Shown here: piece after piece, positions 1 to 61,815 of the stretch | Layout: each line of letters starts with the position of its first letter | How positions within the stretch are numbered: position 1 is the stretch's first letter | Assembly: GCA_013816135.1 (NCBI GenBank) | Contig: JACDEV010000003.1 | Location: forward strand, 1 to 61,815 | Length of the DNA stretch: 61,815 nucleotides | Reading direction: 5' to 3' | Origin: Patescibacteria group bacterium | Lineage (GTDB): Bacteria > Patescibacteriota > Minisyncoccia > Phycocordibacterales > DATDWN01 | The notes under the pieces: model-generated | Told to the model about the DNA's origin: nothing | What the model saw: the letters and a program-made list of their open reading frames with translations, nothing else | Database searches by the model: none | Made by a program: the position numbers and the translations under genes

Positions 1-1
1 C

Positions 2-49
2 GCAACAAGTATGAAAAAACCCCGATCGGGGTTTTTTCATACTTGTTGC
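2..49. terminator. 48-bp perfect palindrome, bidirectional intrinsic-terminator-like hairpin
   Basis: nt 2-25 are the exact reverse complement of nt 26-49 (centre GATC). A GC core is flanked by A6/T6, so a U-run follows the stem on either strand. Confidence 0.6.
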
Positions 50-117
50 AGAGAACAGACAAACTTCTTTGTCAGGGTTGATTAGCGGTCTCATAAGTAT
101 TATCATTTATATGATCT

Positions 118-531
118 ATGCCTTATAAAAATCCAAGTAAAAAGAGAGAAAATCATAAAAAATATATGAGAGAGGTTTGGTATCCATTAAATAGAACCAA
201 ACATATTAAATATATTGAAAACTTAAAAAGAAAAATCTCCGTTTTTATAATGGATTACAAAAAGAAAGGAAGATGCTATGATTGTGGCTTGAGAGGAAAG
301 AGTTACCCAGAAATCCTTGAATTTGACCATTTAGGTGATAAAAAATTCAATATTTCTGAATATAGAAGAATTACGTCAAGCATAAGTAAGGTTCAAGAAG
401 AAATTGAAAAATGCCAACTAGTTTGTTCTAATTGCCACAGAATAAGAACTGTAAAGAGAAAAAATTGTATTGTCGGGGTAGCTCAATTGGTAGAGCGTGG
501 GACTCATAAGCCCAAGGTAGTGGGATCGTAA
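118..531 (+). CDS. small HNH endonuclease (homing/phage type)
   Basis: CYDCG ... EFDHLGDKKFN ... CSNCHRIRT gives the CxxC / H-N-H / CxxC pattern. The last ~20 codons are read out of the tRNA gene at 472-544, and the stop TAA lies in the tRNA T-loop. Confidence 0.7.
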   Translation: MPYKNPSKKRENHKKYMREVWYPLNRTKHIKYIENLKRKISVFIMDYKKKGRCYDCGLRGKSYPEILEFDHLGDKKFNISEYRRITSSISKVQEEIEKCQLVCSNCHRIRTVKRKNCIVGVAQLVERGTHKPKVVGS

Positions 532-544
532 CCCACCCTCGACA
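472..544 (+). tRNA. tRNA with CAU anticodon (elongator Met or Ile2-lysidine type)
   Basis: Cloverleaf folded by hand. Acceptor GTCGGGG/CCTCGAC with G1-C72, D arm GCTC/GAGC, anticodon loop CTCATAA, T arm GTGGG-ATCGTAA-CCCAC. No encoded CCA. The T-loop is unusual (A54, U58). Confidence 0.8.
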
Positions 545-601
545 CAAAATTTCGGGAGTAAATTTTTCTGAAGGCGGTAAGTTTCTTTTTTATCTAACAG
601 C

Positions 602-633
602 AAAAACCGCGCTTCCTTTTAAGGGAAGCGCGG
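602..633 (-). terminator. intrinsic terminator of the 639-959 gene
   Basis: CCGCGCTTCC / GGAAGCGCGG 10-bp GC-rich stem (607-633), followed on the minus strand by TTTTT. Confidence 0.6.
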
Positions 634-638
634 AGTAT

Positions 639-959
639 CTAAAGCTTGTCTACTTTTGCAGCCATGATGAAATCGTTTTCAGTTAGACCAAATGCGGCGT
701 GCGAGGTGAAGGAGATATCAACGTTTCTCCAGCGGTAAATACCCATGTCAGGATGATGATCTTCTTTTTCTGAGATCTCCGCCACCTTATTGAAAAAAGC
801 AAGTGCTTCCTTGAAGTTATTGAAGCGGAAGGTTTTTTGGATAGCTCTACGATACAAGGTCCATCCCCGAAGCTGACCGAGTCGCTCAGCAATCATTACA
901 TCGGAAAGGATTGGTGTATTGGCACGACATACTACGCACTTTTTCTGACTCAGATCCAT
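639..959 (-). CDS. phhB: pterin-4-alpha-carbinolamine dehydratase (PCD/DCoH family)
   Basis: 106 aa. Family-typical FxFxNF...A..F...VA..(S)E...HHPD ... LT(E)NDF pattern. Confidence 0.8.
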   Translation of the reverse strand: MDLSQKKCVVCRANTPILSDVMIAERLGQLRGWTLYRRAIQKTFRFNNFKEALAFFNKVAEISEKEDHHPDMGIYRWRNVDISFTSHAAFGLTENDFIMAAKVDKL

Positions 960-1043
960 AACTGCACCTCAAATGAAAGTGTCTTTGGGTAGTCTAACGG
1001 ATTAAAAGAGAAAAATCTACATGCTCTAAAATAGTCTGTCCTG

Positions 1044-1505
1044 TTAAGGAGTTATGTTTTTCTTTATAGAATCCCTAATTTTTTCAAGTATTTCAACTGG
1101 AACATCAAACTTATCAGCAGGGGAGTAGTTTTTACCCCATCTGGTGTCAACAAAAACATGGCCTGAAAATTCACGTTCCTTTTCATATCTTGGAATTAAA
1201 TGTAAGTGACCGTGACCTCCATGATCTATGAACAAATTTGCAAGCCAAGCATAATTCATAAAATCAGGCTTCCATAATACGCCAATCGCCTTTTCATACT
1301 CTTGGATAATTAACTTTAGCTCAGTGTACTCTTCATCAGTAGTATCAGAAAACTTTTGCATTTCTCCTTCTCGAAGTAGCCATATGTACGATCTTCCTAA
1401 GTATCTCTGTTCTTCGGAATGTAATAGCAGTGTCCAGTATTTATACTCTTTTAAAATCCATTCTTTGTACTTTGGATCTAGACTTCTATATTTTTCTTTC
1501 TTCAT
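1044..1505 (-). CDS. HIT (histidine triad) family protein
   Basis: HGGHGHLHLIPRY contains the HxHxHxx histidine-triad motif. 153 aa. Confidence 0.7.
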   Translation of the reverse strand: MKKEKYRSLDPKYKEWILKEYKYWTLLLHSEEQRYLGRSYIWLLREGEMQKFSDTTDEEYTELKLIIQEYEKAIGVLWKPDFMNYAWLANLFIDHGGHGHLHLIPRYEKEREFSGHVFVDTRWGKNYSPADKFDVPVEILEKIRDSIKKNITP

Positions 1506-1590
1506 ATAAAAAATTATACCAAGTTCGAACTAAAAAATCTTTGTAGTTAAGAGATTTTATCAAAAAAAGAAGAATTCTAGTTGTACAGTT

Positions 1591-2154
1591 CTAAATACTG
1601 CACACCAAAGGATCTGACATTTTCTTTCCAGTAATATATAAGGCTACAATAAGTATTATTATGCTCAGAAAACTGAACTCTTGACCTTTGAAGGGAAGTA
1701 ATCCTGTAAATGAAGCAGCTGCTCCTACCCCTAGAAAAGTGGATAGTACAACCGATCCGCAGGAGGCACATCCGATTCCGATTAAACCTGATAGCATACC
1801 TGGTATACTCATGCCGTTAGCTTTTTGAAAAGCAATACGTTTTTTGAAGTAATAAATTGTCACAGCCATATTTAATCCAAATAAAAGTGAGATGATTATA
1901 AGTAGGAATGCAGAGAGCATGCTGAAGTTTGTTGCGATAGCTCCGAGAGAACTCCAAAGAAAATTTATTTTTCCAAGTAATGTGAAATTATGAGAGAACA
2001 CAACCTCTCCTACTAAACTTAAGTTAGGGAACCAAACTGAAAACAAAAAGATTAGAACGGTAAAGATAAGTGATATAAGTGCATATAAGGGAGTGCATAT
2101 GATTTCATGATAGATAGAAGTAGATGCTGATTTTATGTTTTGAAATAATTTCAT
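1591..2154 (-). CDS. integral membrane protein, function unknown
   Basis: Multiple hydrophobic segments. GIGCASCGS CxxC motif inside a predicted TM helix. No family recognised. Confidence 0.5.
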   Translation of the reverse strand: MKLFQNIKSASTSIYHEIICTPLYALISLIFTVLIFLFSVWFPNLSLVGEVVFSHNFTLLGKINFLWSSLGAIATNFSMLSAFLLIIISLLFGLNMAVTIYYFKKRIAFQKANGMSIPGMLSGLIGIGCASCGSVVLSTFLGVGAAASFTGLLPFKGQEFSFLSIIILIVALYITGKKMSDPLVCSI

Positions 2155-2163
2155 TAGAATAGG

Positions 2164-2571
2164 TTATTTATCTAAATCTTCCAATAGGGAAGAGGGTTTG
2201 TGCGTAGACAATTCTTTCTTAGCTTCTTCAATAGAAAACCATCTAGTTTGAATATCAGGTTCCTTATTTCCTTTATCTGTTATTGGTTTTGCCTTAAACA
2301 TTGCTACTCTTATTGGTTCACCTGTTTTTTTGTTTTTGTATGTTAAATCCATCAGTCTTTTTGTAATCTCTACCTCATATCCTGTTTCTTCTTGCACTTC
2401 TCTAATGGCTGTTTGCTCTAAGGTCTCGCCAGTTTCAACATGTCCTTTCGGAAAACTCCAAGTCTTTCCTTTTTTGCCAGTTACTAGTAAGACCTTTCCT
2501 TTGTCCACGATCATGCATCCTGCCTTGAGAGTTTCGCCTTCTTTATTTTTAACTTTAATAGGTATATTCAT
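2164..2571 (-). CDS. NUDIX hydrolase
   Basis: Nudix box [23 protein letters not shown]. Confidence 0.85.
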
Positions 2572-2594
2572 TTTTAAAAAATTATTAGAACTAC

Positions 2595-3257
2595 CTACAA
2601 ATTCTTTGTTCCTTGATTTAAGATTTTGCTATTCCAATGTTCCTCTAATGCAGAAAGTGTAATTTTTTCGTTAAATTGTTCTCGGAAGTAATTTTTTAGA
2701 TCTGAGTCAGGAAGCTTATTAAATGAGCTTCGCTTTTCCCAGTGCTTACTTTGAACCAGCCTTTCCACCCACTCTTTATCCCATGTCAGTTCACCTAGAT
2801 CAGTTAGAACAACCTTATTTTCAGATGTTACTCCGCAGTTGATCATAAAATTAAATGGTGTGTCGCTAAATCCATAATCCCAACAGCCAAGTAAATTATT
2901 CATGTATTCATTTACTAATTCTTTTTGCCTTGAAAAATCACTTGAATATAACATTTCTCCGAAGGGGATAACCTTATCCTGCTCATAACTAGCATTCTTT
3001 TTAATAACAGGATTACCTAATAATGATATATCTATACTAGGTAGGTGTTTTTTCAAATTCTCAATAGATTCTTTTGTTTGTTTACCTGTACCCAGAGAAG
3101 TTTTTATATTATGTATCAAATGATAATAAACTTTATATTTAGGAGCAATTTTATGAAATCTATAAATTTTTTCAAAAAAAGAAGTTTGGGTCTTCCTAAC
3201 TCTGTCGTTTCCTAGATCATAAACATTGTATTGAATACCACTACCAATTTTTTTCAT
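2595..3257 (-). CDS. hypothetical protein (possible kinase-like fold, weak)
   Basis: Long ORF with host-like codon usage. N-terminal GSGIQYNVY and a later LTDLGE are only loosely kinase-like. Confidence 0.4.
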
Positions 3258-3354
3258 ACCAAAATTCTACCATAGATCTAATCTCTAAGACTTAGCTGAT
3301 GATTTAGACAAAAATCCTTCACAAGGATTTTTTTCTGAGCGTGCTAGGATGATG

Positions 3355-3780
3355 TTAAAATTGTTTTATTAAATTAATAACTTTAGGTACCCATACTTCT
3401 TGAGTAAAGAAGAGGGTAACAACTATAAATATTAAAATAATAACTCTTACATTATTAATAAGAAATAAAATTAAACTATATGTCTTTTCTGCTCTTTCTA
3501 ACAAAATTTGGTCGTTTTCTTGATTAGCAATTTCTATTATTTTTTTGAAACTTAAACCAGGTGTATTACCCGTATTGAAAGACTGAGACAAGTTAAAAGG
3601 AAATGGAAGAAATTTTAAAAATCTTGATGTTCCTAATTGATTTTTATATCGAGTTGGATATTTTACTTTTACATAACAACCAAGAGAATATAATTTCATT
3701 TCTAAGAATATTTTGAAGATAAGAAATGTCAAAATAAGTAAGCTTATTAAAAACCATAATATTGTGGGATTGTCTATCAT
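3355..3780 (-). CDS. hypothetical membrane protein
   Basis: ORF with N- and C-terminal hydrophobic helices. No recognisable motif. Confidence 0.4.
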   Translation of the reverse strand: MIDNPTILWFLISLLILTFLIFKIFLEMKLYSLGCYVKVKYPTRYKNQLGTSRFLKFLPFPFNLSQSFNTGNTPGLSFKKIIEIANQENDQILLERAEKTYSLILFLINNVRVIILIFIVVTLFFTQEVWVPKVINLIKQF

Positions 3781-3883
3781 TTCTAAATGATACCATAGTT
3801 CAAATTGACTACACGAGTGAACTTTATTTCCTTATTTATCAGCTTAAAACGATGTGGATCGGGATTATTTTCATTAACTACAC

Positions 3884-3905
3884 AAAAACCCCTTTCGGGG
3901 CTTTG
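3884..3905 (-). terminator. hairpin immediately 3' of tRNA-Asp
   Basis: The minus strand reads AAAGCCCC GAAA GGGGTTTTT directly after the tRNA 3' end. Confidence 0.45.
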
Positions 3906-3910
3906 TTTTG

Positions 3911-3984
3911 CGCGGTCGACCGGACTTGAACCGGCAACCTCTCCCGTGACAGGGGAGTGCTCTAACCAGTTGAGCTACGACCGC
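3911..3984 (-). tRNA. tRNA-Asp (GUC)
   Basis: The reverse complement folds as a cloverleaf: acceptor GCGGTCG/CGACCGC, anticodon loop CTGTCAC, T arm GCCGG-TTCAAGT-CCGGT. No encoded CCA. Confidence 0.9.
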
Positions 3985-4067
3985 ATAGAATAAAACTAAC
4001 AAATTTATCCTTATTTATCAATGTAGACCTATTCTATGAAGTTAAATTCAATGTTAATATCTATATT

Positions 4068-5741
4068 ATGGCTTATTTACTTTTTCCAGGACGACATCTA
4101 TTGACCACAGCTTTTCAATCAGATTACCTTTGGAGCATACTTCGACTTCCTATAAACAAACTTGAACTGTTAGGAGAATACAAAGGTGATGGTGAAGATA
4201 AAATCGATACCATAATTTTTGCAGTCACTTCCGCCAACCAAGAGAATTCACGTTATAACCCGATCCCGTTTCATATGAGATCTATTGAACTTGATAGATT
4301 CTCAGAAGATTATAGAAATGCATTAGGAGTAAAAACCGAAATAGTTGCAATACCGCACTTTCATCCAAACGAACATTTCGGAGAGTATATCCTAAAAGAG
4401 TACTCTGAAAAAACAGAAAATCAGACAGTTCTTACCCCAAAAAATACTATAGTTCTTTGTTCAACTCTTGCTTTAATACAGCAATATCAGAAACTAGGAT
4501 TTGCTGTCCTTACATCCGAATATGATGTTAAAGAAGAAAAACTAAAATCAAAAACCCCGATTGACTACCTAAGACTGTTCGCATCAAGCGAAGGTGAATG
4601 GGAAATGAATGCTGAATTTACAACTGGAGTTTCCAAGGCAACTCAAAAATTCTGGAAAGATTTTCCTTCTGTTCCAACAAAGATCCTTCGTCTCTGGAAA
4701 GACCCACTGCTTACAGAAGAAGGTAGTCTGACCAAAACAAGAAACTATTCAACATACGCCCAAGGAATGGGCCATACAGCACTTCTTGATGCAAAATATA
4801 AAGACATAAATCAATCTGTAAAGACTGGAAAGATAGTGGACGAGGGCTGTGCTGACGGTGCCCTGATGACACTTCTTGCAAAAGATTTTTCTGACTCAGA
4901 TATTATAGGAATTGAGATCACTAGCGAGTTTACTGCTAGATGTTTAGAACGGCAAAGAGCAGGAGAGTTTGGTGGGACATTTGTACATTTTCATCAGAGG
5001 AACTTGATGGATAAGATTTTTGAAGATAACTCAATTGATACAACTATTTGTAATTCAACAACCCATGAGATATGGTCATACGGTGACAGAGAAGAGTCCT
5101 TGTTTAAGTATCTAAAGCTTAAGTTTGATCAGCTGTCAAAAAATGGAAGATTGATTATTCGCGATGTGGTGGGTCCAGAAGATAAGGAAAAAATAGTTTA
5201 TCTGGAATTGAATGATAGAGACGGTTCAAATGATAATATTTTTAAAATCTGTTCCAACCAGGATGAATTACGCGATCACCTATCAGGATTATCTACCTCC
5301 GCTCGGTTTATTCGTTTCACAGAAGATTATTTGAAAGATATGAGAGAAGGTGAAAGAAGAGGGGATGAAACTAAAATAAAATTTGAAAAAACAATAATAG
5401 ACAATAAGAACTATTTCGTCCTAAGGCTCAAAGATGCAATGGAGTTTTTGACTAAGAAAGATTATGTAGATAATTGGCAAAGCGAATTAAATGAAGAGTT
5501 CGCATTCTGGAGTTTTAGTGAGTGGAAAGATATTTTAAGAAAAATAGGTTTTCATATAATTGAGAACCCAAATGAACTTGAAAGATCGTCTCGAGCATTC
5601 GGTATTTCATGGATAGTAGATAATAGACTGAAGGGTAAAGGAACTATATATACAAAGGACGGTAACTCATTAAATGTTTTACCATATCCGCCTACAAATA
5701 TGGTTATAATAGCTACAAAAGAAGGAACATTTGACAATTAA
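4068..5741 (+). CDS. two-domain protein: N-terminal nucleotidyltransferase-like region fused to a class I SAM-dependent methyltransferase
   Basis: The SAM motif I-like IVDEGCADGALM lies mid-protein. The N-terminal LLFPGRHLLTTAFQ resembles a degenerate GRFxPxHxGH of NMNAT-type enzymes. It lies directly upstream of pnuC-nadR. Confidence 0.55.
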   Translation: MAYLLFPGRHLLTTAFQSDYLWSILRLPINKLELLGEYKGDGEDKIDTIIFAVTSANQENSRYNPIPFHMRSIELDRFSEDYRNALGVKTEIVAIPHFHPNEHFGEYILKEYSEKTENQTVLTPKNTIVLCSTLALIQQYQKLGFAVLTSEYDVKEEKLKSKTPIDYLRLFASSEGEWEMNAEFTTGVSKATQKFWKDFPSVPTKILRLWKDPLLTEEGSLTKTRNYSTYAQGMGHTALLDAKYKDINQSVKTGKIVDEGCADGALMTLLAKDFSDSDIIGIEITSEFTARCLERQRAGEFGGTFVHFHQRNLMDKIFEDNSIDTTICNSTTHEIWSYGDREESLFKYLKLKFDQLSKNGRLIIRDVVGPEDKEKIVYLELNDRDGSNDNIFKICSNQDELRDHLSGLSTSARFIRFTEDYLKDMREGERRGDETKIKFEKTIIDNKNYFVLRLKDAMEFLTKKDYVDNWQSELNEEFAFWSFSEWKDILRKIGFHIIENPNELERSSRAFGISWIVDNRLKGKGTIYTKDGNSLNVLPYPPTNMVIIATKEGTFDN

Positions 5742-5789
5742 GTATTAAGTGTATAATATACAATATATACCTTTAATATTTATAAAGTC

Positions 5790-6452
5790 ATGAAAAAAAT
5801 TATATATTGGTTCGCTGTAGTTGTGTCAGTAGTCTTGATCTATGCTTCCTGGAAAGGGATTATTCCTTTTGGGCTAACTGAGATGCTGGGATTTGTAACA
5901 GGGGGTTGGACCGTTTGGCTTACTGTAAAGGAGAACATTTGGAATTGGCCAATTGGTATTTTGAATTCAATTTTTTTCCTAATACTTTTTCTAAAAGCTA
6001 GATTATTTGCAGATTCAGGTTTGCAAGTTGTTTATGTGGTATTTGGTTTTTTGGGGTGGTATTGGTGGCTATATGGAGGAAAAGATAAGACAGAATTGCC
6101 TGTTCAAAATGTAACAAAGCGCACAGCATTTATCTTGGCCTTCCTTACTCTTGCTTTCACTTGGATTATGACTATATATTTGAGAAAGATATCAGACGTG
6201 TCTCCATTTCTAGATGCTTTGACAACTGTTCTAAGTTTGGTTGCACAGTATCTTCTTACAAAAAAATACATAGAGAATTGGTATATATGGATAACAGCAG
6301 ATGTTATATATATTTATCTATATGCATACAAGAATCTATATCTGACTTCAATCTTGTATTTTATTTTCCTATGTATGTGTATTCAAGGAGTTCTGGAATG
6401 GAAGAGATCGCAAGATAAGATGATTTTCGTAGAGCCTGCAATAATAAAATAA
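5790..6452 (+). CDS. pnuC: nicotinamide riboside transporter PnuC
   Basis: 220-aa polytopic membrane protein with Trp-rich motifs (NIWNWPIGILN, GWYWW). Immediately followed by nadR. Confidence 0.75.
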   Translation: MKKIIYWFAVVVSVVLIYASWKGIIPFGLTEMLGFVTGGWTVWLTVKENIWNWPIGILNSIFFLILFLKARLFADSGLQVVYVVFGFLGWYWWLYGGKDKTELPVQNVTKRTAFILAFLTLAFTWIMTIYLRKISDVSPFLDALTTVLSLVAQYLLTKKYIENWYIWITADVIYIYLYAYKNLYLTSILYFIFLCMCIQGVLEWKRSQDKMIFVEPAIIK

Positions 6453-6457
6453 ATAAT

Positions 6458-7435
6458 ATGTTTAAATTCAAAAAAGGATTAGTAATAGGGAAGTTCTACC
6501 CTCCACATAAAGGTCACAAATACCTTATAGATAAAGCCAAAGCGCAATGTGATGAATTGACTGTTATATTGTGTTGGAAAAGAAGCGAAACAATCCCTGG
6601 TTATCTGCGAGCTGATTGGTTAAAAAAAATACACCCAGATGTATATATAAAAGTAATAGAAGATAATAAATTAGCCGATGATGATTCTAAGGGTTGGGCT
6701 AAGTTTACTTTGGATATATTGGGTTATGTTCCAGATGCAGTCTTCACCTCAGAAGCATATGGCGATCCTTATGCATCGTTTATGGGCAGCACTCACGTTC
6801 TAGTTGATAAAGATAGAACCTTTATACCTATATCCGCTACGATAATTAGAAAAGATCCAATTTCTAACGCCGAATTTTTGGAACCATGTGTACGGTCCTA
6901 TTTCTCAAGACGAATTAGGATTGTAGGAGCAGAATCAACGGGAACTACTACACTATCGCGTGACTTGGCTAAACATTATAATACTGTTTGGGTTCCAGAA
7001 TATGGCAGAATGTATTGTGAAGGGAAGTTGTTCGGTGGCAAAGAAGCTACTTGGAGGAGTAATGAATTTCTAAACATTGCAAAAATGCAGGCATCTTTAG
7101 AGGATACTTTAGCTGAATCTTCGAATGGATTGGTCATATGTGATACAGATCCATTTGCTACAAGTGTTTGGCATGAGCGATATATGAATAGCGAGTCAAA
7201 GGAAGTAGAAGCATTCGCCGCAACTAGAGGGTATGACTTATATATAGTTACAGGTGATGAAATTCCATTTGTGCAGGATGGTACCAGGGACGGAGAAAAC
7301 ATCAGACATCAGATGCATCAAAGGTTTTTAGAGAAGTTGGAAAAAAATAATCACAAGTATATTGTAGTAAGCGGTAGTCAGATAGAAAGATTAAATCAAA
7401 GTATAGCAGCAATAGATCAATATCAAGTCAAATAA
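6458..7435 (+). CDS. nadR: NadR-type NMN adenylyltransferase / ribosylnicotinamide kinase (no HTH domain)
   Basis: N-terminal GKFYPPHKGH (GxFxPxHxGH), then the P-loop GAESTGTTTL of the kinase domain. Confidence 0.8.
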   Translation: MFKFKKGLVIGKFYPPHKGHKYLIDKAKAQCDELTVILCWKRSETIPGYLRADWLKKIHPDVYIKVIEDNKLADDDSKGWAKFTLDILGYVPDAVFTSEAYGDPYASFMGSTHVLVDKDRTFIPISATIIRKDPISNAEFLEPCVRSYFSRRIRIVGAESTGTTTLSRDLAKHYNTVWVPEYGRMYCEGKLFGGKEATWRSNEFLNIAKMQASLEDTLAESSNGLVICDTDPFATSVWHERYMNSESKEVEAFAATRGYDLYIVTGDEIPFVQDGTRDGENIRHQMHQRFLEKLEKNNHKYIVVSGSQIERLNQSIAAIDQYQVK

Positions 7436-7455
7436 TTTTGGTATATAATTACATT

Positions 7456-8121
7456 ATGTCTAAAGACACTAATCCTATCCCAAAGGAAATAAGATTTGCA
7501 GCTCTCGCCGTGGATGTGGTGTGTTTTCGAATAAACGAAGGTAGATTAGAAATGCTAGTAGGGGAAATCATTTCTGATAATAACAAATATAAAGGACAGC
7601 TTGCTCATATTGGGGGTTTAATAAAAGTTGATGAGACTGCTGAACAATCTGTTGATCGATTGCTAAAAGACAAAGCTGGCCTGACAAATGTATATAAAGA
7701 GCAACTCTATACTTTCAGTAAGGTTGATAGAGACCCACGTGGCCGAGTCGTGTCCGTCGCTTATTTAGGTTTTACAAATAAAAATACAAGTCAATTGGAA
7801 AACACAGAAGTCAGGACTGAATGGAAATCTGCCCATGATAGTTCTAAGCTTGCATATGATCATAATGAAATGACAAAGGTAGGAATTGAGCGTTTGCAGT
7901 CCAAAATTATATATACAGATATAGCTCGCCATCTTATGCCAGAAGAGTTTACACTTTCAGAACTTCAAAAGGTCTATGAGGTTGTGTCGGGGGAGGAGAT
8001 GGACAAGAGAAACTTTCGAAAGAAAATGTTAGCACTCGGGATACTTCATGATACTAAACGTACAATAAAAAAAGGAGTAATGAGGCCTGCCACCTTGTAT
8101 AGATTTAAACCATCAAAATAA
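7456..8121 (+). CDS. nrtR: NrtR-like Nudix-related transcriptional regulator
   Basis: N-terminal Nudix-fold region without a full catalytic box, plus a C-terminal winged-helix-like LSELQKVYEVVSGEEMDKRNFRKKM. The ATG at 7456 is preferred over the TTG at 7438. Confidence 0.7.
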   Translation: MSKDTNPIPKEIRFAALAVDVVCFRINEGRLEMLVGEIISDNNKYKGQLAHIGGLIKVDETAEQSVDRLLKDKAGLTNVYKEQLYTFSKVDRDPRGRVVSVAYLGFTNKNTSQLENTEVRTEWKSAHDSSKLAYDHNEMTKVGIERLQSKIIYTDIARHLMPEEFTLSELQKVYEVVSGEEMDKRNFRKKMLALGILHDTKRTIKKGVMRPATLYRFKPSK

Positions 8122-8146
8122 ACCTCTCATCCCGAGAGGTATTTTT
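8122..8146 (+). terminator. intrinsic terminator after nrtR
   Basis: ACCTCTC atccc GAGAGGT followed by ATTTTT. Confidence 0.6.
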
Positions 8147-8197
8147 GTGTCTCTTAAATAGTTTAGATTTGACACCATTAACTAATTATGTCCTATA

Positions 8198-8218
8198 ATA
8201 GTGTAATCTTGACACTAT
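8198..8218. promoter_or_regulatory. 21-bp palindrome ATAGTGT-N7-ACACTAT, candidate NrtR operator
   Basis: Exact 7-bp inverted arms overlapping the -35 of the nadM/nadV promoter. A third ATAGTGT half-site at 8233-8239 overlaps the -10. Confidence 0.4.
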
Positions 8219-8237
8219 CTATATAAAGGAATATAGT
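8209..8237 (+). promoter_or_regulatory. sigma70-like promoter for nadM-nadV
   Basis: TTGACA (8209-8214), 17-nt spacer, TATAGT (8232-8237). Confidence 0.5.
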
Positions 8238-8288
8238 GTATTTAGAACAATATATAGTCCTTTAACATTATTCCATAAGGAGAAAAAA

Positions 8289-9197
8289 ATGAATCACACA
8301 CAAACAGTCGGAGTAGTAGTTGGTAGATTTCAAAGCCCATATGTACATAGCGGTCATCAATACCTTCTTGAAGAAGTCAGGCGAAGGTGCGATCAGATTC
8401 TGATTATCGTGGGGGTGACAGGGGGAGTGCCTGATAGTCATGACCCGATGGATTTTAAGACCAGAAAACTGATGATCGAATCCAGATGTCCTGGTGCAGT
8501 GATAGTTTCTTTAAATGATCACTTATCCAATGAAGCGTGGTCGTCAAAGCTTGATGATTTGATCGCGGAGAACTTTCCAGGTTTTAAAGCTATGTTGTTT
8601 GGATCAAGAGACAGTTTTCTTCCATGCTACAAAGGAAAGAATTGCATGGAGTACATTATGCCAAAGGCAGATGTACCCTCTGCAACAACTTTGCGAGCTG
8701 AAGTAACAATGAAACCTTTGAATTCAAGTGATTTTCGTGCAGGTATTATTTACGCCGGAACAAGGCAAGGATTTCCTACTTCGTTTCAAGCAGTAGATAT
8801 TGCAATCCGGCACAGCATTGAAGATAAGGTAATTGTTGGAAGAAAGGCTGGCGAAAGTGGTTGGCGTTTCCCTGGGGGCTTCTCAGATCCAGCAGATCTA
8901 AGTTTAGAATCTGCTGCTGTGAGAGAAGCTCGTGAAGAAGCTGGAGATATCGAGGTAGGGAATGTAAAGTACCTCGCTTCTCGCAGGATGGAAGATTTTC
9001 GTTACAGAAAATCTGACAACAAACTGATGACAGCTTTGTTTTCTGGAACTTACATTTTCGGCCAAGTAAAAGCTGGCGACGATCTAGTCGAAGTCAGATG
9101 GCAAGACTTTGATGGGCTTATTGAATGCATGATGACTGATCACAAATGCTTAGGAGAAATTTTTCTTCAAAGCATTCAAACAAATAAATCCGTATAA
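8289..9197 (+). CDS. nadM: bifunctional NMN adenylyltransferase / Nudix ADP-ribose pyrophosphatase (NadM-Nudix)
   Basis: N-terminal GRFQSPYVHSGH (NMNAT motif). C-terminal Nudix box GGFSDPADLSLESAAVREAREEAG. Confidence 0.8.
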   Translation: MNHTQTVGVVVGRFQSPYVHSGHQYLLEEVRRRCDQILIIVGVTGGVPDSHDPMDFKTRKLMIESRCPGAVIVSLNDHLSNEAWSSKLDDLIAENFPGFKAMLFGSRDSFLPCYKGKNCMEYIMPKADVPSATTLRAEVTMKPLNSSDFRAGIIYAGTRQGFPTSFQAVDIAIRHSIEDKVIVGRKAGESGWRFPGGFSDPADLSLESAAVREAREEAGDIEVGNVKYLASRRMEDFRYRKSDNKLMTALFSGTYIFGQVKAGDDLVEVRWQDFDGLIECMMTDHKCLGEIFLQSIQTNKSV

Positions 9198-9211
9198 CCG
9201 AAAGGTGTTTT

Positions 9212-10594
9212 ATGAATATCGAAAACAATCTACTTCTTCTCACTGACAGTTACAAGGTCAGCCACTACAAGCAGTATCAGCCAGGCACCACCCGCGTATT
9301 CTCGTTTTTTGAAAGTAGAGGCGGACGTTATCCTGAAACTCTGTTCTTTGGTCTTCAGTACTACATCAAGAAATACCTTGAAGGCGTGGTAGTTACAGAA
9401 GAAAAGATTCAAGAAGCTAAGGAAATTTTAAAGAATCATTTGGTTTCTGAAGATATCTTCAACGAAGAAGGGTGGCGTCACATCCTCGAAGTTCATGGTG
9501 GGCGTTTGCCAATTGAAATTCGGGCAGTCCGAGAGGGTTCGCGAGTTCCCACGGGAAACGTCCTTCTTACAGTTGTGAACACTGATCCTAAATTGCCTTG
9601 GCTTACAAACTACATCGAAACTCTTTTGGTGGAAGTGTGGTATCCCATGACAGTTGCCACTCAAAGCTACTTCATGAAACAAACTATCCTGAAATACCTC
9701 GAAGAAACAGGAAACCCTGAACTCATCGAGTTCAAGCTTCATGATTTTGGTTTTCGTGGTTCAACATCAGTAGAGTCTGCTGGAATTGGTGGACTTGCAC
9801 ACCTGGTGAATTTCAAAGGGACCGATACTATCCAAGCATTGGTTGTGGGAAGAAATTACTACAAAGAACCGATGGCTGGATTTTCCATTCCTGCGGCTGA
9901 GCATTCCACTATTACTTCTTGGGGGAAAGACCACGAAGTGGATGCCTATCGCAATATGCTCAATCAGTATCCTACAGGGATGGTTGCTGTTGTAAGTGAC
10001 AGTTACGATATCTTCCATGCTTGCGAGGAAATCTGGGGGAACATTCTTCGAGAAGAAGTGCTGAAGCGCAATGGCACTTTAATCGTAAGGCCAGACAGCG
10101 GTGATCCGTTGGAAGTCCTTCCGAAAATTCTTGAAATTCTTGGAAGTAAATTCGGATTTGAGGTAAATGAGAAGGGCTACAAAGTTCTCAATCCTCGAAT
10201 TCGAGTCATTCAAGGCGATGGTATTGATTACCTCAGCCTTGAAAAAATCCTCGAAGCACTGAAAGTTGCTGGGTGGTCCGCAGACAACATTGCCTTCGGT
10301 AGTGGCGGTGGTCTTCTCCAGAAACTTGATCGTGATACTCAAAAGTGCGCCTTCAAGTGCAGTGCAACAGAAGTGAATGGTGAGTGGGTCGATGCTATGA
10401 AAGACCCAATCACTGATCATGGAAAGAAATCGAAGGCTGGCCGTCTTTCTCTCATTGTAAAAGATGGAAAGTACAAGACGGTGCGTTTGGAAGAGGCCTT
10501 TACTGAAAACATGCTAGTTACTGTTTTCAAGAACGGTCATCTCCTTGTGGAATATGGTTTGTCAGGAATTCGCGATCGAGTTTTGACTGCGTAA
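9212..10594 (+). CDS. nadV: nicotinamide phosphoribosyltransferase
   Basis: 460 aa. NAMPT-like throughout (LLTDSYKVSH, HDFGFRGS, IRPDSGDP, VIQGDGI). Confidence 0.85.
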   Translation: MNIENNLLLLTDSYKVSHYKQYQPGTTRVFSFFESRGGRYPETLFFGLQYYIKKYLEGVVVTEEKIQEAKEILKNHLVSEDIFNEEGWRHILEVHGGRLPIEIRAVREGSRVPTGNVLLTVVNTDPKLPWLTNYIETLLVEVWYPMTVATQSYFMKQTILKYLEETGNPELIEFKLHDFGFRGSTSVESAGIGGLAHLVNFKGTDTIQALVVGRNYYKEPMAGFSIPAAEHSTITSWGKDHEVDAYRNMLNQYPTGMVAVVSDSYDIFHACEEIWGNILREEVLKRNGTLIVRPDSGDPLEVLPKILEILGSKFGFEVNEKGYKVLNPRIRVIQGDGIDYLSLEKILEALKVAGWSADNIAFGSGGGLLQKLDRDTQKCAFKCSATEVNGEWVDAMKDPITDHGKKSKAGRLSLIVKDGKYKTVRLEEAFTENMLVTVFKNGHLLVEYGLSGIRDRVLTA

Positions 10595-10604
10595 ACCTGA
10601 CTTT

Positions 10605-10634
10605 GGAGCGTCAGTTTTGACGCTCCATTTTTTT
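10605..10634 (+). terminator. intrinsic terminator after nadV
   Basis: GGAGCGTCA gttt TGACGCTCC followed by ATTTTTTT. Confidence 0.7.
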
Positions 10635-10683
10635 ACTTAATTTTACTTGTAAACTCAATTTTATAAGTGCAGAATAGGTAACT

Positions 10684-11310
10684 ATGAATAATTGGAAGTA
10701 TACTTCTCGCGAGTCTAAGCTTTTTCAAAGGCTGAATACTCCTGAAAAGATTCAGGATTATCTCAATTTACTACCTTTTAATTTTGAGAAGAAAAAAGAG
10801 ACTTGTATGTCTCCAAGGTTAGTCCTTTCTAACAAAACTGCGCATTGTATGGAGGGTGCAATGTTTGCGGCTGCAGTTCTTGAATTTCATGCTAGAGAAC
10901 CTTGGATTTTGGACCTTCGTTCTGAGAAGGATCCTTATGATTATGATCATGTTGTTGCTATTTTTAAGGAGGATGGATTTTATGGAGCAATTTCAAAAAC
11001 TAATCACAATGTCTTGCGTTATAGGGAACCTATATATAAATCAGTAAGAGAGCTAGTCATGTCCTATTTCCACGAGTATTTCCTAGATAATGGAAGAAAA
11101 ACTTTGAGAGAGTACTCTGAATTATTGGATTTGAACTATTTTAATAAAATAAATTGGAGGACATCGGAAAAAGATCTTTTTTCTATTCCAAAACACTTGG
11201 ACAAGATAAAACATCATCCGATTTTGAGTAAAAAACAAATAAACAATTTGCGAAAAGTAGACAGAATAGAGGTAAAAGCTGGCAATATATATGAGCACTT
11301 TAAGAAATAA
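10684..11310 (+). CDS. hypothetical protein, possible Cys/His peptidase-like fold
   Basis: AHCMEGAMFAA and YDHVVAIF suggest a Cys...His pair. No family confidently recognised. Confidence 0.4.
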   Translation: MNNWKYTSRESKLFQRLNTPEKIQDYLNLLPFNFEKKKETCMSPRLVLSNKTAHCMEGAMFAAAVLEFHAREPWILDLRSEKDPYDYDHVVAIFKEDGFYGAISKTNHNVLRYREPIYKSVRELVMSYFHEYFLDNGRKTLREYSELLDLNYFNKINWRTSEKDLFSIPKHLDKIKHHPILSKKQINNLRKVDRIEVKAGNIYEHFKK

Positions 11311-11376
11311 GGAAAAAATAAAAACTTGTAAAATCTTCAAAAAAGTCTAAACTGCGGTAATCTAACAGTCTTCATA

Positions 11377-11943
11377 ATGCATAAATTATCCACACTAGAC
11401 ATTGTCGTAATAGCTATTGTCCTCATCATTCTTCCTCTACCCTTCTTCTTTTTTGGTAGCAAAGTTGTTACAACTACGAACTTACGGTACTTGGTAAAAG
11501 CGGAAGTGCCTTTGCGACTTTCCATTCCATCTATAGGAGTGGACACAGATATTATTAAAGTTGGCCTAACGAGCGCCGGAGCGATGGATACCCCAAAAGG
11601 ACCGAAAGAAGTAGCTTGGTATGAACTTGGTCCGAAGCCTGGCGAAAATGGTGCATCAGTTATTGCTGGTCATAGCAGTTGGAGTAATAACATACCTGCT
11701 GCGTTTGATAATCTGCCTAAACTAAAAGTAGGAGAAAAAGTATATGTTAAAGATGTGGAAGGTAAGACTACAACTTTTGTGGTAAAAAGCAGTAGACTGT
11801 TCGATCCAAAAGCTGATGCAGGTATTGTATTTAATTCAACATCTGGCAAACATTTAAACCTTATAACTTGTGCTGGTGTGTGGGATGAAGCTACAAAAAG
11901 TTCAAGCAAGCGTTTAGTTGTATTTACTGACTTAGTAGAATAG
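11377..11943 (+). CDS. sortase family transpeptidase
   Basis: N-terminal TM helix, IAGHS, and the catalytic-Cys motif LNLITCAG (TLxTC-like), then RLVVF. Confidence 0.8.
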   Translation: MHKLSTLDIVVIAIVLIILPLPFFFFGSKVVTTTNLRYLVKAEVPLRLSIPSIGVDTDIIKVGLTSAGAMDTPKGPKEVAWYELGPKPGENGASVIAGHSSWSNNIPAAFDNLPKLKVGEKVYVKDVEGKTTTFVVKSSRLFDPKADAGIVFNSTSGKHLNLITCAGVWDEATKSSSKRLVVFTDLVE

Positions 11944-11949
11944 TAGAAT

Positions 11950-12024
11950 GCCGTTGTAGTTCAGTGGTAGAATACTGTCTTGGTAAGACAGTGGTCGTGG
12001 GTCCGATTCCCACCAACGGCTCCA
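11950..12024 (+). tRNA. tRNA-Thr (GGU), CCA encoded
   Basis: Acceptor GCCGTTG/CAACGGC, anticodon loop TTGGTAA, T arm GTGGG-TCCGATT-CCCAC (C at position 55). Confidence 0.9.
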
Positions 12025-12171
12025 AGAAAAAATATGTTTTTTCTTCTGGGAATCGGACGACGGAGCGGGCACACAGCGAGCTCGCTGGGTCGCGAGTCGG
12101 TGCCCAGACTAAAATGTTTTGACGAAAACATTTTAAGTCGAGGGAGATTTCCATCAACAGCTCAAAGAAAA
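12025..12171 (+). repeat. tRNA-linked GC-rich structured element, copy A
   Basis: In order: A/T hairpin; reverse complement of the tRNA-Thr T-loop/stem; GACGGAGCG; hairpin; CGCGAGTCGG; long hairpin; 22/26-nt copy of the tRNA 3' end plus trailer. Confidence 0.6.
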
Positions 12172-12186
12172 TAATAAATATAAATT

Positions 12187-12480
12187 ATGGAAGGAATAAA
12201 TATACCAGGAAATCAAGAAGAAGAAAAAAATATTATTGTCGCCAGAATAACTGCGTTGCGTGACCATTTATTCCAAACATCGGATACAATTCTTTATAAT
12301 AATGAAGTTTATAGAAAAGCAGAAGAGTTAAGAAGTAAGTATCCTGATTATGATGATTATATAGCTTATCGTATTCTTATAAGTGGTGGGGAAAAAGTTC
12401 CTGAGACTAGTATTAATTTTCCAAAAACAGATTTTGCAGGCGAAGATTCCGTGGAATTGTTTTTCAAGAATTATAAATAG
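12187..12480 (+). CDS. hypothetical protein
   Basis: 97-aa ORF with host-like composition. No motif recognised. Confidence 0.4.
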   Translation: MEGINIPGNQEEEKNIIVARITALRDHLFQTSDTILYNNEVYRKAEELRSKYPDYDDYIAYRILISGGEKVPETSINFPKTDFAGEDSVELFFKNYK

Positions 12481-12698
12481 CCAAAGTACTTCAGTTTGCA
12501 TGGTGACCATCTTCTTAAGTCTTAGGTAGGCCTTTCGACTCCGGCCTTTTGATATAAATTAGAATTTAGCTTACTTCTTTACATTTGAACTCAATTAAGG
12601 CATTATTGGTATATATTAAAAAATTATTAAAAATGTGCTATTTATGCAATTTAGCAATAAAATTAGTAATAATATTAATTACAATTAAGAACTTATAA

Positions 12699-13703
12699 AT
12701 GAAAAAAATAAATAAAATAGGACTCGTTTCATTATTCTTGTTAATGAGTGGTAGTGTGTATGTATACGCTGCACAGCCGACAGTAAACCGAGGAACAGCA
12801 GAAAATTTTGCCATTCTTGCCGCTTCCACTATTACGAACACTGGTTCATCAGTTGTAAATGGTGATGTCGGCCTTTCTCCTGGTAACTCGATCACAGGTT
12901 TCCCTCCAGGTCAGATTAACGGTACTCAGCATATTGCTGACGGCGCTGCAGCTCAAGCTCAAGCAGATTTGACACAGGCTTACAATGACGCTGCAGGTAG
13001 AACTCCTGTCACAACTATAATCACAGAGCTAGGTGGAGCGACTCTTGTTCCAGGTGTTTATACTTCTGCAGACGGAACCTTCAGTCTTACTGGCACATTG
13101 ACACTTAATGCACAAGGTGATCCTAATGCAGTCTTTATTTTCAAGACGGCTTCAACCCTTATTACTGCAGCAGGAAGTTCTGTTGTTCTCTCGAACAGTG
13201 CTCAAGCCTGTAATGTTTTCTGGCAGGTCGGATCTTCTGTTACTCTTGGCTCGAACTCAACATTACAAGGAAACCTACTTGTTTTAACTTCAGCCACTCT
13301 TACAACCGGTTCGAGCGTCATGGGAAGAGTCCTTGCTCGAAATGGTGCGGTGACATTGGATTCAAGTACAGTAACAAAGCCAACATGTATAACTTCACCA
13401 GCTCCAGTTGTTGCAGTAACCGCAACAACAACGGCAACAGTTACAGCAACTACCACCCCTGTAGTTATACCAATAGCTACAACTACTACACCTGTAGTTA
13501 TAACTTCTGTAGCAACAACTACTGTAGTTGTTACTGCGACTACTACACCAGTTGTAGTACCAGTTTTCACACCATCATTTCCTAACACTGGCTTTTCTTC
13601 TCCTTCTGAAAGTGCTTTATCAATGTTTTTGTTTCTAGCTACTCTTAGTTTCGTAAGCTCTATCGTTTTCTTTTTAAATAGAAAATTAGCAGTCATTAAG
13701 TAA
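12699..13703 (+). CDS. ice-binding-like (DUF3494) surface protein with Thr-rich repeats and a sortase-type sorting signal
   Basis: Signal peptide; GTAENFAILAASTITNTGSSVVNGDVGLSPG typical of DUF3494; ATTTPVV repeats; C-terminal FPNTG + hydrophobic helix + NRK tail. Confidence 0.8.
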   Translation: MKKINKIGLVSLFLLMSGSVYVYAAQPTVNRGTAENFAILAASTITNTGSSVVNGDVGLSPGNSITGFPPGQINGTQHIADGAAAQAQADLTQAYNDAAGRTPVTTIITELGGATLVPGVYTSADGTFSLTGTLTLNAQGDPNAVFIFKTASTLITAAGSSVVLSNSAQACNVFWQVGSSVTLGSNSTLQGNLLVLTSATLTTGSSVMGRVLARNGAVTLDSSTVTKPTCITSPAPVVAVTATTTATVTATTTPVVIPIATTTTPVVITSVATTTVVVTATTTPVVVPVFTPSFPNTGFSSPSESALSMFLFLATLSFVSSIVFFLNRKLAVIK

Positions 13704-13744
13704 AAATCACTCGATAGTTTATCCTTAGTAGGATTGTAGTCAAA

Positions 13745-14635
13745 ATGGATGATACAAAGGAAAAGTTAAACATTGAGCTCCAAAAATTAGAAACGGAGAT
13801 GGTATCTCCGGATTTTTGGTTGAACAAAGATAAAGCCCAGGCTACTATCCGTCGAATCCAAGAATTAAAAAACGAGATTGAGGGTGTAGGAAAATATGAC
13901 GCTGGAGGTGCGGTTATGACTATTTTTTCGGGTGCAGGGGGAGACGACGCGGAGGATTTTTCTTCCATACTTTTGAAAATGTATATGAGATTTTGTGATA
14001 AGAACGGATTTGGAGTTTCGATGTTGCATAGCAATGATAACGATCATGGGGGATATAGGAATGTGACAATAGAAATTTCCGGCAAGAATGCATACGGCAC
14101 GCTGAAGAATGAATCCGGTGTTCATAGGTTGGTTCGTATATCACCATTTAATGCGAAGGCTTTACGCCACACATCTTTTTCAATGGTGGAAGTAATTCCA
14201 AAATTTGATAAAAGCGCTAAAGCTTCTGACTTAGAGATACCAGAAACTGAACTTCGAGTAGAACTTTCTCGCTCTTCGGGTCCCGGGGGACAAAATGTAA
14301 ATAAACGCGAAACAGCCGTGAGGATTGTGCATATTCCAACCAACCTTTCTGCTCAGAGTGATAATGAAAGGTCTCAAGGTCAAAACAAAGAGAAAGCAAT
14401 GCAGATCTTGCAAGGTAAGATTTACAAAGCGCTGGAAGAAGAGAGAATCTCCAAAGAAAAAGGAATGTATATTTCGAAAACCACACAGATTGAATGGGGG
14501 AATCAGATACGCTCTTATGTTATGCATCCTTACAAGATGGTAAAAGATCACAGAACTGGAGTAGAGACCAGTAATATAGATTCAGTTTTGGAAGGTGATA
14601 TCGATGAATTTATTGAAGGAGAAAAATCTTTATAA
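13745..14635 (+). CDS. prfB: peptide chain release factor 2, short N-terminal domain, no frameshift site
   Basis: SPF tripeptide (ISPFNA) and GGQ (SGPGGQNVNK). Only ~60 aa precede the SGAGGDDAEDF region. Confidence 0.85.
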   Translation: MDDTKEKLNIELQKLETEMVSPDFWLNKDKAQATIRRIQELKNEIEGVGKYDAGGAVMTIFSGAGGDDAEDFSSILLKMYMRFCDKNGFGVSMLHSNDNDHGGYRNVTIEISGKNAYGTLKNESGVHRLVRISPFNAKALRHTSFSMVEVIPKFDKSAKASDLEIPETELRVELSRSSGPGGQNVNKRETAVRIVHIPTNLSAQSDNERSQGQNKEKAMQILQGKIYKALEEERISKEKGMYISKTTQIEWGNQIRSYVMHPYKMVKDHRTGVETSNIDSVLEGDIDEFIEGEKSL

Positions 14636-14664
14636 TTTAGCGAGAATAGGTTATAATAGACGAC

Positions 14665-15345
14665 GTGATTCACTTCGATAAAGTATCAAAAATTTACCTT
14701 GATAACTCCGTCGCTCTGGAGGATATCTCATTTTCAATCGAACCAAAAGAGTTCGTATCTATTGTTGGTCATTCAGGAGCTGGAAAGACCACTTTGCTTA
14801 AGATGTTTTTGGCTGAGGAAAAACCTAGTGCTGGTAAGGTGTTTTATGAATCAACAGATATAGCTACATTGAAGCGTGATCAGATAAACAACTTTAGAAG
14901 AAAAATTGGTGTGGTCTTTCAGGATTTTCGGCTTCTTCCTCATAAAAATGTCTATGAGAACATTGCCTTTGCTATGGAAGCGGCCGGCCGTACCGACGAA
15001 GAAATTGAAGCAGATGTACCTCACGTCTTAGACCTAGTAGATCTTGGTAAAAAGATTTGGAATTTTCCAAATGAGCTTTCTGGGGGAGAGAAACAGCGCG
15101 TTTCAATTGCTCGAGCAATTGTTAATCAACCTGAGGTTATCATTGCGGATGAACCAACTGGAAATCTGGATCCTTTGAATACTTATGACATCGTTCAAAT
15201 ATTGAAAAAGATAAATGATTTGGGTACCACAGTTATTTTAACCACTCACAACAAAGGAGTAATCGACTCTCTGAAGAAGAGAGTGCTTACTATGGAGAAT
15301 GGTAGAATCATACGTGATGATAAAGAAGGTAAATACGTTATTTAG
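14665..15345 (+). CDS. ftsE: cell division ATP-binding protein FtsE
   Basis: Walker A GHSGAGKTT, signature LSGGEKQR, Walker B IIADEPTG. GTG start. Followed by ftsX. Confidence 0.85.
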   Translation: MIHFDKVSKIYLDNSVALEDISFSIEPKEFVSIVGHSGAGKTTLLKMFLAEEKPSAGKVFYESTDIATLKRDQINNFRRKIGVVFQDFRLLPHKNVYENIAFAMEAAGRTDEEIEADVPHVLDLVDLGKKIWNFPNELSGGEKQRVSIARAIVNQPEVIIADEPTGNLDPLNTYDIVQILKKINDLGTTVILTTHNKGVIDSLKKRVLTMENGRIIRDDKEGKYVI

Positions 15346-15488
15346 TTCAGATTTCACGTATTTCTTTGTTGCTTCACTTTATTTTTTTCACGCGCAGTAT
15401 TTTAATACAGCTTGGTCAAAAATAAAGCTTGCGCCTCGAACTACATCCAAATCTGAATTAAATAATAATCATGATATAATAAATAAAA

Positions 15489-16412
15489 ATGCTTTGGATT
15501 AAATTAAAAAGAGTAATACGTTCAGGGTTCTTCGGCTTTTGGCGTAACGGCTTCGTGTCTTTGTCATCTATCTTGGTAATGCTGGTGACTTTGTTTGTTA
15601 TTGGTACAACTATTTTTTCAGGAGCTATTCTGAAATCAACTTTGGCTGAAATAAGAGATAAGGTGGATATAAATGTTTATTTTGTGACCACTGCAAATGA
15701 AAACGATATTCTTGCAATGAAAAGTAATTTGGAGAAATTACCAGAAGTAATGCCTCCAGTTACATATGTTTCAAAAGAAGAAGCTTTGGCTGCTTTCAAA
15801 TTAAGACATCAGAACGATCAGTTTACTCTGCAATCTTTAGATGAGTTGGGTCAAAATCCACTTGGAGCAACTCTTAATATCAAAGCCAAAGATCCTTCTC
15901 AATATGAAAGCATTGCACAATTTTTAGATGGACAGAATGCCGCAGACGGAAGCAGTATTATCGAAAAAGTAAATTACTATCAGAACAAGGATGCTATTGA
16001 TCGATTGACTCACATCATCAACTCTGCAAATCGCCTAGCTATGTTACTTACTATTTTCCTTATTATAATTTCAATTCTTATCACTTTTAATACTTTGCGT
16101 TTGGTAATATACATGTCTAGAGATGAGATAGCTGTTATGCGTCTAGTGGGAGCATCAGCTGGTTATATTCGTGGACCATTTTTTATCGCTGGAGCAATCT
16201 ATGGTTTTATTTCGGCCATTATCGCACTCATTCTTTTCTATCCGATTACTATTTGGCTCGGCTCTACAACAGCAGATTTTTTTGTTGGATTTAATATTTT
16301 TCACTACTATACAGCAAATTTTGGACAAATCTTCCTCATTATTGTCGGTTCTGGCATAGCAATTGGTTCGATTTCTTCATACCTTGCTGTACGCAAATAC
16401 TTAAAGGTATAG
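15489..16412 (+). CDS. ftsX: cell division permease FtsX
   Basis: N-terminal TM helix, large extracytoplasmic domain, three C-terminal TM helices. Adjacent to ftsE. Confidence 0.8.
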   Translation: MLWIKLKRVIRSGFFGFWRNGFVSLSSILVMLVTLFVIGTTIFSGAILKSTLAEIRDKVDINVYFVTTANENDILAMKSNLEKLPEVMPPVTYVSKEEALAAFKLRHQNDQFTLQSLDELGQNPLGATLNIKAKDPSQYESIAQFLDGQNAADGSSIIEKVNYYQNKDAIDRLTHIINSANRLAMLLTIFLIIISILITFNTLRLVIYMSRDEIAVMRLVGASAGYIRGPFFIAGAIYGFISAIIALILFYPITIWLGSTTADFFVGFNIFHYYTANFGQIFLIIVGSGIAIGSISSYLAVRKYLKV

Positions 16413-16488
16413 GTGAGAGGACGAACTTGTCTCATATATGAAAGTCATATAAAATGTTTCGATACGCAAGTATGTAAGTAAACTCAGG

Positions 16489-18159
16489 ATGAAAAAAAAC
16501 CACAAATATATTTTTGTAATAGGAGGTGTGATGTCAGGAGTAGGAAAGGGTATAGCGTCATCGTCGATCGGTAAAATTCTTCAAAGTAAGGGCTTTAAGG
16601 TCAACCCAGTAAAGGTTGATCCTTATTTAAATGTGGATGCTGGAAATATGAATCCAACAGAGCACGGGGAAGTGTTTGTACTTGATTCTGGATTGGAAAC
16701 AGACCAGGATATGGGAAACTATGAAAGATTTTTGGAAATGGATTTGGAATCGGAAGATTATATGACATCGGGAATGATTTACAAGCACGTCATAGATAAG
16801 GAAAGGAATTTGGGCTATCGTGGCAAATGTGTAGAAGCCATTCCGCATATTACGGAAGAAATAATTACAAGATGGAAGAAATCTGCAGAAACTCATGGCT
16901 CGGACATTTCTCTTATTGAAATCGGTGGAACTATCGGTGATTATCAAAATATTTTATTTATTGAGGCGGCTCGAACTCTGAAGATAAAGCATCCTCAGGA
17001 TGTGATGTTTATTATGGTTTCTTATCTGCCAGTTCCAGGTTCACTTGGAGAAATGAAAACAAGGCCGACTCAGAATGCAGTCAGGCAGTTAAACTCCTAT
17101 GGTGTTCAGCCGGATGTCATTATCGCTCGCGGTCCTCATACTTTGGATATTAAAAGAAAAGAAAAAATCGCTATTGCTTGCGCATTACTTACAGAAAATG
17201 TTATTTCTGCTCCGGATATTGAAAGCATTTATGATGTGCCTTTGAACTTTGAACGGGACAGAATAAGTTCTGTACTTTTGAAAACCCTTCACATGAGAAC
17301 CAAGGCTCACAATGGCGAATTGGAGGAGTGGAAGAAATTTGTTGAAAAAAGAACTAAAGCCAAAAAGCAGTTGAAAATTGCTGTGGTTGGAAAGTATTTT
17401 GATACAGGGGATTACACACTTTCAGATGCCTATGTTTCAGTAATCGAAGCGATAAAGTTTTCTTCCTATTGGAAGGATACCAATACAAAGCTAACTTGGA
17501 TAAACTCTAAAGATTTTGAGACAAATCCAAAGAAAATAGAAGAATTAAAGAACTACGATGGCATCATTGTCCCAGGGGGATTCGGTGAAAGCGGAATTGA
17601 GGGAGTAATCATGACAATTGAATATGCTAGAAAAAACAAAGTTCCATATCTTGGATTATGTTACGGCATGCAATTAGCAGTAGTAGAATTCTGCCGAAAT
17701 GTCATCGGCTGGAAAGATGCAAACACTGCTGAAATAAATTCCAAAGGCACACACACTGTTATTGATATTATGGAACATCAAAAAAAGCTTTTGGAAGAGG
17801 GAAGATATGGAGCAACCATGAGGCTTGGAGCTTATCCCGCGATCTTGAAAAGCGGTTCTATCGTTCAGAATGCATATGGTAGTAAGGAAGTTTCCGAAAG
17901 ACATCGTCACCGATACGAAGTAAATCCAAAATATGTAAAAGAAATAGAAGAAGCTGGAATGGTTTTTTCTGGTACTTCTCCTGATGGAAAGCTGATGGAA
18001 TATGCTGAACTTCCGAAAGCAACTCACCCCTTCTTTGTCGGTACTCAAGCTCATCCAGAATTCAAAGCTCGACCTTTGCATCCTCATCCTTTATTTACTG
18101 CTTTTGTAGAAGCCTGTTTAAAAACTCCCACATCTAGCCAATCTCATCCTCTAAAATAA
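16489..18159 (+). CDS. pyrG: CTP synthase
   Basis: IFVIGGVMSGVGKG N-terminus and the glutaminase domain GLCYGMQ ... HRHRYEVN. Confidence 0.95.
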   Translation: MKKNHKYIFVIGGVMSGVGKGIASSSIGKILQSKGFKVNPVKVDPYLNVDAGNMNPTEHGEVFVLDSGLETDQDMGNYERFLEMDLESEDYMTSGMIYKHVIDKERNLGYRGKCVEAIPHITEEIITRWKKSAETHGSDISLIEIGGTIGDYQNILFIEAARTLKIKHPQDVMFIMVSYLPVPGSLGEMKTRPTQNAVRQLNSYGVQPDVIIARGPHTLDIKRKEKIAIACALLTENVISAPDIESIYDVPLNFERDRISSVLLKTLHMRTKAHNGELEEWKKFVEKRTKAKKQLKIAVVGKYFDTGDYTLSDAYVSVIEAIKFSSYWKDTNTKLTWINSKDFETNPKKIEELKNYDGIIVPGGFGESGIEGVIMTIEYARKNKVPYLGLCYGMQLAVVEFCRNVIGWKDANTAEINSKGTHTVIDIMEHQKKLLEEGRYGATMRLGAYPAILKSGSIVQNAYGSKEVSERHRHRYEVNPKYVKEIEEAGMVFSGTSPDGKLMEYAELPKATHPFFVGTQAHPEFKARPLHPHPLFTAFVEACLKTPTSSQSHPLK

Positions 18160-18286
18160 GAAACGTAGCCGTCAATGTACTAGCTGTACATCTCCGACTC
18201 CATTACTTATTTTATAGGCGACCTTGTCTCAGATCTGAAAGTTTTAATTTGTAATAATGGCATTTTTCGGGTATTCTGTTATCTAT

Positions 18287-18357
18287 TGCCAGATCGTCTA
18301 ACGGTAGGACTCCGCCCTCTGGAGGCGGGTATCTTGGTTCGAGTCCAAGTCTGGCAG
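18287..18357 (+). tRNA. tRNA-Gln (CUG)
   Basis: Acceptor TGCCAGA/TCTGGCA (U1-A72), anticodon loop CTCTGGA, T arm CTTGG-TTCGAGT-CCAAG. No encoded CCA. Confidence 0.9.
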
Positions 18358-18540
18358 CAAAATAGCGAAGCTATTTTCCTGTCCAGAAGCAAAGCGTAGC
18401 TTTGCGCTTGGACTCGAACGACGGAGCGATTCGTGTTTTAACAAAAACACGACGCGAGTCGGCGCCTAGACTTTTTCCGAGCGACGGCAAGGAAAAAAGT
18501 CGGAGGAGAGAGTGTACTCACGATCCAAGTCTGGCAGCCA
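18358..18540 (+). repeat. tRNA-linked GC-rich structured element, copy B (ends in a second tRNA-Gln 3' end with CCA)
   Basis: A/T hairpin; TGTCCAGA; hairpin; CTTGG+ACTCGAA (inverted T-loop); GACGGAGCG; hairpin; CGCGAGTCGG; hairpin with GAGCGACGGC loop; CCAAG TCTGGCA G CCA. Confidence 0.6.
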
Positions 18541-19143
18541 ATGAAAAATAAAATTATTAAATTAGCTTCCTTAATATTGGATTTCGGAAAGATTGAAAGG
18601 CAGACTTTTCATCAAGATGGTTTGACATCTGAGTCTGATACCGATCACACAGTCATGCTTGGTGTTATAAGCTGTTCATTGGCTAGTAAATTATATTTGG
18701 ATTTAGATGTTGGTTTGGTTGCACAATTTGCTTTTGTTCATGATTTGGTTGAGGTCCATGCAGGAGACACACCAACTCTTAAAGGAATAACTGATGAATT
18801 TTTAGAATCAAAAGAAAAAAGAGAATTAAGGGCTTTAGAAAAAATAAAGTATGAATTTTCAGAGGATTTTTTTTGGATACATAAAACAATAGAAAAATAT
18901 GAAAAATTAGATACAAAGGAAGCTAGATTTATAAAAACTCTTGATAAGATTTTACCCAAAATTACGGTTATCTTAAACAATGCCAAAGGTTTAAATGATA
19001 ATAAACTTGCTACAAGGACTGAAGCGAAAGAAACTTTTGATAAACAAAGAATAAAATTATCCAAATTAGCAAATGATATGCCGGAAGTTATGGATTTATG
19101 GGAGTATTTTGTAGAAGAAGAACTAAAACTTATAAAAGATTAA
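18541..19143 (+). CDS. HD-domain phosphohydrolase (YfbR-like 5'-nucleotidase type)
   Basis: DTDHTVM ... FVHDLVEVHAGDTP gives the H...HD...D metal-binding pattern. Confidence 0.7.
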   Translation: MKNKIIKLASLILDFGKIERQTFHQDGLTSESDTDHTVMLGVISCSLASKLYLDLDVGLVAQFAFVHDLVEVHAGDTPTLKGITDEFLESKEKRELRALEKIKYEFSEDFFWIHKTIEKYEKLDTKEARFIKTLDKILPKITVILNNAKGLNDNKLATRTEAKETFDKQRIKLSKLANDMPEVMDLWEYFVEEELKLIKD

Positions 19144-22100
19144 TGTCATCATCTCAAAAACCAGTATTTTATGATCCAACCAATCAGCGAGCAAAAAAGT
19201 TACGCTTTATTTCCCTTGTCTTGGGGTTTACTCTTACTGTTCTTCTTATTATTTTTCTTATAAGTATATTATTTGTTCCTAGTTTTACCCCTCTTCCTTT
19301 AGCTTCCTTTATAAAAGAGAGCAGACAAAAACCTCCTCAACAATTATCCATTTCTGCAAGCAAAGCCAAAATAATCGAAGAATTAGAAATAAAAAGAGCA
19401 GAAGAGCAAAAGAAATATGCTTTAGAACAAGAACGTCTACAGAATAGTAAAAAACCTCTGTCACCACTCGTCATAGGGTTTATGGTTAATTGGGATGACA
19501 ATAGTTTCGAGTCTCTCAAACAAAACTTTGAAAAAATAGATATCTTGTCGCCAGAATGGCTACATATCAAAGATGGAACGGGAAATATAACTTTGGACAA
19601 CGAAGGCTTACAAAAGGAAGTCACTGAGTATGTTAGAAGTCGTAATTCGAATCTGGCAATTATTCCACTTGTAAACAATTTTGGATGGCAAAAATCTATT
19701 TTGCATGAAGTATTACGTAAGAATTCCACTAGAGCACACCTAATATCGGAGCTACTGAAATATATTAAAGATAGAAAATATGCCGGAATCAGTATAGACT
19801 TTGAAAATATAGATGACATAGACCAGAGAAATTTCAGTCAATTTATAGAGGAAATTTCTTCTACTTTTCATGCAGAAAATCTTCAAGTTTCAGTTAATGT
19901 TATTCCAGATAATCCCGCGTATGAATTCAAACGACTTTCTCTTGCAGCAGACCATGTCATATTAATGATGTATGACGAAAATATTGCAACAGATCCTGCT
20001 GGACCGATTTCTGGAATCGATTGGTATTCAGAGCTTTTAACAAATCTGTCTAAAGAAATTCCTTCAAACAAAATGATTATTGCCATGGGAGCGTACTCCA
20101 ATGATTGGCAAGGGAATAATAAAGCAGAGCAAAAGTCATTTGAAGATGCCTTGCTTACTGCTACAGATTCCGAAGGTGTGATTAGCTTAAATCCAATTTC
20201 ACTCTCCTCTACATACCAGTATTATGATGATACAGATAAACTCCATACAGTTTGGATGCAGGACAGTGTTAGTCTTTTCAACCAGTACATGATTGCGAGC
20301 AGATTTAGTCCCGCAGGTGTAGCACTATGGCGACTTGGAGGAGAAGATAAAAGTATTTGGAATTTTATTGGAAATTCTTTCGACACTACATACACACCTG
20401 ATTCTGTTCAGGCTTTGTTAGGTGATGTGACTTATTCTTATACTTTGGATTATGAGAGTGACGGAGAAATATTAAAAGTGACGGGTTTGCCTCATACCGG
20501 CAAAAGAATTGTCACATTTAATCCTGTTACTGGACTCATTTCCAAAGAAAATTTTAATGACTATCCGAAACCCTACGTTATTACTCAGTATGGTAAAAGT
20601 GATCGCAAAATCGCTCTGACATTTGACGATGGACCTGATGACTCTTACACTTCCAAAATACTTGATATCTTGAAAAATAAAAATGCCCCAGCCACTTTTT
20701 TTTTGGTAGGGGAGAATATTGGAAGTTTTCCATCTCTTGTCCGTCGTGAATATGAAGAAGGTCACGAGATTGGTAATCATACTTTCTCACATCCAAATAT
20801 TTCGGAAATTTCGCAAACTCAGCTTCGTTTAGAACTGTCTGTTACAGAACGCATGATTGAAAGCAGTACCGGTCACCAATCTCTTTTATTCCGTGCGCCT
20901 TTTGCTGTTGATTCAGAACCCACTACTCCGGATCAGATGATCCCAGTGGCAGAAGTGAGTCGTTTAGGTTACCTGATGGTAGGAATGCATATAGACCCAT
21001 CAGACTGGGAAAGTCCTCCGTCTGGCCAAATTATCAGTCGGGTGTTGAGCCAAATAGAAAGCGGACAAGGAAATGTAGTATTGCTTCACGATGGAGGTGG
21101 AGAAAGAGAGCAAACAGTTTTAGCTTTACCCAAACTAATTGATACTCTCCGGGCCAAAGGCTACAACCTTGTGTTAGTGTCGGATCTACTTGGTAAGAGC
21201 CGGGATGAAATAATGCCAGCAATCCAGGTTAGCGATAAATTTGAGAAAGTCAGTAACACTGCAAGTTTTAGTATTGCTAGAGTTATTGTGTATATATTGC
21301 ATCTTCTTTTTCTTTTCGGTTTAATTCTCGGAATTATTCGGTTCTTTATGGTGGGCATTCTTGCTTTGATAGAATACCTGAAAGAACGCAGGAAAACATT
21401 TACTCCCGGATTTTTCCCTTCCATGGCGGTTATCATTTCTGCTTTTAACGAAGAAAAAGTTATTAATCAAACAATCTCAACTCTACTTTCTTCCACATAT
21501 CCAAATTTTGAAATTATTGTTGTAGATGACGGTTCGACAGATAAAACTTTGGAGAAAGTTAAAGAAACATTTGGAGAAAATAATCGTGTTCAGATATATC
21601 ATCAGGAAAATTCTGGCAAATCCACAGCCCTTAACTTTGGTATAGCGAAAACTTCTGCGGATATTGTAGTAAGTTTAGATGCTGATACTATATTTCCCCC
21701 GGTAGCACTTTCCAAACTAGCACGCCATTTTGAAGATCCGAATATTGGTGCGGTAGCAGGTAATGCAAAAGTGGGAAATAGGAATAATCTTTTGACTAAA
21801 TTTCAGGCTCTTGAATATATTATTAGCCAGAATCTAGATAAGAGAGCTTTTAGTGTGCTAGATGCAATTACAGTAGTGCCAGGGGCAGTAGGAGCTTGGC
21901 GAAGGAAGGCTCTTTTGGAAGCAGGAGGGTTTAAGAGTGATACTTTGGCTGAAGATTCAGACCTAACGATTTCTATAAGAAAAATCGGCTACACTATAAC
22001 CTATGAAGATGAGGCAATAGGAATTACTGAAGCTCCAGAAACTGTTAAGAATTTAATTAAACAGCGTTTTCGATGGATGTATGGAACATTGCAAGTAGGT

Positions 22101-22538
22101 TGGAAGCATATAGGAGCCTTACTTAATCCAAAATACGGCTCACTCGGACTTATTGCATTACCAAACATTATTATTTTTCAATTAATATTTCCAATCGTTT
22201 CTCCGTTAATGGATTTGACCGTTATTGTTTCCATTTTCGCAACACTCTTTACCTACAATCAGCACCCAGAAAGTTTTTCTGCAGGCTCGCTTCAACATAT
22301 ACTTTATTTTTATCTTTTATTTTTAATTATTGAAATACTGGGTGCTGGAATAGCTTTTCTTTTTGAGCGAAAAGAAGATCCGCGTCTCTTGGTTTGGCTA
22401 ATCATACAACGTTTCTACTATCGTCAGCTGATGTATTATATTGTTTTGAAATCACTCTTTACTTCGCTTAGGGGGATTGCAGTCGGTTGGAATAAATTTG
22501 ATCGCACGGGTACTGTGAAAATAGATAATTTAAAATAA
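19143..22538 (+). CDS. fusion protein: GH18-like domain + CE4 polysaccharide deacetylase + processive GT2 glycosyltransferase (PgaB/PgaC-like)
   Basis: GISIDFEN (GH18 DxE-like); TFDDGPDD and HTFSHP (NodB/CE4); VVDDGSTD, LDAD, QRFRWMYG (GT2 QxxRW); C-terminal TM helices. The ATG at 19143 (TAATG overlap with the HD gene stop) is preferred over 19098. Confidence 0.8.
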   Translation: MSSSQKPVFYDPTNQRAKKLRFISLVLGFTLTVLLIIFLISILFVPSFTPLPLASFIKESRQKPPQQLSISASKAKIIEELEIKRAEEQKKYALEQERLQNSKKPLSPLVIGFMVNWDDNSFESLKQNFEKIDILSPEWLHIKDGTGNITLDNEGLQKEVTEYVRSRNSNLAIIPLVNNFGWQKSILHEVLRKNSTRAHLISELLKYIKDRKYAGISIDFENIDDIDQRNFSQFIEEISSTFHAENLQVSVNVIPDNPAYEFKRLSLAADHVILMMYDENIATDPAGPISGIDWYSELLTNLSKEIPSNKMIIAMGAYSNDWQGNNKAEQKSFEDALLTATDSEGVISLNPISLSSTYQYYDDTDKLHTVWMQDSVSLFNQYMIASRFSPAGVALWRLGGEDKSIWNFIGNSFDTTYTPDSVQALLGDVTYSYTLDYESDGEILKVTGLPHTGKRIVTFNPVTGLISKENFNDYPKPYVITQYGKSDRKIALTFDDGPDDSYTSKILDILKNKNAPATFFLVGENIGSFPSLVRREYEEGHEIGNHTFSHPNISEISQTQLRLELSVTERMIESSTGHQSLLFRAPFAVDSEPTTPDQMIPVAEVSRLGYLMVGMHIDPSDWESPPSGQIISRVLSQIESGQGNVVLLHDGGGEREQTVLALPKLIDTLRAKGYNLVLVSDLLGKSRDEIMPAIQVSDKFEKVSNTASFSIARVIVYILHLLFLFGLILGIIRFFMVGILALIEYLKERRKTFTPGFFPSMAVIISAFNEEKVINQTISTLLSSTYPNFEIIVVDDGSTDKTLEKVKETFGENNRVQIYHQENSGKSTALNFGIAKTSADIVVSLDADTIFPPVALSKLARHFEDPNIGAVAGNAKVGNRNNLLTKFQALEYIISQNLDKRAFSVLDAITVVPGAVGAWRRKALLEAGGFKSDTLAEDSDLTISIRKIGYTITYEDEAIGITEAPETVKNLIKQRFRWMYGTLQVGWKHIGALLNPKYGSLGLIALPNIIIFQLIFPIVSPLMDLTVIVSIFATLFTYNQHPESFSAGSLQHILYFYLLFLIIEILGAGIAFLFERKEDPRLLVWLIIQRFYYRQLMYYIVLKSLFTSLRGIAVGWNKFDRTGTVKIDNLK

Positions 22539-22591
22539 AATTGATGAAAATAATTCGAGATTACTTATTAACTTATTATTAACAATTACCA

Positions 22592-22621
22592 TTGACATTT
22601 CACAAGTTTACATTGTATAAT
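22592..22621 (+). promoter_or_regulatory. near-consensus sigma70-like promoter
   Basis: TTGACA (22592-22597), 18-nt spacer, TATAAT (22616-22621), 16 nt before the ATG at 22638. Confidence 0.55.
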
Positions 22622-22637
22622 TATATCTGAGGCAAGC

Positions 22638-22847
22638 ATGAAAGTAAGATGTGTTAATGAATGTTCGACATCCAAAATGTGCCCAGGATGTTCCGAATGT
22701 ATGCTTTGTTGTAAGTGTGGAAGTGTAATCGGTTGCCACATCGGTAGTATTGATGTGAAAATCGAAGGACACTACGTAACTGATGACGGTATGGTCTGCA
22801 TGGCTTGCCATGGACCCAAAATAATCAACACTCAGTTGTCGCGTTGA
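22638..22847 (+). CDS. small cysteine-rich protein (13 Cys in 69 aa), function unknown
   Basis: CVNEC..CPGCSECMLCCKCG...C...CMAC pattern. Own promoter. GC content visibly above its neighbours. Confidence 0.5.
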   Translation: MKVRCVNECSTSKMCPGCSECMLCCKCGSVIGCHIGSIDVKIEGHYVTDDGMVCMACHGPKIINTQLSR

Positions 22848-23062
22848 TTAAATTCGATATTTCTTTCCCTGAAGACTCACTTCATGTTTCGCATGTGGTG
22901 GTTTTTTATTTAAGTAATATTTTTTAAACGAAATAGTCCAAACTTCATACTTGTCGGCTAGCAAACATCAGAAGGTTCGGACTCCTATGTCTATAAAAAA
23001 TGAAACTACATATAAAATTTATATTTCATATCTAATCCCAGGGAATTTGGTATAATTAGTTT

Positions 23063-23980
23063 ATGAAGTACACGAGCAACAGAGGATTTTTGTCGGGTAC
23101 AACTCTATATGTAGTCGTTATTGTTTTACTTGGAAGTGCTCTTATATATGGGTATAGAGAGATTTATAATTTAAATAAAAAAGTTGGCACACTCACAACT
23201 GAGCTTGCTTCTACAACTGCACTTTTCTCGCAAAATGCAAACGAACTTTCGCAAAATATTACAGATTTAAGTGCTAAAGCTTCTAGTACAGATCAAAACA
23301 TACAGGATGTGAAAAATCAGGTTGGAGGAGTGCAGAACACTCTCGGTTCAGTGTCGGGATCTCTCGGTACACTTGAAAAGCTTTCTAGAATTGATCCAGT
23401 TATTCTAAAAAAATATTCAAAGGTGTATTTTCTGAATGAAAACTACACTCCGGCCCACCTAACGATATTACCTACGGAGTATTTGTTCAGTCCAAATCGA
23501 ACTGAACAATTTCAGACAGAATCTTGGCCATTTTTGAAAAATCTTTTGGACGATGCAAAAGCAAGCGGAGTGACACTTTTCGTAAAGTCGGCATATCGAT
23601 CATTTGCTGAACAACAGACACTTAAAACTGCCTACACTATTACCTATGGAGCTGGTACTGCTAATTCATTTTCTGCAGACCAAGGATATTCCGAACATCA
23701 GTTGGGTACTACAGTTGATCTTATTACATCAGGAATGAACGGTCAGTTATCTGTTTCTTTTGATAAGACTCTTGCATATCAGTGGCTAACAAACAACGCC
23801 TATCGATATGGGTTCGTTCTGTCTTATCCAAAAGGGAACAGCTATTACATATATGAACCATGGCATTGGCGCTTTGTAGGAGTTAAGCTTGCTGTCTATT
23901 TACACAACAACAACTTAAAGTTTTATGATATGGATCAAAGGGAGATAGATTCCTACCTTGTAAATACGTTTGATTTCTAA
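23063..23980 (+). CDS. peptidase M15 (VanY-type D-Ala-D-Ala / LD-carboxypeptidase)
   Basis: SAYRSFAEQQ, SEHQLGTTVDL, EPWHWRFVG. N-terminal TM helix. Confidence 0.75.
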   Translation: MKYTSNRGFLSGTTLYVVVIVLLGSALIYGYREIYNLNKKVGTLTTELASTTALFSQNANELSQNITDLSAKASSTDQNIQDVKNQVGGVQNTLGSVSGSLGTLEKLSRIDPVILKKYSKVYFLNENYTPAHLTILPTEYLFSPNRTEQFQTESWPFLKNLLDDAKASGVTLFVKSAYRSFAEQQTLKTAYTITYGAGTANSFSADQGYSEHQLGTTVDLITSGMNGQLSVSFDKTLAYQWLTNNAYRYGFVLSYPKGNSYYIYEPWHWRFVGVKLAVYLHNNNLKFYDMDQREIDSYLVNTFDF

Positions 23981-24017
23981 TAATACTCAGGTTGAGCTGG
24001 CATGGTATAATAGGAAT

Positions 24018-24917
24018 ATGAAAAATACAATTATTGCTGTCATAGCGGTTATCATTATTGGGTTTATTGGCTACTTTATTTTTAGGAAACCCGTTTCACC
24101 TGTTGTTCCAACTACAAATACAATATCGACAACGACACCAACCAGTGCTGTTCAAAATACGACACCAGTAAATAAGGAAGAAACTGTAATCGGAAAGTCA
24201 GTTGAAGGACGCGATATTGTTGCATATCATTTTGGTACAGGAGTAAGAGAAATAGTACTTGTGGGAGGAATTCATGGAGGTTATTCATGGAATACAGCTC
24301 TTGTTGCGTATCAAACAATAGATTACTTGAAAGCTAATCCATCTGTAATTCCGGCAAATATAAAAGTGACTGTTATTCCAGCTCTAAATCCAGATGGCCT
24401 ATTCAAAGTTGTGGGCAAAACTGGGGCGTTTACTGCGACGGACGTCTCTGCATCTGCCACACTCCAAGCAGCTGCACGATTTAATGCGAATCTTGTAGAC
24501 ATAAGTCGAAACTTCGATTGTGATTGGCAAGCGAATGCAAAGTGGCAGAGCAAAACTGTAAGCGGAGGAAGTGCTGCGTTCTCAGAACCAGAAAGTTTAG
24601 CTGTAAAAAACTATGTTGAAACTAAAAACCCAACAGCAGTTATTGTTTGGTATAGTGCGGCTGGCGGAGTATACCCATCTAAATGTGGTGGAAGTGTAAT
24701 GACTGAAACTACAAACCTAACAAACTTATTTGCAAAGGCATCAGGATACAAAGCATATTCAAGTTATAATTTTTATGAAACTACAGGAGATATGGTGAAC
24801 TGGTTGGCAAAAAAGCAGATTCCTGCCATCAGTGTTCTTCTTACAAATCATACAGATACTGAATTCACAAAAAACCAGAACGGTATAATGGCAGTAATGA
24901 AATTCTACACTAAATAA
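24018..24917 (+). CDS. M14-family zinc carboxypeptidase-like protein (paralogue 1)
   Basis: GGIHGGYSWN, DISRNFDC, FSEPES. The ATG at 24018 (MKNTIIAV, TM helix) is preferred over 23970. Confidence 0.7.
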   Translation: MKNTIIAVIAVIIIGFIGYFIFRKPVSPVVPTTNTISTTTPTSAVQNTTPVNKEETVIGKSVEGRDIVAYHFGTGVREIVLVGGIHGGYSWNTALVAYQTIDYLKANPSVIPANIKVTVIPALNPDGLFKVVGKTGAFTATDVSASATLQAAARFNANLVDISRNFDCDWQANAKWQSKTVSGGSAAFSEPESLAVKNYVETKNPTAVIVWYSAAGGVYPSKCGGSVMTETTNLTNLFAKASGYKAYSSYNFYETTGDMVNWLAKKQIPAISVLLTNHTDTEFTKNQNGIMAVMKFYTK

Positions 24918-25798
24918 TGAGGAATTTTTTATCTAAACCGATTGTCATTATTGGATTAGTTGTTTTGTTGCTAGGAGGCCTAATTGGTTCAAATATATAT
25001 AGAAATTCAAGACCTGTAGTCGCCACTGTTCCACAAGTTAAAATTATTGAAAAGGCTGGGCCAATAGTTACTGTTATTGGTAAGTCAGTTCAAGGAAGAA
25101 CTATAGATGCGTATACATATGGAAAAGGTAAAACTCATATAGCATTTGTAGGAGGTGTTCATGGTGCATATGAATGGAATAGCATAGTTCTCGCATTTAA
25201 AGTTATAGATTATCTAAACTCTAATCCCAGCTCTGTTCCAAAAAGTTTAACTGTAACTGTAATTCCTGATGCAAATCCTGACGGAGTTTTCAAGATAATT
25301 GGAAAGGAAGGGAGATTTACAGAAAAAGATATTCCTTCAAATATCTCAACAATTCCAGGCCGTTTCAATGCAAATACAGTAGACCTTAACCGAAACTTCG
25401 ATTGTAAATGGCAACCAGAAAGTACATGGCAAAACAAAACAGAGAGTGCTGGAACAAAACCATTTTCAGAACCCGAAGCTGAGGCTATAAGAGCTTTTGT
25501 GGAAAAAGATCATCCAGTTGCAATGGTGTTTTGGCACAGTAAGTCTGGAGCAGTATACGCATCACAATGTAAAAACGGAATCCTTCCTGAGACTTTGAAA
25601 ATTATGAATGCGTATGCAAAAGCTTCTGGCTACAATGCTGTTCCTGTTTTTTCTGCATATGTAACAACAGGGGACTCTGAGGGTTGGCTCGCGTCAATTG
25701 GTATTCCTGCAATTACTGTAGAAATGACAACTCATGAGACTATTGAATTAGAAAAGAATCTTGCCGGTATCAAAGCTCTGTTTGAATATTACAAATAA
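24917..25798 (+). CDS. M14-family zinc carboxypeptidase-like protein (paralogue 2)
   Basis: Collinear with the upstream paralogue: GGVHGAYEWN, DLNRNFDC, FSEPEA. Confidence 0.7.
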   Translation: MRNFLSKPIVIIGLVVLLLGGLIGSNIYRNSRPVVATVPQVKIIEKAGPIVTVIGKSVQGRTIDAYTYGKGKTHIAFVGGVHGAYEWNSIVLAFKVIDYLNSNPSSVPKSLTVTVIPDANPDGVFKIIGKEGRFTEKDIPSNISTIPGRFNANTVDLNRNFDCKWQPESTWQNKTESAGTKPFSEPEAEAIRAFVEKDHPVAMVFWHSKSGAVYASQCKNGILPETLKIMNAYAKASGYNAVPVFSAYVTTGDSEGWLASIGIPAITVEMTTHETIELEKNLAGIKALFEYYK

Positions 25799-25821
25799 AA
25801 TGATTATTGTATAAATAATTA

Positions 25822-26346
25822 ATGGATAAATTTTTAATTACAGAACCTAAGGATGGTGACGAGGTGGCGATTGGTCCAATGCATATTCAATCTTGGATTG
25901 AAACTTACTTACCTCAAAATAAGGAAATGACAGAAGAGTTTATAAAAAAACAAATAAGTTTTGTTGCTAATGAAAGTGGAAATAAGTTTAGAAAGGAAAC
26001 TTTTAAAGAAGCACAGGAACATCCTGATAAAGTTTTATATAGAGTAGTTAAAAACACTGAAGGTGTGGTTGTGGGTTTTTTCCATTGCACCAAAGACGAA
26101 AATTTTAATGAAATTGAAGGAATCTATTTGTTAGAGGAAGCAAAAGGTCATGGTATTGGAAAAAAATTAATGGAAGATTTTTTAAATTGGATGGATAATA
26201 ATAAGCCTTCTCGTCTAGAAGTATTTGGTACTAATGAAAGAGCAATAAGTTTTTACTCTAAGTATGGATTTAAAAAATTTGATAAAGAAGTACGTCTATA
26301 CAAAGACAAATTTCCTATAATTGAAATGATACGCCCAGCAAAATAA
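25822..26346 (+). CDS. GNAT family N-acetyltransferase
   Basis: Acetyl-CoA motif region EEAKGHGIGKKLME and a C-terminal YSKYGFKK. Confidence 0.75.
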   Translation: MDKFLITEPKDGDEVAIGPMHIQSWIETYLPQNKEMTEEFIKKQISFVANESGNKFRKETFKEAQEHPDKVLYRVVKNTEGVVVGFFHCTKDENFNEIEGIYLLEEAKGHGIGKKLMEDFLNWMDNNKPSRLEVFGTNERAISFYSKYGFKKFDKEVRLYKDKFPIIEMIRPAK

Positions 26347-26356
26347 GATAAACATT

Positions 26357-26788
26357 ATGGAAAATAATAATGAATTAATCGTCACTCGCGTATTTGATGT
26401 TTCACCAGAACTCGTTTGGAAGGCATGGGCCCTACCTGAACAAATTGCTCAATGGTTTGCCCCGGGGATAGTCATGGAAGTACGCGAGCTTGATGTGCGA
26501 CCGGGAGGCCATTTTAGATTTGCCGATCCAAACGATAAACTTTCTGGTGAATATACCGGAACTTATATTACGGTTAAGCCTCTCCAAGAGCTTTCATTTT
26601 CTGTTGTAGATTTTTCTGATAATCCGGCAGGTATAAGAGCAGGGTTCAAAGTAGAATTTGAGGAGATTGGTAATCAAACAAAAATGACACTTACATCACT
26701 TCCGCCAGAAAATTCTTATGACAAAACTACATTTGATGCTTGGAGTGGTTGCTTCGATAGAATGGCTAAGGTGATAAAATCAAATTAG
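26357..26788 (+). CDS. SRPBCC / AHSA1-domain protein
   Basis: VTRVFDVSPELVWKAWALPEQIAQWFAP is typical of the Aha1/SRPBCC family. Confidence 0.75.
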   Translation: MENNNELIVTRVFDVSPELVWKAWALPEQIAQWFAPGIVMEVRELDVRPGGHFRFADPNDKLSGEYTGTYITVKPLQELSFSVVDFSDNPAGIRAGFKVEFEEIGNQTKMTLTSLPPENSYDKTTFDAWSGCFDRMAKVIKSN

Positions 26789-26884
26789 TTTTATAATATA
26801 CTATTACGTCTTGTAATTTGTAAATTTGCAACATGTTTAATTAAATGTTAGCCTGATTTTAGATCTTTTTTATGGAGGTGTGAA

Positions 26885-27205
26885 GTGGCTGATATCGTAA
26901 TGCTGGAGTCTCAACCGTGCCAGTTTCAAAAGGCATGGGTAGGAATGTGCAGGAGGCCAAGTACAAATGGCTGGTGTACAGAACACGAAGCGTTGAAATG
27001 TCGTGTATGCGGAAAGCAGGCAGTAAAAACCTGCGACTTTACAGGGACTAACCCGCTCGTTTGCGGTGTGCCACTCTGCCACACTTGCCAGCATGAGCCA
27101 TACATCAAAGGCAAAGTGGATTTCCCAAGCAAACATATGAATGCCGCGGATTTCAGCCAAGCTTCTGGGGAATCAGTTTTAGCTGAAATGTCTTCCCACA
27201 AATAG
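26885..27205 (+). CDS. cysteine-rich small protein in a GC-rich island, function unknown
   Basis: GGAGGTG Shine-Dalgarno. CxxxxxxxxC ... CRVCG ... C ... CGVPLCHTCQH pattern. Strong terminator downstream. Composition is clearly foreign to the surrounding genome. Confidence 0.5.
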   Translation: MADIVMLESQPCQFQKAWVGMCRRPSTNGWCTEHEALKCRVCGKQAVKTCDFTGTNPLVCGVPLCHTCQHEPYIKGKVDFPSKHMNAADFSQASGESVLAEMSSHK

Positions 27206-27228
27206 TCTTCAGTACTTGATACGTAAGA

Positions 27229-27254
27229 ACCGCCGACTAATACTCGGCGGTTTT
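27229..27254 (+). terminator. intrinsic terminator
   Basis: ACCGCCGA ctaatac TCGGCGGT followed by TTT. Confidence 0.7.
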
Positions 27255-27274
27255 AATTTTGCTATAATTATGTA

Positions 27275-28147
27275 ATGGAAGAAGGAAAATTTGAACACCC
27301 TTTTATAGATAATCTTGTCGGAATTCCTCATGGGGATTCGGAGGTAAAAAATGCAACAGGAAAATCTGTTGAAGAATACATGAGACACACTGGATCAAAT
27401 AAACACGAAGGGGTTGAGATTGAAAAAACACCTGAAGATATTGAAATTATTCAGTTTGCAATTGATTCTGTAAATGAAGTAATGAAAGAATATGGTCGAG
27501 AAAAAGACATAGAGCTTTCCATGAATCATATTCATATTGTTCCAGTTGGAGGCACAGAAATTGTGACTCAAGGAAATTCGAAAAAAGCAGCTCAAGCTTC
27601 TACTCGCTCCTCATTAATTATAGATAGAGATCCTTCCAACATTCAGTTTTGTTTGAGAGCTTTTCATGAAATTTTACATTTGAAATCATATGTAGCTTTA
27701 CAAATTCTTCCACCTCCTGAAGAGAATAGCCAGTCTTCACTTAAAGCATACAGGAAGGGCTTTATGGTTGTTTCTCGTGATGGAAAAGAAAGATATTTTA
27801 CAGATTTGGAAGAAGGCGTGATTGGAATGCTTACAGAAAAATTCTTTAATGAAAAAATAAAATCAGAAATACTCTTTTCAGAAGAGTTAAAAAATAAAGG
27901 AGAGGTACCTTTCGAATTTAGTCGCCAAGAAGAAATACAGCTGTTAAATGATTTAGTAGATCAAATATTTGAAAAAAATATAGATGACTTTAAAAGTAGA
28001 GATGAAATCCTTGAGTTGTTTATACGTGCACAAGTAAACGGTAACTTACTTAGAGTAGGAAAATTGATTGAGAAAACATTTGGAAAAGGAAGCTTTAGAG
28101 AAATTAGTGAAGGAAATTACCCAAAGGATACACATCATGACAGATAA
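27275..28147 (+). CDS. hypothetical protein with an HExxH motif
   Basis: AFHEILHLKS contains H-E-x-x-H (possible zincin). No other support. Confidence 0.4.
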   Translation: MEEGKFEHPFIDNLVGIPHGDSEVKNATGKSVEEYMRHTGSNKHEGVEIEKTPEDIEIIQFAIDSVNEVMKEYGREKDIELSMNHIHIVPVGGTEIVTQGNSKKAAQASTRSSLIIDRDPSNIQFCLRAFHEILHLKSYVALQILPPPEENSQSSLKAYRKGFMVVSRDGKERYFTDLEEGVIGMLTEKFFNEKIKSEILFSEELKNKGEVPFEFSRQEEIQLLNDLVDQIFEKNIDDFKSRDEILELFIRAQVNGNLLRVGKLIEKTFGKGSFREISEGNYPKDTHHDR

Positions 28148-28211
28148 ATAATATAATAATTGTCGAGAAGATACATCTTGTTTTGTATAAAAGAATTGAT
28201 AAGCTAGTACT

Positions 28212-28559
28212 ATGTCCCTACCAATGCCAAAAAGAGTTCCCGAACTTGGTTTCTATTACCACTACAAACACGATCCAAGTGTGGTCAATGATCATGCCTA
28301 TGAGGTTATTGGAATAGGTTTCCACACAGAGGATAATGCTAAACCAGGAGAGGAGCATTTTCTTATCTATAGGCCTTTGTACAACCAGTCTGTCTATACA
28401 GCTTCAAAAGAACTAGGTATTGCATGTTTTGATAATAGACCTCTCGAGATGTGGATGGAAGAGGTGACAAAAGAGGGTAAGACTTTTCCACGTTTCCAAA
28501 AAATTACTGATCCGGAAATTATCACACAGCTTGAAAAGATCAGAGGAGAAATGTATTAA
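28212..28559 (+). CDS. DUF1653 family protein
   Basis: YYHYKHDP ... YEVIGIGFHTE ... FLIYRPLY pattern. Confidence 0.65.
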   Translation: MSLPMPKRVPELGFYYHYKHDPSVVNDHAYEVIGIGFHTEDNAKPGEEHFLIYRPLYNQSVYTASKELGIACFDNRPLEMWMEEVTKEGKTFPRFQKITDPEIITQLEKIRGEMY

Positions 28560-28564
28560 ATTGT

Positions 28565-29806
28565 TTGAAACACATTTCCTGGTATTATTCTCATATGGAT
28601 ACAGTAAATAGTAAGGGAAGAGAAATGCTAAATAAGGTCCCAGAAGTCACTTTATACTTTTGGATTATTAAAATACTTTGTACAACTGTTGGTGAAACCG
28701 CTGCTGACTTTCTAAATGTTAATTTAAATTTTGGTTTAACTACAACCTCAATAATTACAGGCGTACTACTGGCGATTAGTCTATTTTTTCAATTTCGAGC
28801 AAAGAAATATATTCCAAGTGTTTATTGGTTTACAGTCGGGTTAGTCAGTGTTTTTGGAACATTGGTAACTGATAACTTAACTGACAAACTAGGTGTACCT
28901 CTGGAAGTAAGTACGATTATTTTTGCCATCCTGCTTGGTCTTACATTCTTGATTTGGTATATAAATGAAAAAACACTTTCTATTCACTCTATTTTTACAA
29001 CAAAACGAGAAATATTTTATTGGTCAGCTATTCTTTTTACATTTGCTTTGGGTACAGCATCTGGAGATTTATTTGCCGAAGGTCTGGGACTCGGATATTT
29101 AGTTACTGGGTTAATTGTGGCTGGCATAATTGCATTAACTTCAGTTGCCTGGAAAATGAGACTAAATTCCGTTCTTTCATTTTGGATTATCTATATCATG
29201 ACCCGTCCCCTCGGTGCATCTATTGGTGATCTACTCTCACAACCCACAAGTCATGGAGGGCTAGGTCTAGGAGCAACTCTTACAAGTGCAATATTTGTTG
29301 GGGGTATTCTCTTAATCGTTACTTATCTTTCGCTCACCAGACGAGATGTTATTTTAGGAGGGGAAAAGGAACATCAAGAGGGATCAAATGAAAAAGGGGG
29401 TCTATGGCAAACAGCAGTTGTCTTAGCACTATTTATTGTTTTAGGTGGAAGTGGGTATTATATTCGCCACAGAGCTCTTCAAGCAGAAATTCCCTCTCCC
29501 CAAAATAGTAGCGATAATGCAACAACAACTCTTAGTTTACTGGGTGATCTAACAGTTTTTAGAACTATTACCCAAGATACGTTAAATAAACTAAATGCTG
29601 GTGATCAATCTGGCGCAACCACTCGTATAGGTGATCTTGAATATGCATGGGATAAAGCTCAACCTGTTCTGAAATCAAGAAACAGTATTGAATGGAGTAA
29701 AATAGATGCGAAAATTGACACTGTACTTAGAGAACTTCGATCAACTAACCCAAATCCAACAACTGAGAAGTCTGCACTTACATCACTACTGTCAGCACTT
29801 CAGTAA
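28565..29806 (+). CDS. polytopic membrane protein with a soluble C-terminal domain
   Basis: Repeated TM modules (YFWIIKILCTTVGETAADF / SFWIIYIMTRPLGASIGD). The true start may be an internal ATG (28595 or 28625) rather than the TTG at 28565. Confidence 0.55.
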   Translation: MKHISWYYSHMDTVNSKGREMLNKVPEVTLYFWIIKILCTTVGETAADFLNVNLNFGLTTTSIITGVLLAISLFFQFRAKKYIPSVYWFTVGLVSVFGTLVTDNLTDKLGVPLEVSTIIFAILLGLTFLIWYINEKTLSIHSIFTTKREIFYWSAILFTFALGTASGDLFAEGLGLGYLVTGLIVAGIIALTSVAWKMRLNSVLSFWIIYIMTRPLGASIGDLLSQPTSHGGLGLGATLTSAIFVGGILLIVTYLSLTRRDVILGGEKEHQEGSNEKGGLWQTAVVLALFIVLGGSGYYIRHRALQAEIPSPQNSSDNATTTLSLLGDLTVFRTITQDTLNKLNAGDQSGATTRIGDLEYAWDKAQPVLKSRNSIEWSKIDAKIDTVLRELRSTNPNPTTEKSALTSLLSALQ

Positions 29807-29815
29807 GATTATTAT

Positions 29816-30391
29816 ATGGAAGAAAACCAAGACAAGATAATAGAAAATCTTAACTCGGAAGGAGGAGTTGTAGTAATGCCAACCGATACTATTTATGGGA
29901 TTTTGGGTAGAGCATTTGATCCAAAAGCAGTTGATAAGATATACCAAATTAAAAAAAGAACACCAGATAAACCTTTCATTATTCTTATCGCTGATATTTC
30001 TGACTTAAGTAAGTTTTCCATACAATTCTCTGATACAGATAAAGAAATTTTTTATAAAATTTGGCCTGGGCCTTTTAGTGTAGAATTTGAGGTAAATAAT
30101 GAAACATTTACTTATAGAAGTTTTGGGAAAAAACTTGCTCTTCGACTTCCTGATAATGATTTACTACGAGAGATTATAAGGCATACTGGTCCACTTGTAG
30201 CTCCAAGTGCGAACCTTGAAGGGGAACCTCCAGCTAAGAATATTGAAGAAGCAAAGGAATATTTTGGTGATGGAGTAGATATGTACGTAGATAATGGAGA
30301 AATACTGGAGGGTGAACCATCCACACTAATTTCACTAAGAAATGGCGAAATTAAGATTCTCAGACAAGGCCGAGGAGTGTTAGAACTTTAA
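29816..30391 (+). CDS. tsaC: L-threonylcarbamoyladenylate synthase (YrdC/TsaC type)
   Basis: VVMPTDTIYGI, LRLP, PSANLEGEPP. Confidence 0.8.
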   Translation: MEENQDKIIENLNSEGGVVVMPTDTIYGILGRAFDPKAVDKIYQIKKRTPDKPFIILIADISDLSKFSIQFSDTDKEIFYKIWPGPFSVEFEVNNETFTYRSFGKKLALRLPDNDLLREIIRHTGPLVAPSANLEGEPPAKNIEEAKEYFGDGVDMYVDNGEILEGEPSTLISLRNGEIKILRQGRGVLEL

Positions 30392-30406
30392 TGTTAAAAT
30401 AAACCC

Positions 30407-30658
30407 ATGCCTAATAAAGAAATTTCCACAGGTACAGTACACAGTTTACCTCCCGATTTACGAAAGGCTCTTTCTACTGATTCAAAGGTATTACACTTAT
30501 GGGAGGATATTACACCACTAGCACGTAATGAGTGGATATGTTGGGTCATCTCTGGTAAAAAAGCAGAGACAAGAGGTATTCGTATTGGTAAAGCACTCTC
30601 AAAGCTGAGAGGTGGAATGCGTAGGCCTTGTTGCTGGGCTGGTTGTCCTCACCGTTAA
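30407..30658 (+). CDS. YdeI/OmpD-associated family protein (short form)
   Basis: LP.DL..AL ... W..L.P..R.EWI.W pattern. Confidence 0.6.
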   Translation: MPNKEISTGTVHSLPPDLRKALSTDSKVLHLWEDITPLARNEWICWVISGKKAETRGIRIGKALSKLRGGMRRPCCWAGCPHR

Positions 30659-30711
30659 ACATAATAAGATTCTCATTTGTTATTCATTGAAATGTTTGTA
30701 TAATCAATTTT

Positions 30712-31614
30712 ATGAATAAAATAATTCCACATCTTTGGTTTGATAAAGAGGCGAAAGCTGCAGTCGAGTTTTATGTTTCTGCTTTTCCAGACTCAAAAAT
30801 AACCCACTCTTCAGTTATAAAAAATACTCCGTCAGGCGATTGCGATATTCTTTCATTCGAAATCGGAGGACATTCTTTTATGGCTATCAGTGCAGGGCCA
30901 TATTTTAAAATCAATCCTTCAGTTTCTTTTATGGTCAACTTTGATCCATCTAAAGATTCGAATGCAAAAGAAAATTTAAACAAACTTTGGGAAAAATTAA
31001 TTGATGGAGGTGAAGCTCTAATGCCTTTGCAGGAATATCCTTTCAGCAAGCTATATGGTTGGGTAAAAGATAGATATGGACTTTCATGGCAACTAATCCT
31101 GACAAATCCAGAAGGAGAAGACAGACCATTTATTGTTCCTTCACTTTTGTTTGTAGGGAAGGCTTATGGAAAAGCTGAAGAGGCAGTGGATTTTTACTTA
31201 TCAATATTTAAGGACTCTGCGTTAGGACAGAGGGTTAAATACGGAAAGGGAATGGAACCAAACCAAGAAGGAACTGTGATGTTTTCAGATTTTAAACTTT
31301 TAGAAAGTTGGTTTTCTGCTATGGATGGTGGGGGAAAGCATGAGTTTGAATTTAACGAAGCCATATCTTTTATTGTTAATTGTAAGGATCAGGAGGAAAT
31401 CGATTATTACTGGAGTAAACTCTCTTTTTTTCCTGAGTCAGAACAGTGTGGATGGCTCAAGGATAAATACGGTCTCTCTTGGCAGGTGGTTCCAAGTAGA
31501 ATGAATGAGATGATGTCTACAGGTACATCTGAGCAAAAGTCACGAGTAACTGCCGCTTTTCTTAAAATGAAAAAATTTGATATTGCTGTATTGGAGGATG
31601 CATTTAAGGCTTAA
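30712..31614 (+). CDS. duplicated VOC/PhnB-like (3-demethylubiquinone methyltransferase-domain) protein
   Basis: N-terminal IIPHLWFD. Two copies of the D(R/K)YGLSWQ module. Confidence 0.7.
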   Translation: MNKIIPHLWFDKEAKAAVEFYVSAFPDSKITHSSVIKNTPSGDCDILSFEIGGHSFMAISAGPYFKINPSVSFMVNFDPSKDSNAKENLNKLWEKLIDGGEALMPLQEYPFSKLYGWVKDRYGLSWQLILTNPEGEDRPFIVPSLLFVGKAYGKAEEAVDFYLSIFKDSALGQRVKYGKGMEPNQEGTVMFSDFKLLESWFSAMDGGGKHEFEFNEAISFIVNCKDQEEIDYYWSKLSFFPESEQCGWLKDKYGLSWQVVPSRMNEMMSTGTSEQKSRVTAAFLKMKKFDIAVLEDAFKA

Positions 31615-31688
31615 GTATTGTGTAAGGAATAAGATTAAAGGCATTCTGTTATAATAGATATTGAAGATTATTATTTAATATATATAAA

Positions 31689-32105
31689 ATGTTTTCAATT
31701 AATTTGATGCTTGTTGTTATCGCTGCAATTGTAGCTTTCGTATTGGGTTTTTTGTTTCATGGTCCTGTCTCTGGAAAACTTTGGATGAAGTTAGCTAATA
31801 TTCATCCAACAGGAAATGAAAAACTTAAAGATATGGTGCCACAGCTTTTATGGAACTTTCTTTCCAATTTAATAACCGCTTATGCTTTATCTGTTGTATA
31901 TTTATTAGCTTCTACTTCTACATTACTAAATGGCGGAGGACTACAGACTGGAATCATCTGCGCATTACTTGTTTGGTTTGGCTTTTTGGTAACTTCCTCC
32001 TCTATTGAGGTGATCTGGATGGGAAGATCAGCAAAACTTTGGCTATTTGAGTCGGCTTGTTCTCTAGTTGTAATGGTAGCAATGGGTGTAATTATCTCTA
32101 TATAA
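31689..32105 (+). CDS. DUF1761-like membrane protein
   Basis: Four hydrophobic helices, FLFHGPVSGKLW near the N-terminus. Assigned from memory of the family pattern. Confidence 0.5.
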   Translation: MFSINLMLVVIAAIVAFVLGFLFHGPVSGKLWMKLANIHPTGNEKLKDMVPQLLWNFLSNLITAYALSVVYLLASTSTLLNGGGLQTGIICALLVWFGFLVTSSSIEVIWMGRSAKLWLFESACSLVVMVAMGVIISI

Positions 32106-32127
32106 GCTTTTAGTATAATTAGATTTC

Positions 32128-32685
32128 ATGATCTACGTTGCTTTACTGCGGGGAATCAATGTGGGTGGAAATGCCAAGGTGGAAATGTCGAAGCTGAAAG
32201 CTACCTTTGAGTCAATAGGTTGCTTGAAAGTGATGACCTATATAAATAGCGGAAATGTGGTATTTGAAGATAAACGTTCCAATGCGGTTTTAATAAAAGA
32301 AATTGAAGCAGCTATTACTAAAAGCTTTGACTTGAAAATCCGTATAGTATTACGGAATATAGAAAACATAATAAAACTTAGCAAAGAAATTCCTTTGAAC
32401 TTGACTAATGATTCCGAACAAAAAACTGATGTTCTTTTCTTATGGAAAGAGATTGACCATCCAAGTGTCATAAAAAAAGTTGTCATAAATCCTAACCTTG
32501 AAAATGTAAATTATATAGAGGGTGCTCTTGTTTGGAATATTAAGCGAAAAGATATCGCAAAAGGAAGTGGAGTAAAGCTACTCAAAACAGATCTTTACCA
32601 GCATATTACAGTCCGAAATATAAATACAGTTAGAAAATTGAAGGAATTAATGGAAAAGGTAAGAGAAGAGTCAAAAAAGACGTAA
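32128..32685 (+). CDS. DUF1697 family protein
   Basis: MIYVALLRGINVGGNAKVEMSKLK is the characteristic N-terminus. Confidence 0.7.
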   Translation: MIYVALLRGINVGGNAKVEMSKLKATFESIGCLKVMTYINSGNVVFEDKRSNAVLIKEIEAAITKSFDLKIRIVLRNIENIIKLSKEIPLNLTNDSEQKTDVLFLWKEIDHPSVIKKVVINPNLENVNYIEGALVWNIKRKDIAKGSGVKLLKTDLYQHITVRNINTVRKLKELMEKVREESKKT

Positions 32686-32714
32686 ACTCTTTTTTTTGGT
32701 AGTATAAATCTAAT

Positions 32715-34373
32715 ATGAATTCTGAAGAAATAAAATCCCAACTAACTCCATTATTAACTGGAGACATAGATATAGAAAAAAGAACACTAGAAATTTACTC
32801 TCATGATGCTAGCTTGTTCGAGGTTATGCCACAGATGGTAATATTTCCAAAAAACACTAAGGATGTTCAAGCTGTTGTGAAGTGGGTAGGGGAAAATAAA
32901 GAAAAAAATCCATCTCTATCTATTACAGCAAGATCAGCTGGTACTGACATGTCTGGTGGTGCAGTAAATAACTCTATTATTCTTGATTTCACAAGATATA
33001 TGAATGCTATAGGCGAAGTTTCAAATAACGTCTGCATAGTTGAGCCAGGATGTTTTTATCGAGATTTTGAAAAAGAAACTTTGAAGAAAAATCTCTTTAT
33101 GCCTGCTTATACTGCTTCCCGGGAGATCTGTGCAGTTGGTGGAATGGTTGCAAATAATGCTGGAGGAGAGAATACCGTGAAGTACGGCAAGGTTGAAAAC
33201 TTTATTGACCATTTGAGAGTTATATTTACGGATGGAAACGAATACATAATCAAACCTATTGGAAAACAAGAACTTAATTCAAAAGCTAGCCAAGATAATT
33301 TCGAGGGTAAGCTTTATAAAAATATTTCACAGCTAATCTTTGATAATAAGGAAAAAATATTTGCTGCAAAGCCACATGTTTCAAAGAACTCAGCAGGGTA
33401 TTATCTTTGGAATGTCTGGGATGAACAGGCTCAGGTCTTTGACCTATGTCGCCTTATTGTTGGCTCCCAAGGTACTTTAGGTATAATCACACAAATTGGT
33501 TTCAAGCTCGTGCCTAAACCAAAGTATGGAAGTCTGCTCGCGATATTTATGCCATCCCTAGATCATTTACCAGAAATTGTCACCGAGGTCATGACCTTCA
33601 AACCTGACAGTTTTGAAACCTATGATGATTACAGTTTGAAATTAGCAGTAAAATTCTTTTTTGATTTCTTTGCTCAGATGGGATTTGTTAATGCGGTCAA
33701 ACTTGGACTTCAATTTATTCCTGAGAGCTGGCTTATCCTGACTGGGGGAATTCCAAAACTGACCTTGCTAGTACAGTTTACTGGTGATAACAAGGAGGAT
33801 GTTCAAACACGACTGAAAGAACTACAAATGAAAGTCGCTCATTTCGGATTGAAATCTCGAGTGACAAAAAGTCCAATCGAGGCTGAGAAATATTGGGAGA
33901 TTAGACGGCAGAGTTTTAATATGTTGCGAAAGCATGTTCATGGTAAAAGAACCGCTCCATTTATCGATGACATTATTGTTAAGCCAGAATACTTACCAGA
34001 ATTTCTGCCAAAGGTGGAAGCAATTCTAGATGAAGCTAAGCTTGTATATACTGTTGCTGGTCATGCAGGGGATGGTAATTTTCATATAATTCCTTTGATG
34101 GATCTCCACTCTCCTTATTCAGTGGACACCATAATGGAAATTTCTGAAAAGATATATAGCTTAGTTGGGGAATACAAAGGCTCGATAACAGCCGAGCATA
34201 ACGATGGGATTATACGCACACCTTATCTAGAAAAAATGTACGGAGCAGAAATAGTTTCATTTTTCAAACAAACAAAAGAAATATTTGATCCGCATTACAT
34301 TCTCAATCCAGGTAAAAAAGTAGGTGGAACTTTTGCTGATATAAAAAGTAAACTGATTCGAAAGAACAACTAA
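32715..34373 (+). CDS. FAD-binding oxidoreductase (GlcD / FAD-linked oxidase family)
   Basis: FAD-binding PCMH-type region (ARSAGTDMSGG, GSQGTLGIIT) and the C-terminal oxidase domain (GSITAEHNDG). Confidence 0.8.
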   Translation: MNSEEIKSQLTPLLTGDIDIEKRTLEIYSHDASLFEVMPQMVIFPKNTKDVQAVVKWVGENKEKNPSLSITARSAGTDMSGGAVNNSIILDFTRYMNAIGEVSNNVCIVEPGCFYRDFEKETLKKNLFMPAYTASREICAVGGMVANNAGGENTVKYGKVENFIDHLRVIFTDGNEYIIKPIGKQELNSKASQDNFEGKLYKNISQLIFDNKEKIFAAKPHVSKNSAGYYLWNVWDEQAQVFDLCRLIVGSQGTLGIITQIGFKLVPKPKYGSLLAIFMPSLDHLPEIVTEVMTFKPDSFETYDDYSLKLAVKFFFDFFAQMGFVNAVKLGLQFIPESWLILTGGIPKLTLLVQFTGDNKEDVQTRLKELQMKVAHFGLKSRVTKSPIEAEKYWEIRRQSFNMLRKHVHGKRTAPFIDDIIVKPEYLPEFLPKVEAILDEAKLVYTVAGHAGDGNFHIIPLMDLHSPYSVDTIMEISEKIYSLVGEYKGSITAEHNDGIIRTPYLEKMYGAEIVSFFKQTKEIFDPHYILNPGKKVGGTFADIKSKLIRKNN

Positions 34374-34429
34374 CAAGATTGTAGGTGTTAGGAGGTATAT
34401 ACTATAGAGGTACTATTAATTTTATCTCT

Positions 34430-34873
34430 ATGAATATAGAACATATTGCATTTCTTAAGTTGCGTTTTGTTATGGCCTTCATATTTCTCTGGGCCTTTTT
34501 AGATAAAACATTTGGCTTAGGTTTTGCTACTACAAAAGAAATGTCATGGATAAACGGAGGATCACCAACTTTTGGATTTTTAACTCACGCAACCAAAGGA
34601 CCTTTCATACTCTTTTACAAGAGTATGGCTGGGGTTGCTTTAGTTGATTGGTTATTCATGTTAGGTTTGCTATTTATCGGGCTAACACTATTGTTGAATC
34701 GATATGTGCTGTATGGATCAATTGCAGGCATAATAATGATGCTTCTTATGTGGCTAGCAGTATTTCCACCTGCAAATAATCCTATAATAGATGAGCATGT
34801 TGTTTATATTCTAGTTCTCACTATTTTAGCTATAAAAAGTAAAAAAGGAGAATTGGATTTTAAAAAAGCATAG
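34430..34873 (+). CDS. small membrane protein (DoxX-like, weak)
   Basis: Four TM helices. The ATG at 34430 is preferred over the GTG at 34385. Confidence 0.45.
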   Translation: MNIEHIAFLKLRFVMAFIFLWAFLDKTFGLGFATTKEMSWINGGSPTFGFLTHATKGPFILFYKSMAGVALVDWLFMLGLLFIGLTLLLNRYVLYGSIAGIIMMLLMWLAVFPPANNPIIDEHVVYILVLTILAIKSKKGELDFKKA

Positions 34874-35009
34874 AGTTTTGAGGTATCGAGAAAGTCAGGC
34901 TCAACGCAGCATATGTTAGGTATGCTTCTTCATGGAAAAAAATAGAGCTAGATGTTAGAATAGAAACCGTATTTTTTTATTATCATTTAATTACAGTAAA
35001 ATAATAAAC

Positions 35010-36251
35010 ATGAATAAAAAAGTCCTTTTTTCTGTAATCTTTACTGTGTTCATTGATCTTCTTGGTTTCGGTATTCTTATACCTGTTATTCCGCAGTTAT
35101 TAGCTAACCCAGCTTCTCCTTTTTTTCTATTACCTATTGGATACAGTATAAAATCCGGATATATAATTCTTGGTTTTCTGACTGCTATATTTCCATTCAT
35201 GCAATTTTTTGCAACGCCGTTGCTAGGGGAACTATCCGATCGTTTTGGCAGAAAACCAATTCTAGCGATCTCACTTGCCGGAACTTGCGTCTCTTACATA
35301 GTGTTCGCTTACGGAGTTCTTACCCGTAACCTCATTTTGCTTTTTGTTGCTCGGGGCTTTGATGGAGTTACCGGTGGTAACATCGCCGTTGCTCAAGCTG
35401 CAATAGCTGATATATCAACACCGGAAAATAGAGCAAAGAATTTCGGATTAATAGGAGCAGCTTTTGGAGTTGGATTTATTCTAGGTCCATATTTAGGTGG
35501 AAAACTTTCAGATCCTAACTTCGTTTCATGGTTTAACGCTTCCACACCTTTTTGGTTTGCTGCCGGATTAAGTTTCCTAAATATGCTGTCTGTTATATTC
35601 TTATTACCTGAAACTTTGAAAGAAAAATCAAACGAGCTCACTTTGCATTGGTCAAAATCCATAAGAAATATCATCAAAGCTTTCAATATAGAGAATATGA
35701 AAACATTGTTTTTTACAGTGTTTCTCTTCCAAGGAGGTTTTACATTTTTCACGACTTTCTTTGGAGTTTTTCTCATTACGAAATTTGGATGGAATCAGGG
35801 ATCTATAGGAAATTACTTTGCGTATGTTGGAGTATGGATAGCATTTTCTCAAGCTGTCGTGACCAGGTATGTCTCGAAGCGATGGAATGAAAATAAGATT
35901 TTATCGTTTTCACTTTTTGGGACAGGAGTGTTTATTCTCGCTCAGTTTCTGCCAAGTTCAGTTTTAGGACTTCTCTTGGTTGTTCCATTTTTTGCGATTT
36001 TCAATGGTTTGTCACAAGCTAACTTAACAAGTTTGGTTAGCAGGTCAGCTGGTCCTGAAATACAAGGTGAAATTTTGGGTGTGAATGCATCAGTCCAGGC
36101 TCTCGCACAAACTATTCCCCCTATACTTTCTGGCTTTATAGCTGCAAATATTGGAGCTAGAGTGCCGATTTTTGTTTCTGGAATTACAGTTATTCTTGCT
36201 GGTCTGGTTTACATATCATTTGTTAGAACTCCTTTACTTAAAAGAACTTAA
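35010..36251 (+). CDS. MFS transporter (TetA/drug-efflux type)
   Basis: 12 TM helices. MFS motif A GELSDRFGRKP. Confidence 0.8.
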   Translation: MNKKVLFSVIFTVFIDLLGFGILIPVIPQLLANPASPFFLLPIGYSIKSGYIILGFLTAIFPFMQFFATPLLGELSDRFGRKPILAISLAGTCVSYIVFAYGVLTRNLILLFVARGFDGVTGGNIAVAQAAIADISTPENRAKNFGLIGAAFGVGFILGPYLGGKLSDPNFVSWFNASTPFWFAAGLSFLNMLSVIFLLPETLKEKSNELTLHWSKSIRNIIKAFNIENMKTLFFTVFLFQGGFTFFTTFFGVFLITKFGWNQGSIGNYFAYVGVWIAFSQAVVTRYVSKRWNENKILSFSLFGTGVFILAQFLPSSVLGLLLVVPFFAIFNGLSQANLTSLVSRSAGPEIQGEILGVNASVQALAQTIPPILSGFIAANIGARVPIFVSGITVILAGLVYISFVRTPLLKRT

Positions 36252-36293
36252 GTTAGTGGAAATTAGAAGTAGTTTGTTTTGGGGGAAAATTGA

Positions 36294-36323
36294 TTGACAT
36301 AAGAACATATATCTGGGTATCAT
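36294..36323 (+). promoter_or_regulatory. sigma70-like promoter driving the GC-rich island
   Basis: TTGACA (36294-36299), 18-nt spacer, TATCAT (36318-36323). Confidence 0.5.
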
Positions 36324-36337
36324 ATAGTTTGTTCAAC

Positions 36338-36650
36338 TAGGAGGTGTAGATGTGTAATCCGGCATTACCGAAAGTGACTCACTGCAACATCAGTCAGACT
36401 TACCGGAAGGGTAAGACCTGTGATTATTGCGGGGTAGCCCTTGCAGCACCCTTGCAAGACTCTCAAAAGGAGATGACTGCAAAACAGGTTCCTGCTGAGG
36501 CTGGAAAGCCAACAATCGGAGCTCGGGCTTAACGATCCGCAACACCTCATCCCACCCAGCTGTGAATAACCAGCACAGCTACACTTTGTTCTTTCGTAGG
36601 TTTTTAATATTTGTTCGTCAGGGAGCTCGTCGTTGTCGTCGAGCTTTTCC
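36338..36650 (+). other. GC-rich island: 60-codon ORF (36350-36532) or a structured RNA; unresolved
   Basis: AGGAGGTG + ATG and a C..C...CxxC peptide argue for coding. Arguing for RNA: rare-for-host codons (CCG, CGG, GGG, GCC), an equally long antisense ORF, terminal pairing GAGGTGT (36341-47)/ACACCTC (36542-48), many GC hairpins, and a terminator at 36623-36650. Confidence 0.3.
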
Positions 36651-36722
36651 TTTAGGTGAAAAGAGTTAAGTAATAGAAATAAGAATAATACGTCTTAATA
36701 TATACAAATAATTTATATAAAT

Positions 36723-37523
36723 ATGAAAAATTCATTTTGGATTGCAGTGGCTATTTTGGTAGTAATACTAGGGCTTGGAATTTTTTACTTCTCGAGCTGT
36801 AGTGGTCTCTCATGCAGTGCGGATTCTCAAAAGATCAGCCAGGCAGTGAGTTTTGAAAAATGTGTTGAACTTGGTTTCCCAATAATGGAAACAAGTCCAA
36901 GGCAATGTGTGGCAGGTGAAAAGGTTTTTATAGAGCAGATTGCAGTAATACCAACTACAACAACTACCACTACCACAACTACATCTACAACTACTAGCAA
37001 CACCAGTAATAGCAATATTCGAGTCACTACCCCTACTTCTAGCTCGACTGTTAAAAGTCCTTTGGTAGTAAAAGGTGAGGCTCGAGGGACATGGTATTTT
37101 GAAGCTTCTTTTCCTGTAAAGCTTCTAGATGCAAATGGAAAGGTCCTAGCTCAGGCCCCAGCTCAGGCAAAAAGTGATTGGATGACAAATGATTTTGTTC
37201 CATTCGAAGCGACTCTTACCTTTACTGCACCAACTACAGGAATAGGAACATTAGTCCTTTCAAAGGACAATCCATCAGGACTTCCACAAAATGCAGGAGA
37301 GATAAGGATTCCTGTGAAATTTACAGGAGCTACTACAACTGCAATAGCATGCATTAGAAGCGGATGTAGCGGCGAAATCTGTAGCGATCAGAATCAAGTT
37401 TCCAATTGTATATATAAACCTGAATTCGCATGTTATGCGAAAGCTAAATGCGAACGCCAGATGAGTGGTCAATGCGGATGGACGCAGACCTCAGCTCTCT
37501 CAATGTGTCTTTCTGGAAAATAA
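36723..37523 (+). CDS. secreted Gmad2 immunoglobulin-like domain protein with a poly-Thr linker and Cys-rich C-terminus
   Basis: Signal/TM helix, T9-rich linker, VKSPLVVKGEARGTWYFEASFPVKLLDANG (Gmad2-like), terminal multi-Cys module. Confidence 0.65.
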   Translation: MKNSFWIAVAILVVILGLGIFYFSSCSGLSCSADSQKISQAVSFEKCVELGFPIMETSPRQCVAGEKVFIEQIAVIPTTTTTTTTTTSTTTSNTSNSNIRVTTPTSSSTVKSPLVVKGEARGTWYFEASFPVKLLDANGKVLAQAPAQAKSDWMTNDFVPFEATLTFTAPTTGIGTLVLSKDNPSGLPQNAGEIRIPVKFTGATTTAIACIRSGCSGEICSDQNQVSNCIYKPEFACYAKAKCERQMSGQCGWTQTSALSMCLSGK

Positions 37524-37714
37524 TAATTTATTTTTGCTATTCCGTTTCAATGCTTGGTATACTATAGGTATGTCGAAAGGAGAAACATACAAAAAAGAAA
37601 AGAAGAAGCCAAAGAAGAATAAGTAATAGTCTGATATGGTCTTATTCATCCCTTCATTTATAGCCGGTATTTATCGTGCTTCACTTTCATCCTCAGATAG
37701 AATATAATTATTTG

Positions 37715-38161
37715 ATGAATAAGCCAGCTTCCCTTGAAGAAATCCGACGATCACATAGGCCTCTAAGGAACGTAAATATAGAACACAAGGAAAACTTATC
37801 AAAGCTCGAGAAATTTGCTGTTTGGGTGACAGACAATATAGGCACGATGGGATTCTTCTTCTTTATTCTTGCATTCAACATCCTGTGGATACTGTGGAAT
37901 GTCTTTGCGCCAAGAGAATTTGTTTTTGACTCAAGTTGGAGTTTCCTCGTTCTGCTATTTATAAACAACATCCTTCAAATCCTGTTCATGCCTCTTATTA
38001 TGGTTGGGCAGAATTTGCAAGGACGACATTCAGAAGCTAGAGCGGAAGCTGATTTTGAGGTAAATACTAAAGCAGAAAAGGAGATTGAAACAATACTCCT
38101 ACACCTTGAAAACCAAAATGATCTAATCTTGGAGATAATAGATAAGCTAAAAACAAACTAG
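37715..38161 (+). CDS. DUF1003 membrane protein
   Basis: LSKLEKFAVWVTDNIGTMGFFFFIL ... two TM helices, then a charged coiled tail. The ATG at 37715 is preferred over the GTG at 37676. Confidence 0.65.
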   Translation: MNKPASLEEIRRSHRPLRNVNIEHKENLSKLEKFAVWVTDNIGTMGFFFFILAFNILWILWNVFAPREFVFDSSWSFLVLLFINNILQILFMPLIMVGQNLQGRHSEARAEADFEVNTKAEKEIETILLHLENQNDLILEIIDKLKTN

Positions 38162-38547
38162 TCTTTTTTTAGTTCGGATTCTAAGTTCTCGATTTTTTCC
38201 TCGACCCGTTCAAGAGTTTTTTGCATTTTCTTTATTTGCTCTTCTTCGGTTTCTATCTCTTCTATAGTCTTGTCCGAGAGCTTTTTTTCTCCTGATAGTC
38301 CCGAAATTATTAGCCGGTTTCCAACAAAGGCTGAAACGAAGATCCCCGTAACAAGAAGGATTACTCCCCCAATAATAAGTGAAATAAAAGAATTCAGATA
38401 AGCATCATCAGCTAAGTGCCAAACCCCTCGCCAAAACAAGATAACTCCAACACCTCCAATAAAAGCATAAACAAAAGGGAATCTAGAGAGTTTTGCTCTG
38501 GTCTTATCCTCTAATTTATCGAAATAGTTAAAAATTTTCTTAGTCAT
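38158..38547 (-). CDS. small membrane protein with a C-terminal coiled coil
   Basis: Two TM helices. The ATG at 38547 (MTKKIFNYF) is preferred; the longer ORF would overlap the next gene's start. Confidence 0.5.
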   Translation of the reverse strand: MTKKIFNYFDKLEDKTRAKLSRFPFVYAFIGGVGVILFWRGVWHLADDAYLNSFISLIIGGVILLVTGIFVSAFVGNRLIISGLSGEKKLSDKTIEEIETEEEQIKKMQKTLERVEEKIENLESELKKD

Positions 38548-38590
38548 AATTAGCTTTGAATAATCATACACTAATAGTATTATTATTTCT

Positions 38591-39337
38591 ATGAATGATA
38601 AAAAAGTAATAATTTGTGATTTGGACGGCACTTTAGCACCTAGCAAATCTGCTGTTTCTTCAGAAATGGCTGAAACTATTTCAAAGATACTTGTTTCTCA
38701 TAAACTAGCGATTATATCTGGCGGAGGATATTCTCAATTTCAGAAACAATTTCTTTCAGAGCTTACCCCAAGCGAGAATTTTAAAAACCTATATTTGTTT
38801 CCGACAATGGGAAGTACATGTTATATATGGGATGTTGAAAGTAAAAAATGGAAGCAATCTTATGATGAGTCTATGACTCCCGAACAACGTGATGAAATTG
38901 TCTTAGCTTGTGAAAAATTGATTAAAGATGAAAGTTTGGATGTTCTTGCTTCCTATGGAGAAAGAGTTGAGGATAGGGGAAGTCAGGTTACTTTCTCAGC
39001 ATTAGGTCAGGAAGCTCCTCTGGATTTGAAGGAAAAATGGGATCCTACACAAGAAAAAAGACGTCGTTTTGTTGAGATTTTGAAGACTTACATACCTAAA
39101 TATGAGATCAGGATTGGAGGTATGACCTCAATAGATATCACTAAAAGTGGTCTAGATAAGGCTTATGCTATAGGAAAAATAAAAGAATTGCTTAAGATTG
39201 AAGAGAGAGAAATGGTGTTTATAGGTGATGCACTTTATGAAGGTGGAAATGATGCTCCGATAAAGAAAACAGGCGTGGATTATATTCAGCAAAGCGGACC
39301 AGAAGAAACTTTAGAGTATTTGATGCAACTCGTTTAA
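38591..39337 (+). CDS. HAD-IIB hydrolase, phosphomannomutase-like
   Basis: ICDLDGTLAPSKS (DxDGT motif I). GDALYEGGNDAP motif IV region. Confidence 0.7.
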   Translation: MNDKKVIICDLDGTLAPSKSAVSSEMAETISKILVSHKLAIISGGGYSQFQKQFLSELTPSENFKNLYLFPTMGSTCYIWDVESKKWKQSYDESMTPEQRDEIVLACEKLIKDESLDVLASYGERVEDRGSQVTFSALGQEAPLDLKEKWDPTQEKRRRFVEILKTYIPKYEIRIGGMTSIDITKSGLDKAYAIGKIKELLKIEEREMVFIGDALYEGGNDAPIKKTGVDYIQQSGPEETLEYLMQLV

Positions 39338-39401
39338 AAATATTATAAAAAAAGGGTATAAGTCTTTATACTTGTATATGTGTATATGGTAAAATTTATT
39401 C

Positions 39402-39743
39402 ATGAAGCCAACTATCGAACATAGGCCATGGGGGTCTTTTACGACTTTTACAAAAAATGAAACTTCGACAGTTAAGATTTTGAATATAAAAAAAGGTGAA
39501 GAATTAAGCCTTCAATATCATAATAATAGGGAAGAATTTTGGAAAGTATTAGACGGTACGCCTATGGTCACAATAGGTGATGAAGTTAAAAGTCTTAAGG
39601 AAGGAGAAGAGGTTACCGTTAAATCAAATACTAAACACCGGATTTCTGCTCCAAATGATGATGTAAGGATGTTGGAAATATCAACGGGAAATTTTGATGA
39701 AGAAGATATAGTGAGGGTAGAAGATAAATACAATCGTATATAA
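39402..39743 (+). CDS. cupin, mannose-6-phosphate isomerase type II C-terminal-domain-like
   Basis: HRPWGSF ... LSLQYHNNREEFW ... HRISAP pattern. Confidence 0.7.
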   Translation: MKPTIEHRPWGSFTTFTKNETSTVKILNIKKGEELSLQYHNNREEFWKVLDGTPMVTIGDEVKSLKEGEEVTVKSNTKHRISAPNDDVRMLEISTGNFDEEDIVRVEDKYNRI

Positions 39744-41605
39744 TGAAATATCAAAAAGCTCTTACAAAAAAAATCGCCAGTGTTCCATTGGGGGTTATTG
39801 TTTTGGATTCGATTGTATGTCTTTTGGTGAGAGTAGATAAAAAGATAAGTAGTTCACTTTATTTTTTAGCAAGTGGAAATGGAATTGATTTCACCAATGA
39901 CCCTACTAGGGTCAGTCTCGTTCATTCGTCAGGTAAAAAAGAAAAAATAAGTTTATGCGAGAATTTTTCTTTCTCACAAACTTCATCTGGGTTCCTCATG
40001 ACATACACAAGAAGAGGACTGACAAAATCAAAGAATGTTCTGGTTATCGCCAAATCAAAAGATCTTTTTGAATGGATAATTAAGTCGGAAATAGAAGCTA
40101 AGGATTCTACACACTCAACATTATTTTACAATAAAGAAAGAAATGAATTTGAACTTTATCGGGACGGACTTTTTGTTCGTAGTCAAACCTCAAAAACAGC
40201 CTCAGTTTGGAAAGAACAATTTACTTTGTTGTTTACCTCAAGAAATGGTCAGTTTGACTCTGAAAAACTTCTTATTATTGGATCTCTCTTAACTCGTGAT
40301 GGCTTAGTTTTGTTTTATGATGCAACTATTATGCACAAAGGAGCTGCATTACTTCAAGTAGGGTCTGTAGTGGTAAAAGATAATAAAGTAACGTGGCGAT
40401 CAAATTCACCTATATGGCAAGGCTTAGCTGAAACAAGTACAGGAAATCTTCCAATCAAGCCACTTGGAATTATTAATTTCAAAGGAAACTTTTTGGTCTA
40501 TTGGATTACAGCTAAAAATGAGATTATCGTCGCGACTATTCCTAAATTATTTAAAGAAGTTGAGGAAAGCCGATATCATCCAAAAATTCTAAAGAGGTTT
40601 ATTGGAAATCCTATCATTGAACCCACTCATAGAAGCTGGGAAGATGAAGGAACTTTTAATCCTGCTGTAGTTGAGGATGATGAAGGAACAATACATCTTT
40701 TATATAGAGCAATTGGTCGTGATGGAATATCAAGAGTCGGATATGCCAAGAGTAAGAATGGAACTTATTTTACAAAACGATCTGCTCACCCAGTTTTCGA
40801 GCCAAGTATGGGATTTGGATTACCAGATTCTGAAAAAGCAGAGGGTCCTATTGGCTATCACCCTGCTATGTATACTTCTGGCGGGGGTTGGGGTGGAGCT
40901 GAAGATCCAAGAGCTGTGCTAATAGAAGATAAGGTTTATATGACATATGTTGCATTTGAGGGTTGGAATTCTGTAAGGATTGCTTTGACCTCCATCAGTG
41001 TTGATGATTTCAAAAAAGGAAACTGGAATTGGAAAAAACCTATCCATCTTTCTTCACCGGGAAAAATAAATAAGAATTGGCTTTTATTTCCGGAAAAGAT
41101 AAAAGGAAAATTTGCTATTCTTCATAGCATCGCTCCAAAGGTTCAAATAGAATATGTTAAAAATATAGATAAGATGGAGAATTTTATCGAAAGTTCCAGG
41201 AAGGAAGGTCCACAACCTGGCCGAAATAATAAATGGGATGGATTGTTGCGCGGAGGTGGGCCTCCACCTATAAAAACTGAATTAGGGTGGCTATTGCTAT
41301 ACCATGCTCTAGATAATAAGGATTCTGGAAAATATAAACTAGGAGCTATGATTTTAGATGTAAAAGATCCCACACAGATTTTACATCGTTCAGCTCATCC
41401 TATTCTTTCACCAGATATGCATTATGAAAATAATGGGAAGCCAGGAGTTGTCTATGCTTCCGGAGCAATAATTAGAGGTGATGACCTGTATGTTTATTAT
41501 GGTGGGGCAGATAAGGTAGTTTGTGTTGCGACTACTCCGCTCAAAAAGTTTTTAAAATATATGATAGATAAGGACTCTGAAGTTTATTCTTTAAAAACAG
41601 CATAA
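39743..41605 (+). CDS. GH130-family (beta-mannoside phosphorylase-like) protein with an N-terminal domain of unknown function
   Basis: The C-terminal 330 aa have FNPAVVEDDEGTIHLLYRAIG, AEDPR, YYGGADK typical of GH130. Confidence 0.7.
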   Translation: MKYQKALTKKIASVPLGVIVLDSIVCLLVRVDKKISSSLYFLASGNGIDFTNDPTRVSLVHSSGKKEKISLCENFSFSQTSSGFLMTYTRRGLTKSKNVLVIAKSKDLFEWIIKSEIEAKDSTHSTLFYNKERNEFELYRDGLFVRSQTSKTASVWKEQFTLLFTSRNGQFDSEKLLIIGSLLTRDGLVLFYDATIMHKGAALLQVGSVVVKDNKVTWRSNSPIWQGLAETSTGNLPIKPLGIINFKGNFLVYWITAKNEIIVATIPKLFKEVEESRYHPKILKRFIGNPIIEPTHRSWEDEGTFNPAVVEDDEGTIHLLYRAIGRDGISRVGYAKSKNGTYFTKRSAHPVFEPSMGFGLPDSEKAEGPIGYHPAMYTSGGGWGGAEDPRAVLIEDKVYMTYVAFEGWNSVRIALTSISVDDFKKGNWNWKKPIHLSSPGKINKNWLLFPEKIKGKFAILHSIAPKVQIEYVKNIDKMENFIESSRKEGPQPGRNNKWDGLLRGGGPPPIKTELGWLLLYHALDNKDSGKYKLGAMILDVKDPTQILHRSAHPILSPDMHYENNGKPGVVYASGAIIRGDDLYVYYGGADKVVCVATTPLKKFLKYMIDKDSEVYSLKTA

Positions 41606-43506
41606 TGTTTGTAGTTAGACGTTCAAAAAATAATCCTATAATTTCTCCCACGAAAGAAAGTTCGTTTGACAGTTTTTCAGCATTCAATGGAAATCCAATC
41701 GAAGTAGGAAACAGTATTCAGTTACTTTATAGGGCCCAATCATTACCTCAAAGTTTTGAAAATCATCAATTTTCACTTTCAGTTATTGGAAAAGCTGGGA
41801 GTTCAGATGGTGTTCATTTTAAAGATAAAAAAGAATTTATTATTCCCGAAGAAGTCTGGGAAAGATTTGGTTTAGAGGATCCAAGAGTAACAAAAATTGA
41901 TGGAAAGTATTATATTTTTTATACTGCCTTATCCGTTTTTCCTTTCAGTGGCGACGGTATTAAGGTTGGAGTAGCTATTAGCAAGGATATGAAGGTTATA
42001 GAGGAAAAACATTTAGTTACTCCTTTCAATGCCAAAGCCATGACTTTATTTCCAGAAAAAATAAATGGAAAATATTTGGCTTTACTTTCCGTCAACACTG
42101 ATAAACCTCCTGCACAGATAGCTATAGCTGAATTTGATAAAATAGAAGAAATATGGGATCCAAAATATTGGAATAAGTGGTATAAAGAATTAGAAAAACA
42201 TATATTAAAGATTCCTAAGTTATCATCAGACCAAGTGGAAGTCGGAGCCACACCGATAAAAACTAAAGAGGGATGGTTAATGATTTATTCACATATAAAA
42301 AATTATTTTTCAAATGACAAAATCTTTGGCATTGAAGCGCTACTTCTAGATTCAAAAAATCCTCTGAATATTTTGGGAAAAACCCAAGGACCGATTCTTC
42401 TACCAGAAGAATCTTATGAAAAATATGGACAGGCCCCAAATATCGTTTTTCCAAGTGGAGCATTGGTAAAAAAAGATAAACTCATGATCTATTATGGTGC
42501 CACGGACACCACATGTGCTGTAGCTGAAGTATCTTTAGGTCCTTTACTGAAGACACTTAAGTCTCCAAATGAGGCTGGATTCAAAAGACTAACTGCTGGA
42601 CCAATGTTTGTACCTAGAAAAAAAATTGACTGGGAATCTCTAGCAGTATTTAATCCTGCAGCTATTTATCTAGGAGGTAAAACCCATATTTTGTATAGAG
42701 CAATGTCACAGGATAATACATCGGTAGTGGGGTATGTTGAGAGTGTTGATGGTTTGGTAGTGGATTATCAGTCCAATGAGCCTATTTATTCTCCACGAGA
42801 AACTTTTGAAGAAAAAAAAGTACCGGGAGGAAATTCAGGATGTGAAGATCCTCGTCTTACTAAGATAGGAGATGTAATTTATATGTGTTACACGGCATAT
42901 AATGGCATCACTCCTCCTGCTGTCGCTCTAACTTCAATTACGGAGAAGGATTTTCTTGCAAAAAGATGGAATTGGAAAAAACCAGTTCTAATTACTAAAG
43001 AAGGTGTGGATGACAAAGATGGATGTTTGCATCCTGAAAAAGTAAAAGGAAAATATTTTCTATACCATCGGGTAGAAAATATAATCTGTGGAGACTATGG
43101 ATCGACAGTAGAGTTTAAGGAAAAAAATAATTTTCGAAATATTCCAATCCTAAGACCAAGGGCTGGAATGTGGGATTCTAAAAAAGTTGGAATGTCGGTC
43201 CCGCCTATACGCACTGAAAAAGGATGGATTCTTCTTTATCATGGTGTATCAGATGATTCTGTATATCGTGTGGGGGCAATTCTTCTTGATTTGAAGGATC
43301 CAACAGTTGTTCTATCGCGAACAACTGGTTTTTTATTCGAGCCAGTTTTACCTTATGAAAAAAAAGGCCAAGTAAATAATGTAGTATTTCCTTGTGGAGC
43401 AACGGTAAGAAATGGCGTCGTCTATATGTACTATGGAGGGGGAGATAGTGTTGTAGATGTCGCCTCTATGCCACTTAAAGAGCTTTTAAGCGTCCTTTTG
43501 GACTGA
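41605..43506 (+). CDS. tandem double GH130-domain protein
   Basis: Two repeats, each with FN(G/P)..I....I.LLYRA, EDPR, Y.GA.D/YYGGGD. Confidence 0.75.
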   Translation: MFVVRRSKNNPIISPTKESSFDSFSAFNGNPIEVGNSIQLLYRAQSLPQSFENHQFSLSVIGKAGSSDGVHFKDKKEFIIPEEVWERFGLEDPRVTKIDGKYYIFYTALSVFPFSGDGIKVGVAISKDMKVIEEKHLVTPFNAKAMTLFPEKINGKYLALLSVNTDKPPAQIAIAEFDKIEEIWDPKYWNKWYKELEKHILKIPKLSSDQVEVGATPIKTKEGWLMIYSHIKNYFSNDKIFGIEALLLDSKNPLNILGKTQGPILLPEESYEKYGQAPNIVFPSGALVKKDKLMIYYGATDTTCAVAEVSLGPLLKTLKSPNEAGFKRLTAGPMFVPRKKIDWESLAVFNPAAIYLGGKTHILYRAMSQDNTSVVGYVESVDGLVVDYQSNEPIYSPRETFEEKKVPGGNSGCEDPRLTKIGDVIYMCYTAYNGITPPAVALTSITEKDFLAKRWNWKKPVLITKEGVDDKDGCLHPEKVKGKYFLYHRVENIICGDYGSTVEFKEKNNFRNIPILRPRAGMWDSKKVGMSVPPIRTEKGWILLYHGVSDDSVYRVGAILLDLKDPTVVLSRTTGFLFEPVLPYEKKGQVNNVVFPCGATVRNGVVYMYYGGGDSVVDVASMPLKELLSVLLD

Positions 43507-43523
43507 TATGGTATAATCTTTTT

Positions 43524-43829
43524 ATGGATACAAATTTTTTCAAAGCAGATATTTTTTTTGTAGTAACCACAGTAGCAGTAGTTGTTATATCTATCGGGAT
43601 TATTATTGCTCTAGTTTATACCATTAGAATTCTTAGAGATATTAAAAATTTATCAGAAAAAGCAAAGAGTGAAGGGGAAAGGATTTTACAAGAAGTTAAA
43701 TATTTCAGAGAAAATATTTCAGAGAAAAGCTCTTTTATGAGCAGTATGTTATCCAACCTACTCAGTTTTGGTTTAAAAAGAGTGACGAAAAGTCGTCCAC
43801 TAGGCAAAAAAAAAGATATTGATGTATAA
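43524..43829 (+). CDS. hypothetical small membrane-anchored protein
   Basis: N-terminal TM helix, charged C-terminus. Confidence 0.4.
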   Translation: MDTNFFKADIFFVVTTVAVVVISIGIIIALVYTIRILRDIKNLSEKAKSEGERILQEVKYFRENISEKSSFMSSMLSNLLSFGLKRVTKSRPLGKKKDIDV

Positions 43830-43868
43830 TATCTTATTATTAAATTATAATTAAATTCAATCATCAAA

Positions 43869-44282
43869 ATGGCAAAAAACAACACGAACAGTGCGGGAGG
43901 AAATGTAGCAGTGGGTGTAGGACTAGGAATGCTGGCAGCTCTGTCAGCGGGGGCTTATTATCTATATGGAACAAAGGAAGGAGCAACAAGAAGAGTAAAG
44001 ATCCGAGGTTGGATGCTAAAAGCCAAAGGAGAAGTTTTGGAAAAGTTGGAGACTTTGAAAGATGTAAATGAGGGAACATATAATGAATTGATTGATCGGG
44101 TAATGAAGAAATATCAAGGTTTGAAGAATCTCGATCAGGAAGAGGTAGCTATTTTGATTTCCGATTTGAAGAAACATTGGAAGAATATCAAGGGTCGTTT
44201 GAGTCAAGATTCAAAGCCAGCTAAGCCTAGAGCTCGAAAAGCAGCACCAAGAAAACAAGTTAAAAAAGAGGAAAGTAAATAA
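43869..44282 (+). CDS. hypothetical protein (N-terminal TM helix, Lys-rich tail)
   Basis: ORF only. No motif recognised. Confidence 0.4.
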   Translation: MAKNNTNSAGGNVAVGVGLGMLAALSAGAYYLYGTKEGATRRVKIRGWMLKAKGEVLEKLETLKDVNEGTYNELIDRVMKKYQGLKNLDQEEVAILISDLKKHWKNIKGRLSQDSKPAKPRARKAAPRKQVKKEESK

Positions 44283-44295
44283 AATAAAATAAAAT

Positions 44296-44319
44296 AAAAC
44301 TACTCGAGAGAGTAGTTTT
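44296..44319. terminator. bidirectional terminator between convergent genes
   Basis: AAAACTACTC gaga GAGTAGTTTT with A/T runs on both sides. Confidence 0.7.
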
Positions 44320-45490
44320 ATTTTGTGTCTGTAATAGCTAATGAATAATGACAACCTAAGATCATTAAAGTTCCGATAACTATGAATATATATTGAAAAG
44401 GAATGAACTGGAGACTTAGTGTTGCAAGTAATGGTCCGACTATATATGACAATGGTCTTGCTAAACGAAAAAAACTGATAACATCTGTTTTTTCTTGATT
44501 AACCTGTTTGAAAAAATAGCTTTCTGTACTGATTTCAACAAAACTAGCTCCTATACGGGTTATAAATAGAAGCACAGCCCATATCCAGAAGATTTTAGCA
44601 GTGACAAAGCTTATGAATAGAGTTGGAAGTCCCATTACAATAAATCCTATAGTAAGAAACTCTTTTTCTCCATATTTATTATCAGCTAGATTTCCTACAG
44701 GAAGTTCAAATAAAACAAAAGGAAGGAGCATTATAGTAAACATAACGCCGACTTCTGCCCAAGAAAATCCAATTATTTTTATGAGATATAAAGGGACATA
44801 TATGACCATATAAGCATAGAATAACTGCAACAAAAACTGCGAAATGAAAATATTGTAGAGGTTTTTGTTTTTAAGGTATTCTACCAATGTTTCTTTTATT
44901 CTGATTGGGGTAGAGCTTGTAGCCCTGCTGAAATTTAATCTCTTTATTAGATTAAAAAGAGGAACCATTAATCCTGCTGACACAATATAGACATAATTAT
45001 ATGTATTTTGAAATACCAGTAATGCAATCACAGAAGGTGCAAGTACAATAGTTATATTTGTTAAGGTGAGATAAGTGGCTCTTATGCTTCCTGTAACTGA
45101 TTCAGTTGATACACTTTCTACAAATACATCCATATTAAACAGAATAAGTGATATACAAACCAGATGAATTATGAAGTAAAGACCTACAAGGAAAGGGATT
45201 GTGGTTACAGCTAGACCTACCGTTGTAAGAAATTCAAGTATAAGTACGAATAAAGAAAATTTATAACTTCCTAATTTATCCAATATCCTAGATGCATTCA
45301 ACAAGAGAGAAATATCCAATATTGATCCTATTATATACAAAGCAGAGACTTGGGTGTTGGTAAAGATGGTGTTTAAGAAAGACGAATTTATATATATGAC
45401 AAGTGCATAGTGGAAGGAAATAAATACATTTGAAAGAAACAAGGTATTTAGTAATTTGTTTTGTTTGAAAGGAAGGAGTAATTTATCCAT
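44318..45490 (-). CDS. polytopic transporter, MFS-like
   Basis: About 12 hydrophobic helices. The ATG at 45490 (MDKLLLPF) is preferred, because the GTG at 45565 lies inside repeat X. Confidence 0.55.
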   Translation of the reverse strand: MDKLLLPFKQNKLLNTLFLSNVFISFHYALVIYINSSFLNTIFTNTQVSALYIIGSILDISLLLNASRILDKLGSYKFSLFVLILEFLTTVGLAVTTIPFLVGLYFIIHLVCISLILFNMDVFVESVSTESVTGSIRATYLTLTNITIVLAPSVIALLVFQNTYNYVYIVSAGLMVPLFNLIKRLNFSRATSSTPIRIKETLVEYLKNKNLYNIFISQFLLQLFYAYMVIYVPLYLIKIIGFSWAEVGVMFTIMLLPFVLFELPVGNLADNKYGEKEFLTIGFIVMGLPTLFISFVTAKIFWIWAVLLFITRIGASFVEISTESYFFKQVNQEKTDVISFFRLARPLSYIVGPLLATLSLQFIPFQYIFIVIGTLMILGCHYSLAITDTK

Positions 45491-45548
45491 ATTTATATTG
45501 TAGCGCAGAAAAAACTTCTCGTCATGATGAGCATAAAGAATACTTTTG

Positions 45549-45625
45549 TTATTTAGAGTACGCACTTTTCTTGCTAGAAAAGATGCTCGAATCCTCGCGC
45601 CGTCGCGCTCTGAGCCTCTAAATAA
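45549..45625. repeat. GC-rich 63-nt core repeat (copy X) enclosed by a 10-bp flanking stem
   Basis: Core 45556-45618 is 62/63 identical to 52892-52954. TTATTTAGAG (45549-58) pairs with CTCTAAATAA (45616-25). Confidence 0.7.
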
Positions 45626-45637
45626 TAAAAATATTCT

Positions 45638-47536
45638 TTAAACTCCAAGTATCACTGGAATCACAATAGGCTTCTTTGCGGTTTTTTGGAACAAGAATCG
45701 TCCGACATTGTCTGCTAGATTGGATTTAACGAAATCAAAGTTGATTGGGTTCATTCCTCGAGTAGTATCTTCTACAGTCTTTTTGATTATCATTCGAGCA
45801 TTTGATAGAAGCTCCTGTGATTCACGTAGATAAACAAATCCTCTAGCAATGATATCAGGGGACTTCTTAAGTTTTCCGGTTTTGGCGTTGATACTGACGA
45901 TCACTACGAAAATACCGTCTTGAGCTAACATTTTTCTATCTCGTATAACCATTTCTTGAACATTTCCAATAGAAAACCCGTCAACTATCATAATGCTATC
46001 TGGAGCTTGTTCTTTTAGTCTTACGAAGGTCTGTCCTTCATTTTGGATTTCTAATATAGAGCCGTTATCAGGAACAATAATATTTTCTTTCGGCATTCCT
46101 ACTGCAGTTTCAGCTAGATCTTCGTGAACTCTAAGCATGTAGTGATTTCCGTGCATAGGCATAAAGAATTTTGGAGCTATCATTTTGTGCAACCATTCAA
46201 GTTCTCCACGGTTACCGTGACCTGTTGAGTGGATGTAAACATCAGATGTTCTGTAGTGGATTATTTTTGCACCTTGTCTAGCTAAGTTATCTTTTAGTTT
46301 CTGAACAGCTTTTTCGTTTCCAGGAATAATAGATGAAGAGAGGAGCACTGTATCTCTTGGAGTTATCTTGAAATATTTGTGGGTCTTATTGGACATTCGC
46401 ATCAATGCAGCGAATTCATCTCCTTGAGCTCCAGTAGCCAAAACAATGATTCTGTCTGGAGGGTAATTTTCCATATCAGCAGTAGTAATAATAGTTTCCG
46501 GCTTTATTTTCAGCATTCCCATATTGAGAACAATCTCGATATTTGTTTTCATGCTTCGTCCTTCAACTACTACTTTTTTTCCATACTTTTCAGCAATCAT
46601 AACTATTTTCATTACACGTTCAAGCTGGGATGCGAAAGTTCCTATGACCAAACGGCCTTTAGTGTTTTTGATGATGTTATCCAAGTTTTCGTGCACCAAT
46701 CTTTCAGGTGTTGAAAACCCTGGGTTATCAACATTAGTTGAGTCCATCATAAGGAGAAGAACTTTTTCGTTTTTGAATCTTCCGAATTCTTTAAACTCAG
46801 CGTCTGTTGGCACTCCGTCGTTATGGTCTAGTTTGATATCACCAGGAGTAACAATGGCTCCGTAGGGAGTGTCAATTATAATACCCATTGAATCTGGAAT
46901 AGTATGAGTTACAGCAAAAAATCTAACTTTCAGTTTACCGAAACTTATAATGTCTTCCTTCTCAACTATCTTCATATCTAAAGCAGGTAAATGAGGAAAT
47001 TCTTCCTGACGCTTCTTTATCATTATTGAAGTAAGAGCCCGAGTATAAAGAGGGGGATTGCCGATACGATCCATGATGTATGGTATTCCTCCGATATGGT
47101 CTAAGTGACCGTGAGTAATGATTACTCCTCGAATCTTATCTTTTCTATCCTCTAAGTATTTTGTGTTAGGTAAAATATAGTCTACTCCTGGAGTGTCATC
47201 GTCCTTAAATTGAAATCCCATATCGATAACAATAATGTCATCCTTGTATTCAACAATAGTCATATTCTTTCCAACTTCTTCTACTCCTCCAAGGGGAATT
47301 ATACGGATGCTATCTCCTGCTGGTGGAATGATATCGTCAGTTTTTTTTGTCATTCTCATTGGTGGCATGCTTCTCTGAGAGAAAGATCTTTTTGAAAAAC
47401 CTCCTCTACCTCCACGTCCTTGTGCCGGAGCTGTGTGTAGAGATGGTTTTGTTTCTGTAGGTACGCTAGTAGAAAGGGCGTTTTCAAGCGCACTATCGAA
47501 CTTATCTCCACTGTTATTGTCTTTTGTATTATCCAT
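45638..47536 (-). CDS. rnj: ribonuclease J with an N-terminal RGG-like extension
   Basis: Metallo-beta-lactamase HGHLDH, beta-CASP and C-terminal domains. N-terminal GRGGRGGF low-complexity region. Confidence 0.9.
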   Translation of the reverse strand: MDNTKDNNSGDKFDSALENALSTSVPTETKPSLHTAPAQGRGGRGGFSKRSFSQRSMPPMRMTKKTDDIIPPAGDSIRIIPLGGVEEVGKNMTIVEYKDDIIVIDMGFQFKDDDTPGVDYILPNTKYLEDRKDKIRGVIITHGHLDHIGGIPYIMDRIGNPPLYTRALTSIMIKKRQEEFPHLPALDMKIVEKEDIISFGKLKVRFFAVTHTIPDSMGIIIDTPYGAIVTPGDIKLDHNDGVPTDAEFKEFGRFKNEKVLLLMMDSTNVDNPGFSTPERLVHENLDNIIKNTKGRLVIGTFASQLERVMKIVMIAEKYGKKVVVEGRSMKTNIEIVLNMGMLKIKPETIITTADMENYPPDRIIVLATGAQGDEFAALMRMSNKTHKYFKITPRDTVLLSSSIIPGNEKAVQKLKDNLARQGAKIIHYRTSDVYIHSTGHGNRGELEWLHKMIAPKFFMPMHGNHYMLRVHEDLAETAVGMPKENIIVPDNGSILEIQNEGQTFVRLKEQAPDSIMIVDGFSIGNVQEMVIRDRKMLAQDGIFVVIVSINAKTGKLKKSPDIIARGFVYLRESQELLSNARMIIKKTVEDTTRGMNPINFDFVKSNLADNVGRFLFQKTAKKPIVIPVILGV

Positions 47537-47558
47537 TTTTTTTATTATTTTTTATTAT

Positions 47559-49316
47559 TTAATTTTTATTTTTTGTGAATATTTTCCATACATTGTTGGT
47601 TTCTATATACCACTTGGATATATTGCTAAATCTTTCCGATGGTGCGGTGATAGCTCCCAAAGTAACATTTTGCACTTTATCTGGAACAATATATATAAAA
47701 TATGGAGAATAGGTAAAGACAGCCGGAACATCATTGCTTATTTCCTTTTGGAAACTAACAAAATAGTTTTTTTGTTCAACAGGATCGATAGTCTTCCGGA
47801 GATTCTCCAAGATCTTATCAGTTTTTACATTAGCATATTGTGCTATGTTCAGACCAGGAGCTGTCCTCTGTGAAGAGTGCCAAAAAGGATAAAGATCTTG
47901 ATCGCGTCCAATAACTTCTCCAAAGAGAAGTGCATCATATTTTCTAGGTTTGATTATATTTTGATTCAAATCACTTATTTCAAATATTTTAACATCAACT
48001 TTTGCTCCAATAGCTGACCATTGTTTTTGTAATAGAAAAGCTGTGTCTTTCAATTCTTTTGCGTCACCAGTTGATATTGCAAAAGAAAGAGTCTGAGTTT
48101 CTTTTTTGTCTGTTTTCTCAAAAACACCCTGACTGTTCAATACCCAGCCATTATCAGTTAAAAGTTTTTTTGCCTTCTCTATTCTGGTAGCGATATCAGA
48201 AGTACTAGTCGCCGACTTTATTGTATATATTACAGGTACCGGACTGTTTATTGGTTGACCATAACCACCCAGGATTGAATTTACAATATCTTGGTTATCT
48301 GTAGCCAAACTCAATGCTGTCCTTACTTCTTTGTGGACCAATACTGGTGCCACGTTTTGATTGAAAAATACACCGAATATTCTAGGAAGGGGAGAAAGGA
48401 TTATTTTGTCAGTTTTTAATTTTAATTGTGATAACTGCTTTGGTGAAATTCCATGAACACTGTCCACACTTCCGTTTTTATATGCTTCAGATTCATCTTT
48501 CTCGTTACTGTATGATTTTATAACTAAAGTAGTGATGTATGGGCGACCTAGTGTATATTTGTTAAAAGAAGTTAGATGATATTCCGATGGCAGACCGCTT
48601 GATGAGTATGTGATTGAATCTACTTTGTATGGTCCTGCTCCTACTGGGTTTATATTGAATTGACTAAAGGGAAATTCCTCGACATTTGCGGTGTTCCATA
48701 TATGTTTAGGAAGGATTCCAAGAGTGGCGTTTTGTATAAATGGTGAATATGCTTGTTTGAGAGAAAAAGTAACTGTTCTGTCATCTATTTTTTCCACCTT
48801 AACACCACGCCAGTTTACTTCTCGTGGACTCTTTAGACTAGTATCCTCAGCTTTTTCTATGGTAAAAATCACATCATCTGCTGTAACTTTTTTTCCATCA
48901 TGGAAAACTGCATTGTTTTTTATTACAAAAGTATAAGTCAGCCCATCGTCCGAAATATTAAAGCTTTCTGCAAGGTCTGGCAATAGTTCACCATTTTCAC
49001 CTACCTTCAAAAGACCAGAGTATAGAAGGCTAGTTAGATCTCTATCAATATCACTAGAAGCTAAAATAGGGTTAACAAATCTTGGCGAACCTACTACTCC
49101 TTCAGTGATTTTTCCCCCATAATCTGGAACCTGAACTAAAAAAAGTTTATTTACTTGGTATAGCAAAGACAACCCGCTAACAATGAAGATTGCTGAGAAT
49201 ACTGCAAAGATAGCTTTTTCAGTCAGAGAAAAAGACCGGATGATTGCCATTATTTTTTCTGCGAAAGGCATATGCCATTCCTTTTTTGTAAGTGATTTAA
49301 GTGAATCTTTGTTCAT
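47559..49316 (-). CDS. ABC transporter substrate-binding protein, family 5 (peptide/nickel type)
   Basis: N-terminal TM anchor. Family-5 SBP-like length and motifs (LLYSGLLK, VKFHDGK-like AVFHDGKKVTADDV). Confidence 0.8.
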   Translation of the reverse strand: MNKDSLKSLTKKEWHMPFAEKIMAIIRSFSLTEKAIFAVFSAIFIVSGLSLLYQVNKLFLVQVPDYGGKITEGVVGSPRFVNPILASSDIDRDLTSLLYSGLLKVGENGELLPDLAESFNISDDGLTYTFVIKNNAVFHDGKKVTADDVIFTIEKAEDTSLKSPREVNWRGVKVEKIDDRTVTFSLKQAYSPFIQNATLGILPKHIWNTANVEEFPFSQFNINPVGAGPYKVDSITYSSSGLPSEYHLTSFNKYTLGRPYITTLVIKSYSNEKDESEAYKNGSVDSVHGISPKQLSQLKLKTDKIILSPLPRIFGVFFNQNVAPVLVHKEVRTALSLATDNQDIVNSILGGYGQPINSPVPVIYTIKSATSTSDIATRIEKAKKLLTDNGWVLNSQGVFEKTDKKETQTLSFAISTGDAKELKDTAFLLQKQWSAIGAKVDVKIFEISDLNQNIIKPRKYDALLFGEVIGRDQDLYPFWHSSQRTAPGLNIAQYANVKTDKILENLRKTIDPVEQKNYFVSFQKEISNDVPAVFTYSPYFIYIVPDKVQNVTLGAITAPSERFSNISKWYIETNNVWKIFTKNKN

Positions 49317-49331
49317 CGGGAAATATATATA

Positions 49332-49371
49332 CGAATATGCGAATGGAACGAATGATACGAATGTAGCGAAT
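49332..49371. repeat. five phased CGAAT repeats (8-9 bp period)
   Basis: CGAAT at 49332, 49340, 49349, 49358, 49367. Confidence 0.7.
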
Positions 49372-49392
49372 AATACAATCCAATAACTTTCT

Positions 49393-49432
49393 ATTCGTAG
49401 CTATTCGGAGATTCGAATAATTCGTATATTCG
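49393..49432. repeat. five phased ATTCG repeats (inverted orientation of the left array)
   Basis: ATTCG at 49393, 49403, 49411, 49420, 49428. Confidence 0.7.
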
Positions 49433-49441
49433 TATGTTTAT

Positions 49442-49723
49442 CTAGATAAGTAGAAGGCTGAAAGAAGTTGCAACAAAAAGAATAGCGATCACTATTGTTG
49501 AAATAAAAATCGTCTTTTCTGCTCCTCGTTTTGTGTGATGACCAGATGAGAAACCGTCTCCACCGCCAAATCCTGCACCTAAACCGGCGTCTGATTGCTG
49601 TAGGAGGATTCCTCCGATCATGAGGATGGCCAATACTATCTGAATAATGGGTATGATTTTCGTCATGCGCTCTAAAATACTTATGTGGTTCAGTATACCT
49701 GAATTTCCGAAATTGACAACCAA
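49442..49723 (-). CDS. secG: preprotein translocase subunit SecG
   Basis: Two TM helices. ILLQQSDAGLGAGFGGG is the SecG signature region. Confidence 0.8.
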   Translation of the reverse strand: MVVNFGNSGILNHISILERMTKIIPIIQIVLAILMIGGILLQQSDAGLGAGFGGGDGFSSGHHTKRGAEKTIFISTIVIAILFVATSFSLLLI

Positions 49724-49759
49724 TAATCACAATATGGCTAATAATAAAGAGATATATAA

Positions 49760-49788
49760 TTGACGAAAAAATACTCACTCACTATACT
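49760..49788 (+). promoter_or_regulatory. sigma70-like promoter of groES-groEL
   Basis: TTGACG (49760-65), 17-nt spacer, TATACT (49783-88). Confidence 0.55.
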
Positions 49789-49814
49789 AGGGCCAATAAG
49801 GAATATAAGGTAAT

Positions 49815-51840
<2,026 letters not shown>

Positions 51841-51878
51841 TTATGATATAATTCAGAAATTAAAATTAACAAAAAACT

Positions 51879-52268
51879 ATGACATCACCTGAGGGAGTAA
51901 CACAGCCAAATTTACCTTCTGAAATTCTTGTACCTGAACACTTAACAGAGGGGCAAAAAGCAAGACTATCAGAATTAAGAGAAAAATATGCAAAACCTAT
52001 GAATCCCAAGGGTGATAGGTTGTCAGAACCAGGTATAATAGACATTCCAAATATTCTCAGTCATATAGCAAATACTCATGCATCAAAAAAAGAAACGTAC
52101 GGATTTTATATAGTTTCTCATCTTAATGATGAAGGGAGTTTAGACTTGATTAAATTAAGAGAGGAACTTGATAAGGAGAGCTACTACATGACACCTATCG
52201 ATCAAATGGCTTGGGCTGAAGCAGCTACTGATGTTAAAAGAGATCTAGATAGGGTTTTAAATGAATAA
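51879..52268 (+). CDS. hypothetical protein
   Basis: ORF only. Confidence 0.4.
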   Translation: MTSPEGVTQPNLPSEILVPEHLTEGQKARLSELREKYAKPMNPKGDRLSEPGIIDIPNILSHIANTHASKKETYGFYIVSHLNDEGSLDLIKLREELDKESYYMTPIDQMAWAEAATDVKRDLDRVLNE

Positions 52269-52289
52269 GTTTATAATTAATTTAAAAAT

Positions 52290-52865
52290 ATGAATCAAAG
52301 CTTTTTTCAAAGAAATATGAAGTGGATCGTGGTCGTTGGTGTTATTTTGCTAGTTCTAGTGTGGGGAGTGTCAAAAAAGAATTCATTTGTAACTCAAAAC
52401 GAGCAGATAAATGTACAGTGGGCACAAGTTGAAAACCAATATCAAAGACGTTTTGATTTGATCCCTAATATAGTTGAGTCAGTAAAGGGTGTAGCAAAAC
52501 AAGAAACAGCTGTTTTCGGTGCAATAGCAGAAGCTAGAACAAGATACTCAGGTGCTGTAACTCCAGACCAGAAAGCTCAAGCTGCCTCACAAATGGAATC
52601 AGCTCTTGGTAGACTACTCGTTATTTCTGAAAACTATCCAGTACTACAATCTTCTCAAGCCTATAGAGACCTAATCACAGAGTTAGAGGGTACAGAAAAC
52701 CGAATCTCAGTTGAGAGAATGAAATACAACCAAGAAGTTAAGACTCTAAACACTAGTGTCAAAGTTTTCCCTTCATCACTTGTTGCTAGTTTGTTTGGTG
52801 TAAAAGAAAGAGCTTATTTTGAAGTTCCGAAGGAGGCACAAGTTGTTCCGTCTGTGAAGTTCTAA
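52290..52865 (+). CDS. lemA: LemA family protein
   Basis: N-terminal TM helix. VQWAQVENQYQRRFDLIPN and NYPVLQSSQAYRDL are typical LemA blocks. Confidence 0.85.
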   Translation: MNQSFFQRNMKWIVVVGVILLVLVWGVSKKNSFVTQNEQINVQWAQVENQYQRRFDLIPNIVESVKGVAKQETAVFGAIAEARTRYSGAVTPDQKAQAASQMESALGRLLVISENYPVLQSSQAYRDLITELEGTENRISVERMKYNQEVKTLNTSVKVFPSSLVASLFGVKERAYFEVPKEAQVVPSVKF

Positions 52866-52879
52866 AAATTGCTCTTCCT

Positions 52880-52966
52880 CATAATTTTTTGGAGTACGCA
52901 CTTTTCTTGCTAGAAAAGATGCTCGAATCCTCGCGCCGTCGCGCTCTGGGCCTCCAAAAAATTATG
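52880..52966. repeat. GC-rich 63-nt core repeat (copy Y) enclosed by a 15-bp flanking stem
   Basis: Core 52892-52954. CATAATTTTTTGGAG (52880-94) pairs with CTCCAAAAAATTATG (52952-66). Confidence 0.7.
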
Positions 52967-52971
52967 ACTCA

Positions 52972-53889
52972 ATGCAATTTTCCCTAAATACAATGCAAAA
53001 ACTACTAAAATATTTTGCAATTCTGTCATTTCTTCTACCCATTTCACTTTTTGCTTTTGTCGTACCTGCAAAACCAACTGGATTTGTTCAGGATTATGCA
53101 AATATACTTTCTCCAGAGCAGATAAATCAGCTCGAGACGAAACTTGAAGCTTACGAGAAAAATACTACAAATGAAATTGCTGTTGTGACGATTCAGTCCC
53201 TTGATGGTGATGCTATTGAAAATGTTGCACAGGATATTTTTACGAAGTGGGGAATCGGTAAAAAAGATAAGAATAACGGAGTTTTACTTCTAATTTCTCT
53301 TTCTGATAGAAAAACTAGGATCCAAACGGGTTACGGTGTTGAGGGACAGCTTACAGACATAGGAACATCCTATATTCAGAGAGAAATTATTACTCCAGCG
53401 TTTAGAAATGGTGATTATTATTCGGGTATAAATGGAGCGGTAGATAAGATGATAGAAGCTTTAGGTGGAAATCAAATAGTTCCATTAGATTACGCTGTTT
53501 CTCAAAGAACCTCCAGTTTTCCTTGGAATTTTATTTTAATTTTTATTATCTTTGGTGTTCAAATCCTTACTGCAGTGCTTGCTCCATCTAAGTCTTGGTG
53601 GGCTGGTGGAGTTATCGGTGGAGTTTTTGGAGGAATAATTTGGCTTACAAATATTGTTTCTGGAATATATGCAATATTTGCATTTATTGTTCTAGTCATT
53701 CTTGGATTGATTTTTGATTATTTTGTTTCTAAGGCTTACACACAAAAAAAGACAACAGGATCATTTCCTCCTTGGTTTTTCTGGGGAGGTGGAGGTGGAG
53801 GATTCGGCGGGGGTAGAAGTGGAGGAGGTGGTTTCGGAGGATTTGGTGGAGGTTCATCAGGTGGTGGCGGATCTTCGGGAGGGTGGTAA
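52972..53889 (+). CDS. TPM-domain (YgcG-like) membrane protein with a Gly-rich tail
   Basis: VQDYANILSPEQ ... EIAVVTIQSL ... NNGVLLLISLSDRKTRIQTGYGVEGQLTD. Follows lemA, the usual pairing. Confidence 0.8.
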   Translation: MQFSLNTMQKLLKYFAILSFLLPISLFAFVVPAKPTGFVQDYANILSPEQINQLETKLEAYEKNTTNEIAVVTIQSLDGDAIENVAQDIFTKWGIGKKDKNNGVLLLISLSDRKTRIQTGYGVEGQLTDIGTSYIQREIITPAFRNGDYYSGINGAVDKMIEALGGNQIVPLDYAVSQRTSSFPWNFILIFIIFGVQILTAVLAPSKSWWAGGVIGGVFGGIIWLTNIVSGIYAIFAFIVLVILGLIFDYFVSKAYTQKKTTGSFPPWFFWGGGGGGFGGGRSGGGGFGGFGGGSSGGGGSSGGW

Positions 53890-53911
53890 ATCCGCACACT
53901 AACTTTCATTT
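53890..53911. repeat. left arm of a 22-bp perfect inverted repeat flanking the GIY-YIG gene
   Basis: ATCCGCACACTAACTTTCATTT is the exact reverse complement of 54170-54191. Confidence 0.9.
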
Positions 53912-53915
53912 CGTT

Positions 53916-54182
53916 ATGTTTTATATGTATATATTAAAAAGTAAGAAAAATGGCGAACTATATGTTGGTTCTACCAATAATCTGCGAGCTAGATTTATAA
54001 AACATAACAAAGGAGAGGTGACTTCTACACAGAGCAAAAGACCTTACATCTTAGTTTATTACGAGGCATATACTGCAGAAGGAGATGCGCGTAGACGTGA
54101 AAAAATGATAAAGTTAAGAGGACAAGCAAGGAATCAATTAATACTAAGATTAAAAGATACACTAGCGCAAAATGAAAGTTAG
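53916..54182 (+). CDS. GIY-YIG nuclease family protein (stand-alone Uri-type domain)
   Basis: YMYILKSKKNGELYVGSTNNLRARFIKHN (GIY...YVG...R...H/N) and a later E. The stop codon lies inside the right inverted repeat. Confidence 0.75.
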   Translation: MFYMYILKSKKNGELYVGSTNNLRARFIKHNKGEVTSTQSKRPYILVYYEAYTAEGDARRREKMIKLRGQARNQLILRLKDTLAQNES

Positions 54183-54191
54183 TGTGCGGAT
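54170..54191. repeat. right arm of the 22-bp perfect inverted repeat
   Basis: AAATGAAAGTTAGTGTGCGGAT. Confidence 0.9.
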
Positions 54192-54202
54192 ATAATTAAA
54201 AT

Positions 54203-54706
54203 ATGAACAACATACCTGAAGTAAAAGATAAAGAATTGCATCGTATTGCCACAACAGTTCTAATTTATAAACCAGACTTTACATATCTCATTACTAGACG
54301 AGCACTTCATAAAAAAATGATGCCAGGTAAGTGGACTATTCCTGGTGGAGGTTTAAATATCGATGATTATATACATCTTCCTCCACATTCTGAAGGTGCA
54401 CCACAATGGTATGGAGCTTTGGAAAACAGTATGAGACGAGAGATAAAAGAAGAAGTAGATTTAGAAATTGGAAAATGTGAAATGCTAACTGACCTGACTT
54501 TTATTCGTCCAGATGGAATACCTGTGATTTGCTTCAGTTACTTTACGCCATTTATTTCAGGTGAAGTTAAGTTTGACCAAGATACTGAAGGAGATACTAT
54601 CGATGCAAAATGGGTGACCTTGGAAGAAGCTTCGAGGTATGATTTGATAGATGGGATTTGGGATGAGATAAAAGATGTGGAAAATATTTTAAAGTCACGG
54701 AAGTAA
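54203..54706 (+). CDS. NUDIX hydrolase
   Basis: GGGLNIDD ... MRREIKEEVDLEI Nudix box. Confidence 0.8.
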   Translation: MNNIPEVKDKELHRIATTVLIYKPDFTYLITRRALHKKMMPGKWTIPGGGLNIDDYIHLPPHSEGAPQWYGALENSMRREIKEEVDLEIGKCEMLTDLTFIRPDGIPVICFSYFTPFISGEVKFDQDTEGDTIDAKWVTLEEASRYDLIDGIWDEIKDVENILKSRK

Positions 54707-54722
54707 TTCTATAATTTTAATT

Positions 54723-54860
54723 GGAGAGTTCGCATAGCGGTCTGGTGTTGAAATGCGATGAGCATTTCAAAGACGGAGCATGGCGATGCGAGTCGGGGTC
54801 GAGGAAATTTTTTCCAAAAAATTATCCGTGACCGAGCTTGGAAAGCGGGTGCTATAATGG
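54723..54860 (+). pseudogene. disrupted copy of tRNA-Ser(GGA) carrying structured element copy C
   Basis: 54723-54747 matches the 5' 25 nt of the intact tRNA (1 mismatch). An 88-nt insert (54748-54835) carries GACGGAGC...GCGAGTCGG. Then comes the anticodon arm CGAGCTTGGAAAGCGGGT. No T arm or 3' acceptor strand. Confidence 0.6.
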
Positions 54861-54869
54861 TTTTTAATT

Positions 54870-54956
54870 GGAGAGTTCGCATAGCGGTCTAGTGCGCTCG
54901 CTTGGAAAGCGGGTAGGGAAGCAATTCCCTCAGGAGTTCGAATCTCCTACTCTCCG
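54870..54956 (+). tRNA. tRNA-Ser (GGA)
   Basis: Acceptor GGAGAGT/ACTCTCC, anticodon loop TTGGAAA, long variable arm, T arm AGGAG-TTCGAAT-CTCCT. TATAAT lies 11 nt upstream. No encoded CCA. Confidence 0.9.
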
Positions 54957-55127
54957 CAAACAAATTGTTTGCAATTTGTTCGTGAGAGTAAGTAAGGTCA
55001 TGTTATGACCTTACGTGGAGATTCGAAAGACGGAGCGGGTACTAGTCGAGCACGACTGGTCGCGAGTCCGGGTAGGGAAAATTTTCGAGCGACGGCCATA
55101 AAATTATTCCTGACCGAATTTCTCCGC
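54957..55127 (+). repeat. tRNA-linked GC-rich structured element, copy D
   Basis: A/T hairpin; GAGAGT; hairpin; GGAG+ATTCGAA (inverted T-loop of tRNA-Ser); GACGGAGCG; hairpin; CGCGAGTCCG; hairpin with CGAGCGACGGCC loop; CGAATTTCTCC GC. Confidence 0.6.
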
Positions 55128-55159
55128 TATAACTTTTAGTTGTGTTAAAATAAGAATAT

Positions 55160-55708
55160 ATGAAAAATTCACAAAAAGGTTTTACAAATATTATTTTGAT
55201 AGTAGTTATTGTCGCAATTGTAGCTGTTGGTGGATATTTTGTTTTATCTAAAAAATCTCATCAAATAAGCAACAATTTGGTTCCAACCACTGCAAATTTA
55301 CAAACATATAAAAATAATAATTATAATTTTGAATTAAAATATCCAAACAACTATTCCTTAATAGAAAACAAAACAGGAATTTTGATATCATCCTCACAAT
55401 CTTGTCAAAAAACTCTAGGTACAGGAGGAGGTCAATGGCCAAAGGACTGTTTTGTATACGAACTATTAATTCAGAAAAATAAAATAGAAGGAGGAAGTGC
55501 TCACACACCTTCAACGAAAGTGGCCGGTTATTCTTCAGAAAAGTTTGAGATAGACGGAGGTATGTATGATAATTTGAATCAAATTTATATTCAATTTGAA
55601 AAAGGTGGCATCTGGTATATAAGTTATGTCTCCTACCATTCAGAAAACAAAATTACGGCAGAAAATTTACTACATGAGATTCTATCTACTTTTATATTTA
55701 GTGAATAA
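55160..55708 (+). CDS. hypothetical secreted/anchored protein
   Basis: N-terminal TM helix. No motif recognised. Confidence 0.45.
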   Translation: MKNSQKGFTNIILIVVIVAIVAVGGYFVLSKKSHQISNNLVPTTANLQTYKNNNYNFELKYPNNYSLIENKTGILISSSQSCQKTLGTGGGQWPKDCFVYELLIQKNKIEGGSAHTPSTKVAGYSSEKFEIDGGMYDNLNQIYIQFEKGGIWYISYVSYHSENKITAENLLHEILSTFIFSE

Positions 55709-55819
55709 AAAGCTGAAGTTAACATAAAGGTTACAAATCCAGTAGTACATAAAGTAGAATGATATTTCAAGATATTTTTTAACCTTGATTAATTCATTGA
55801 AGAATAATGATAGTACTAT

Positions 55820-56812
55820 ATGAATAAAAAACTAGCCGTAGCCATAACAGCTCTTCTTGTGTTAGCTGTGATTTTTTATAAGCAATATAAACCTATTAAC
55901 CAGTCTAACCTTCTTAGTTCCGTAGAATACTCCCATATAAAAAATGAATTGTTAGATGTGGTAGTAATTAAAAATCCTACAGAAGCATTATCCTCGTTAA
56001 AGATAAAAATGGATAATCCTTTGGTATCATCCAGATGTCATTCACTGACACATGATATAGGGCACGTAGCGTATGAAAAATATAAAGATTTTGATATAGC
56101 AATGAAATATCAAGATGACATATGTGGTGGAGGATATCTACACGGAATTATTGAAAGAGTATTCAAGGATTCGTCCGATATAAACAAAGAAATGAATACA
56201 ATTTGTAAAAGGTATACTCGGGAGGATGATTTAGATAAATGTTATCACGGAGTTGGACATGGCTTCATGTATTATACAAATAATGACTTGCCAAAATCAT
56301 TGAGTATGTGCAGTGAATACAGAAGTAATCAAACAAAAATATCATGTTCGGAAGGAGTTTTTATGGAAAATTTTGGTACGGATACCGTAGACCATCCTTC
56401 AAATTTTCTTGATTCTAATAATCCAGCATATCCTTGTATTCAGCAAAACATTTTTTATAAAGGCAGTTGTTACTTTTATGCACCGATATATTATCTAAGT
56501 CTTCATGATGATAATTACCAAGCTGGATTTGCATGGTGCCAGACTCTAGAAAGTTCATTTAAAATGCGGTGTACGAGTGGAATGGGAAGTCGAGTAATGA
56601 AAAAATATATTACCCAAAAGGATATAGCTGAAAAGATTTGTTTACTTAAAAATAAATTTGAGACCAGTGCCTGCATTGATGGGCTTGTTAGTTATTATTT
56701 ACTTCAAAATAACTCTTTAAATTTAGCTCGTGAAATGTGTAATGATTTCAATGATGAAGATAAAGTTTCCTGCCTGAATTCAGTAACAAAACGAGAAAAT
56801 TTGTTTAATTAA
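55820..56812 (+). CDS. hypothetical Cys/His-rich exported protein
   Basis: N-terminal TM helix. Repeated C...H.(V|I)GH modules (CHSLTHDIGH, CYHGVGHG). Confidence 0.45.
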   Translation: MNKKLAVAITALLVLAVIFYKQYKPINQSNLLSSVEYSHIKNELLDVVVIKNPTEALSSLKIKMDNPLVSSRCHSLTHDIGHVAYEKYKDFDIAMKYQDDICGGGYLHGIIERVFKDSSDINKEMNTICKRYTREDDLDKCYHGVGHGFMYYTNNDLPKSLSMCSEYRSNQTKISCSEGVFMENFGTDTVDHPSNFLDSNNPAYPCIQQNIFYKGSCYFYAPIYYLSLHDDNYQAGFAWCQTLESSFKMRCTSGMGSRVMKKYITQKDIAEKICLLKNKFETSACIDGLVSYYLLQNNSLNLAREMCNDFNDEDKVSCLNSVTKRENLFN

Positions 56813-56839
56813 AAAAACCTCCAATTGGAGGTTTTTTTA
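56811..56839. terminator. bidirectional terminator between convergent genes
   Basis: AAAAAAACCTCC aatt GGAGGTTTTTTT. Confidence 0.75.
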
Positions 56840-56856
56840 TTATTTGCGTTTAATTT

Positions 56857-57558
56857 TTACTTAGAAAACCACTTTGTGAACCATCCAAATACGCTGAATG
56901 AATTTTCATGAGCTTCTGCAAAAACATCAATTTTTGTTTGTAAATCCTCAAGAGCTTTTATTTGAGCAGAAAGGTCCGCTTTGGTTGAGACACTTGAAGT
57001 TGCTACTAGAAGTTTTTTTAATTGATCAATATTGTGTTCAGTTGTAACCATTTCACTTCTCAACTCACCAAGACTGTGAAAATCGCTACCAAATAAGAAA
57101 GCACTGATTCCCTCCTTATTCTTTATTTTGATTATTGCCTTATCTGAAGTGCTGGCAGAGTTCTGTTGTGCCATTGCTACTACACGTACTTGCTGACCAA
57201 TACCTCCTTCACGGTTAGCAACTGCTAGAAGCACTTTGACGATTGCAGAAACTGCACTGTGGTGTGATTCTTCAGTAAGTTCTTCATTGTCATTTTCATC
57301 GGCATTATCGTTTTCAAGATCTTTTTTTGCACCTGTACTAGTTGCATTTCGGTGCATTTCAGTTTTTTCAGAATTAGAATCATTATCATCTGCTTCCTCG
57401 ACGTCTGTATGTAAGGTAGTGTCGTTACTTTTTGAGTTAAGTTCAACATCTACATTTGTATGTAGAGTTCCAGTGCTAACTTGTGCCGATACGACTGAGA
57501 ACATTCCAGTCGAGGCCAGTAGAGCAGTTAAGAGCACGGGTGTAATTTTTGATTTCAT
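56857..57558 (-). CDS. hypothetical secreted protein with an acidic region
   Basis: Signal peptide, D/E/N-rich central part, helical C-terminus. Confidence 0.45.
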   Translation of the reverse strand: MKSKITPVLLTALLASTGMFSVVSAQVSTGTLHTNVDVELNSKSNDTTLHTDVEEADDNDSNSEKTEMHRNATSTGAKKDLENDNADENDNEELTEESHHSAVSAIVKVLLAVANREGGIGQQVRVVAMAQQNSASTSDKAIIKIKNKEGISAFLFGSDFHSLGELRSEMVTTEHNIDQLKKLLVATSSVSTKADLSAQIKALEDLQTKIDVFAEAHENSFSVFGWFTKWFSK

Positions 57559-57656
57559 AAAAATTTTAGAATAAACACAATAATAATGTATAACTAATAT
57601 TAAGACGTAGGGACAAGATGTTTATTACATACTATGTTATATGCTAAAATATACCC

Positions 57657-58592
57657 ATGAAGATTGTAAAGAATTTATTCTTACTTGCGATTTTAGCTCT
57701 TGTTATTTTTTTCTTTAGAGTTCCGCTTCAGAATATTTATGCACAGATGACTTCGCGTTTTTTTGCCTGTCAGCAACCTATCACTTATAGCTTGGACAGG
57801 TTTGATACTAAGTTTGGTATTTCAAAGGATTACTTTTTGAAAACTATGTCTGACGCAGAAGGTGTATGGGAGATACCAATTAATAAAAAGCTTTTTACTT
57901 ATGATCCAACAGGTAATGGAACTCTCAAAATCAGTTTGATTTATGATATCCGCCAAGAATCTACATTAAAGCTGAGAGAGATGGGACTGGTAGTTCAAAA
58001 TACGAGAGCTTCATATGATGCTTTAAAGGCAAAATACGACTTGATGAATAAGAATTACCAATATGAAAAGAGTGTATTTGAAGCCAGAGTCTCAGCTTTT
58101 GAAAAACGTAAAGCAATTTATGAAGCTAAAGTAGCGTCTGAGAATAGAAAAGGAGGATCGGATGAGGCGACATACAATGCTTTAGAAGCTGAAAGACAAT
58201 ATTTAAATAATGAAATTGTCGCAATAAAAGCTATGCAGGATAATTTAAATATTACAGTAGATAATATAAATGTTCTTGCAATGGCACTAAATAAACTAGT
58301 AGCGTCACTCAATATCAATGTTAACCAATTCAATACTGTAGGTAGTACGCTTCCCGGCGAATTCGAAGAAGGTACTTATGAAAGTGGACCACAAGGGCAG
58401 AAGATAAATATTTATCAATTCGACAGTAGGGCAAAGTTAGTTCGTGTTCTAGCTCATGAGCTCGGTCATGCACTAGGCCTCGATCACGTTGATGATCCAA
58501 AGGCTATTATGTATAGATTAAATAATGGGATAAATGAAAAGCTGACGGCTACAGATCTCAAGGCTCTAAAGGCAAAATGTTCTATTAAATAA
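57657..58592 (+). CDS. matrixin-type (M10) zinc metalloprotease with a coiled-coil insert
   Basis: HELGHALGLDH followed by a Met-turn (AIMY). Confidence 0.7.
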   Translation: MKIVKNLFLLAILALVIFFFRVPLQNIYAQMTSRFFACQQPITYSLDRFDTKFGISKDYFLKTMSDAEGVWEIPINKKLFTYDPTGNGTLKISLIYDIRQESTLKLREMGLVVQNTRASYDALKAKYDLMNKNYQYEKSVFEARVSAFEKRKAIYEAKVASENRKGGSDEATYNALEAERQYLNNEIVAIKAMQDNLNITVDNINVLAMALNKLVASLNINVNQFNTVGSTLPGEFEEGTYESGPQGQKINIYQFDSRAKLVRVLAHELGHALGLDHVDDPKAIMYRLNNGINEKLTATDLKALKAKCSIK

Positions 58593-59677
58593 TGAAGCTC
58601 ACTAAGCTAAAAAAATGGTATGGCAAATATGAAAGGCCACTATCTTCACTCTCCCTTATTTTTGGATTTATTTTTGATGCAGTAACACTAGAGAGGATAG
58701 ATAAAGTTTGGGATAACTTCTGGGTCTTAGCACATATTTTATTGGTTGCGATATTAATGGTTTTGGTGCATTCAGTTAAAAGTAAGCCGGGGGACGAAAC
58801 TAATCCTCAAAAGCTTCAATTCTGGCTGGTTAATATTTTACAATTCGTATTCGGTGGACTCTTGTCAGTTTTCTTAGTTTTCTATTTTCGTAGCGCAGAC
58901 CTTTCTTCCAGTTGGCCTTTCTTGCTTATTTTGGCAATTGCATTTTGGGCCAACGAATCCTTGAAGCGACATTTTGTACGACTGACTTTTCAAGTCTCAA
59001 TTTTCTTTCTTTCTCTTTTTTGCTGTGCAATATTTTTGGTTCCGGTTCTGATGCATGAGTTTGGTACTCGTACATTTATTATTTCCGGACTTCTTAGTCT
59101 AGGGTCATTGTTTCTTTTTCTATATATAGTTTCAAAGGTAAGTAATGAGAAATTTAAAACTAGCAGGAGTATGATTTTTTTATCTGTGCTGGGAATCTAT
59201 GTAGGAATGAATGTTTTATATTTTACAAATCTTATTCCACCTATTCCACTTTCAATAAAAGATTCTGGAGTTTATCATTTCATCGAAAAAAATTCGATAG
59301 GTCAGTATGTTGGACAGTTCGAATATAAAAGCTGGGAAGATTATTTCAAGATTTATCATGAATACCATTTTGTGCAAGGAGAGACAGCATATGCTTATAG
59401 CGCTGTTTTTTCTCCTACCTCATTAAACACAACTATAGTTCATAAATGGCAGTATTATGACAAGGTTTCGAAACACTGGATACAATATGACAGCGTCTTG
59501 CTTCCAGTGTTTGGTGGAAGAAATGGAGGATTCCGTACGTTTTCTACTGAAAGGAATCTAACACCAGGAAAATGGAGGGTGAACGTAGAGACACTCCGAG
59601 GACAGGGAATTGGGCGAATAAGATTCAATGTCATTACTTCTCCTGCAGATAATTTGAAGACAAAAATTTTGGAGTAA
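58592..59677 (+). CDS. polytopic membrane protein with a C-terminal beta-rich domain (DUF2914-like)
   Basis: About 7 TM helices, then a soluble domain ending GKWRVNVETLRGQGIGRIRFNV. Family name recalled, not verified. Confidence 0.55.
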   Translation: MKLTKLKKWYGKYERPLSSLSLIFGFIFDAVTLERIDKVWDNFWVLAHILLVAILMVLVHSVKSKPGDETNPQKLQFWLVNILQFVFGGLLSVFLVFYFRSADLSSSWPFLLILAIAFWANESLKRHFVRLTFQVSIFFLSLFCCAIFLVPVLMHEFGTRTFIISGLLSLGSLFLFLYIVSKVSNEKFKTSRSMIFLSVLGIYVGMNVLYFTNLIPPIPLSIKDSGVYHFIEKNSIGQYVGQFEYKSWEDYFKIYHEYHFVQGETAYAYSAVFSPTSLNTTIVHKWQYYDKVSKHWIQYDSVLLPVFGGRNGGFRTFSTERNLTPGKWRVNVETLRGQGIGRIRFNVITSPADNLKTKILE

Positions 59678-59680
59678 TTG

Positions 59681-59751
59681 TGCGGGTAAGGGTAATCGAA
59701 ACCCTGCCTTATCCTTGGGAAGGACACGTTCTACCACTGAACCATACCCGC
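59681..59751 (-). tRNA. tRNA-Gly (CCC)
   Basis: The reverse complement folds: acceptor GCGGGTA/TACCCGC, anticodon loop TTCCCAA, T arm AGGGT-TTCGATT-ACCCT. Confidence 0.9.
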
Positions 59752-59812
59752 AATTTAGAAATAATATCACAATATTTTTGTGATATATTGTATTTCTGAC
59801 GGGCACCAAAGC

Positions 59813-59902
59813 GGAGGGTTGGCAGAGTGGTCTAATGCGCCGCACTCGAAACGCGGTTGGGGGTTTACCTCCTCACAGGTTCAAATCCTGTACCCTCCGC
59901 CA
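59813..59902 (+). tRNA. tRNA-Ser (CGA), CCA encoded
   Basis: Acceptor GGAGGGT/ACCCTCC, anticodon loop CTCGAAA, long variable arm, T arm ACAGG-TTCAAAT-CCTGT. Confidence 0.9.
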
Positions 59903-60020
59903 AAATTGAAAATCAGAATTGGAAGCCGAAACGGGGTCGCGCCGAAGGCGCGACACAAACGCATTCCCCCCAAAAAATCCTGAATCTGAAAGGGTTCGCC
60001 ACGCAGAGCGTGGCTCCTCG
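59873..60020 (-). pseudogene. remnant of a serine-recombinase C-terminal tail, antisense to and overlapping tRNA-Ser(CGA)
   Basis: The minus-strand frame reads EPRSAWRTLSDSGFFGGN AFVSRLRRDPVSASNSDFQFWRRVQDLNL*. This parallels the C-terminus of the intact recombinase (EPRSAWRTLSDSGFFGGN SEQTALRADHIFASEPDFVFWRYVLD...). Confidence 0.55.
59963..60016. repeat. left arm of the 54-bp perfect inverted repeat bracketing the recombinase gene
   Basis: ATTCCCCCCAAAAAATCCTGAATCTGAAAGGGTTCGCCACGCAGAGCGTGGCTC is the exact reverse complement of 61430-61483. Confidence 0.95.
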
Positions 60021-60037
60021 TTAGCCAATGCAACAAT

Positions 60038-61606
60038 ATGAATAATCACACCAGAAAATTTTTCATCTATACTCGCAAATCTACCGATACAGAAGATCGG
60101 CAAGTTAGAAGCATTTCGGATCAACTGGCCGAGTTAAAAGAGTTAGTGGTTAAAGAACAAATTGAGGTTGTTGATATTTTCGTGGAAAAGCAAACTGCTA
60201 AAGCTCCGGGTCGGCCAGTATTCAATGAAATGCTTCTCCGTATCGAAGCAAATGAGGCGAGTGGGATTTTAGCGTGGCATCCTGACCGCCTAGCTCGTAA
60301 TTCTGTTGATGGTGGAAAGATAATATATTTGCTTGATACGGGAAAAATTGCCGAGCTAAAATTCCCAACTTTCTGGTGTGATACTACGCCACAAGGTAAG
60401 TTCATGCTTTCCATTGCTTTCTCTCAATCCAAATACTATATCGATAACTTATCGGAGAATATCAAGCGTGGACACAGAAACAAAGTGAAAGACGGTATAT
60501 GGCCTCAAATGTCGCCTCTGGGCTATGTAAATGTCAAAGGTGCTGGAATAGTACCCGATGAAAATATCGCTCCGTTAATCAAGAAAACATTTGAGGCCTA
60601 CGCAACTGGAAATTTCACTTTGCGACAACTGCACGATAAGTTTAACGCTCTTGGATTGAGTAGAAAGAATGGAAAGGTGCTTTCCGTTTCAAACTATCAA
60701 CAAATTTTGAAAAATCCGATATTCACGGGGTTAATGAGATATAGTGGTGAAATATACGAAGGAAAGCACAAACCGATTATCACAAAGAAACTTTTTGATT
60801 CTGTTCAAGAGGTGATGAGTCGAAAATCTAAACCGCATAGCAAAGGACTGAAACCATTTTTGTATAGAGGATTTTTCCGTTGTGGAGAATGTGGATGTTT
60901 TATCACTACCGAAACACAGAAAGGTCATAACTATTTGCGATGTACTAAACGGAAAAATCCTTGTTTGCAAAAATATGTCCGTGAAGAAATCATCACTTCT
61001 CAAATTGCAGAAAGTATCAAAAAAGTTTCTTTGCCACTCGATTGGACAAATTGGATGATTGCCGAAAATGAAAAAGATCGGCAATCAGAAACCCAATCGA
61101 GTGAGATTTTTTCTCAAAAAACAAAAGATGAAATTTCTCTTTTAGATTCAAAAGTTGAAAAGTTGATGAACTTATATTTAGAAAATGTTTTGTCTTTGGA
61201 AGAATATCGTGATTCTAAAAATAAGTTAGTGAATCAAAAACAACTTTTAAAAGAGAAATTATCGGCTTTTGAGAAAAAATCTCATAATCGGTTCGAACTT
61301 ACCGATAAATTCCTAAAAGCCAATGTATCCAATATGGAATTGGCTAACGAGAAAACAAATGAAGAAATTCTTCATTTGTTTAAAAAAGTCGGTTCGAACT
61401 TTCAAATCTTGAATCGAACCGTCTTTTTTGAGCCACGCTCTGCGTGGCGAACCCTTTCAGATTCAGGATTTTTTGGGGGGAATTCAGAACAGACGGCACT
61501 TCGTGCCGACCATATTTTTGCTTCCGAACCCGATTTCGTTTTTTGGCGGTATGTTCTGGACAAAGTTCGAACCTTTTTTGAAATGAATCCTGACGAAGAA
61601 ATCTGA
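60038..61606 (+). CDS. large serine recombinase (integrase/invertase type)
   Basis: Resolvase catalytic domain (IYTRKSTDTEDRQ, HPDRLARN), recombinase domain, zinc ribbon (CGECGC...LRCTKRKNPC), coiled coil. Adjacent to a tRNA gene. Confidence 0.9.
   Translation: MNNHTRKFFIYTRKSTDTEDRQVRSISDQLAELKELVVKEQIEVVDIFVEKQTAKAPGRPVFNEMLLRIEANEASGILAWHPDRLARNSVDGGKIIYLLDTGKIAELKFPTFWCDTTPQGKFMLSIAFSQSKYYIDNLSENIKRGHRNKVKDGIWPQMSPLGYVNVKGAGIVPDENIAPLIKKTFEAYATGNFTLRQLHDKFNALGLSRKNGKVLSVSNYQQILKNPIFTGLMRYSGEIYEGKHKPIITKKLFDSVQEVMSRKSKPHSKGLKPFLYRGFFRCGECGCFITTETQKGHNYLRCTKRKNPCLQKYVREEIITSQIAESIKKVSLPLDWTNWMIAENEKDRQSETQSSEIFSQKTKDEISLLDSKVEKLMNLYLENVLSLEEYRDSKNKLVNQKQLLKEKLSAFEKKSHNRFELTDKFLKANVSNMELANEKTNEEILHLFKKVGSNFQILNRTVFFEPRSAWRTLSDSGFFGGNSEQTALRADHIFASEPDFVFWRYVLDKVRTFFEMNPDEEI
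61430..61483. repeat. right arm of the 54-bp perfect inverted repeat (inside the recombinase 3' coding region)
   Basis: GAGCCACGCTCTGCGTGGCGAACCCTTTCAGATTCAGGATTTTTTGGGGGGAAT. Confidence 0.95.
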
Positions 61607-61674
61607 AACAATGCGGACGAAGTTTTGCGGAAACAATTTTCTGGGGAAAGGATTCGCAAAACTTCGGCTGATTT

Positions 61675-61718
61675 CCCGCCCGCAGGAGGGGTCTGGGGAG
61701 GAATGCGGGCGGGTTTTT
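61675..61718 (+). terminator. GC-rich hairpin + T-run downstream of the recombinase
   Basis: CCCGCCCGCA (61675-84) / TGCGGGCGGG (61704-13) followed by TTTTT. Confidence 0.6.
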
Positions 61719-61815
61719 GAACCTTTCCTTTTTCGTTTCCGAATTTCGTGCCAGTTGAAAACTGGCGCACCACCTAGTTTATAAATTTACCTTATTTTGA
61801 ATAATACTTATCAAA

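Follow-up and report, generated by a model that had tools for sequence, protein, structure and literature searches.

Several described systems place extra sequence within or next to stable RNA genes. Archaeal tRNA introns with bulge-helix-bulge (BHB) splice sites and bacterial group I introns in anticodon loops occupy defined tRNA positions, and the element described here likewise occurs in D-loop, anticodon and T-loop positions. REP/BIME, Correia, RUP and Rickettsia palindromic elements are, as this one is, short, non-coding, hairpin-forming and multi-copy, and lie in or beside genes, stable RNA genes included. Integrative elements use the same targets, namely the 3' ends of tRNA and tmRNA genes, and their inserted DNA is flanked by a directly repeated tRNA 3' segment, which in some cases includes the terminator, so that the tRNA stays intact. 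The window considered here, i.e. the whole stretch of DNA that was analysed (61,815 nt), comes from a member of the CPR/Patescibacteria, which represent a major share of bacterial diversity. Their genomes are tiny, which makes the retention of elements such as those described below notable.

The tRNA-Ser(GGA) locus of this window is partially duplicated, in agreement with the original prediction. A 33-nt block, TTTTAATTGGAGAGTTCGCATAGCGGTCT(G/A)GTG, is present twice, at 54715-54747 and 54862-54894, with 97% identity between promoter and tRNA 5' parts. TATAAT precedes both copies (54710-54715 and 54853-54858), and its distance to GGAGAG is 7 nt in the upstream copy versus 11 nt in the downstream copy. 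Of the two copies, ARAGORN and Rfam called the downstream one alone as a tRNA, tRNA-Ser(GGA) at 54870-54957; neither recognised a cloverleaf in the upstream copy, and no functional second tRNA-Ser gene was found. The upstream copy is indeed broken past its D arm, at 54747, by 88 extra nt (54748-54835), and it has neither a T arm nor a 3' acceptor strand. It was also said to resume with an anticodon arm. This held for the 15 nt at 54836-54850, which are identical to 54900-54914 of the intact tRNA, but not for the arm as a structure: the 5' strand of the 'anticodon stem' reads CGAGC instead of CTCGC, and the pairing is therefore lost. The upstream copy is the better promoter match of the two and is probably transcribed, as had been proposed from its sequence; in this region, 5 promoter-like sites were observed versus 1.5 expected. 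All features are given in Table 1.

Table 1. Positions of the features of the tRNA-Ser(GGA) locus and of the other element copies in the window.
Feature	Position	Strand	Basis or remarks
Promoter-like site 5' of the partial copy	54688-54715	+	-35 TTTAAA, 16-nt spacer, -10 TATAAT; 10/12 matches
Partial tRNA-Ser(GGA): 5' acceptor strand and D arm, GGAGAGTTCGCATAGCGGTCTGGTG	54723-54747	+	1 mismatch versus 54870-54894
Self-contained ('class B') three-hairpin element, 85 nt	54748-54832	+	predicted fold; family alignment A3; model R1 match
Hairpin A of the insert, stem UUGAAAUGC / GCAUUUCAA	54748-54770	+	9-bp hairpin
P1 of the insert, GAC/GUC	54772-54774 / 54792-54794	+	encloses GGA/GA internal loop and hairpin GCAU-GGCG-AUGC
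P3 of the insert (GUCG...UGAC, A/U-rich), after a GG linker	54797-54832	+	predicted fold
Junction CGA and 15-nt copy of anticodon loop and 3' anticodon stem (GCTTGGAAAGCGGGT), end of partial tRNA	54833-54850	+	100% identical to 54900-54914
Second -10 box with TG extension (TGCTATAAT)	54850-54858	+	sequence; no -35 match upstream, not scored as full promoter
Intact tRNA-Ser(GGA)	54870-54957	+	ARAGORN; Rfam 50.6 bits
Terminator-like hairpin 3' of tRNA-Ser	54956-54972	+	predicted
Downstream Ser unit, 5' arm: acceptor-5'-like GAGAGT, hairpin H0 (54992-55014), S' GGAGATTCGAA (55017-55027)	54984-55027	+	inverted repeats
Downstream Ser unit, core, type 2: AGACGGAGC ... GCGAGUCCGGGU ... CCUGAC	55028-55114	+	87 bits
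Downstream Ser unit, 3' arm CGAATTTCTCCGC: degenerate direct copy of T-loop 3' part, T stem and tRNA end	55115-55127	+	sequence
tRNA-Thr(GGT) downstream unit: S' GGGAATCGGA (12048-12057), core (12058-12147), direct copy TTTCCATCAACAGCTCA (12148-12164)	12048-12164	+	111 bits
tRNA-Gln(CTG) downstream unit	18380-18538	+	99 bits
Gln unit, acceptor-5'-like part	18380-18387	+	
Gln unit, H0	18389-18405	+	
Gln unit, S' CTTGGACTCGAA	18407-18418	+	
Gln unit, core	18419-18509	+	
Gln unit, extra module GAGTGTACTCACGA	18510-18523	+	
Gln unit, direct copy TCCAAGTCTGGCAGC	18524-18538	+	15/15 identical to tRNA
Match, Thr unit	12046-12155		covariance model, 111 bits
Match, Gln unit	18407-18517		covariance model, 99 bits
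Match, downstream Ser unit	55016-55125		covariance model, 87 bits
Match, insert	54759-54843		covariance model R1, 39 bits, E = 7e-10

The 88-nt 'interruption' is one copy (54748-54832) of a conserved family of non-coding structured RNA elements. Its minimum free energy is -32.9 kcal/mol (z = -4.76), with equally good folds in 0 of 200 shuffles, and the predicted fold contains all the hairpins listed in the original prediction (9-bp, minimal GCAU/AUGC and A/U). Besides matching model R1, the insert has the P1 GAC/GUC, the GGA/GA internal loop and the P2 and P3 hairpins of the family, in which P3 is long and contains a conserved G.U pair. The covariance model found exactly four copies within the window, the insert among them, which confirmed the statement that it contains the same core motif as copies in a T-loop context. 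An alignment of the self-contained variant (13 copies including that of the window) was 96.7% paired versus 33-48% for controls, with 46 compensatory cells, and a G.U was conserved at one pair in 11 of the 13 copies. The GGA/GA loop between P1 and P2 shows a tandem G-A pattern with a 1-nt bulge, versus the 3-nt bulge of a kink-turn. A fossil T-loop/anti-T-loop hairpin of its own, UUGAAAU-GC ... GC-AUUUCAA, is also part of the insert. Two other interpretations of these hairpins were discarded. A transcript from the opposite strand was rejected because G.U pairs are more numerous than A.C pairs, with one G.U conserved, and because it is the + strand that carries the purine-rich loops. An origin of hairpin A as a diverged copy of the anticodon loop (X / anti-X / X rule) was ruled out by the identical stem found in the copy of locus L344, which makes this hairpin part of the element; with its hairpin element-borne, the insert is not of the top-half-mimic form described below.

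Outside the window, partial tRNA copies likewise harbour the self-contained variant, at D-loop or anticodon positions, and so does a duplicated 5S gene. The suggestion that the core extends beyond T-loop contexts thus proved correct, as did that of a discrete insertion sharing its conserved core with the T-loop-context copies. The 5'-type architecture of the insert recurs in L268, L305, L320 (tRNA-Ser GCT, D loop), L254 (Lys) and L310 (Glu). L314 contains a simple antisense insertion in the second 5S copy, where a TA is lost and a target duplication is absent. Truncated copies, nested copies and tandem arrays exist as well, and some self-contained copies occur in loci with no tRNA called within 350 nt. 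Locus L351, also with tRNA-Ser(GGA), has the downstream unit and lacks the upstream one.

The sharp boundaries of the insert within tRNA-derived sequence, as well as the D-loop, anticodon and T-loop positions of other copies, could point to a tRNA intron at a non-canonical position, removed by an archaeal-type endonuclease or by self-splicing. The resemblance to such introns, raised by the original prediction, was not upheld. Lacking both a T arm and a 3' acceptor strand, the interrupted copy could not give a tRNA by splicing, and ARAGORN called a tRNA in 0 of 480 virtual splicings (deletion variants). No BHB was found at the junctions, where two candidates had a central 4-bp helix and neither had flanking helices. 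There was no group I core and no match to group I or group II models or to any Rfam 15 family, and 85 nt is far under group I size. Moreover, an intact host RNA gene adjoins the incomplete, interrupted copy in every 5'-type example examined (the window, L268, L305, L320, L310, L254 and the 5S copy of L314), which is what an element that stays in the RNA would show. An intron is therefore very improbable.

Covariation was also analysed for type-1 copies. In the alignment of 21 of them, 92% of cells were paired versus 38-51% in slid controls, with 117 compensatory cells; 0 of 500 shuffles were as good, and the CCY/RGG pair covaries 9:9. Beyond the window, the searches yielded more than 130 additional copies, all on low-GC contigs, and the metagenome scan gave at least 120 loci. 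Copies with organism titles belonged to CPR/Patescibacteria, as did all of the approximately 20 low-GC matches in species-representative genomes; since metagenome loci carry no organism labels, restriction of the family to CPR is based on the labelled genome matches and on composition. High-GC matches outside CPR were attributed to chance, the inspected ones being GC-rich, coding-like by look and with no tRNA near, and the rest scoring at most 27 bits. Nothing in Rfam 15 covers the element, either at gathering thresholds or with E up to 10, and only tRNA, tmRNA and rRNA were found. Such elements are undescribed in the searchable literature, and the family is a large one that has apparently escaped description so far. 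These copies contradict the idea of a unique decaying duplication with chance hairpins, the outcome that the original prediction had set against its own proposal: homologues with covariation number more than 130, and the architecture recurs in other genomes. The probability left to such decay, or to the scar of an integrase insertion at a tRNA, is almost negligible.

In its usual form, the element lies 20-90 nt 3' of a tRNA or tmRNA gene and belongs to a tRNA 'top-half' mimic in which the core takes over the position of the T loop. In reverse complement, the 5' arm (S') of the mimic corresponds to the T loop, the 3' T stem and, often, the acceptor strand of the neighbour; the 3' arm (S) repeats the same 3' strand in direct orientation. 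The three remaining copies of the window, directly 3' of tRNA-Thr, tRNA-Gln and tRNA-Ser, all have this form, with exact inverted copies between arm and neighbouring tRNA (Gln 13/13, Thr 11/11, Ser 11/11); in the Ser unit, S' is exactly complementary, in reverse, to positions 54937-54947, which form the T loop and 3' T stem of tRNA-Ser. We found no counterpart of this architecture, in which a tRNA 'top half' is made of inverted and direct copies of a neighbour's 3' end and carries a covarying domain for T loop. Among the fetched loci, 80 of 190 tRNAs had an exact inverted copy (at least 10 nt of the 3' end, within 300 nt), and for 50 of 73 units the 12-nt stretch preceding the core was complementary to the tRNA at 10 or more positions. 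In the paralogous loci of L132, the T-stem change from GAGAG/CTCTC to GUGAG/CUCAC is shared by the tRNA, S' and the S copy, and the cores are 87/90 identical. Recent transposition was considered for these near-identical cores and rejected, duplication of the whole tRNA-plus-unit locus with a stronger constraint on the core being a better explanation.

Several origins of S' were considered, namely staggered cuts, hairpin opening, self-primed reverse transcription and Campbell integration, and each fails at one junction or more. Units are flanked by direct repeats of tRNA 3' ends and a terminator, as att sites would be (e.g. a 41-nt repeat in L140), and another tRNA of the window is adjacent to a gene for a large serine recombinase, two observations in line with an integrase scar. 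However, att recombination is not expected to yield the inverted arm, no integrase lies beside the window's copies, and no copies were found in IMG/VR or in phage and plasmid collections. A T-box-like control of the cognate synthetase was also dismissed, the downstream genes being unrelated (a small hypothetical protein, an HD-domain protein and an unknown membrane protein).

The orientation of the copies follows that of their neighbours. Among the 133 cores listed, 98 had a tRNA or tmRNA neighbour, co-oriented with 95 of them: the same-strand gene was located upstream of 88 cores and downstream of 7, and an opposite-strand one was found for 3. For some copies, tmRNA neighbours were confirmed. 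Cores were on the G-rich strand in 62% of cases versus 61% for tRNAs overall, which indicates that their orientation follows transcription and not replication. This bears on another possible origin, a relic of a non-autonomous single-stranded DNA transposon of the IS200/IS605 type (PATE/REP-like), in which a Y1 transposase would have recognised the conserved hairpins as signals in the DNA. The subterminal hairpins, the lack of terminal inverted repeats, the simple L314 insertion and a purine-rich left flank (...GG|UUGAA), resembling a T-stem/T-loop junction, are features that such a relic could display. The orientation data speak against it, as do the RNA-like character of the conserved G.U wobble and tandem G-A motifs and the conservation of unpaired nucleotides across phylum-level distances. 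Neither Y1 transposase nor TnpB was detected in the 20 window ORFs scanned against Pfam, and we regard this origin as quite unlikely. More generally, no transposase, reverse transcriptase or integrase was found beside the window's copies, and approximately 260 loci contained no ORF-bearing 'autonomous' version with split 5' and 3' core halves. Element-specific terminal inverted repeats with a fixed target duplication, as in MITE or REP elements, are absent, and flanks vary between copies.

On the whole, the data are best accommodated, with reasonable likelihood, by a conserved structured RNA element family that is specific to CPR/Patescibacteria and resides in the flanks of stable RNA genes, the insert of the window being a self-contained derivative located in a redundant tRNA-Ser fragment. 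The family is probably a co-transcribed, duplicative RNA element. In this reading of the present locus, a tandem duplication of approximately 64 bp directly upstream of the functional gene produced the redundant fragment, consisting of a promoter, the acceptor 5' strand, the D arm and part of the anticodon arm, into which the self-contained derivative was inserted. Transcription from the upstream promoter would place the element within the tRNA-Ser 5' leader, and RNase P would release it by cleaving where the mature, intact tRNA begins. The element would thus never be spliced and the functional tRNA would be unaffected. Duplicative spread of the family is suggested by its appearance at new sites, by tandem arrays, by copies that are nested or truncated and by its lineage-specific presence; selection would preserve the RNA fold. 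Co-orientation with the host gene would let the element ride on strong tRNA transcription. The Thr-GGT unit was retained at orthologous tRNAs in 3 genomes and the Ser-GCT unit in 3 contigs; such retention and the conserved unpaired nucleotides speak for a host function no less than for selfish spread.

A host function forms the basis of an alternative that is possible, if on balance improbable, in which the units are guide-bearing RNAs tethered to tRNAs. Their 5' arm would pair with the tRNA precursor or gene, the core would serve as protein scaffold or sensor, and the direct copy would be a competing or masking strand. Such RNAs might control tRNA maturation or stability, or direct an RNA-guided action on tRNA genes, and the upstream copy of the window could be a derived leader version. 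This alternative is in line with the near-total co-orientation with tRNAs, with orthologous retention and with the fact that arms change in concert with the tRNA in paralogues. The last three nucleotides of S' (GAA, GGA, AAG) track positions U54-C56 of the tRNA (UUC, UCC, CUU) and are absent from the 3' arm of the unit. Conserved purine-rich internal loops and hairpins of variable length, both present here, are typical of protein- or ligand-binding RNAs. Other observations are difficult to reconcile with a guide: a bona fide intrinsic terminator mostly lies between tRNA and unit, the tRNA would be made and folded ahead of S' transcription, truncated and nested copies exist and no partner protein was found. 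Self-contained copies have no tRNA-specific arms, and one of them is antisense in a 5S copy while others have no tRNA called within 350 nt. A still more speculative and rather doubtful proposal is that of a new class of programmable RNAs tethered to tRNAs, made of a conserved scaffold of approximately 90 nt, an adjacent arm of 12-25 nt that is antisense to one tRNA or tmRNA over its T loop, T stem and acceptor strand, and a masking sense copy. They would act on the precursor or on the gene, and the insert of the window would be a free-moving derivative. If true, this would amount to RNA-controlled tRNA maturation or quality control, or to RNA-guided homing or duplication at tRNA loci without any element-encoded protein.

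Should the preferred reading of a structured RNA element family be correct, CPR/Patescibacteria would possess a large, previously unrecorded conserved RNA family at tRNA, tmRNA and 5S genes. This would bear on tRNA gene expression and processing in CPR, on the protein-free spread of non-coding elements and on the question whether tRNA-complementary RNA segments serve as guides. In practice, annotation pipelines would otherwise label these loci as tRNA pseudogenes, 'interrupted tRNAs' or introns.

Compared with known systems, the element differs from REP/BIME, Correia, RUP and Rickettsia palindromic elements by its lack of specific terminal inverted repeats and fixed target duplication, by a covarying structure, by conservation at the phylum level and by arms derived from the neighbouring tRNA. 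Unlike integrative elements, the units have a 'cargo' of only about 100-200 nt without recombinase and an inverted att-like copy, and they are absent from viral and plasmid collections. The tRNA-like domain of tmRNA, viral 3' TLS, YrlA Y RNAs and mascRNA share with the units an acceptor and T-stem 'top half' bearing a foreign domain, and the units, like mascRNA, would be part of a transcript beside another RNA. In the units, however, it is the T loop itself that gives way to the foreign domain, one small hairpin or nothing at all stands for the D and anticodon arms, an anti-T-loop segment is present, and the mimic copies the adjoining tRNA and not a fixed type. By analogy, the variable target-complementary segment directly 5' of a multi-hairpin scaffold of approximately 90-110 nt recalls the omega RNA of IscB/TnpB, the bridge RNA of IS110 and the homing crRNAs of CAST; the target here is a tRNA gene, as it is in the homing of type V-K CAST. 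The element differs in having no nuclease or recombinase gene found, no sequence or Rfam similarity and a sense copy 3' of the scaffold. Finally, template-switch tandem inversion duplications at quasi-palindromes show the same direct/inverted/direct order, with turnarounds at the terminator and T-arm hairpins. The units differ from these in that a conserved structured core occupies the second turnaround and that the arrangement has been kept across genomes.

A single tRNA-Ser(GGA) was called by ARAGORN and Rfam, and the duplicated sequence ahead of it proved to be as originally predicted in all details, from the repeats and TATAAT boxes to the 88 nt and the hairpins. The upstream copy comprises the acceptor 5' strand, the D arm and a damaged anticodon arm, and lacks the variable arm, the T arm and the 3' acceptor strand. 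Its two pieces are separated by 88 nt that form three predicted hairpins (MFE -32.9 kcal/mol, z = -4.76). A TATAAT box precedes both copies, the second one directly following the second piece of the upstream copy. The top promoter match of the region lies ahead of the upstream copy, and the second -10 box has a TG extension and no -35. About 540 nt upstream of the duplicated 5' part lies a small stand-alone ORF with a GIY-YIG nuclease domain, for which no link to the element is established.

Coordinates of the features discussed, in the window unless a fetched contig locus (L number) is given
Feature	Position	Strand	Remarks
tRNA-Thr	11950-12024		element copy just downstream
tRNA-Gln	18287-18358		element copy just downstream
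Extra module GAGUGUACUCACGA	18510-18523		Gln unit, ahead of 3' arm
RNase J gene	45638-47536	-	
11-mer GGAGATTCGAA	49407-49417		second exact occurrence, in ORF region
GIY-YIG ORF	53883-54182	+	99 aa
Top promoter match	54688-54715		TTTAAA, 16 nt, TATAAT; 10/12
TTTTAATTGGAGAGTTCGCATAGCGGTCT(G/A)GTG block	54715-54747, 54862-54894		97% identity; promoter-proximal part of tRNA-Ser gene
Insert	54748-54835		88 nt
GCTTGGAAAGCGGGT	54836-54850, 54900-54914		100% identity
tRNA-Ser(GGA)	54870-54957		element copy just downstream
tRNA-Ser(CGA)	59813-59902		no structured unit after it
Large serine recombinase	60038-61606	+	522 aa; Resolvase, Recombinase, Zn-ribbon domains
Two 5S rRNA copies	L314:230-690		downstream of 23S gene; element in distal copy
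Orphan unit	L204:820-1030	-	
Tandem units	L145:5540-6190	-	

The reading of this insert as a tRNA intron is rejected. The interrupted copy is unable to yield a tRNA, as none of 480 deletion variants around the junctions was called by ARAGORN; the test was sensitive, since a chimera borrowing the 3' part of the real tRNA was called at once. The bulge-helix-bulge search proposed with the original prediction was negative at the insert junctions, and Rfam gave no intron or ribozyme match to the insert. An intact host gene adjoins the interrupted copy in all 5'-type examples examined, as expected if the element stays in the RNA and only insertions into redundant copies persist. The insert had also been taken for a mobile insertion with the same core as other sites; this reading was upheld and extended.

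Four occurrences of the motif (A/C)GACGGAGC ... GCGAGUC(N)GG are present in the window, one within the insert and the others just downstream of tRNA-Thr, tRNA-Gln and the same tRNA-Ser(GGA). These four copies were the only ones retrieved from the window by a covariance model of the element (R1). The insert scored lowest (39 bits, E = 7e-10) and is a derived, weaker-scoring member. An alignment of 21 copies supported a fold of P1 (CGAC/GUCG), a conserved internal loop (GGA/GA), P2 (GCG/CGC, capped by a variable hairpin and followed by a short linker) and P3 (CCY/RGG followed by GAC/GUC and an A/U-rich hairpin, often with a GACGR or GAGCGACGGC loop). Paired cells amounted to 92%, versus 38-51% with slid partners, with 117 compensatory cells, and none of 500 shuffles reached the observed values. 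The CCY/RGG pair was C-G in nine copies and U-A in nine; in more distant variants even the 'invariant' helices had changed in a compensatory manner (CGGC/GCCG and GUG/CAC at locus L224).

In a scan of one genome per species, low-GC genomes bearing the pattern were exclusively Patescibacteria (about 20 loci), namely Parcubacteria, Saccharibacteria and unclassified CPR. High-GC matches were taken as chance: those inspected lay in GC-rich sequence with no tRNA near, and all scored 27 bits or less. When metagenomes were scanned for the AGACGGAGC ... GCGAGUCNGGGU subtype, at least 120 loci were returned. No Rfam 15 family matched the element, no copy was found in IMG/VR, INPHARED phages or PLSDB plasmids, and the literature searched, with incomplete coverage, contained no description of such elements. 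The family is tentatively rated as outside known kinds. The tRNA-Ser insert is of value for revealing an RNA element system in CPR bacteria that is conserved, widespread and apparently undescribed.

The downstream form is built on the neighbouring tRNA. All labelled CPR loci begin with a tRNA or tmRNA and a terminator-like hairpin, often followed by a segment complementary to the 3' acceptor strand of the tRNA and by H0, a small hairpin that is conserved and has CUGC or UGGGA as its loop. Then come a 5' arm (S'), the exact reverse complement of the T loop and 3' T stem, the core, and a 3' arm (S), which directly copies the tRNA 3' end, starting at about position 56/57, and sometimes includes the terminator (a 41-nt repeat at L140). 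In the window, S' matched at 13/13 positions for Gln, 11/11 for Thr and 11/11 for Ser. The copy of the T loop is inverted, not direct: S' loops ACUCGAA, AAUCGGA, GCUUGAA and AUUGAAG correspond to T loops UUCGAGU, UCCGAUU, UUCAAGC and CUUCAAU, respectively. S' and S pair and close the core in a helix, which together with the acceptor-like segments makes a tRNA 'top half' with the core in place of the T loop.

Of the 190 tRNAs on fetched loci, 80 had 10 nt or more of their 3' end repeated exactly, in inverted form, within 300 nt downstream, a sample biased because these loci were fetched by the motif; 52 of the 80 had this core type and 28 had other core types of shared P1 / tandem-GA / P2 design. 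Complementarity to the tRNA reached at least 10 of the 12 nt ahead of the core in 50 of 73 units. At L132, where two paralogous tRNA-Ser loci occur, a T-stem change is concordant in tRNA, S' and S; the cores are 87/90 identical and the spacers have drifted. The arms thus track the tRNA beside them, and constraint is stronger on the core than on its surroundings. The second occurrence of the Ser anti-T-loop arm, GGAGATTCGAA, is probably due to chance. The 'orphan' unit of L204 has self-consistent arms unmatched to the sequence upstream, which resembles a collapsed tRNA remnant (GCGGATGGGTACTTAACCCACCTGCACCGCA).

Such tracking bears on the main rival to our working model, namely that the arms may be functional guides. 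Guides would explain the arm-tRNA co-variation and why the last three S' bases follow tRNA positions 54-56, which are missing from the unit's own 3' arm; pure mimicry explains neither. However, a real terminator usually precedes the unit, the tRNA-specific arm is missing from self-contained copies, and no partner protein was found, with no transposase, reverse transcriptase or nuclease beside the copies (20 of 65 window ORFs scanned, Pfam).

The insert belongs to the self-contained variant. Its short 8-nt P2 hairpin was shared by 31 of 121 cores among the matches listed, and 13 of these 31, the window's copy included, have their own 5' hairpin (UUGAAnnnn-loop-nnnnUUCAA), which looks like a fossil T loop and anti-T loop. 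The copy at L344 has the same 5' hairpin stem as that of the window, and the hairpin therefore belongs to the element. Over its 85-92 nt, 96.7% of cells were paired versus 33-48% in slid controls, 46 cells were compensatory, and 11 of 13 copies had a G.U wobble. On three different contigs a self-contained copy occupies the D loop of a partial tRNA-Ser(GCT) copy lying upstream. Others sit in partial copies of tRNA-Lys and tRNA-Glu, each of them upstream of the intact gene, and one lies antisense in a second 5S rRNA gene copy at L314 adjoined by an intact 5S. The L314 insertion is simple, with TA replaced and no target duplication; the termini of this distal 5S copy are divergent and mutually complementary. 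Such copies also occur at several loci where ARAGORN-type neighbours are absent, no tRNA being called within 350 nt; at one of them (L270) the flanking repeat of ~39 nt has the look of a coding gene's 3' end. On their left side the copies usually have a G-rich flank (...GAGUG|, ...UGGUG|, ...CGGGG|), which resembles the end of the T-stem 5' strand ahead of the T loop.

Orientation was informative on the level of selection. The + strand of the element has more G.U than A.C pairs, one G.U being conserved, and its conserved unpaired bases are purine-rich. Among the matches listed, 98 cores had a tRNA or tmRNA no more than 350 nt away and 95 of these were co-oriented with it, and 62% of cores lay on the G-rich strand versus 61% for tRNAs in general. 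Orientation tracks transcription, not replication, and this favours a role at the RNA level over a signal in single-stranded DNA. Cumulative GC skew climbs monotonically over the entire 62 kb of the window, with most genes on the + strand; the window therefore lies within one replichore. All four copies lie on the leading-strand side, as do their tRNAs, and both minus-strand tRNAs are without a unit.

The only other contig sharing the window's genes is identical to it, and a related tRNA-Ser(GGA) locus (L351) has the downstream unit and no upstream element; the upstream copy is thus lineage-specific and the downstream Ser unit older. In our working model, a tandem duplication of about 64 bp, from promoter to anticodon arm, would have left a harmless 5' fragment housing the self-contained element between G54747 and C54833. 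The upstream promoter would then give one transcript of fragment, element and intact tRNA, from which RNase P would release the leader. The product of the RNase J gene is a candidate for processing the leader and trailer RNAs of tRNAs, and the organism may lack RNase E. The large serine recombinase starts 135 nt downstream of tRNA-Ser(CGA) and may mark the edge of an integrated element extending beyond the window.

Two to three tandem units after one tRNA or tmRNA were seen at L145, L259, L224 and L190, each unit having a separate copy of the tRNA 3' end; the core type sometimes differs between units. Duplicative spread of the family is suggested by the arrays of up to three units with differing cores (L145, L259), a whole-unit tandem repeat (L190), a truncated copy (L224) and the lineage-specific copies, and the family would depend on co-transcription with stable-RNA genes. 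The Gln unit has an extra module ahead of its 3' arm. The same GUGUACUCACGG module, combined with GGUGUAC and CUGUAAG hairpins, makes up another type of core that follows other tRNAs (L259, L299, L346, L357). The shared GUGUACUCACGG module points to a wider superfamily of T-loop-replacing cores.

In layout, the tandem units recall repeat-spacer arrays. The closest concepts are tRNA-like structures, att duplications at tRNA 3' ends, small palindromic repeat elements and the guide-plus-scaffold RNAs of mobile elements; each has one or two features in common with the family but fails on defining ones. Tandem inversion duplications show a similar direct / inverted / direct order, which in the unit turns around at the terminator hairpin and at the T-arm hairpin, but the unit differs from them in having a conserved core at its second turnaround.

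Follow-up and report, generated by a model that had tools for sequence, protein, structure and literature searches.

The sequence that follows the tRNA-Ser(GGA) gene at positions 54958-55127 (copy D) is best read as an integrated member of a previously undescribed kind of ORF-less, structured insertion element of Patescibacteria, which resides in the 3' parts of tRNA genes, tmRNA genes and, occasionally, protein genes. The elements share one family structure and carry a guide complementary to their target; the host gene end is duplicated in a way that restores the gene, the same site is filled in one genome and empty in another, and one core has been re-targeted to different genes. The most probable explanation, to which we give a probability of about 55%, is an ORF-less, guide-bearing, site-specific and gene-restoring insertion element that works through RNA, with the RNA strand, its pairing to the target and the role of a catalyst predicted from sequence. 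Such an element suggests a new, base-pairing-guided way for DNA to move.

Copy D sits inside the tRNA-Ser gene, at 55|56 of the T-loop, and consists of the following parts:

54870-54957, + strand: tRNA-Ser(GGA), the host and target gene (ARAGORN; Rfam tRNA, 50.6 bits)
within 54870-54957, + strand: target segment X (with R), i.e. the T-loop, the 3' strand of the T-stem and the 3' strand of the acceptor of tRNA-Ser
54958-54979, + strand: L, an A/T-rich, terminator-like hairpin (AACAAATTG-tttg-CAATTTGTT) that abuts the 3' end of tRNA-Ser (sequence)
54983-54989, + strand: R', GAGAGTA, the reverse complement of TACTCTC in the acceptor 3' strand of tRNA-Ser (direct reading)
54992-55014, + strand: a variable inserted 10-bp hairpin (GTAAGGTCAT-gtt-ATGACCTTAC) between the acceptor complement and the T-stem complement (sequence)
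55017-55028, + strand: the guide X', GGAGATTCGAA(A), the exact antisense of tRNA-Ser positions 54-64 (sequence)
55029-55037, + strand: GACGGAGCG, the start of the conserved core (sequence)
between GACGGAGCG and CGCGAGTCCG, + strand: the AGTCG/CGACT hairpin (sequence)
55061-55070, + strand: CGCGAGTCCG (sequence)
55029-55068, + strand: P2, GAC-G-GA-GCG ... CGC-GA-GUC, capped by a covarying hairpin with an AGCA loop (alignment A2, RNAalifold, pair counts)
55069-55071, + strand: J2/3, CGG in copy D and GGG in most copies (alignment A2, columns 67-69)
55072-55114, + strand: P3, a long hairpin, GUAGGGAAAAUUUU ... AAAAUU(A)UUCCUGAC (alignment, RNAalifold, pair counts)
55115-55127, + strand: X'', CGAATTTCTCCGC, a decayed direct copy of tRNA-Ser from C56 towards the 3' end

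Every part that the first-pass annotation had listed for this copy is found at the position given there; its extent needs a small correction, as the copy is better bounded as 54958-55127 than with a start at 54957. The conserved core comprises 55029-55114, while the two 5' hairpins and the antisense pieces make up a target-specific arm. The guide sequence GGAGATTCGAA at 55017-55027 is the exact reverse complement of TTCGAATCTCC, the T-loop and T-stem 3' strand of tRNA-Ser, and its last two paired bases, AA, pair with U54-U55, both of which lie outside the duplicated block. R' is arranged in the same way in other copies that have the B/D type of arm, and analogous 'AG-hairpin-G' inserts with different stems are present in copy B of the window and at loci L251, L257, L258, L262, L303, L305 and L331. 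P3 of copy D has the conserved G·U, the invariant bulged A and the tip GAGCGACGGC (55087-55096). Copy D has no promoter of its own and follows the terminator-like hairpin, where a terminator-like site (54956-54972) and a T run are found; a hairpin L occupies the equivalent position in most of the family members that were read side by side. The idea that L is the terminator of the host was rejected for one sub-family, in which AAAAATAAnGAG...GACTATATTTTT recurs at many different tRNAs.

The window, i.e. the whole analysed stretch of 61,815 nucleotides, holds exactly four copies: one after tRNA-Thr (A), one after tRNA-Gln (B) and two around tRNA-Ser(GGA) (C and D). The three copies besides D are:

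12025-12166, + strand: copy A, after tRNA-Thr(GGT) (covariance model, 87.6 bits)
18359-18535, + strand: copy B, after tRNA-Gln(CTG) (covariance model, 84.6 bits)
54722-54855, + strand: copy C, a variant with a short core (covariance model, 51.7 bits at 54750-54854)

Exact GACGGAGC occurs in the 61.8 kb only at 12059, 18420, 54772 and 55029, and a pattern with 22 bases of information has four sites in the window and none in 100 shuffles. A covariance model built from 62 copies, including A, B and D of the window, gives copy D 115.9 bits (E about 2e-46), and the best match in the window outside the family reaches 12.8 bits. All four copies fold as a three-way junction, with z-scores of -3.7 to -5.0. 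The guide of copy A, TGGGAATCGGAC, matches the unusual T-loop TCCGATT of tRNA-Thr and its X'' is decayed; copy B has the guide CTTGGACTCGAAC and an X'' that is still perfect over 15 nucleotides (TCCAAGTCTGGCAGC). Copy C has a hairpin of its own (TTGAAATGC/GCATTTCAA) and a core without the P2 cap, and is embedded in a partial duplicate of the 5' part of tRNA-Ser, with positions 1-25 upstream and the anticodon loop and 3' stem downstream.

For searches beyond the window, a first pattern (GACGGAGCN{5,35}GCGAGTC) was discarded as too weak, since it gave chance matches in GC-rich DNA of genomes and viral contigs. It was replaced by a refined, degenerate 22-base pattern with an A/T run, which matched all five copies known at the time and none of 242 unrelated chance loci. 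Among the matches listed, the refined pattern places the family core at no less than 120 metagenome loci, and it has no match in 2.9 million viral contigs. As this pattern detects close relatives only, both the breadth of the family and its copy number are uncertain. ARAGORN found the end of a tRNA on the same strand within 350 nucleotides upstream of 85 of the 127 cores in the oriented loci among the matches listed; the core usually lies 23-90 nucleotides downstream of the tRNA and in the same orientation, and the host tRNAs span 16 amino-acid identities among these matches. Cores that lack an upstream tRNA are mostly at contig ends, after a tmRNA gene (L325) or in the 3' end of a protein gene; in the latter case, the core is in the same gene at orthologous sites of two genomes (L266 and L346). 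Solo copies without a tRNA also occur. Each element is 130-190 nucleotides long and contains no ORF.

The family does not correspond to any structured RNA in Rfam 15: the whole window at the gathering score returned only tRNAs, the region 54650-55200 at E-values up to 10 returned only tRNAs and chance matches outside the core, and 20 related loci returned only tRNA and tmRNA. There was thus no match to hammerhead, twister, twister-sister, pistol, hatchet, hairpin or HDV-like ribozymes, T-boxes, group I or II introns or HEARO. Neither ARAGORN nor Rfam identifies a cloverleaf within 54958-55127; the upstream tRNA-Ser is the only tRNA called. Helix P1 (see below) mimics the pairing of the acceptor and T-stem, with the junction in the position of the T-loop. 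A full-text literature search found no description of the element family.

The family members have a common plan. The host gene is complete to about position 74 and is followed by hairpin L, X', AAA and P2, then by GGG, P3, X''-R'' and finally the flank as it was originally, including its terminator. X''-R'' repeats the host sequence in direct orientation between the junction and the gene end, and starts at C56 at T-loop sites. X' and X'' pair as a helix, P1, and the conserved part is therefore a three-way junction. This was examined in an alignment of 62 distinct copies of the long type (alignment A2). Of the 31 pairs predicted by RNAalifold, 26 show compensatory changes. In a 36-pair structure, 29 pairs vary on both sides and 91.1% of the cells are paired, against 71.0% in column shuffles, none of which (0/500) reaches the observed value; when the partners are slid, only 35-47% of the cells are paired. 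There are 64 G·U pairs against 24 A·C mismatches, columns 73/111 form a conserved G·U in 53 of the 62 copies and the bulged A106 is invariant. Covariation, the excess of G·U and the conserved G·U and bulged A together indicate that the structure is formed by a single strand of sense polarity and not by a double-stranded palindrome.

The strands of the junction are AAA, (G/C)GG and 0 nucleotides in alignment A2. The base of P2 (GAC-G-GA-GC / GC-GA-GUC) is invariant and includes a tandem G·A; it may be a k-turn-like motif. K-turns consist of a C-helix, a 3-nt bulge, tandem sheared G·A pairs and an NC-helix, and are bound by proteins of the L7Ae family; the base of P2 has the tandem G·A and both helices, with a bulge of one nucleotide instead of three.

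In contrast to the core, the guide is different at each host. The first-pass annotation had claimed that the antisense T-arm piece is specific to the neighbouring tRNA, and this is borne out: among the matches listed, 10-21 nucleotides of the upstream tRNA recur as an exact reverse complement within the 22 nucleotides that precede the core at 47 of 85 loci, while a 10-nt antisense match is reached in 2% of trials with non-cognate tRNAs. X' also follows unusual T-loops, for example U54-C55 in the tRNA-Thr of the window and U54-G55 in L277 and in the tRNA-Met of L243. The clearest case is an orthologous tRNA-Thr(GGT) site (synteny: tRNA-Thr, small ORF, prfB, ftsE) that is occupied in three genomes, each with a T-loop matched by its own X':

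this window: tRNA-Thr(GGT) T-loop TCCGATT
L243: tRNA-Thr(GGT) T-loop TTCGATT
L277: tRNA-Thr(GGT) T-loop TGCAAGT

As a rule about T-arms the claim was too narrow: by sequence, X' matches whatever host sequence lies at the junction, be it the 3' end of a tRNA with its trailer, a tmRNA or the 3' end of a protein gene. A second class lies 46 nucleotides after Lys, Arg, Ala and Glu tRNAs, and its guide corresponds to the last five nucleotides of the tRNA and three of the trailer (for example X' = CTTGTCCG versus CGGAC|AAG, with X'' = GACAAG); pairing at these sites extends over 6-8 bp only. The copies in protein genes track their host too (CACGAAGACTAT versus CACAAAAACTAT). The two bases of the guide that adjoin the core are paired with host bases -2/-1 at 49 of 50 loci; these host bases vary (TT, TG and TC in T-loops; CG, GG, GT and TC at 3' ends). 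X'' does not supply the two positions, and X' therefore matches the host gene itself, over -2 to +n, with the junction two pairs into the duplex of guide and host.

X' has 1.2 mismatches on average and X'' 2.1. Copies A and D combine an intact X' and core with a decayed X'', and for these a role in pairing to the tRNA fits at least as well as a dead insertion. That X' is kept while X'' decays is poorly supported as a general rule and was dropped, as several X'' mismatches are small inserted hairpins. The complement of CCA is part of X' only where the gene encodes CCA (L331, L360), which gives no evidence for copying from a mature tRNA; the idea of a primer-binding site was rejected for this reason.

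Several observations point to insertion. The duplicated block always begins at the junction and reaches the end of the host gene, and its length is 19 nucleotides at T-loop sites, 6-8 nucleotides at tRNA ends and at least 80 nucleotides in the protein gene of L266 and L346. Because the duplication reaches the gene end, the host gene is intact upstream of the element and a second, often decaying copy is left downstream. The 3' piece of copy D, previously seen as a remnant of the tRNA T-loop and 3' stem, is indeed a decayed tRNA copy; its origin is better explained as a target duplication, i.e. the gene end displaced by the insertion. The tRNA-Gln(CTG) site that copy B fills in the window is empty at the orthologous gene of L243, which has the conserved leader as well. 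Tandem arrays are present at L267, L307, L319, L356 and L270, and L243 has a partial second unit; one element is nested within another at L344 and L268. At L241, P2 of a copy is interrupted by a second, unrelated small structured element.

The core of copy D shares 94% identity with the core after tRNA-Glu(CTC) (L257); for cores behind tRNA-Gly and tRNA-Trp the figures are 88% and 85%, and these values take in stems that vary freely in the family. The X'/X'' flanks in the same comparisons are only 32-68% identical; against the copy at tRNA-Glu, the flanks reach 32-58%. Near-identical cores between unlike flanks indicate a single core lineage at different tRNAs, with the address and the flanks exchanged. 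This contradicts the proposal that the elements were not copied from one master sequence: the core of about 90 nucleotides is a conserved family, with 94% and 88% identity between the core of D and those at tRNA-Glu and tRNA-Gly, and only the flanks are host-specific.

A linked enzyme was looked for in 794 ORFs from 120 loci. In clusters built from these ORFs, among the matches listed, the largest recurrent cluster is present at 7 of the 120 loci, no protein family recurs beside the elements and a full-length parent element is absent. The only recombinase cluster that was recognised (by eye) is a large serine recombinase, encoded 1-5 kb away at 6 of the 120 loci; the window has a large serine recombinase gene at 60038-61606. 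It was rejected as the linked enzyme, given this distance and a 2-bp crossover that does not fit. No tyrosine integrase was found among 44 ORFs of the window and loci put through Pfam, and by ORF clustering and Pfam, the elements neither contain an integrase, transposase or reverse transcriptase nor have one as a consistent neighbour. Pfam on 40 ORFs of the window returned housekeeping genes only, and the flanking genes are of this kind (CTP synthase, sortase, RF-2, FtsEX, GroEL, RNase J). The nearest homologues of its PyrG are labelled Zambryskibacteria, Paceibacterota, Parcubacteria or Patescibacteria. A comparison at strain level by the exact PyrG sequence retrieved no record besides that of the window itself.

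In the mechanism that we propose, the elements would be selfish, non-autonomous and site-specific. The active form would be a single strand of sense polarity, most likely RNA read through from the promoter of the host gene, and X' in this strand would select the target by base pairing. The P2/P3 junction would be the platform for an unlinked catalyst that joins the element at -1|+1, or would be the catalyst itself. A unit-length, probably circular intermediate (L-X'-core-X-R) would recombine within X, and this would yield the observed order of parts, the restored gene, the displaced copy and the tandem arrays. Since the element carries a replacement 3' end, the interrupted gene stays intact. 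A bolder version is possible, if doubtful: a natural, minimal programmable insertion system with a core of about 90 nucleotides, a rewritable guide of 8-21 nucleotides that is re-templated at each target and a spare 3' end, whose core would be either a new class of ribozyme or the guide RNA of an unrecognised host recombinase.

An RNA intermediate would need a reverse transcriptase, and none was found nearby; this need disappears if the active form of the same mobile element is folded single-stranded DNA. P1 (X'·X) would then restore the target site in double-stranded form, a trans-acting tyrosine or HUH recombinase would recognise P2/P3, including the bulged A and the G·T, and replication would resolve the exchange of one strand. 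The order X ... X'-structured region-X'' is indeed that of integron cassettes, in which the core site precedes R'', the folded region and R' in turn, the structure is strand-specific with an invariant extrahelical base, tandem arrays are present and uptake of DNA is thought to occur in Patescibacteria. Even so, single-stranded DNA seems rather unlikely. X' pairs with target positions -2/-1, which are absent from the element's own junction, and this argues for pairing of nucleic acid with the target and not only for intramolecular folding; the tandem G·A beside a G-C stem and the conserved tetraloops are probably typical RNA motifs; no integrase or HUH gene is linked at the 120 loci; and the R boxes of attC have a fixed consensus, whereas the repeat is here rewritten for each target. 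A self-cleaving and self-ligating ribozyme has been considered as well. The core would be a small ribozyme of a new class that cleaves each of the two copies of X on the 5' side of the segment paired with X'; the unit-length RNA would circularise and re-insert into tRNAs as RNA, and reverse transcription and recombination would fix it in DNA, in a retrozyme-like manner. The anatomy is compatible with this: the P3|P1 boundary of the three-way junction, where the two helices abut with 0 nucleotides in between, coincides exactly with the junction; a conserved G·U and invariant unpaired nucleotides are close by; X is terminally redundant, as excision of a unit-length RNA from a transcript demands; and the substrate helices are of arbitrary sequence. 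Such a ribozyme nevertheless has little chance of being correct, since it is drawn purely from this anatomy, matches no Rfam ribozyme even at E-values up to 10, lacks the hammerhead core CUGANGA/GAAA by direct reading and depends on a reverse transcriptase, of which none is linked.

The two remaining explanations do without a mobile element of this kind. The sequence could be a cis-acting RNA in the 3' trailer of the tRNA that benefits the host: X' would pair with the T-arm and acceptor 3' strand and so exert control over folding, processing of the 3' end, termination or stability, X'' would set the tRNA free by acting as a decoy, and the RNA would have spread because it is useful. The elements are always co-oriented with the tRNA and immediately downstream of it, copies A and D keep an X' of perfect complementarity to the tRNA next to a decaying X'', changes in the T-loop are followed by X' at the orthologous site in three genomes, and the density is high for small genomes, with 3 of the 7 tRNAs of the window carrying a copy. 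The copies at the tRNA-Thr site in three divergent genomes could reflect vertical retention and selection for a host function instead of mobility. We consider a trailer RNA improbable all the same, as the same core is also found at the 3' end of a protein gene, where 80 nucleotides are duplicated, sites at tRNA 3' ends and trailers pair over 6-8 bp only, tandem, nested and tRNA-less solo copies exist, and orthologous tRNAs, like most tRNAs in the window, are free of the element. Finally, the elements could be inert scars, either fused attL/attR arms left by the deletion of integrase-carrying elements or local inverted duplications of a tRNA 3' end. A duplicated gene 3' end at T-loops and tmRNA is a hallmark of integrase-mediated islands, and there are the serine recombinase genes within 1-5 kb at 6 of 120 loci and in the window. 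Scars are hardly credible, given at least 120 copies with a common core of 90 nucleotides in which there are compensatory changes and G·U pairs specific to one strand. In most copies, X'' follows directly after the core; the clustered ORFs hold no full-length parent and viral contigs no match, serine recombinases duplicate 2 bp only, and local duplication, which had been named as a way to explain the similarity, fails to account for identical cores at different tRNAs in different genomes.

Among the known systems, the insertion sites recall those of the tRNA and tmRNA islands (prophages, ICEs, genomic islands, tycheposons), which have tyrosine integrases. Both enter tRNA and tmRNA genes at the T-loop or the 3' end, and protein genes at the 3' end; both bring a replacement 3' end, leave the displaced copy at the far side and form tandem arrays. 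Unlike the islands, the elements described here are 130-190 nucleotides long with no integrase and no ORF, their conserved part is a strand-specific three-way junction and not a set of arm-type protein sites, and they carry an internal antisense copy of the target. By the criteria for islands and prophages, the direct repeat of the tRNA 3' end is present, but attL and attR are only 130-190 nucleotides apart and enclose no ORF. Integron attC sites and the attP of CTX phage share the order of target core, payload, inverted repeat, structured region with an extrahelical base, and direct repeat, and, if single-stranded DNA is assumed, also recognition of a folded single strand by an enzyme in trans. 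An attC site is defined by R'' (RYYYAAC) and R' (GTTRRRY) boxes with an IntI integrase and attI nearby. While these boxes are a fixed 7-nt consensus, the repeat of the elements has 6-21 nucleotides, is target-specific and also pairs with two bases outside the duplication; in copy D it is host tRNA sequence (GGAGATTCGAA / CGAAT...) and not the R-box consensus. There is no IntI/attI platform nearby, and the long duplication restores the host gene.

An internal complement of the target that defines the site, so that specificity changes when this sequence changes, is shared with group II introns (EBS/IBS), the bridge or seek RNAs of IS110/IS1111, the tetranucleotides of IS200/IS605 and the omega RNAs of TnpB/IscB. 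The elements differ from all of these in the lack of Rfam similarity (including HEARO) and of a cognate protein gene, in a single continuous guide of 8-21 nucleotides across the junction and in the long, gene-restoring duplication. Primer-binding sites of retroviruses and LTR elements are likewise antisense to the 3' portion of a specific tRNA, over 11-21 nucleotides from the acceptor 3' strand, the 3' strand of the T-stem and the T-loop; here, the complement of CCA is included only if it is gene-encoded, the match covers the whole T-loop, some members target sequences other than tRNA and there is no reverse transcriptase. MITEs, REPINs and Rickettsia palindromic elements are also short, ORF-less, multi-copy and structured, are found within RNA and protein genes and are mobilised in trans, but have fixed terminal inverted repeats and short, fixed target duplications, with no target-complementary guide, no restoration of the 3' end and no conserved three-way junction. 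The hammerhead is a three-way junction with CUGANGA, GAAA and a NUH cleavage triplet; only the tandem GA flanking P2 resembles its G8A9/G12A13, and its other features are not found. TIGR-Tas and theta ribozymes differ in anatomy. Diversity-generating retroelements (DGR) have TR/VR differences confined to the adenines of the template and a reverse transcriptase nearby; such a reading of the protein-gene copies was rejected, as the repeats of L266 differ by G/A, CC/TG and A/G, which is not adenine-specific.

For annotation, the elements enlarge the intergenic regions beside roughly 40% of tRNAs, as estimated from a small sample of loci, and the partial tRNA duplicates that they produce can mislead tRNA finders and island predictors. 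Should the elements be cis-regulatory instead, they would represent the first known case of a trailer RNA that pairs with the T-arm of the tRNA to which it belongs. If the preferred reading as a guide-bearing insertion element is true, the small size of its core makes it interesting in practice for programmable insertion, and the family would add to the systems of nucleic-acid-guided insertion, next to group II introns, CRISPR-associated transposons, IS110 bridge RNAs and omega-RNA nucleases. Patescibacteria would then harbour a hitherto unseen class of mobile element of about 150 nucleotides that has no gene, finds its address by base pairing and brings a built-in patch for the 3' end that it interrupts.

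Two of the four copies of the element family in the window, copies C and D, lie around tRNA-Ser(GGA), the start of which is duplicated:

window 54688-54869: tandem duplication of the promoter and 5' part of tRNA-Ser(GGA)

The duplicated part covers the promoter plus roughly 46 nt at the 5' end of the gene, with CTATAAT...TTTAATT-GGAGAGTTCGCATAGCGGTCT... present twice. Copy C, a short-core element, splits the upstream partial tRNA-Ser(GGA) copy after nucleotide 25; its closing helix is a hairpin of its own (TTGAAATGC/GCATTTCAA) with no tRNA-derived pair, and its flank, GGTG|C, is similar to the site at the metagenome locus L344 where the same module is nested in another element.

The short core consists of the hairpin CTGAAACGC/GCGTTTCAG together with P2/P3, and is also found as one domain of a bigger conserved non-coding region that has no adjoining tRNA:

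L253 1700-2200, L264 4420-4900, L284, L295, L296, L337, L322, L332: regions with the short core
L264 3427-4323, L253 2363-3163: conserved ORF beside the region

The ORF, of 270-300 amino acids, adjoins the region in both loci examined (L264 and L253). Searches of the non-coding region against Rfam and of the ORF against Pfam gave no match.

Copy A follows a tRNA with an unusual T-loop:

window 11950-12024: tRNA-Thr(GGT), T-loop TCCGATT

This T-loop has a C at position 55, where U or pseudouridine is, to our knowledge, almost universal, and the guide of copy A (its segment antisense to the host gene) contains the compensating G that matches C55.

Two further parts of the window were considered:

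window 45535-45636, minus strand: intergenic stretch GGCTCAGAGCGCGACGGCGCGAGGATTCGAGCATCTTTTCTAGCAAGAAAAGTG, 12.8 bits with the family model
window 59813-59902: tRNA-Ser(CGA), adjoining the recombinase gene
window 60038-61606, plus strand: large serine recombinase gene (Resolvase, Recombinase and Zn-ribbon domains)

The intergenic stretch may be a degenerate relative, as it has the GAGCGCGACGGCGCGAG and UAGCAA-loop motifs in common with the family. The recombinase gene starts 135 nt past tRNA-Ser(CGA) and probably marks where another, separate integrated element begins or ends; among the 120 metagenome loci listed, 6 have a comparable gene at a distance of 1-5 kb from the core.

A second small structured insert, type 2, is not related to the family elements (type 1) and had no match in Rfam:

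L241 9700-9560, L242 6130-5890, L241 8000-7880, all minus strand: type 2 inserts
L241 9830-9700, L242 6250-6120, both minus strand: tRNA-Gln with partial 5' copy and complementary flanks

Its layout is ...CCTTGAGC-hairpin-AAAGGTGTAC(A/T)GC-hairpin, where the last hairpin has a GUAA loop. Type 2 is found after tRNA-Gln, in L242 as a tandem pair of units with a perfect 29-nt repeat of the tRNA 3' end behind it, and also within P2 of a type 1 element. At both loci a 20-nt partial copy of the tRNA-Gln 5' end stands before the gene, and leader and trailer are mutually complementary (AATTTTGAGCAGAGC / GCTCTGCTCAAAATT), a pairing that lengthens the acceptor stem by ~14 bp.

When L327 was compared with L290 and L320, its sequence 5' of the guide proved to be the reverse complement of the L290 flank downstream of X'', the direct host copy after the core, which suggests that recombination between the inverted repeats X' (the guide) and X'' caused an inversion.

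Variant cores begin GCCGGAG or GAAGGAGGC, composite forms include four- and five-way versions with added hairpins, and in some forms X'' is interrupted by small inserted hairpins:

L274, L302, L355, L344, L268, L246, L271: variant and composite forms

The search pattern overlooks these variant and composite forms, so the family must have more members than the 120 loci that the pattern brought up.

What the first reader, a model, noticed from the sequence alone, without database searches (positions are those of the whole stretch)
59963..61483. Large serine recombinase gene bracketed by 54-bp perfect inverted repeats: candidate self-inverting segment that swaps the enzyme's C-terminus
59963-60016 and 61430-61483 are exact reverse complements (54/54). 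The left arm lies 21 nt upstream of the recombinase ATG, and the right arm lies inside its 3' coding region. Inverting the intervening ~1.4 kb would do two things. It would place the recombinase on the minus strand, convergent with tRNA-Ser(CGA). It would also fuse the body of the gene, in frame through the shared EPRSAWRTLSDSGFFGGN segment, to the alternative tail ...AFVSRLRRDPVSASNSDFQFWRRVQDLNL*, which ends inside the tRNA gene. The layout resembles Hin/Gin-type invertible segments that carry their own recombinase, but here the inversion would exchange the recombinase's own C-terminal tail. I am not aware of a described large serine recombinase with this arrangement.
Basis: partly seen in the sequence, partly recalled or inferred. 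Interest (0 to 1): 0.75.

Follow-up and report, generated by a model that had tools for sequence, protein, structure and literature searches.

The report
tRNA-Ser integrase with duplicated attachment site
The 54-bp inverted repeat is real, but it is best read as the remains of a duplicated attachment site of a small mobile element that inserts at serine-tRNA genes of Patescibacteria and whose serine-recombinase gene runs through its own attachment site, a widespread and apparently undescribed family.

Summary
In detail: 59963-60016 and 61430-61483 are exact reverse complements, and flipping the segment between them would fuse the recombinase in frame to a tail that stops inside tRNA-Ser(CGA). 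The repeat is not special to this window. In 80 related Patescibacteria loci the same large serine recombinase (LSR) is nearly always preceded, about 21 nt upstream of its ATG, by an antisense copy of its own 3' end. Both arms are always 120 nt and are often 100% identical. The outer edge of each arm is a GCGG core that matches the tRNA-Ser 3' end. Beyond the core lies either a real tRNA-Ser or a "free tail" that mimics the tRNA T-arm displaced by exactly 5 bp, which is the known attB/attP half-site offset of serine integrases. A third junction and a second inverted repeat (190-273 bp) delimit 3.5-7 kb elements that carry an XRE regulator and variable cargo. My best reading is a tRNA-Ser-targeting integrative cassette with attP inside the LSR gene and a second, inverted attP copy. 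The window shows the rarer orientation (tRNA, arm, LSR, free tail) with hybrid arms (93/120). Programmed self-inversion is not excluded, but it is not the favoured explanation. Both orientations occur across the family. I could not test for both within one population.

The parts
59813..59902 (+). tRNA-Ser(CGA). Its 3' part (T-arm TTCAAA at 59880-59885, then the acceptor strand) serves as the host-derived B'-type half-site. The last bases (CCAAAA) are supplied by the arm.
   Evidence: ARAGORN and Rfam tRNA, 54 bits. The T-loop motif lies at offset 11 from the core, as in the other tRNA flanks scored. Unoccupied tRNA-Ser genes end CCGCA..., without an encoded CCA.
59897..59900 (.). Left crossover core CCGC (the complement of GCGG): junction between the tRNA and the arm, of attL type.
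   Evidence: This is the shortest sequence shared by all three junction types across loci. Its role as the crossover point is inferred.
59897..60016 (-). Left 120-nt arm ('stub'): an antisense copy of LSR codons 465-504. The inner 54 nt (59963-60016) are identical to the right arm; the outer 66 nt are a different allele. It contains hairpins at 59998-60014 and 59936-59954.
   Evidence: 93/120 identity. The stub ORF is listed (59873..60124, minus strand).
60017..60037 (+). 21-nt leader between the arm and the ATG. It is 21 nt (19 in many loci) across most of the family.
   Evidence: usually 18-22 nt; about 160-170 nt in L124 and L129.
60038..61606 (+). Large serine recombinase gene, 522 aa. The conserved fold ends at about residue 464-470. 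Residues 465-522 are encoded by the att region.
   Evidence: Pfam PF00239, PF07508 and PF13408. Alignment to the A118 integrase C-terminal domain ends at query 418 = chain residue 274 of 328.
61430..61549 (+). Right 120-nt arm (P-type arm of the intact attP), encoding EPRSAW...FVFWR. The perfect 54-nt block is 61430-61483. Hairpins lie at 61432-61448 and 61494-61508. The GCGG core is at 61546-61549.
61550..61606 (+). Free tail (YVLDKVRTFFEMNPDEEI*), which is also a P'-type half-site: a mimic of the tRNA T-arm, with TTCGAA at 61566-61571, 5 bp further from the core than in a real tRNA.
   Evidence: Alignment gap TCTGG. Offset 16 in all 33 free-tail flanks against 11 in tRNA flanks. The published 5-bp attP/attB shift is in PMC3783163.
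61607..61815 (+). Conserved trailer of the free-tail region: a long hairpin (61617-61665) and a GC-rich hairpin followed by a T-run (61675-61717). In relatives this region belongs to a second inverted repeat (190-273 bp) that flanks the cargo. The window ends here.
   Evidence: Sequence; conservation across loci; inverted second copy in 17 relatives. The window's F region is 266 nt long up to the contig end.

Best explanation
The locus is one end of a small integrative element that targets the 3' end of tRNA-Ser genes in Patescibacteria. Its integrase is a large serine recombinase whose reading frame runs on past the end of the enzyme fold and through the element's own attachment site. That site consists of a 120-nt P arm (codons 465-504), a GCGG crossover core that matches the tRNA's ...CCGC 3' end, and a P' arm that imitates the tRNA T-arm and encodes the native 'free' tail. 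The element carries a second copy of this whole att region in inverted orientation, ending about 21 nt upstream of the recombinase ATG. Integration through one copy splits that copy. This leaves a 120-nt inverted repeat around the recombinase core and a 190-273-nt inverted repeat around the cargo (an XRE regulator plus variable genes). If the copy inside the gene is used, the gene ends up fused to an antisense-tRNA tail, which is the common state. If the upstream copy is used, or if the core later flips by recombination between the arms, the tRNA sits upstream and the gene keeps its free tail, which is the window's state. The window's arms are a hybrid of two family alleles, so only their inner 54 nt are identical. 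Shown: the architecture, the three junctions, the shared core, the 5-bp register and the counts of each state. Inferred: that the LSR cuts at GCGG, that excision gives a circle with two inverted att copies, and how the window's state arose.
For: (1) The architecture is family-wide. In nearly all of 80 loci an antisense copy of residues ~465-520 precedes the ATG. In all 57 loci where both arms could be measured, each arm is exactly 120 nt; identity is 100% in 25 of them and falls to random outside the arms. (2) In nearly all loci one flank is a tRNA-Ser gene, with any anticodon. (3) The tRNA tail and the free tail diverge immediately after TTTTGGCGG. (4) The TTCGAA T-loop motif lies at offset 11 in the tRNA flanks scored (all 19 caught by the regex; others agree by eye) and at offset 16 in all 33 free-tail flanks. 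This equals the ZD-motif positions 11-19 (attB) and 16-24 (attP) described for A118-type integrases (PMC3783163). (5) A third junction exists: an inverted copy of the free-tail region, 97-100% identical, lies 1.6-5 kb away and abuts unrelated host DNA at the same (TG)GCGG core. It delimits elements of 3.5-7.1 kb. (6) Genes on the free-tail side are shared between loci (the XRE HTH gene in 15 of 20 long loci), whereas genes on the tRNA side are not. (7) Loci with a tRNA-Ser on both sides (L024, L041, L056) show that the upstream copy can also be joined to a tRNA. (8) Unoccupied tRNA-Ser genes end CCGCA..., while the occupied one ends CCGCCAAAA. (9) L127 shows the predicted order LSR, free tail, XRE, cargo, inverted F. 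(10) Orphan contigs bounded by k-mer-length pieces of both arms (L008, assembled at k=87) and SPAdes contigs ending 54-55 nt into an arm fit a 120-nt inverted repeat that breaks assemblies.
Against: No circular form, empty site or excision junction from the same strain was recovered, so mobility is inferred from comparative anatomy only. Canonical serine integrases do not recombine attP with attP or attP with attL, so the model does not say what keeps the two arms identical or what the second copy is for. State-B loci have mostly diverged arms (3 of 4), which simple integration through the upstream copy does not predict; recombination between element lineages has to be invoked. Odd junctions (L010, L017, L067, L076, L128) and composite arrays (L029, L040) show that the system is messier than the model. 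The far end of the window's own element lies beyond the contig.
Confidence: 0.62

Rival explanations
1. Programmed self-inversion. The recombinase, or RecA acting on the arms, flips its own core between the two arms as a regular switch. This toggles the enzyme between the free tail and the tRNA-antisense tail, and toggles its direction relative to the tRNA, to regulate activity or directionality.
For: Both orientation classes occur in the family. The arms are kept perfectly identical in 21 of 40 state-A loci even though their sequence differs between loci, which needs ongoing exchange between the arms. The fusion is in frame. A cargo module bounded by the other inverted repeat is flipped between two near-identical elements (L034/L040, 98.5% over 2.7 kb). 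Many short-read contigs break inside the arms. In Mx8, the change to the int gene on integration is linked to integrase regulation, judging from the titles of papers cited in the reference list read.
Against: State B is rare (4 of 50 classified loci) and its arms are mostly diverged, unlike state A. The window's own arms share only 54 nt. The two sites that would have to react are of attL type and attP type, a pairing that serine integrases normally refuse (PMC3783163). The tail lies outside the conserved fold, and the tails found in state A vary freely in length and sequence. I found no pair of near-identical recombinase modules in opposite orientation at the same host site.
Confidence: 0.18
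2. The recombinase core with its two 120-nt arms is an autonomous module, like an insertion sequence with terminal inverted repeats. It moves or is exchanged independently of the cargo. The window shows such a module lodged between a tRNA-Ser attL remnant of an older element and the free-tail/cargo part of another.
For: L034 and L040 share 98.5%-identical cargo, but their recombinase modules are only ~85% identical. Loci with a tRNA-Ser on both sides contain the module without adjacent cargo (L041, L056). Arms of different alleles flank one gene in the window and in L123, L124, L129 and L130. In L029 a second, 55%-identical recombinase is joined to the same free tail.
Against: No mechanism is known by which an LSR would transpose a unit bounded by two P arms. 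The same observations follow from homologous recombination within the ~1.4-kb, 80-95%-identical recombinase genes of co-resident elements. In most loci the arms and the free-tail repeats are perfectly matched, as expected for a single coherent element.
Confidence: 0.1
3. Assembly chimera in this particular contig. The host tRNA-Ser with the attL arm of one element was joined, through the shared 54-mer (k-1 for k=55), to the upstream arm and recombinase of another related element in the same metagenome. In that case the inverted-repeat arrangement seen here would not exist in any one genome.
For: The perfect block is exactly 54 nt, and the sequence changes allele at its outer edge. Several related elements can coexist in one MAG or community (L030/L064 and L031/L077). 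SPAdes contigs in this family often break 54-55 nt into the arms.
Against: The same orientation with diverged arms is found in independent assemblies where no long shared block exists: L123 (MEGAHIT k141, arms 67.5% identical), L124 (JGI) and L006. The inner edge of the block is the natural inner end of the family's arm, and its outer edge is where family alleles begin to differ, so a length of 54 needs no k-mer explanation.
Confidence: 0.07

Closest known systems
Phage-type large serine integrases (A118/LI, phiC31, Bxb1, SPbeta SprA)
   Same: Same domain set: Resolvase, Recombinase and Zn-ribbon with a coiled-coil insert. The sites are short and centred on a small common core. The outer recognition motif sits 5 bp closer to the core in the host half-site than in the element half-site.
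   Different: [quoted passage not shown] The whole att region is present twice, inverted. The elements are 3.5-7 kb cassettes with no recognisable virion, replication or conjugation genes (by inspection only), and the family is absent from the viral contig collection.
Integrases whose ORF spans attP: myxophage Mx8 IntP and archaeal SSV-type 'suicidal' integrases
   Same: The attachment site is inside the integrase gene, so integration rewrites or splits the gene. The targets are tRNA genes. [quoted passage not shown] SSV-type integrases carry the recombination site within their ORF (PMC7253208).
   Different: Those are tyrosine recombinases with a different chemistry and site architecture. They have no inverted second copy of the att region. 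Here only a ~58-residue extension beyond the fold is exchanged, not a catalytic part.
Hin/Gin/Cin DNA invertases
   Same: A serine recombinase gene lies inside a segment bounded by inverted repeats (as in Hin). Inversion would change the 3' end of a coding sequence (as in the Mu/P1 tail-fibre systems). This comparison rests on my own knowledge.
   Different: Those are ~190-aa small serine recombinases with a C-terminal HTH, 26-bp hix/gix sites and a Fis-bound enhancer. Here the enzyme is a 522-aa LSR, the arms are 120 nt, the crossover core sits at the outer edge of the arms, and the flanks obey attP/attB logic.
Yeast 2-micron plasmid (FLP/FRT in 599-bp inverted repeats)
   Same: The inferred excised form would be a small circle with two unique segments separated by a perfect inverted repeat (310-390 bp) that contains the recombinase's own site. 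The 2-micron details are from my own knowledge; the geometry follows.
   Different: FLP is a tyrosine recombinase and the 2-micron plasmid is an autonomous replicon. No replication gene and no circular form were seen here, so this is an analogy of layout only.
Tycheposons and other small cargo islands at tRNA genes
   Same: Small cargo-carrying integrative elements that sit at specific tRNA genes, including tRNA-Ser, in streamlined genomes (10.1101/2020.12.28.424599).
   Different: 910 of the 937 elements in that study use tyrosine integrases, and many carry replication genes. No inverted att duplication or attP inside the gene is described there.

Membership tests
Large serine recombinase / serine integrase | N-terminal resolvase catalytic domain, followed by a recombinase domain and a zinc-ribbon domain | tested here: met
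   PF00239 (res 9-154, 1.7e-19), PF07508 (178-262, 9e-14) and PF13408 (275-327, 3e-7), all above the curated cut-offs. PDB hits are to the A118 integrase C-terminal domain and to a conjugative-transposon recombinase.
Large serine recombinase / serine integrase | [quoted passage not shown] | tested here: met
   TTCGAA-type motif at offset 16 in 33 of 33 free-tail flanks and at offset 11 in the tRNA flanks scored. Published positions are 16-24 against 11-19 (PMC3783163).
Large serine recombinase / serine integrase | Crossover at a 2-bp central dinucleotide, with attL and attR as hybrid sites at the element's ends | tested here: inconclusive
   All junction types share only a 4-6-nt core, (TG)GCGG, which must contain the crossover. 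The dinucleotide itself cannot be identified from sequence. The hybrid junctions J1 (host|F) and J3 (arm|tRNA) are present in direct orientation.
Large serine recombinase / serine integrase | Catalysis of integration and excision (activity) | not testable with these tools
   No reads, no circular junction and no empty site from the same strain were available.
Hin/Gin-type DNA invertase system | Small (~190 aa) serine recombinase with a C-terminal HTH domain | tested here: not met
   The protein has 522 aa with Recombinase and Zn-ribbon domains and no HTH_7-type hit.
Hin/Gin-type DNA invertase system | Two ~26-bp inverted crossover sites bounding the segment, plus an enhancer inside it | tested here: not met
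   The arms are 120 nt. The shared core lies at their outer edge and is flanked by asymmetric attP-like and attB-like half-sites. I did not search for an enhancer.
Hin/Gin-type DNA invertase system | Both orientations present in one clonal population | not testable with these tools
   No reads were available. No same-species contig was found in the metagenome scan, and no same-host pair of opposite states was found among the loci.
attP-within-integrase-ORF elements (Mx8 / SSV type) | Recombination site located inside the integrase reading frame, so that integration alters the gene | tested here: met
   The core GCGG at 61546-61549 lies 57 nt before the stop codon. Relatives carry tRNA-antisense tails in place of the free tail.
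attP-within-integrase-ORF elements (Mx8 / SSV type) | Tyrosine recombinase | tested here: not met
   The enzyme is a serine recombinase. The likeness is therefore one of mechanism, not of family membership.
tRNA-gene integrative island (Islander definition) | An intact tDNA at one end, with its 3' end restored by the element | tested here: met
   The intact tRNA-Ser is called by ARAGORN and Rfam. The arm supplies CCAAAA after CCGC.
tRNA-gene integrative island (Islander definition) | A displaced tDNA fragment as a direct repeat at the other end | tested here: not met
   The crossover is at the extreme 3' end, so only 4-6 nt are shared. The tRNA-like sequences in the element are mimics in inverted orientation.

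The most novel reading that the evidence does not exclude
The element is a true flip-flop device. Its two inverted attP copies would let the recombinase (a) invert its own core, toggling between a native tail and a tRNA-encoded tail as a built-in directionality or activity switch, comparable to the change made to the Mx8 int gene on integration; (b) integrate in either orientation; and (c) recombine its spare attP with any other tRNA-Ser gene, driving chromosomal inversions between tRNA-Ser loci in Patescibacteria, as pTN3 does between tRNA genes in Thermococcales. This would be the first serine-integrase system built this way.
Probability: 0.2. Interest if true: 0.8.

Novelty: new variant of a known kind. 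Interest (0 to 1): 0.62.

Why it matters
If the reading is right, four things follow. (1) It is a very large natural family of serine integrases that target tRNA genes. More than 6,400 database proteins match at E<=1e-10 (the top 120 are 78-95% identical), and 167 stretches were confirmed as relatives among species-representative genomes. A standard reference said this target class is not used by serine integrases. (2) It extends the 'attP inside the integrase gene' design from tyrosine to serine recombinases and adds an inverted duplicate of the site, which raises a clear mechanistic question: what is the second attP for, and what keeps the copies identical? (3) Hundreds of natural attP, attB, attL and attR sets can be read directly from genomes, which makes a ready dataset for studying how serine integrases recognise their sites. 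(4) Patescibacteria have almost no genetic tools. A native integrase with a defined, universally present target (tRNA-Ser) is an obvious candidate for an integration vector. (5) The repeats also explain a recurrent assembly break in Patescibacteria MAGs.

Tried and rejected
(1) An exact-protein look-up of the window's recombinase found nothing on record. (2) A metagenome scan anchored on the neighbouring host gene (58592-59674), meant to find the same species with an empty or flipped site, found relatives no closer than 57% identical, with no conserved synteny. Only L091 had a tRNA-Ser(CGA)/tRNA-Gly pair, and it was unoccupied. (3) The viral-contig scan gave only a 26%-identical hit, so I dropped the prophage reading. 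(4) An Rfam scan of 59600-61815 found only the two tRNAs; the tRNA mimic and the arm hairpins match no known family. (5) The promoter scan gave no convincing promoter upstream of the ATG, with matches at the level expected by chance. (6) An all-against-all comparison of host flanks found no same-host pair in opposite states; it did find the L034/L040 cargo flip. (7) I considered a simple tRNA island with a direct repeat and rejected it, because the tRNA-like sequence in the element is inverted and only 4-6 nt are shared at the junctions. (8) I considered that the contig ends exactly at the inner end of the second repeat. This is only roughly consistent: the window's F region is 266 nt, against 190-273 nt in relatives, but alignment suggests it runs 50-100 nt past the repeat end of the closest relatives. 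(9) I did not run a structure prediction, because the only homologues that could be submitted are 78% or more identical and would give a shallow alignment. (10) The Mx8 primary paper (PMC178153) is not held, so it is cited through two papers that list it.
Full report
OBSERVATION. The repeat is exactly as described. 59963-60016 and 61430-61483 are 54/54 reverse complements separated by 1413 nt, and neither end can be extended by one base. The ORF 60038-61606 (522 aa) carries Resolvase, Recombinase and Zn_ribbon_recom domains, so it is a large serine recombinase (LSR). tRNA-Ser(CGA) lies at 59813-59902 on the same strand. The right arm begins exactly at codon 465. When I inverted 60017-61429 in silico, the result was a 511-aa protein ending ...GGNAFVSRLRRDPVSASNSDFQFWRRVQDLNL*, with its stop at 59873-59875 inside the tRNA gene. 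The hairpin motif inside the arm occurs only at these two places in the window, against 0.01 expected by chance.

The homology does not stop at 54 nt. The reverse complement of 59870-59962 aligns to 61484-61575 at about 65% identity, and that stretch includes the tRNA's CCA end, acceptor strand and T-arm. The 3' end of the recombinase gene therefore contains a degenerate antisense copy of a tRNA-Ser 3' end.

THE FAMILY. More than 6,400 proteins match at E<=1e-10, and the top 120 are 78-95% identical. The named ones come from Patescibacteria, and many sit on contigs of about 2 kb. Their C-termini fall into two classes after a common ...FWR: a 'free' tail like the window's (...[CY]LLDKVR.YFE.NPD..) and a tail that is the antisense translation of a tRNA (R.RDSNPR...). 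About 75% are of the tRNA type and about 18% of the free type.

ARCHITECTURE IN 80 GENOMIC LOCI. In nearly every locus an antisense copy of residues ~465-520 lies just upstream of the ATG. In nearly all loci one flank is a tRNA-Ser gene, with any anticodon. Wherever both arms could be measured (57 loci) each is exactly 120 nt. In 25 of these they are 100% identical, with identity falling to random on both sides, even though the arm sequence differs between loci. Classified by what lies beyond each arm:
- State A (free-tail stub upstream, gene running into the tRNA): n=40, of which 21 have 100% identical arms and 31 have at least 97%.
- State B (tRNA upstream, gene with free tail): n=4, namely the window at 77.5%, L123 at 67.5%, L124 at 75% and L006 at 97.5%.
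- tRNA on both sides: n=3.
- Free tail on both sides: n=3.

JUNCTION LOGIC. The tRNA flank and the free-tail flank diverge immediately after T(T/G)GCGG, the complement of the tRNA's ...CCGC(CA) end. In the tRNA flanks scored, the T-loop motif TTCGAA starts 11 nt after the core. In all 33 free-tail flanks it starts 16 nt after the core. This constant 5-bp shift matches what Rutherford et al. described for serine integrases, where the zinc-ribbon-domain motif occupies half-site positions 16-24 in attP and 11-19 in attB (PMC3783163). The free tail is therefore best read as a P'-type half-site that mimics the tRNA, the tRNA end as a B'-type half-site, and GCGG as the region that contains the crossover. 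Unoccupied tRNA-Ser genes, such as the window's own tRNA-Ser(GGA) and L091, end ...CCGCA, whereas the occupied one ends CCGCCAAAA with the last bases supplied by the arm.

A THIRD JUNCTION AND A SECOND REPEAT. In 17 long loci the free-tail region together with its trailing hairpins (190-273 nt) recurs 1.6-5 kb away in inverted orientation at 97-100% identity. That far copy ends at the same (TG)GCGG core, and beyond it the sequence is unrelated between loci, so it is host DNA. This junction (host|F) and the arm|tRNA junction are in direct orientation, and together they delimit units of 3.5-7.1 kb. Genes inside the units are shared between loci: an XRE-type HTH gene of ~65-88 aa lies next to the free-tail copy in 15 of 20 long loci, and its Pfam HTH hits were seen in L127. 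The rest of the cargo varies and was judged by inspection only: membrane proteins, hydrolase-like proteins, a Ddl-like ligase, ArsR- and nitroreductase-like proteins, a methylase-like protein and a LexA-like protein, with no obvious replication, conjugation or virion genes. Genes on the tRNA side are not shared. The family is absent from the viral contig collection.

MODEL. If excision occurs between the two direct junctions, it would give a circle in which the LSR core (with its 21-nt leader) and the cargo are separated by two inverted copies of the complete att region (arm + core + free tail, 310-390 bp), and in which the LSR carries its free tail. Integration through the copy inside the gene gives state A. 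Integration through the upstream copy, or a later flip between the arms, gives state B, which is the window's state. Use of both copies gives a tRNA on each side. This accounts for the following:
- the sharp 120-nt arms;
- the shared core at all three junction types;
- the two tail classes;
- L127, which shows LSR, free tail, XRE, cargo and then inverted F;
- the orphan contigs bounded by k-length pieces of both arms (L008, k=87) and the SPAdes contigs that end 54-55 nt into an arm.
The window's F region runs for 266 nt to the contig end. That is within the range of F-repeat lengths in relatives, although probably somewhat past the repeat's end. The catalytic steps are inferred, not shown.

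THE TAIL. Alignment to the A118 integrase C-terminal domain ends at query residue 418 = chain residue 274 of 328. Extrapolated to the end of the chain, the conserved fold ends at about residue 464-470, which is the inner edge of the arm. The 58 swapped residues are therefore an extension encoded by the att site, not part of the known fold. State-A tails vary freely in length and sequence and include frameshifted readings. Swapping the tail is thus a structural consequence of having attP inside the ORF. Whether it also regulates the enzyme is unknown. Precedents exist among tyrosine integrases. The Mx8 and SSV integrases 'extend across attP' (PMC4383910). Mx8 integration alters the IntP C-terminus (title cited). 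SSV-type 'suicidal' integrases split their own gene (PMC7253208).

THE WINDOW SPECIFICALLY. Its arms are 59897-60016 and 61430-61549, identical at 93 of 120 positions. The inner 54 nt are identical, and the outer 66 nt are two different family alleles (AFVSRLRRDPVSASNSDFQFWR against SEQTALRADHIFASEPDFVFWR). Hybrid arms also occur in L123, L124, L129, L130 and several state-A loci. The most economical explanation is recombination between co-resident element lineages. Two copies in one MAG are documented, as are composite arrays: in L029 a second, 55%-identical LSR reads into the far junction, and L034 and L040 share 98.5%-identical cargo that is flipped relative to LSR modules only ~85% identical. 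A chimeric join through the shared 54-mer cannot be excluded for this contig. State B with diverged arms does, however, exist in independent assemblies that have no long shared block (L123, assembled at k141).

SELF-INVERSION. In its favour: both orientations exist, the arms are kept identical, a cargo flip has been seen, and assemblies break in the arms. Against it: state B is rare and its arms are diverged, the two sites that would have to react are of attL and attP type, and I found no same-host pair in opposite states. I put programmed inversion at about 0.2.

NOVELTY. [quoted passage not shown] Five literature searches found no description of this family or of this architecture. Tycheposons are a loose analogue that uses mostly tyrosine integrases. 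I classify the finding as a new variant of a known kind: a serine-integrase integrative element with a tRNA target, attP inside its own ORF, and an inverted duplicate of the att region.

Noticed in passing
L015 1786-1873, L020 7498-7587, L021 878-963, L041 5439-5526, L056 7495-7584, L080 5775-5864: ARAGORN calls tRNA-Ser genes with the unusual anticodon ACT beside or near the cassette. They are often paired with a tRNA-Ser(GCT) a few hundred bases away.
   Followed up: no
L034 3172-5865 vs L040 3160-5871: The whole cargo module bounded by the two inverted free-tail copies is 98.5% identical between two Paceibacterota MAGs but flipped relative to the recombinase. The recombinase modules are only ~85% identical.
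   Followed up: partly
L029 1891-3444 and junction at 3390: A second recombinase, 55% identical and with a very different arm, reads straight into the far junction and ends in the same free tail (...KTWRCLLDKVRNYFEQNPND*). The cargo here sits between two recombinase modules. L060 and L061 also hold more distant LSR paralogues (32-40% identical) near tRNA-Ser genes.
   Followed up: partly
L017 ~1672, L067 ~7500, L076, L010 ~7512, L128; proteins P0009, P0014, P0018: In these the arm core is followed by neither a tRNA-antisense flank nor a free tail. Examples are tails such as ...LRCTRVWYPWVQPL and ...LRAMWVQYQSGETP, and in L128 an arm joined to the inverted distal part of F. They could be alternative targets or rearrangements.
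   Followed up: no
L005 vs L007 (both labelled Saccharibacteria): The two loci share host genes (a 685-aa protein at 66% identity), but the tRNA-Ser and the element lie in opposite orientation relative to that gene. This could reflect a chromosomal rearrangement at the tRNA-Ser site.
   Followed up: partly
window 59936-59954 and 61494-61508; arms of all loci: The second hairpin inside the arm keeps its stem through compensatory changes between alleles (GGCAC/GTGCC, GGCGC/GCGCC, CGCGCC/GGCGCG). The first hairpin (GCCACGC-nnn-GCGTGGC) has a nearly invariant stem. This suggests a selected DNA or RNA structure, for example a terminator for the tRNA. No Rfam family matches.
   Followed up: partly
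L010 6001-6720, L018 163-501: Some family members have recombinase genes cut short by early stop codons, while their arms and free-tail repeat remain intact.
   Followed up: no
L030 and L064 (CAZCNN01); L031 and L077 (JBAQUX01): The same MAG carries two copies of the cassette on different contigs, so the cassette can occur more than once per genome.
   Followed up: no
contig titles of L008, L010, L021, L025, L027, L048, L051 and others: Several contigs that carry this Patescibacteria-type cassette are binned as Bacteroidales, Gammaproteobacteria, Bdellovibrionales or Lentisphaerae. This probably reflects mis-binning or mislabelling of short or atypical contigs.
   Followed up: no
window 54870-54957: The window's second tRNA-Ser (GGA) is unoccupied. 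It ends ...CTCTCCGCAAAC, with no arm or hairpin motif downstream, so it is a potential free target for the same recombinase.
   Followed up: yes
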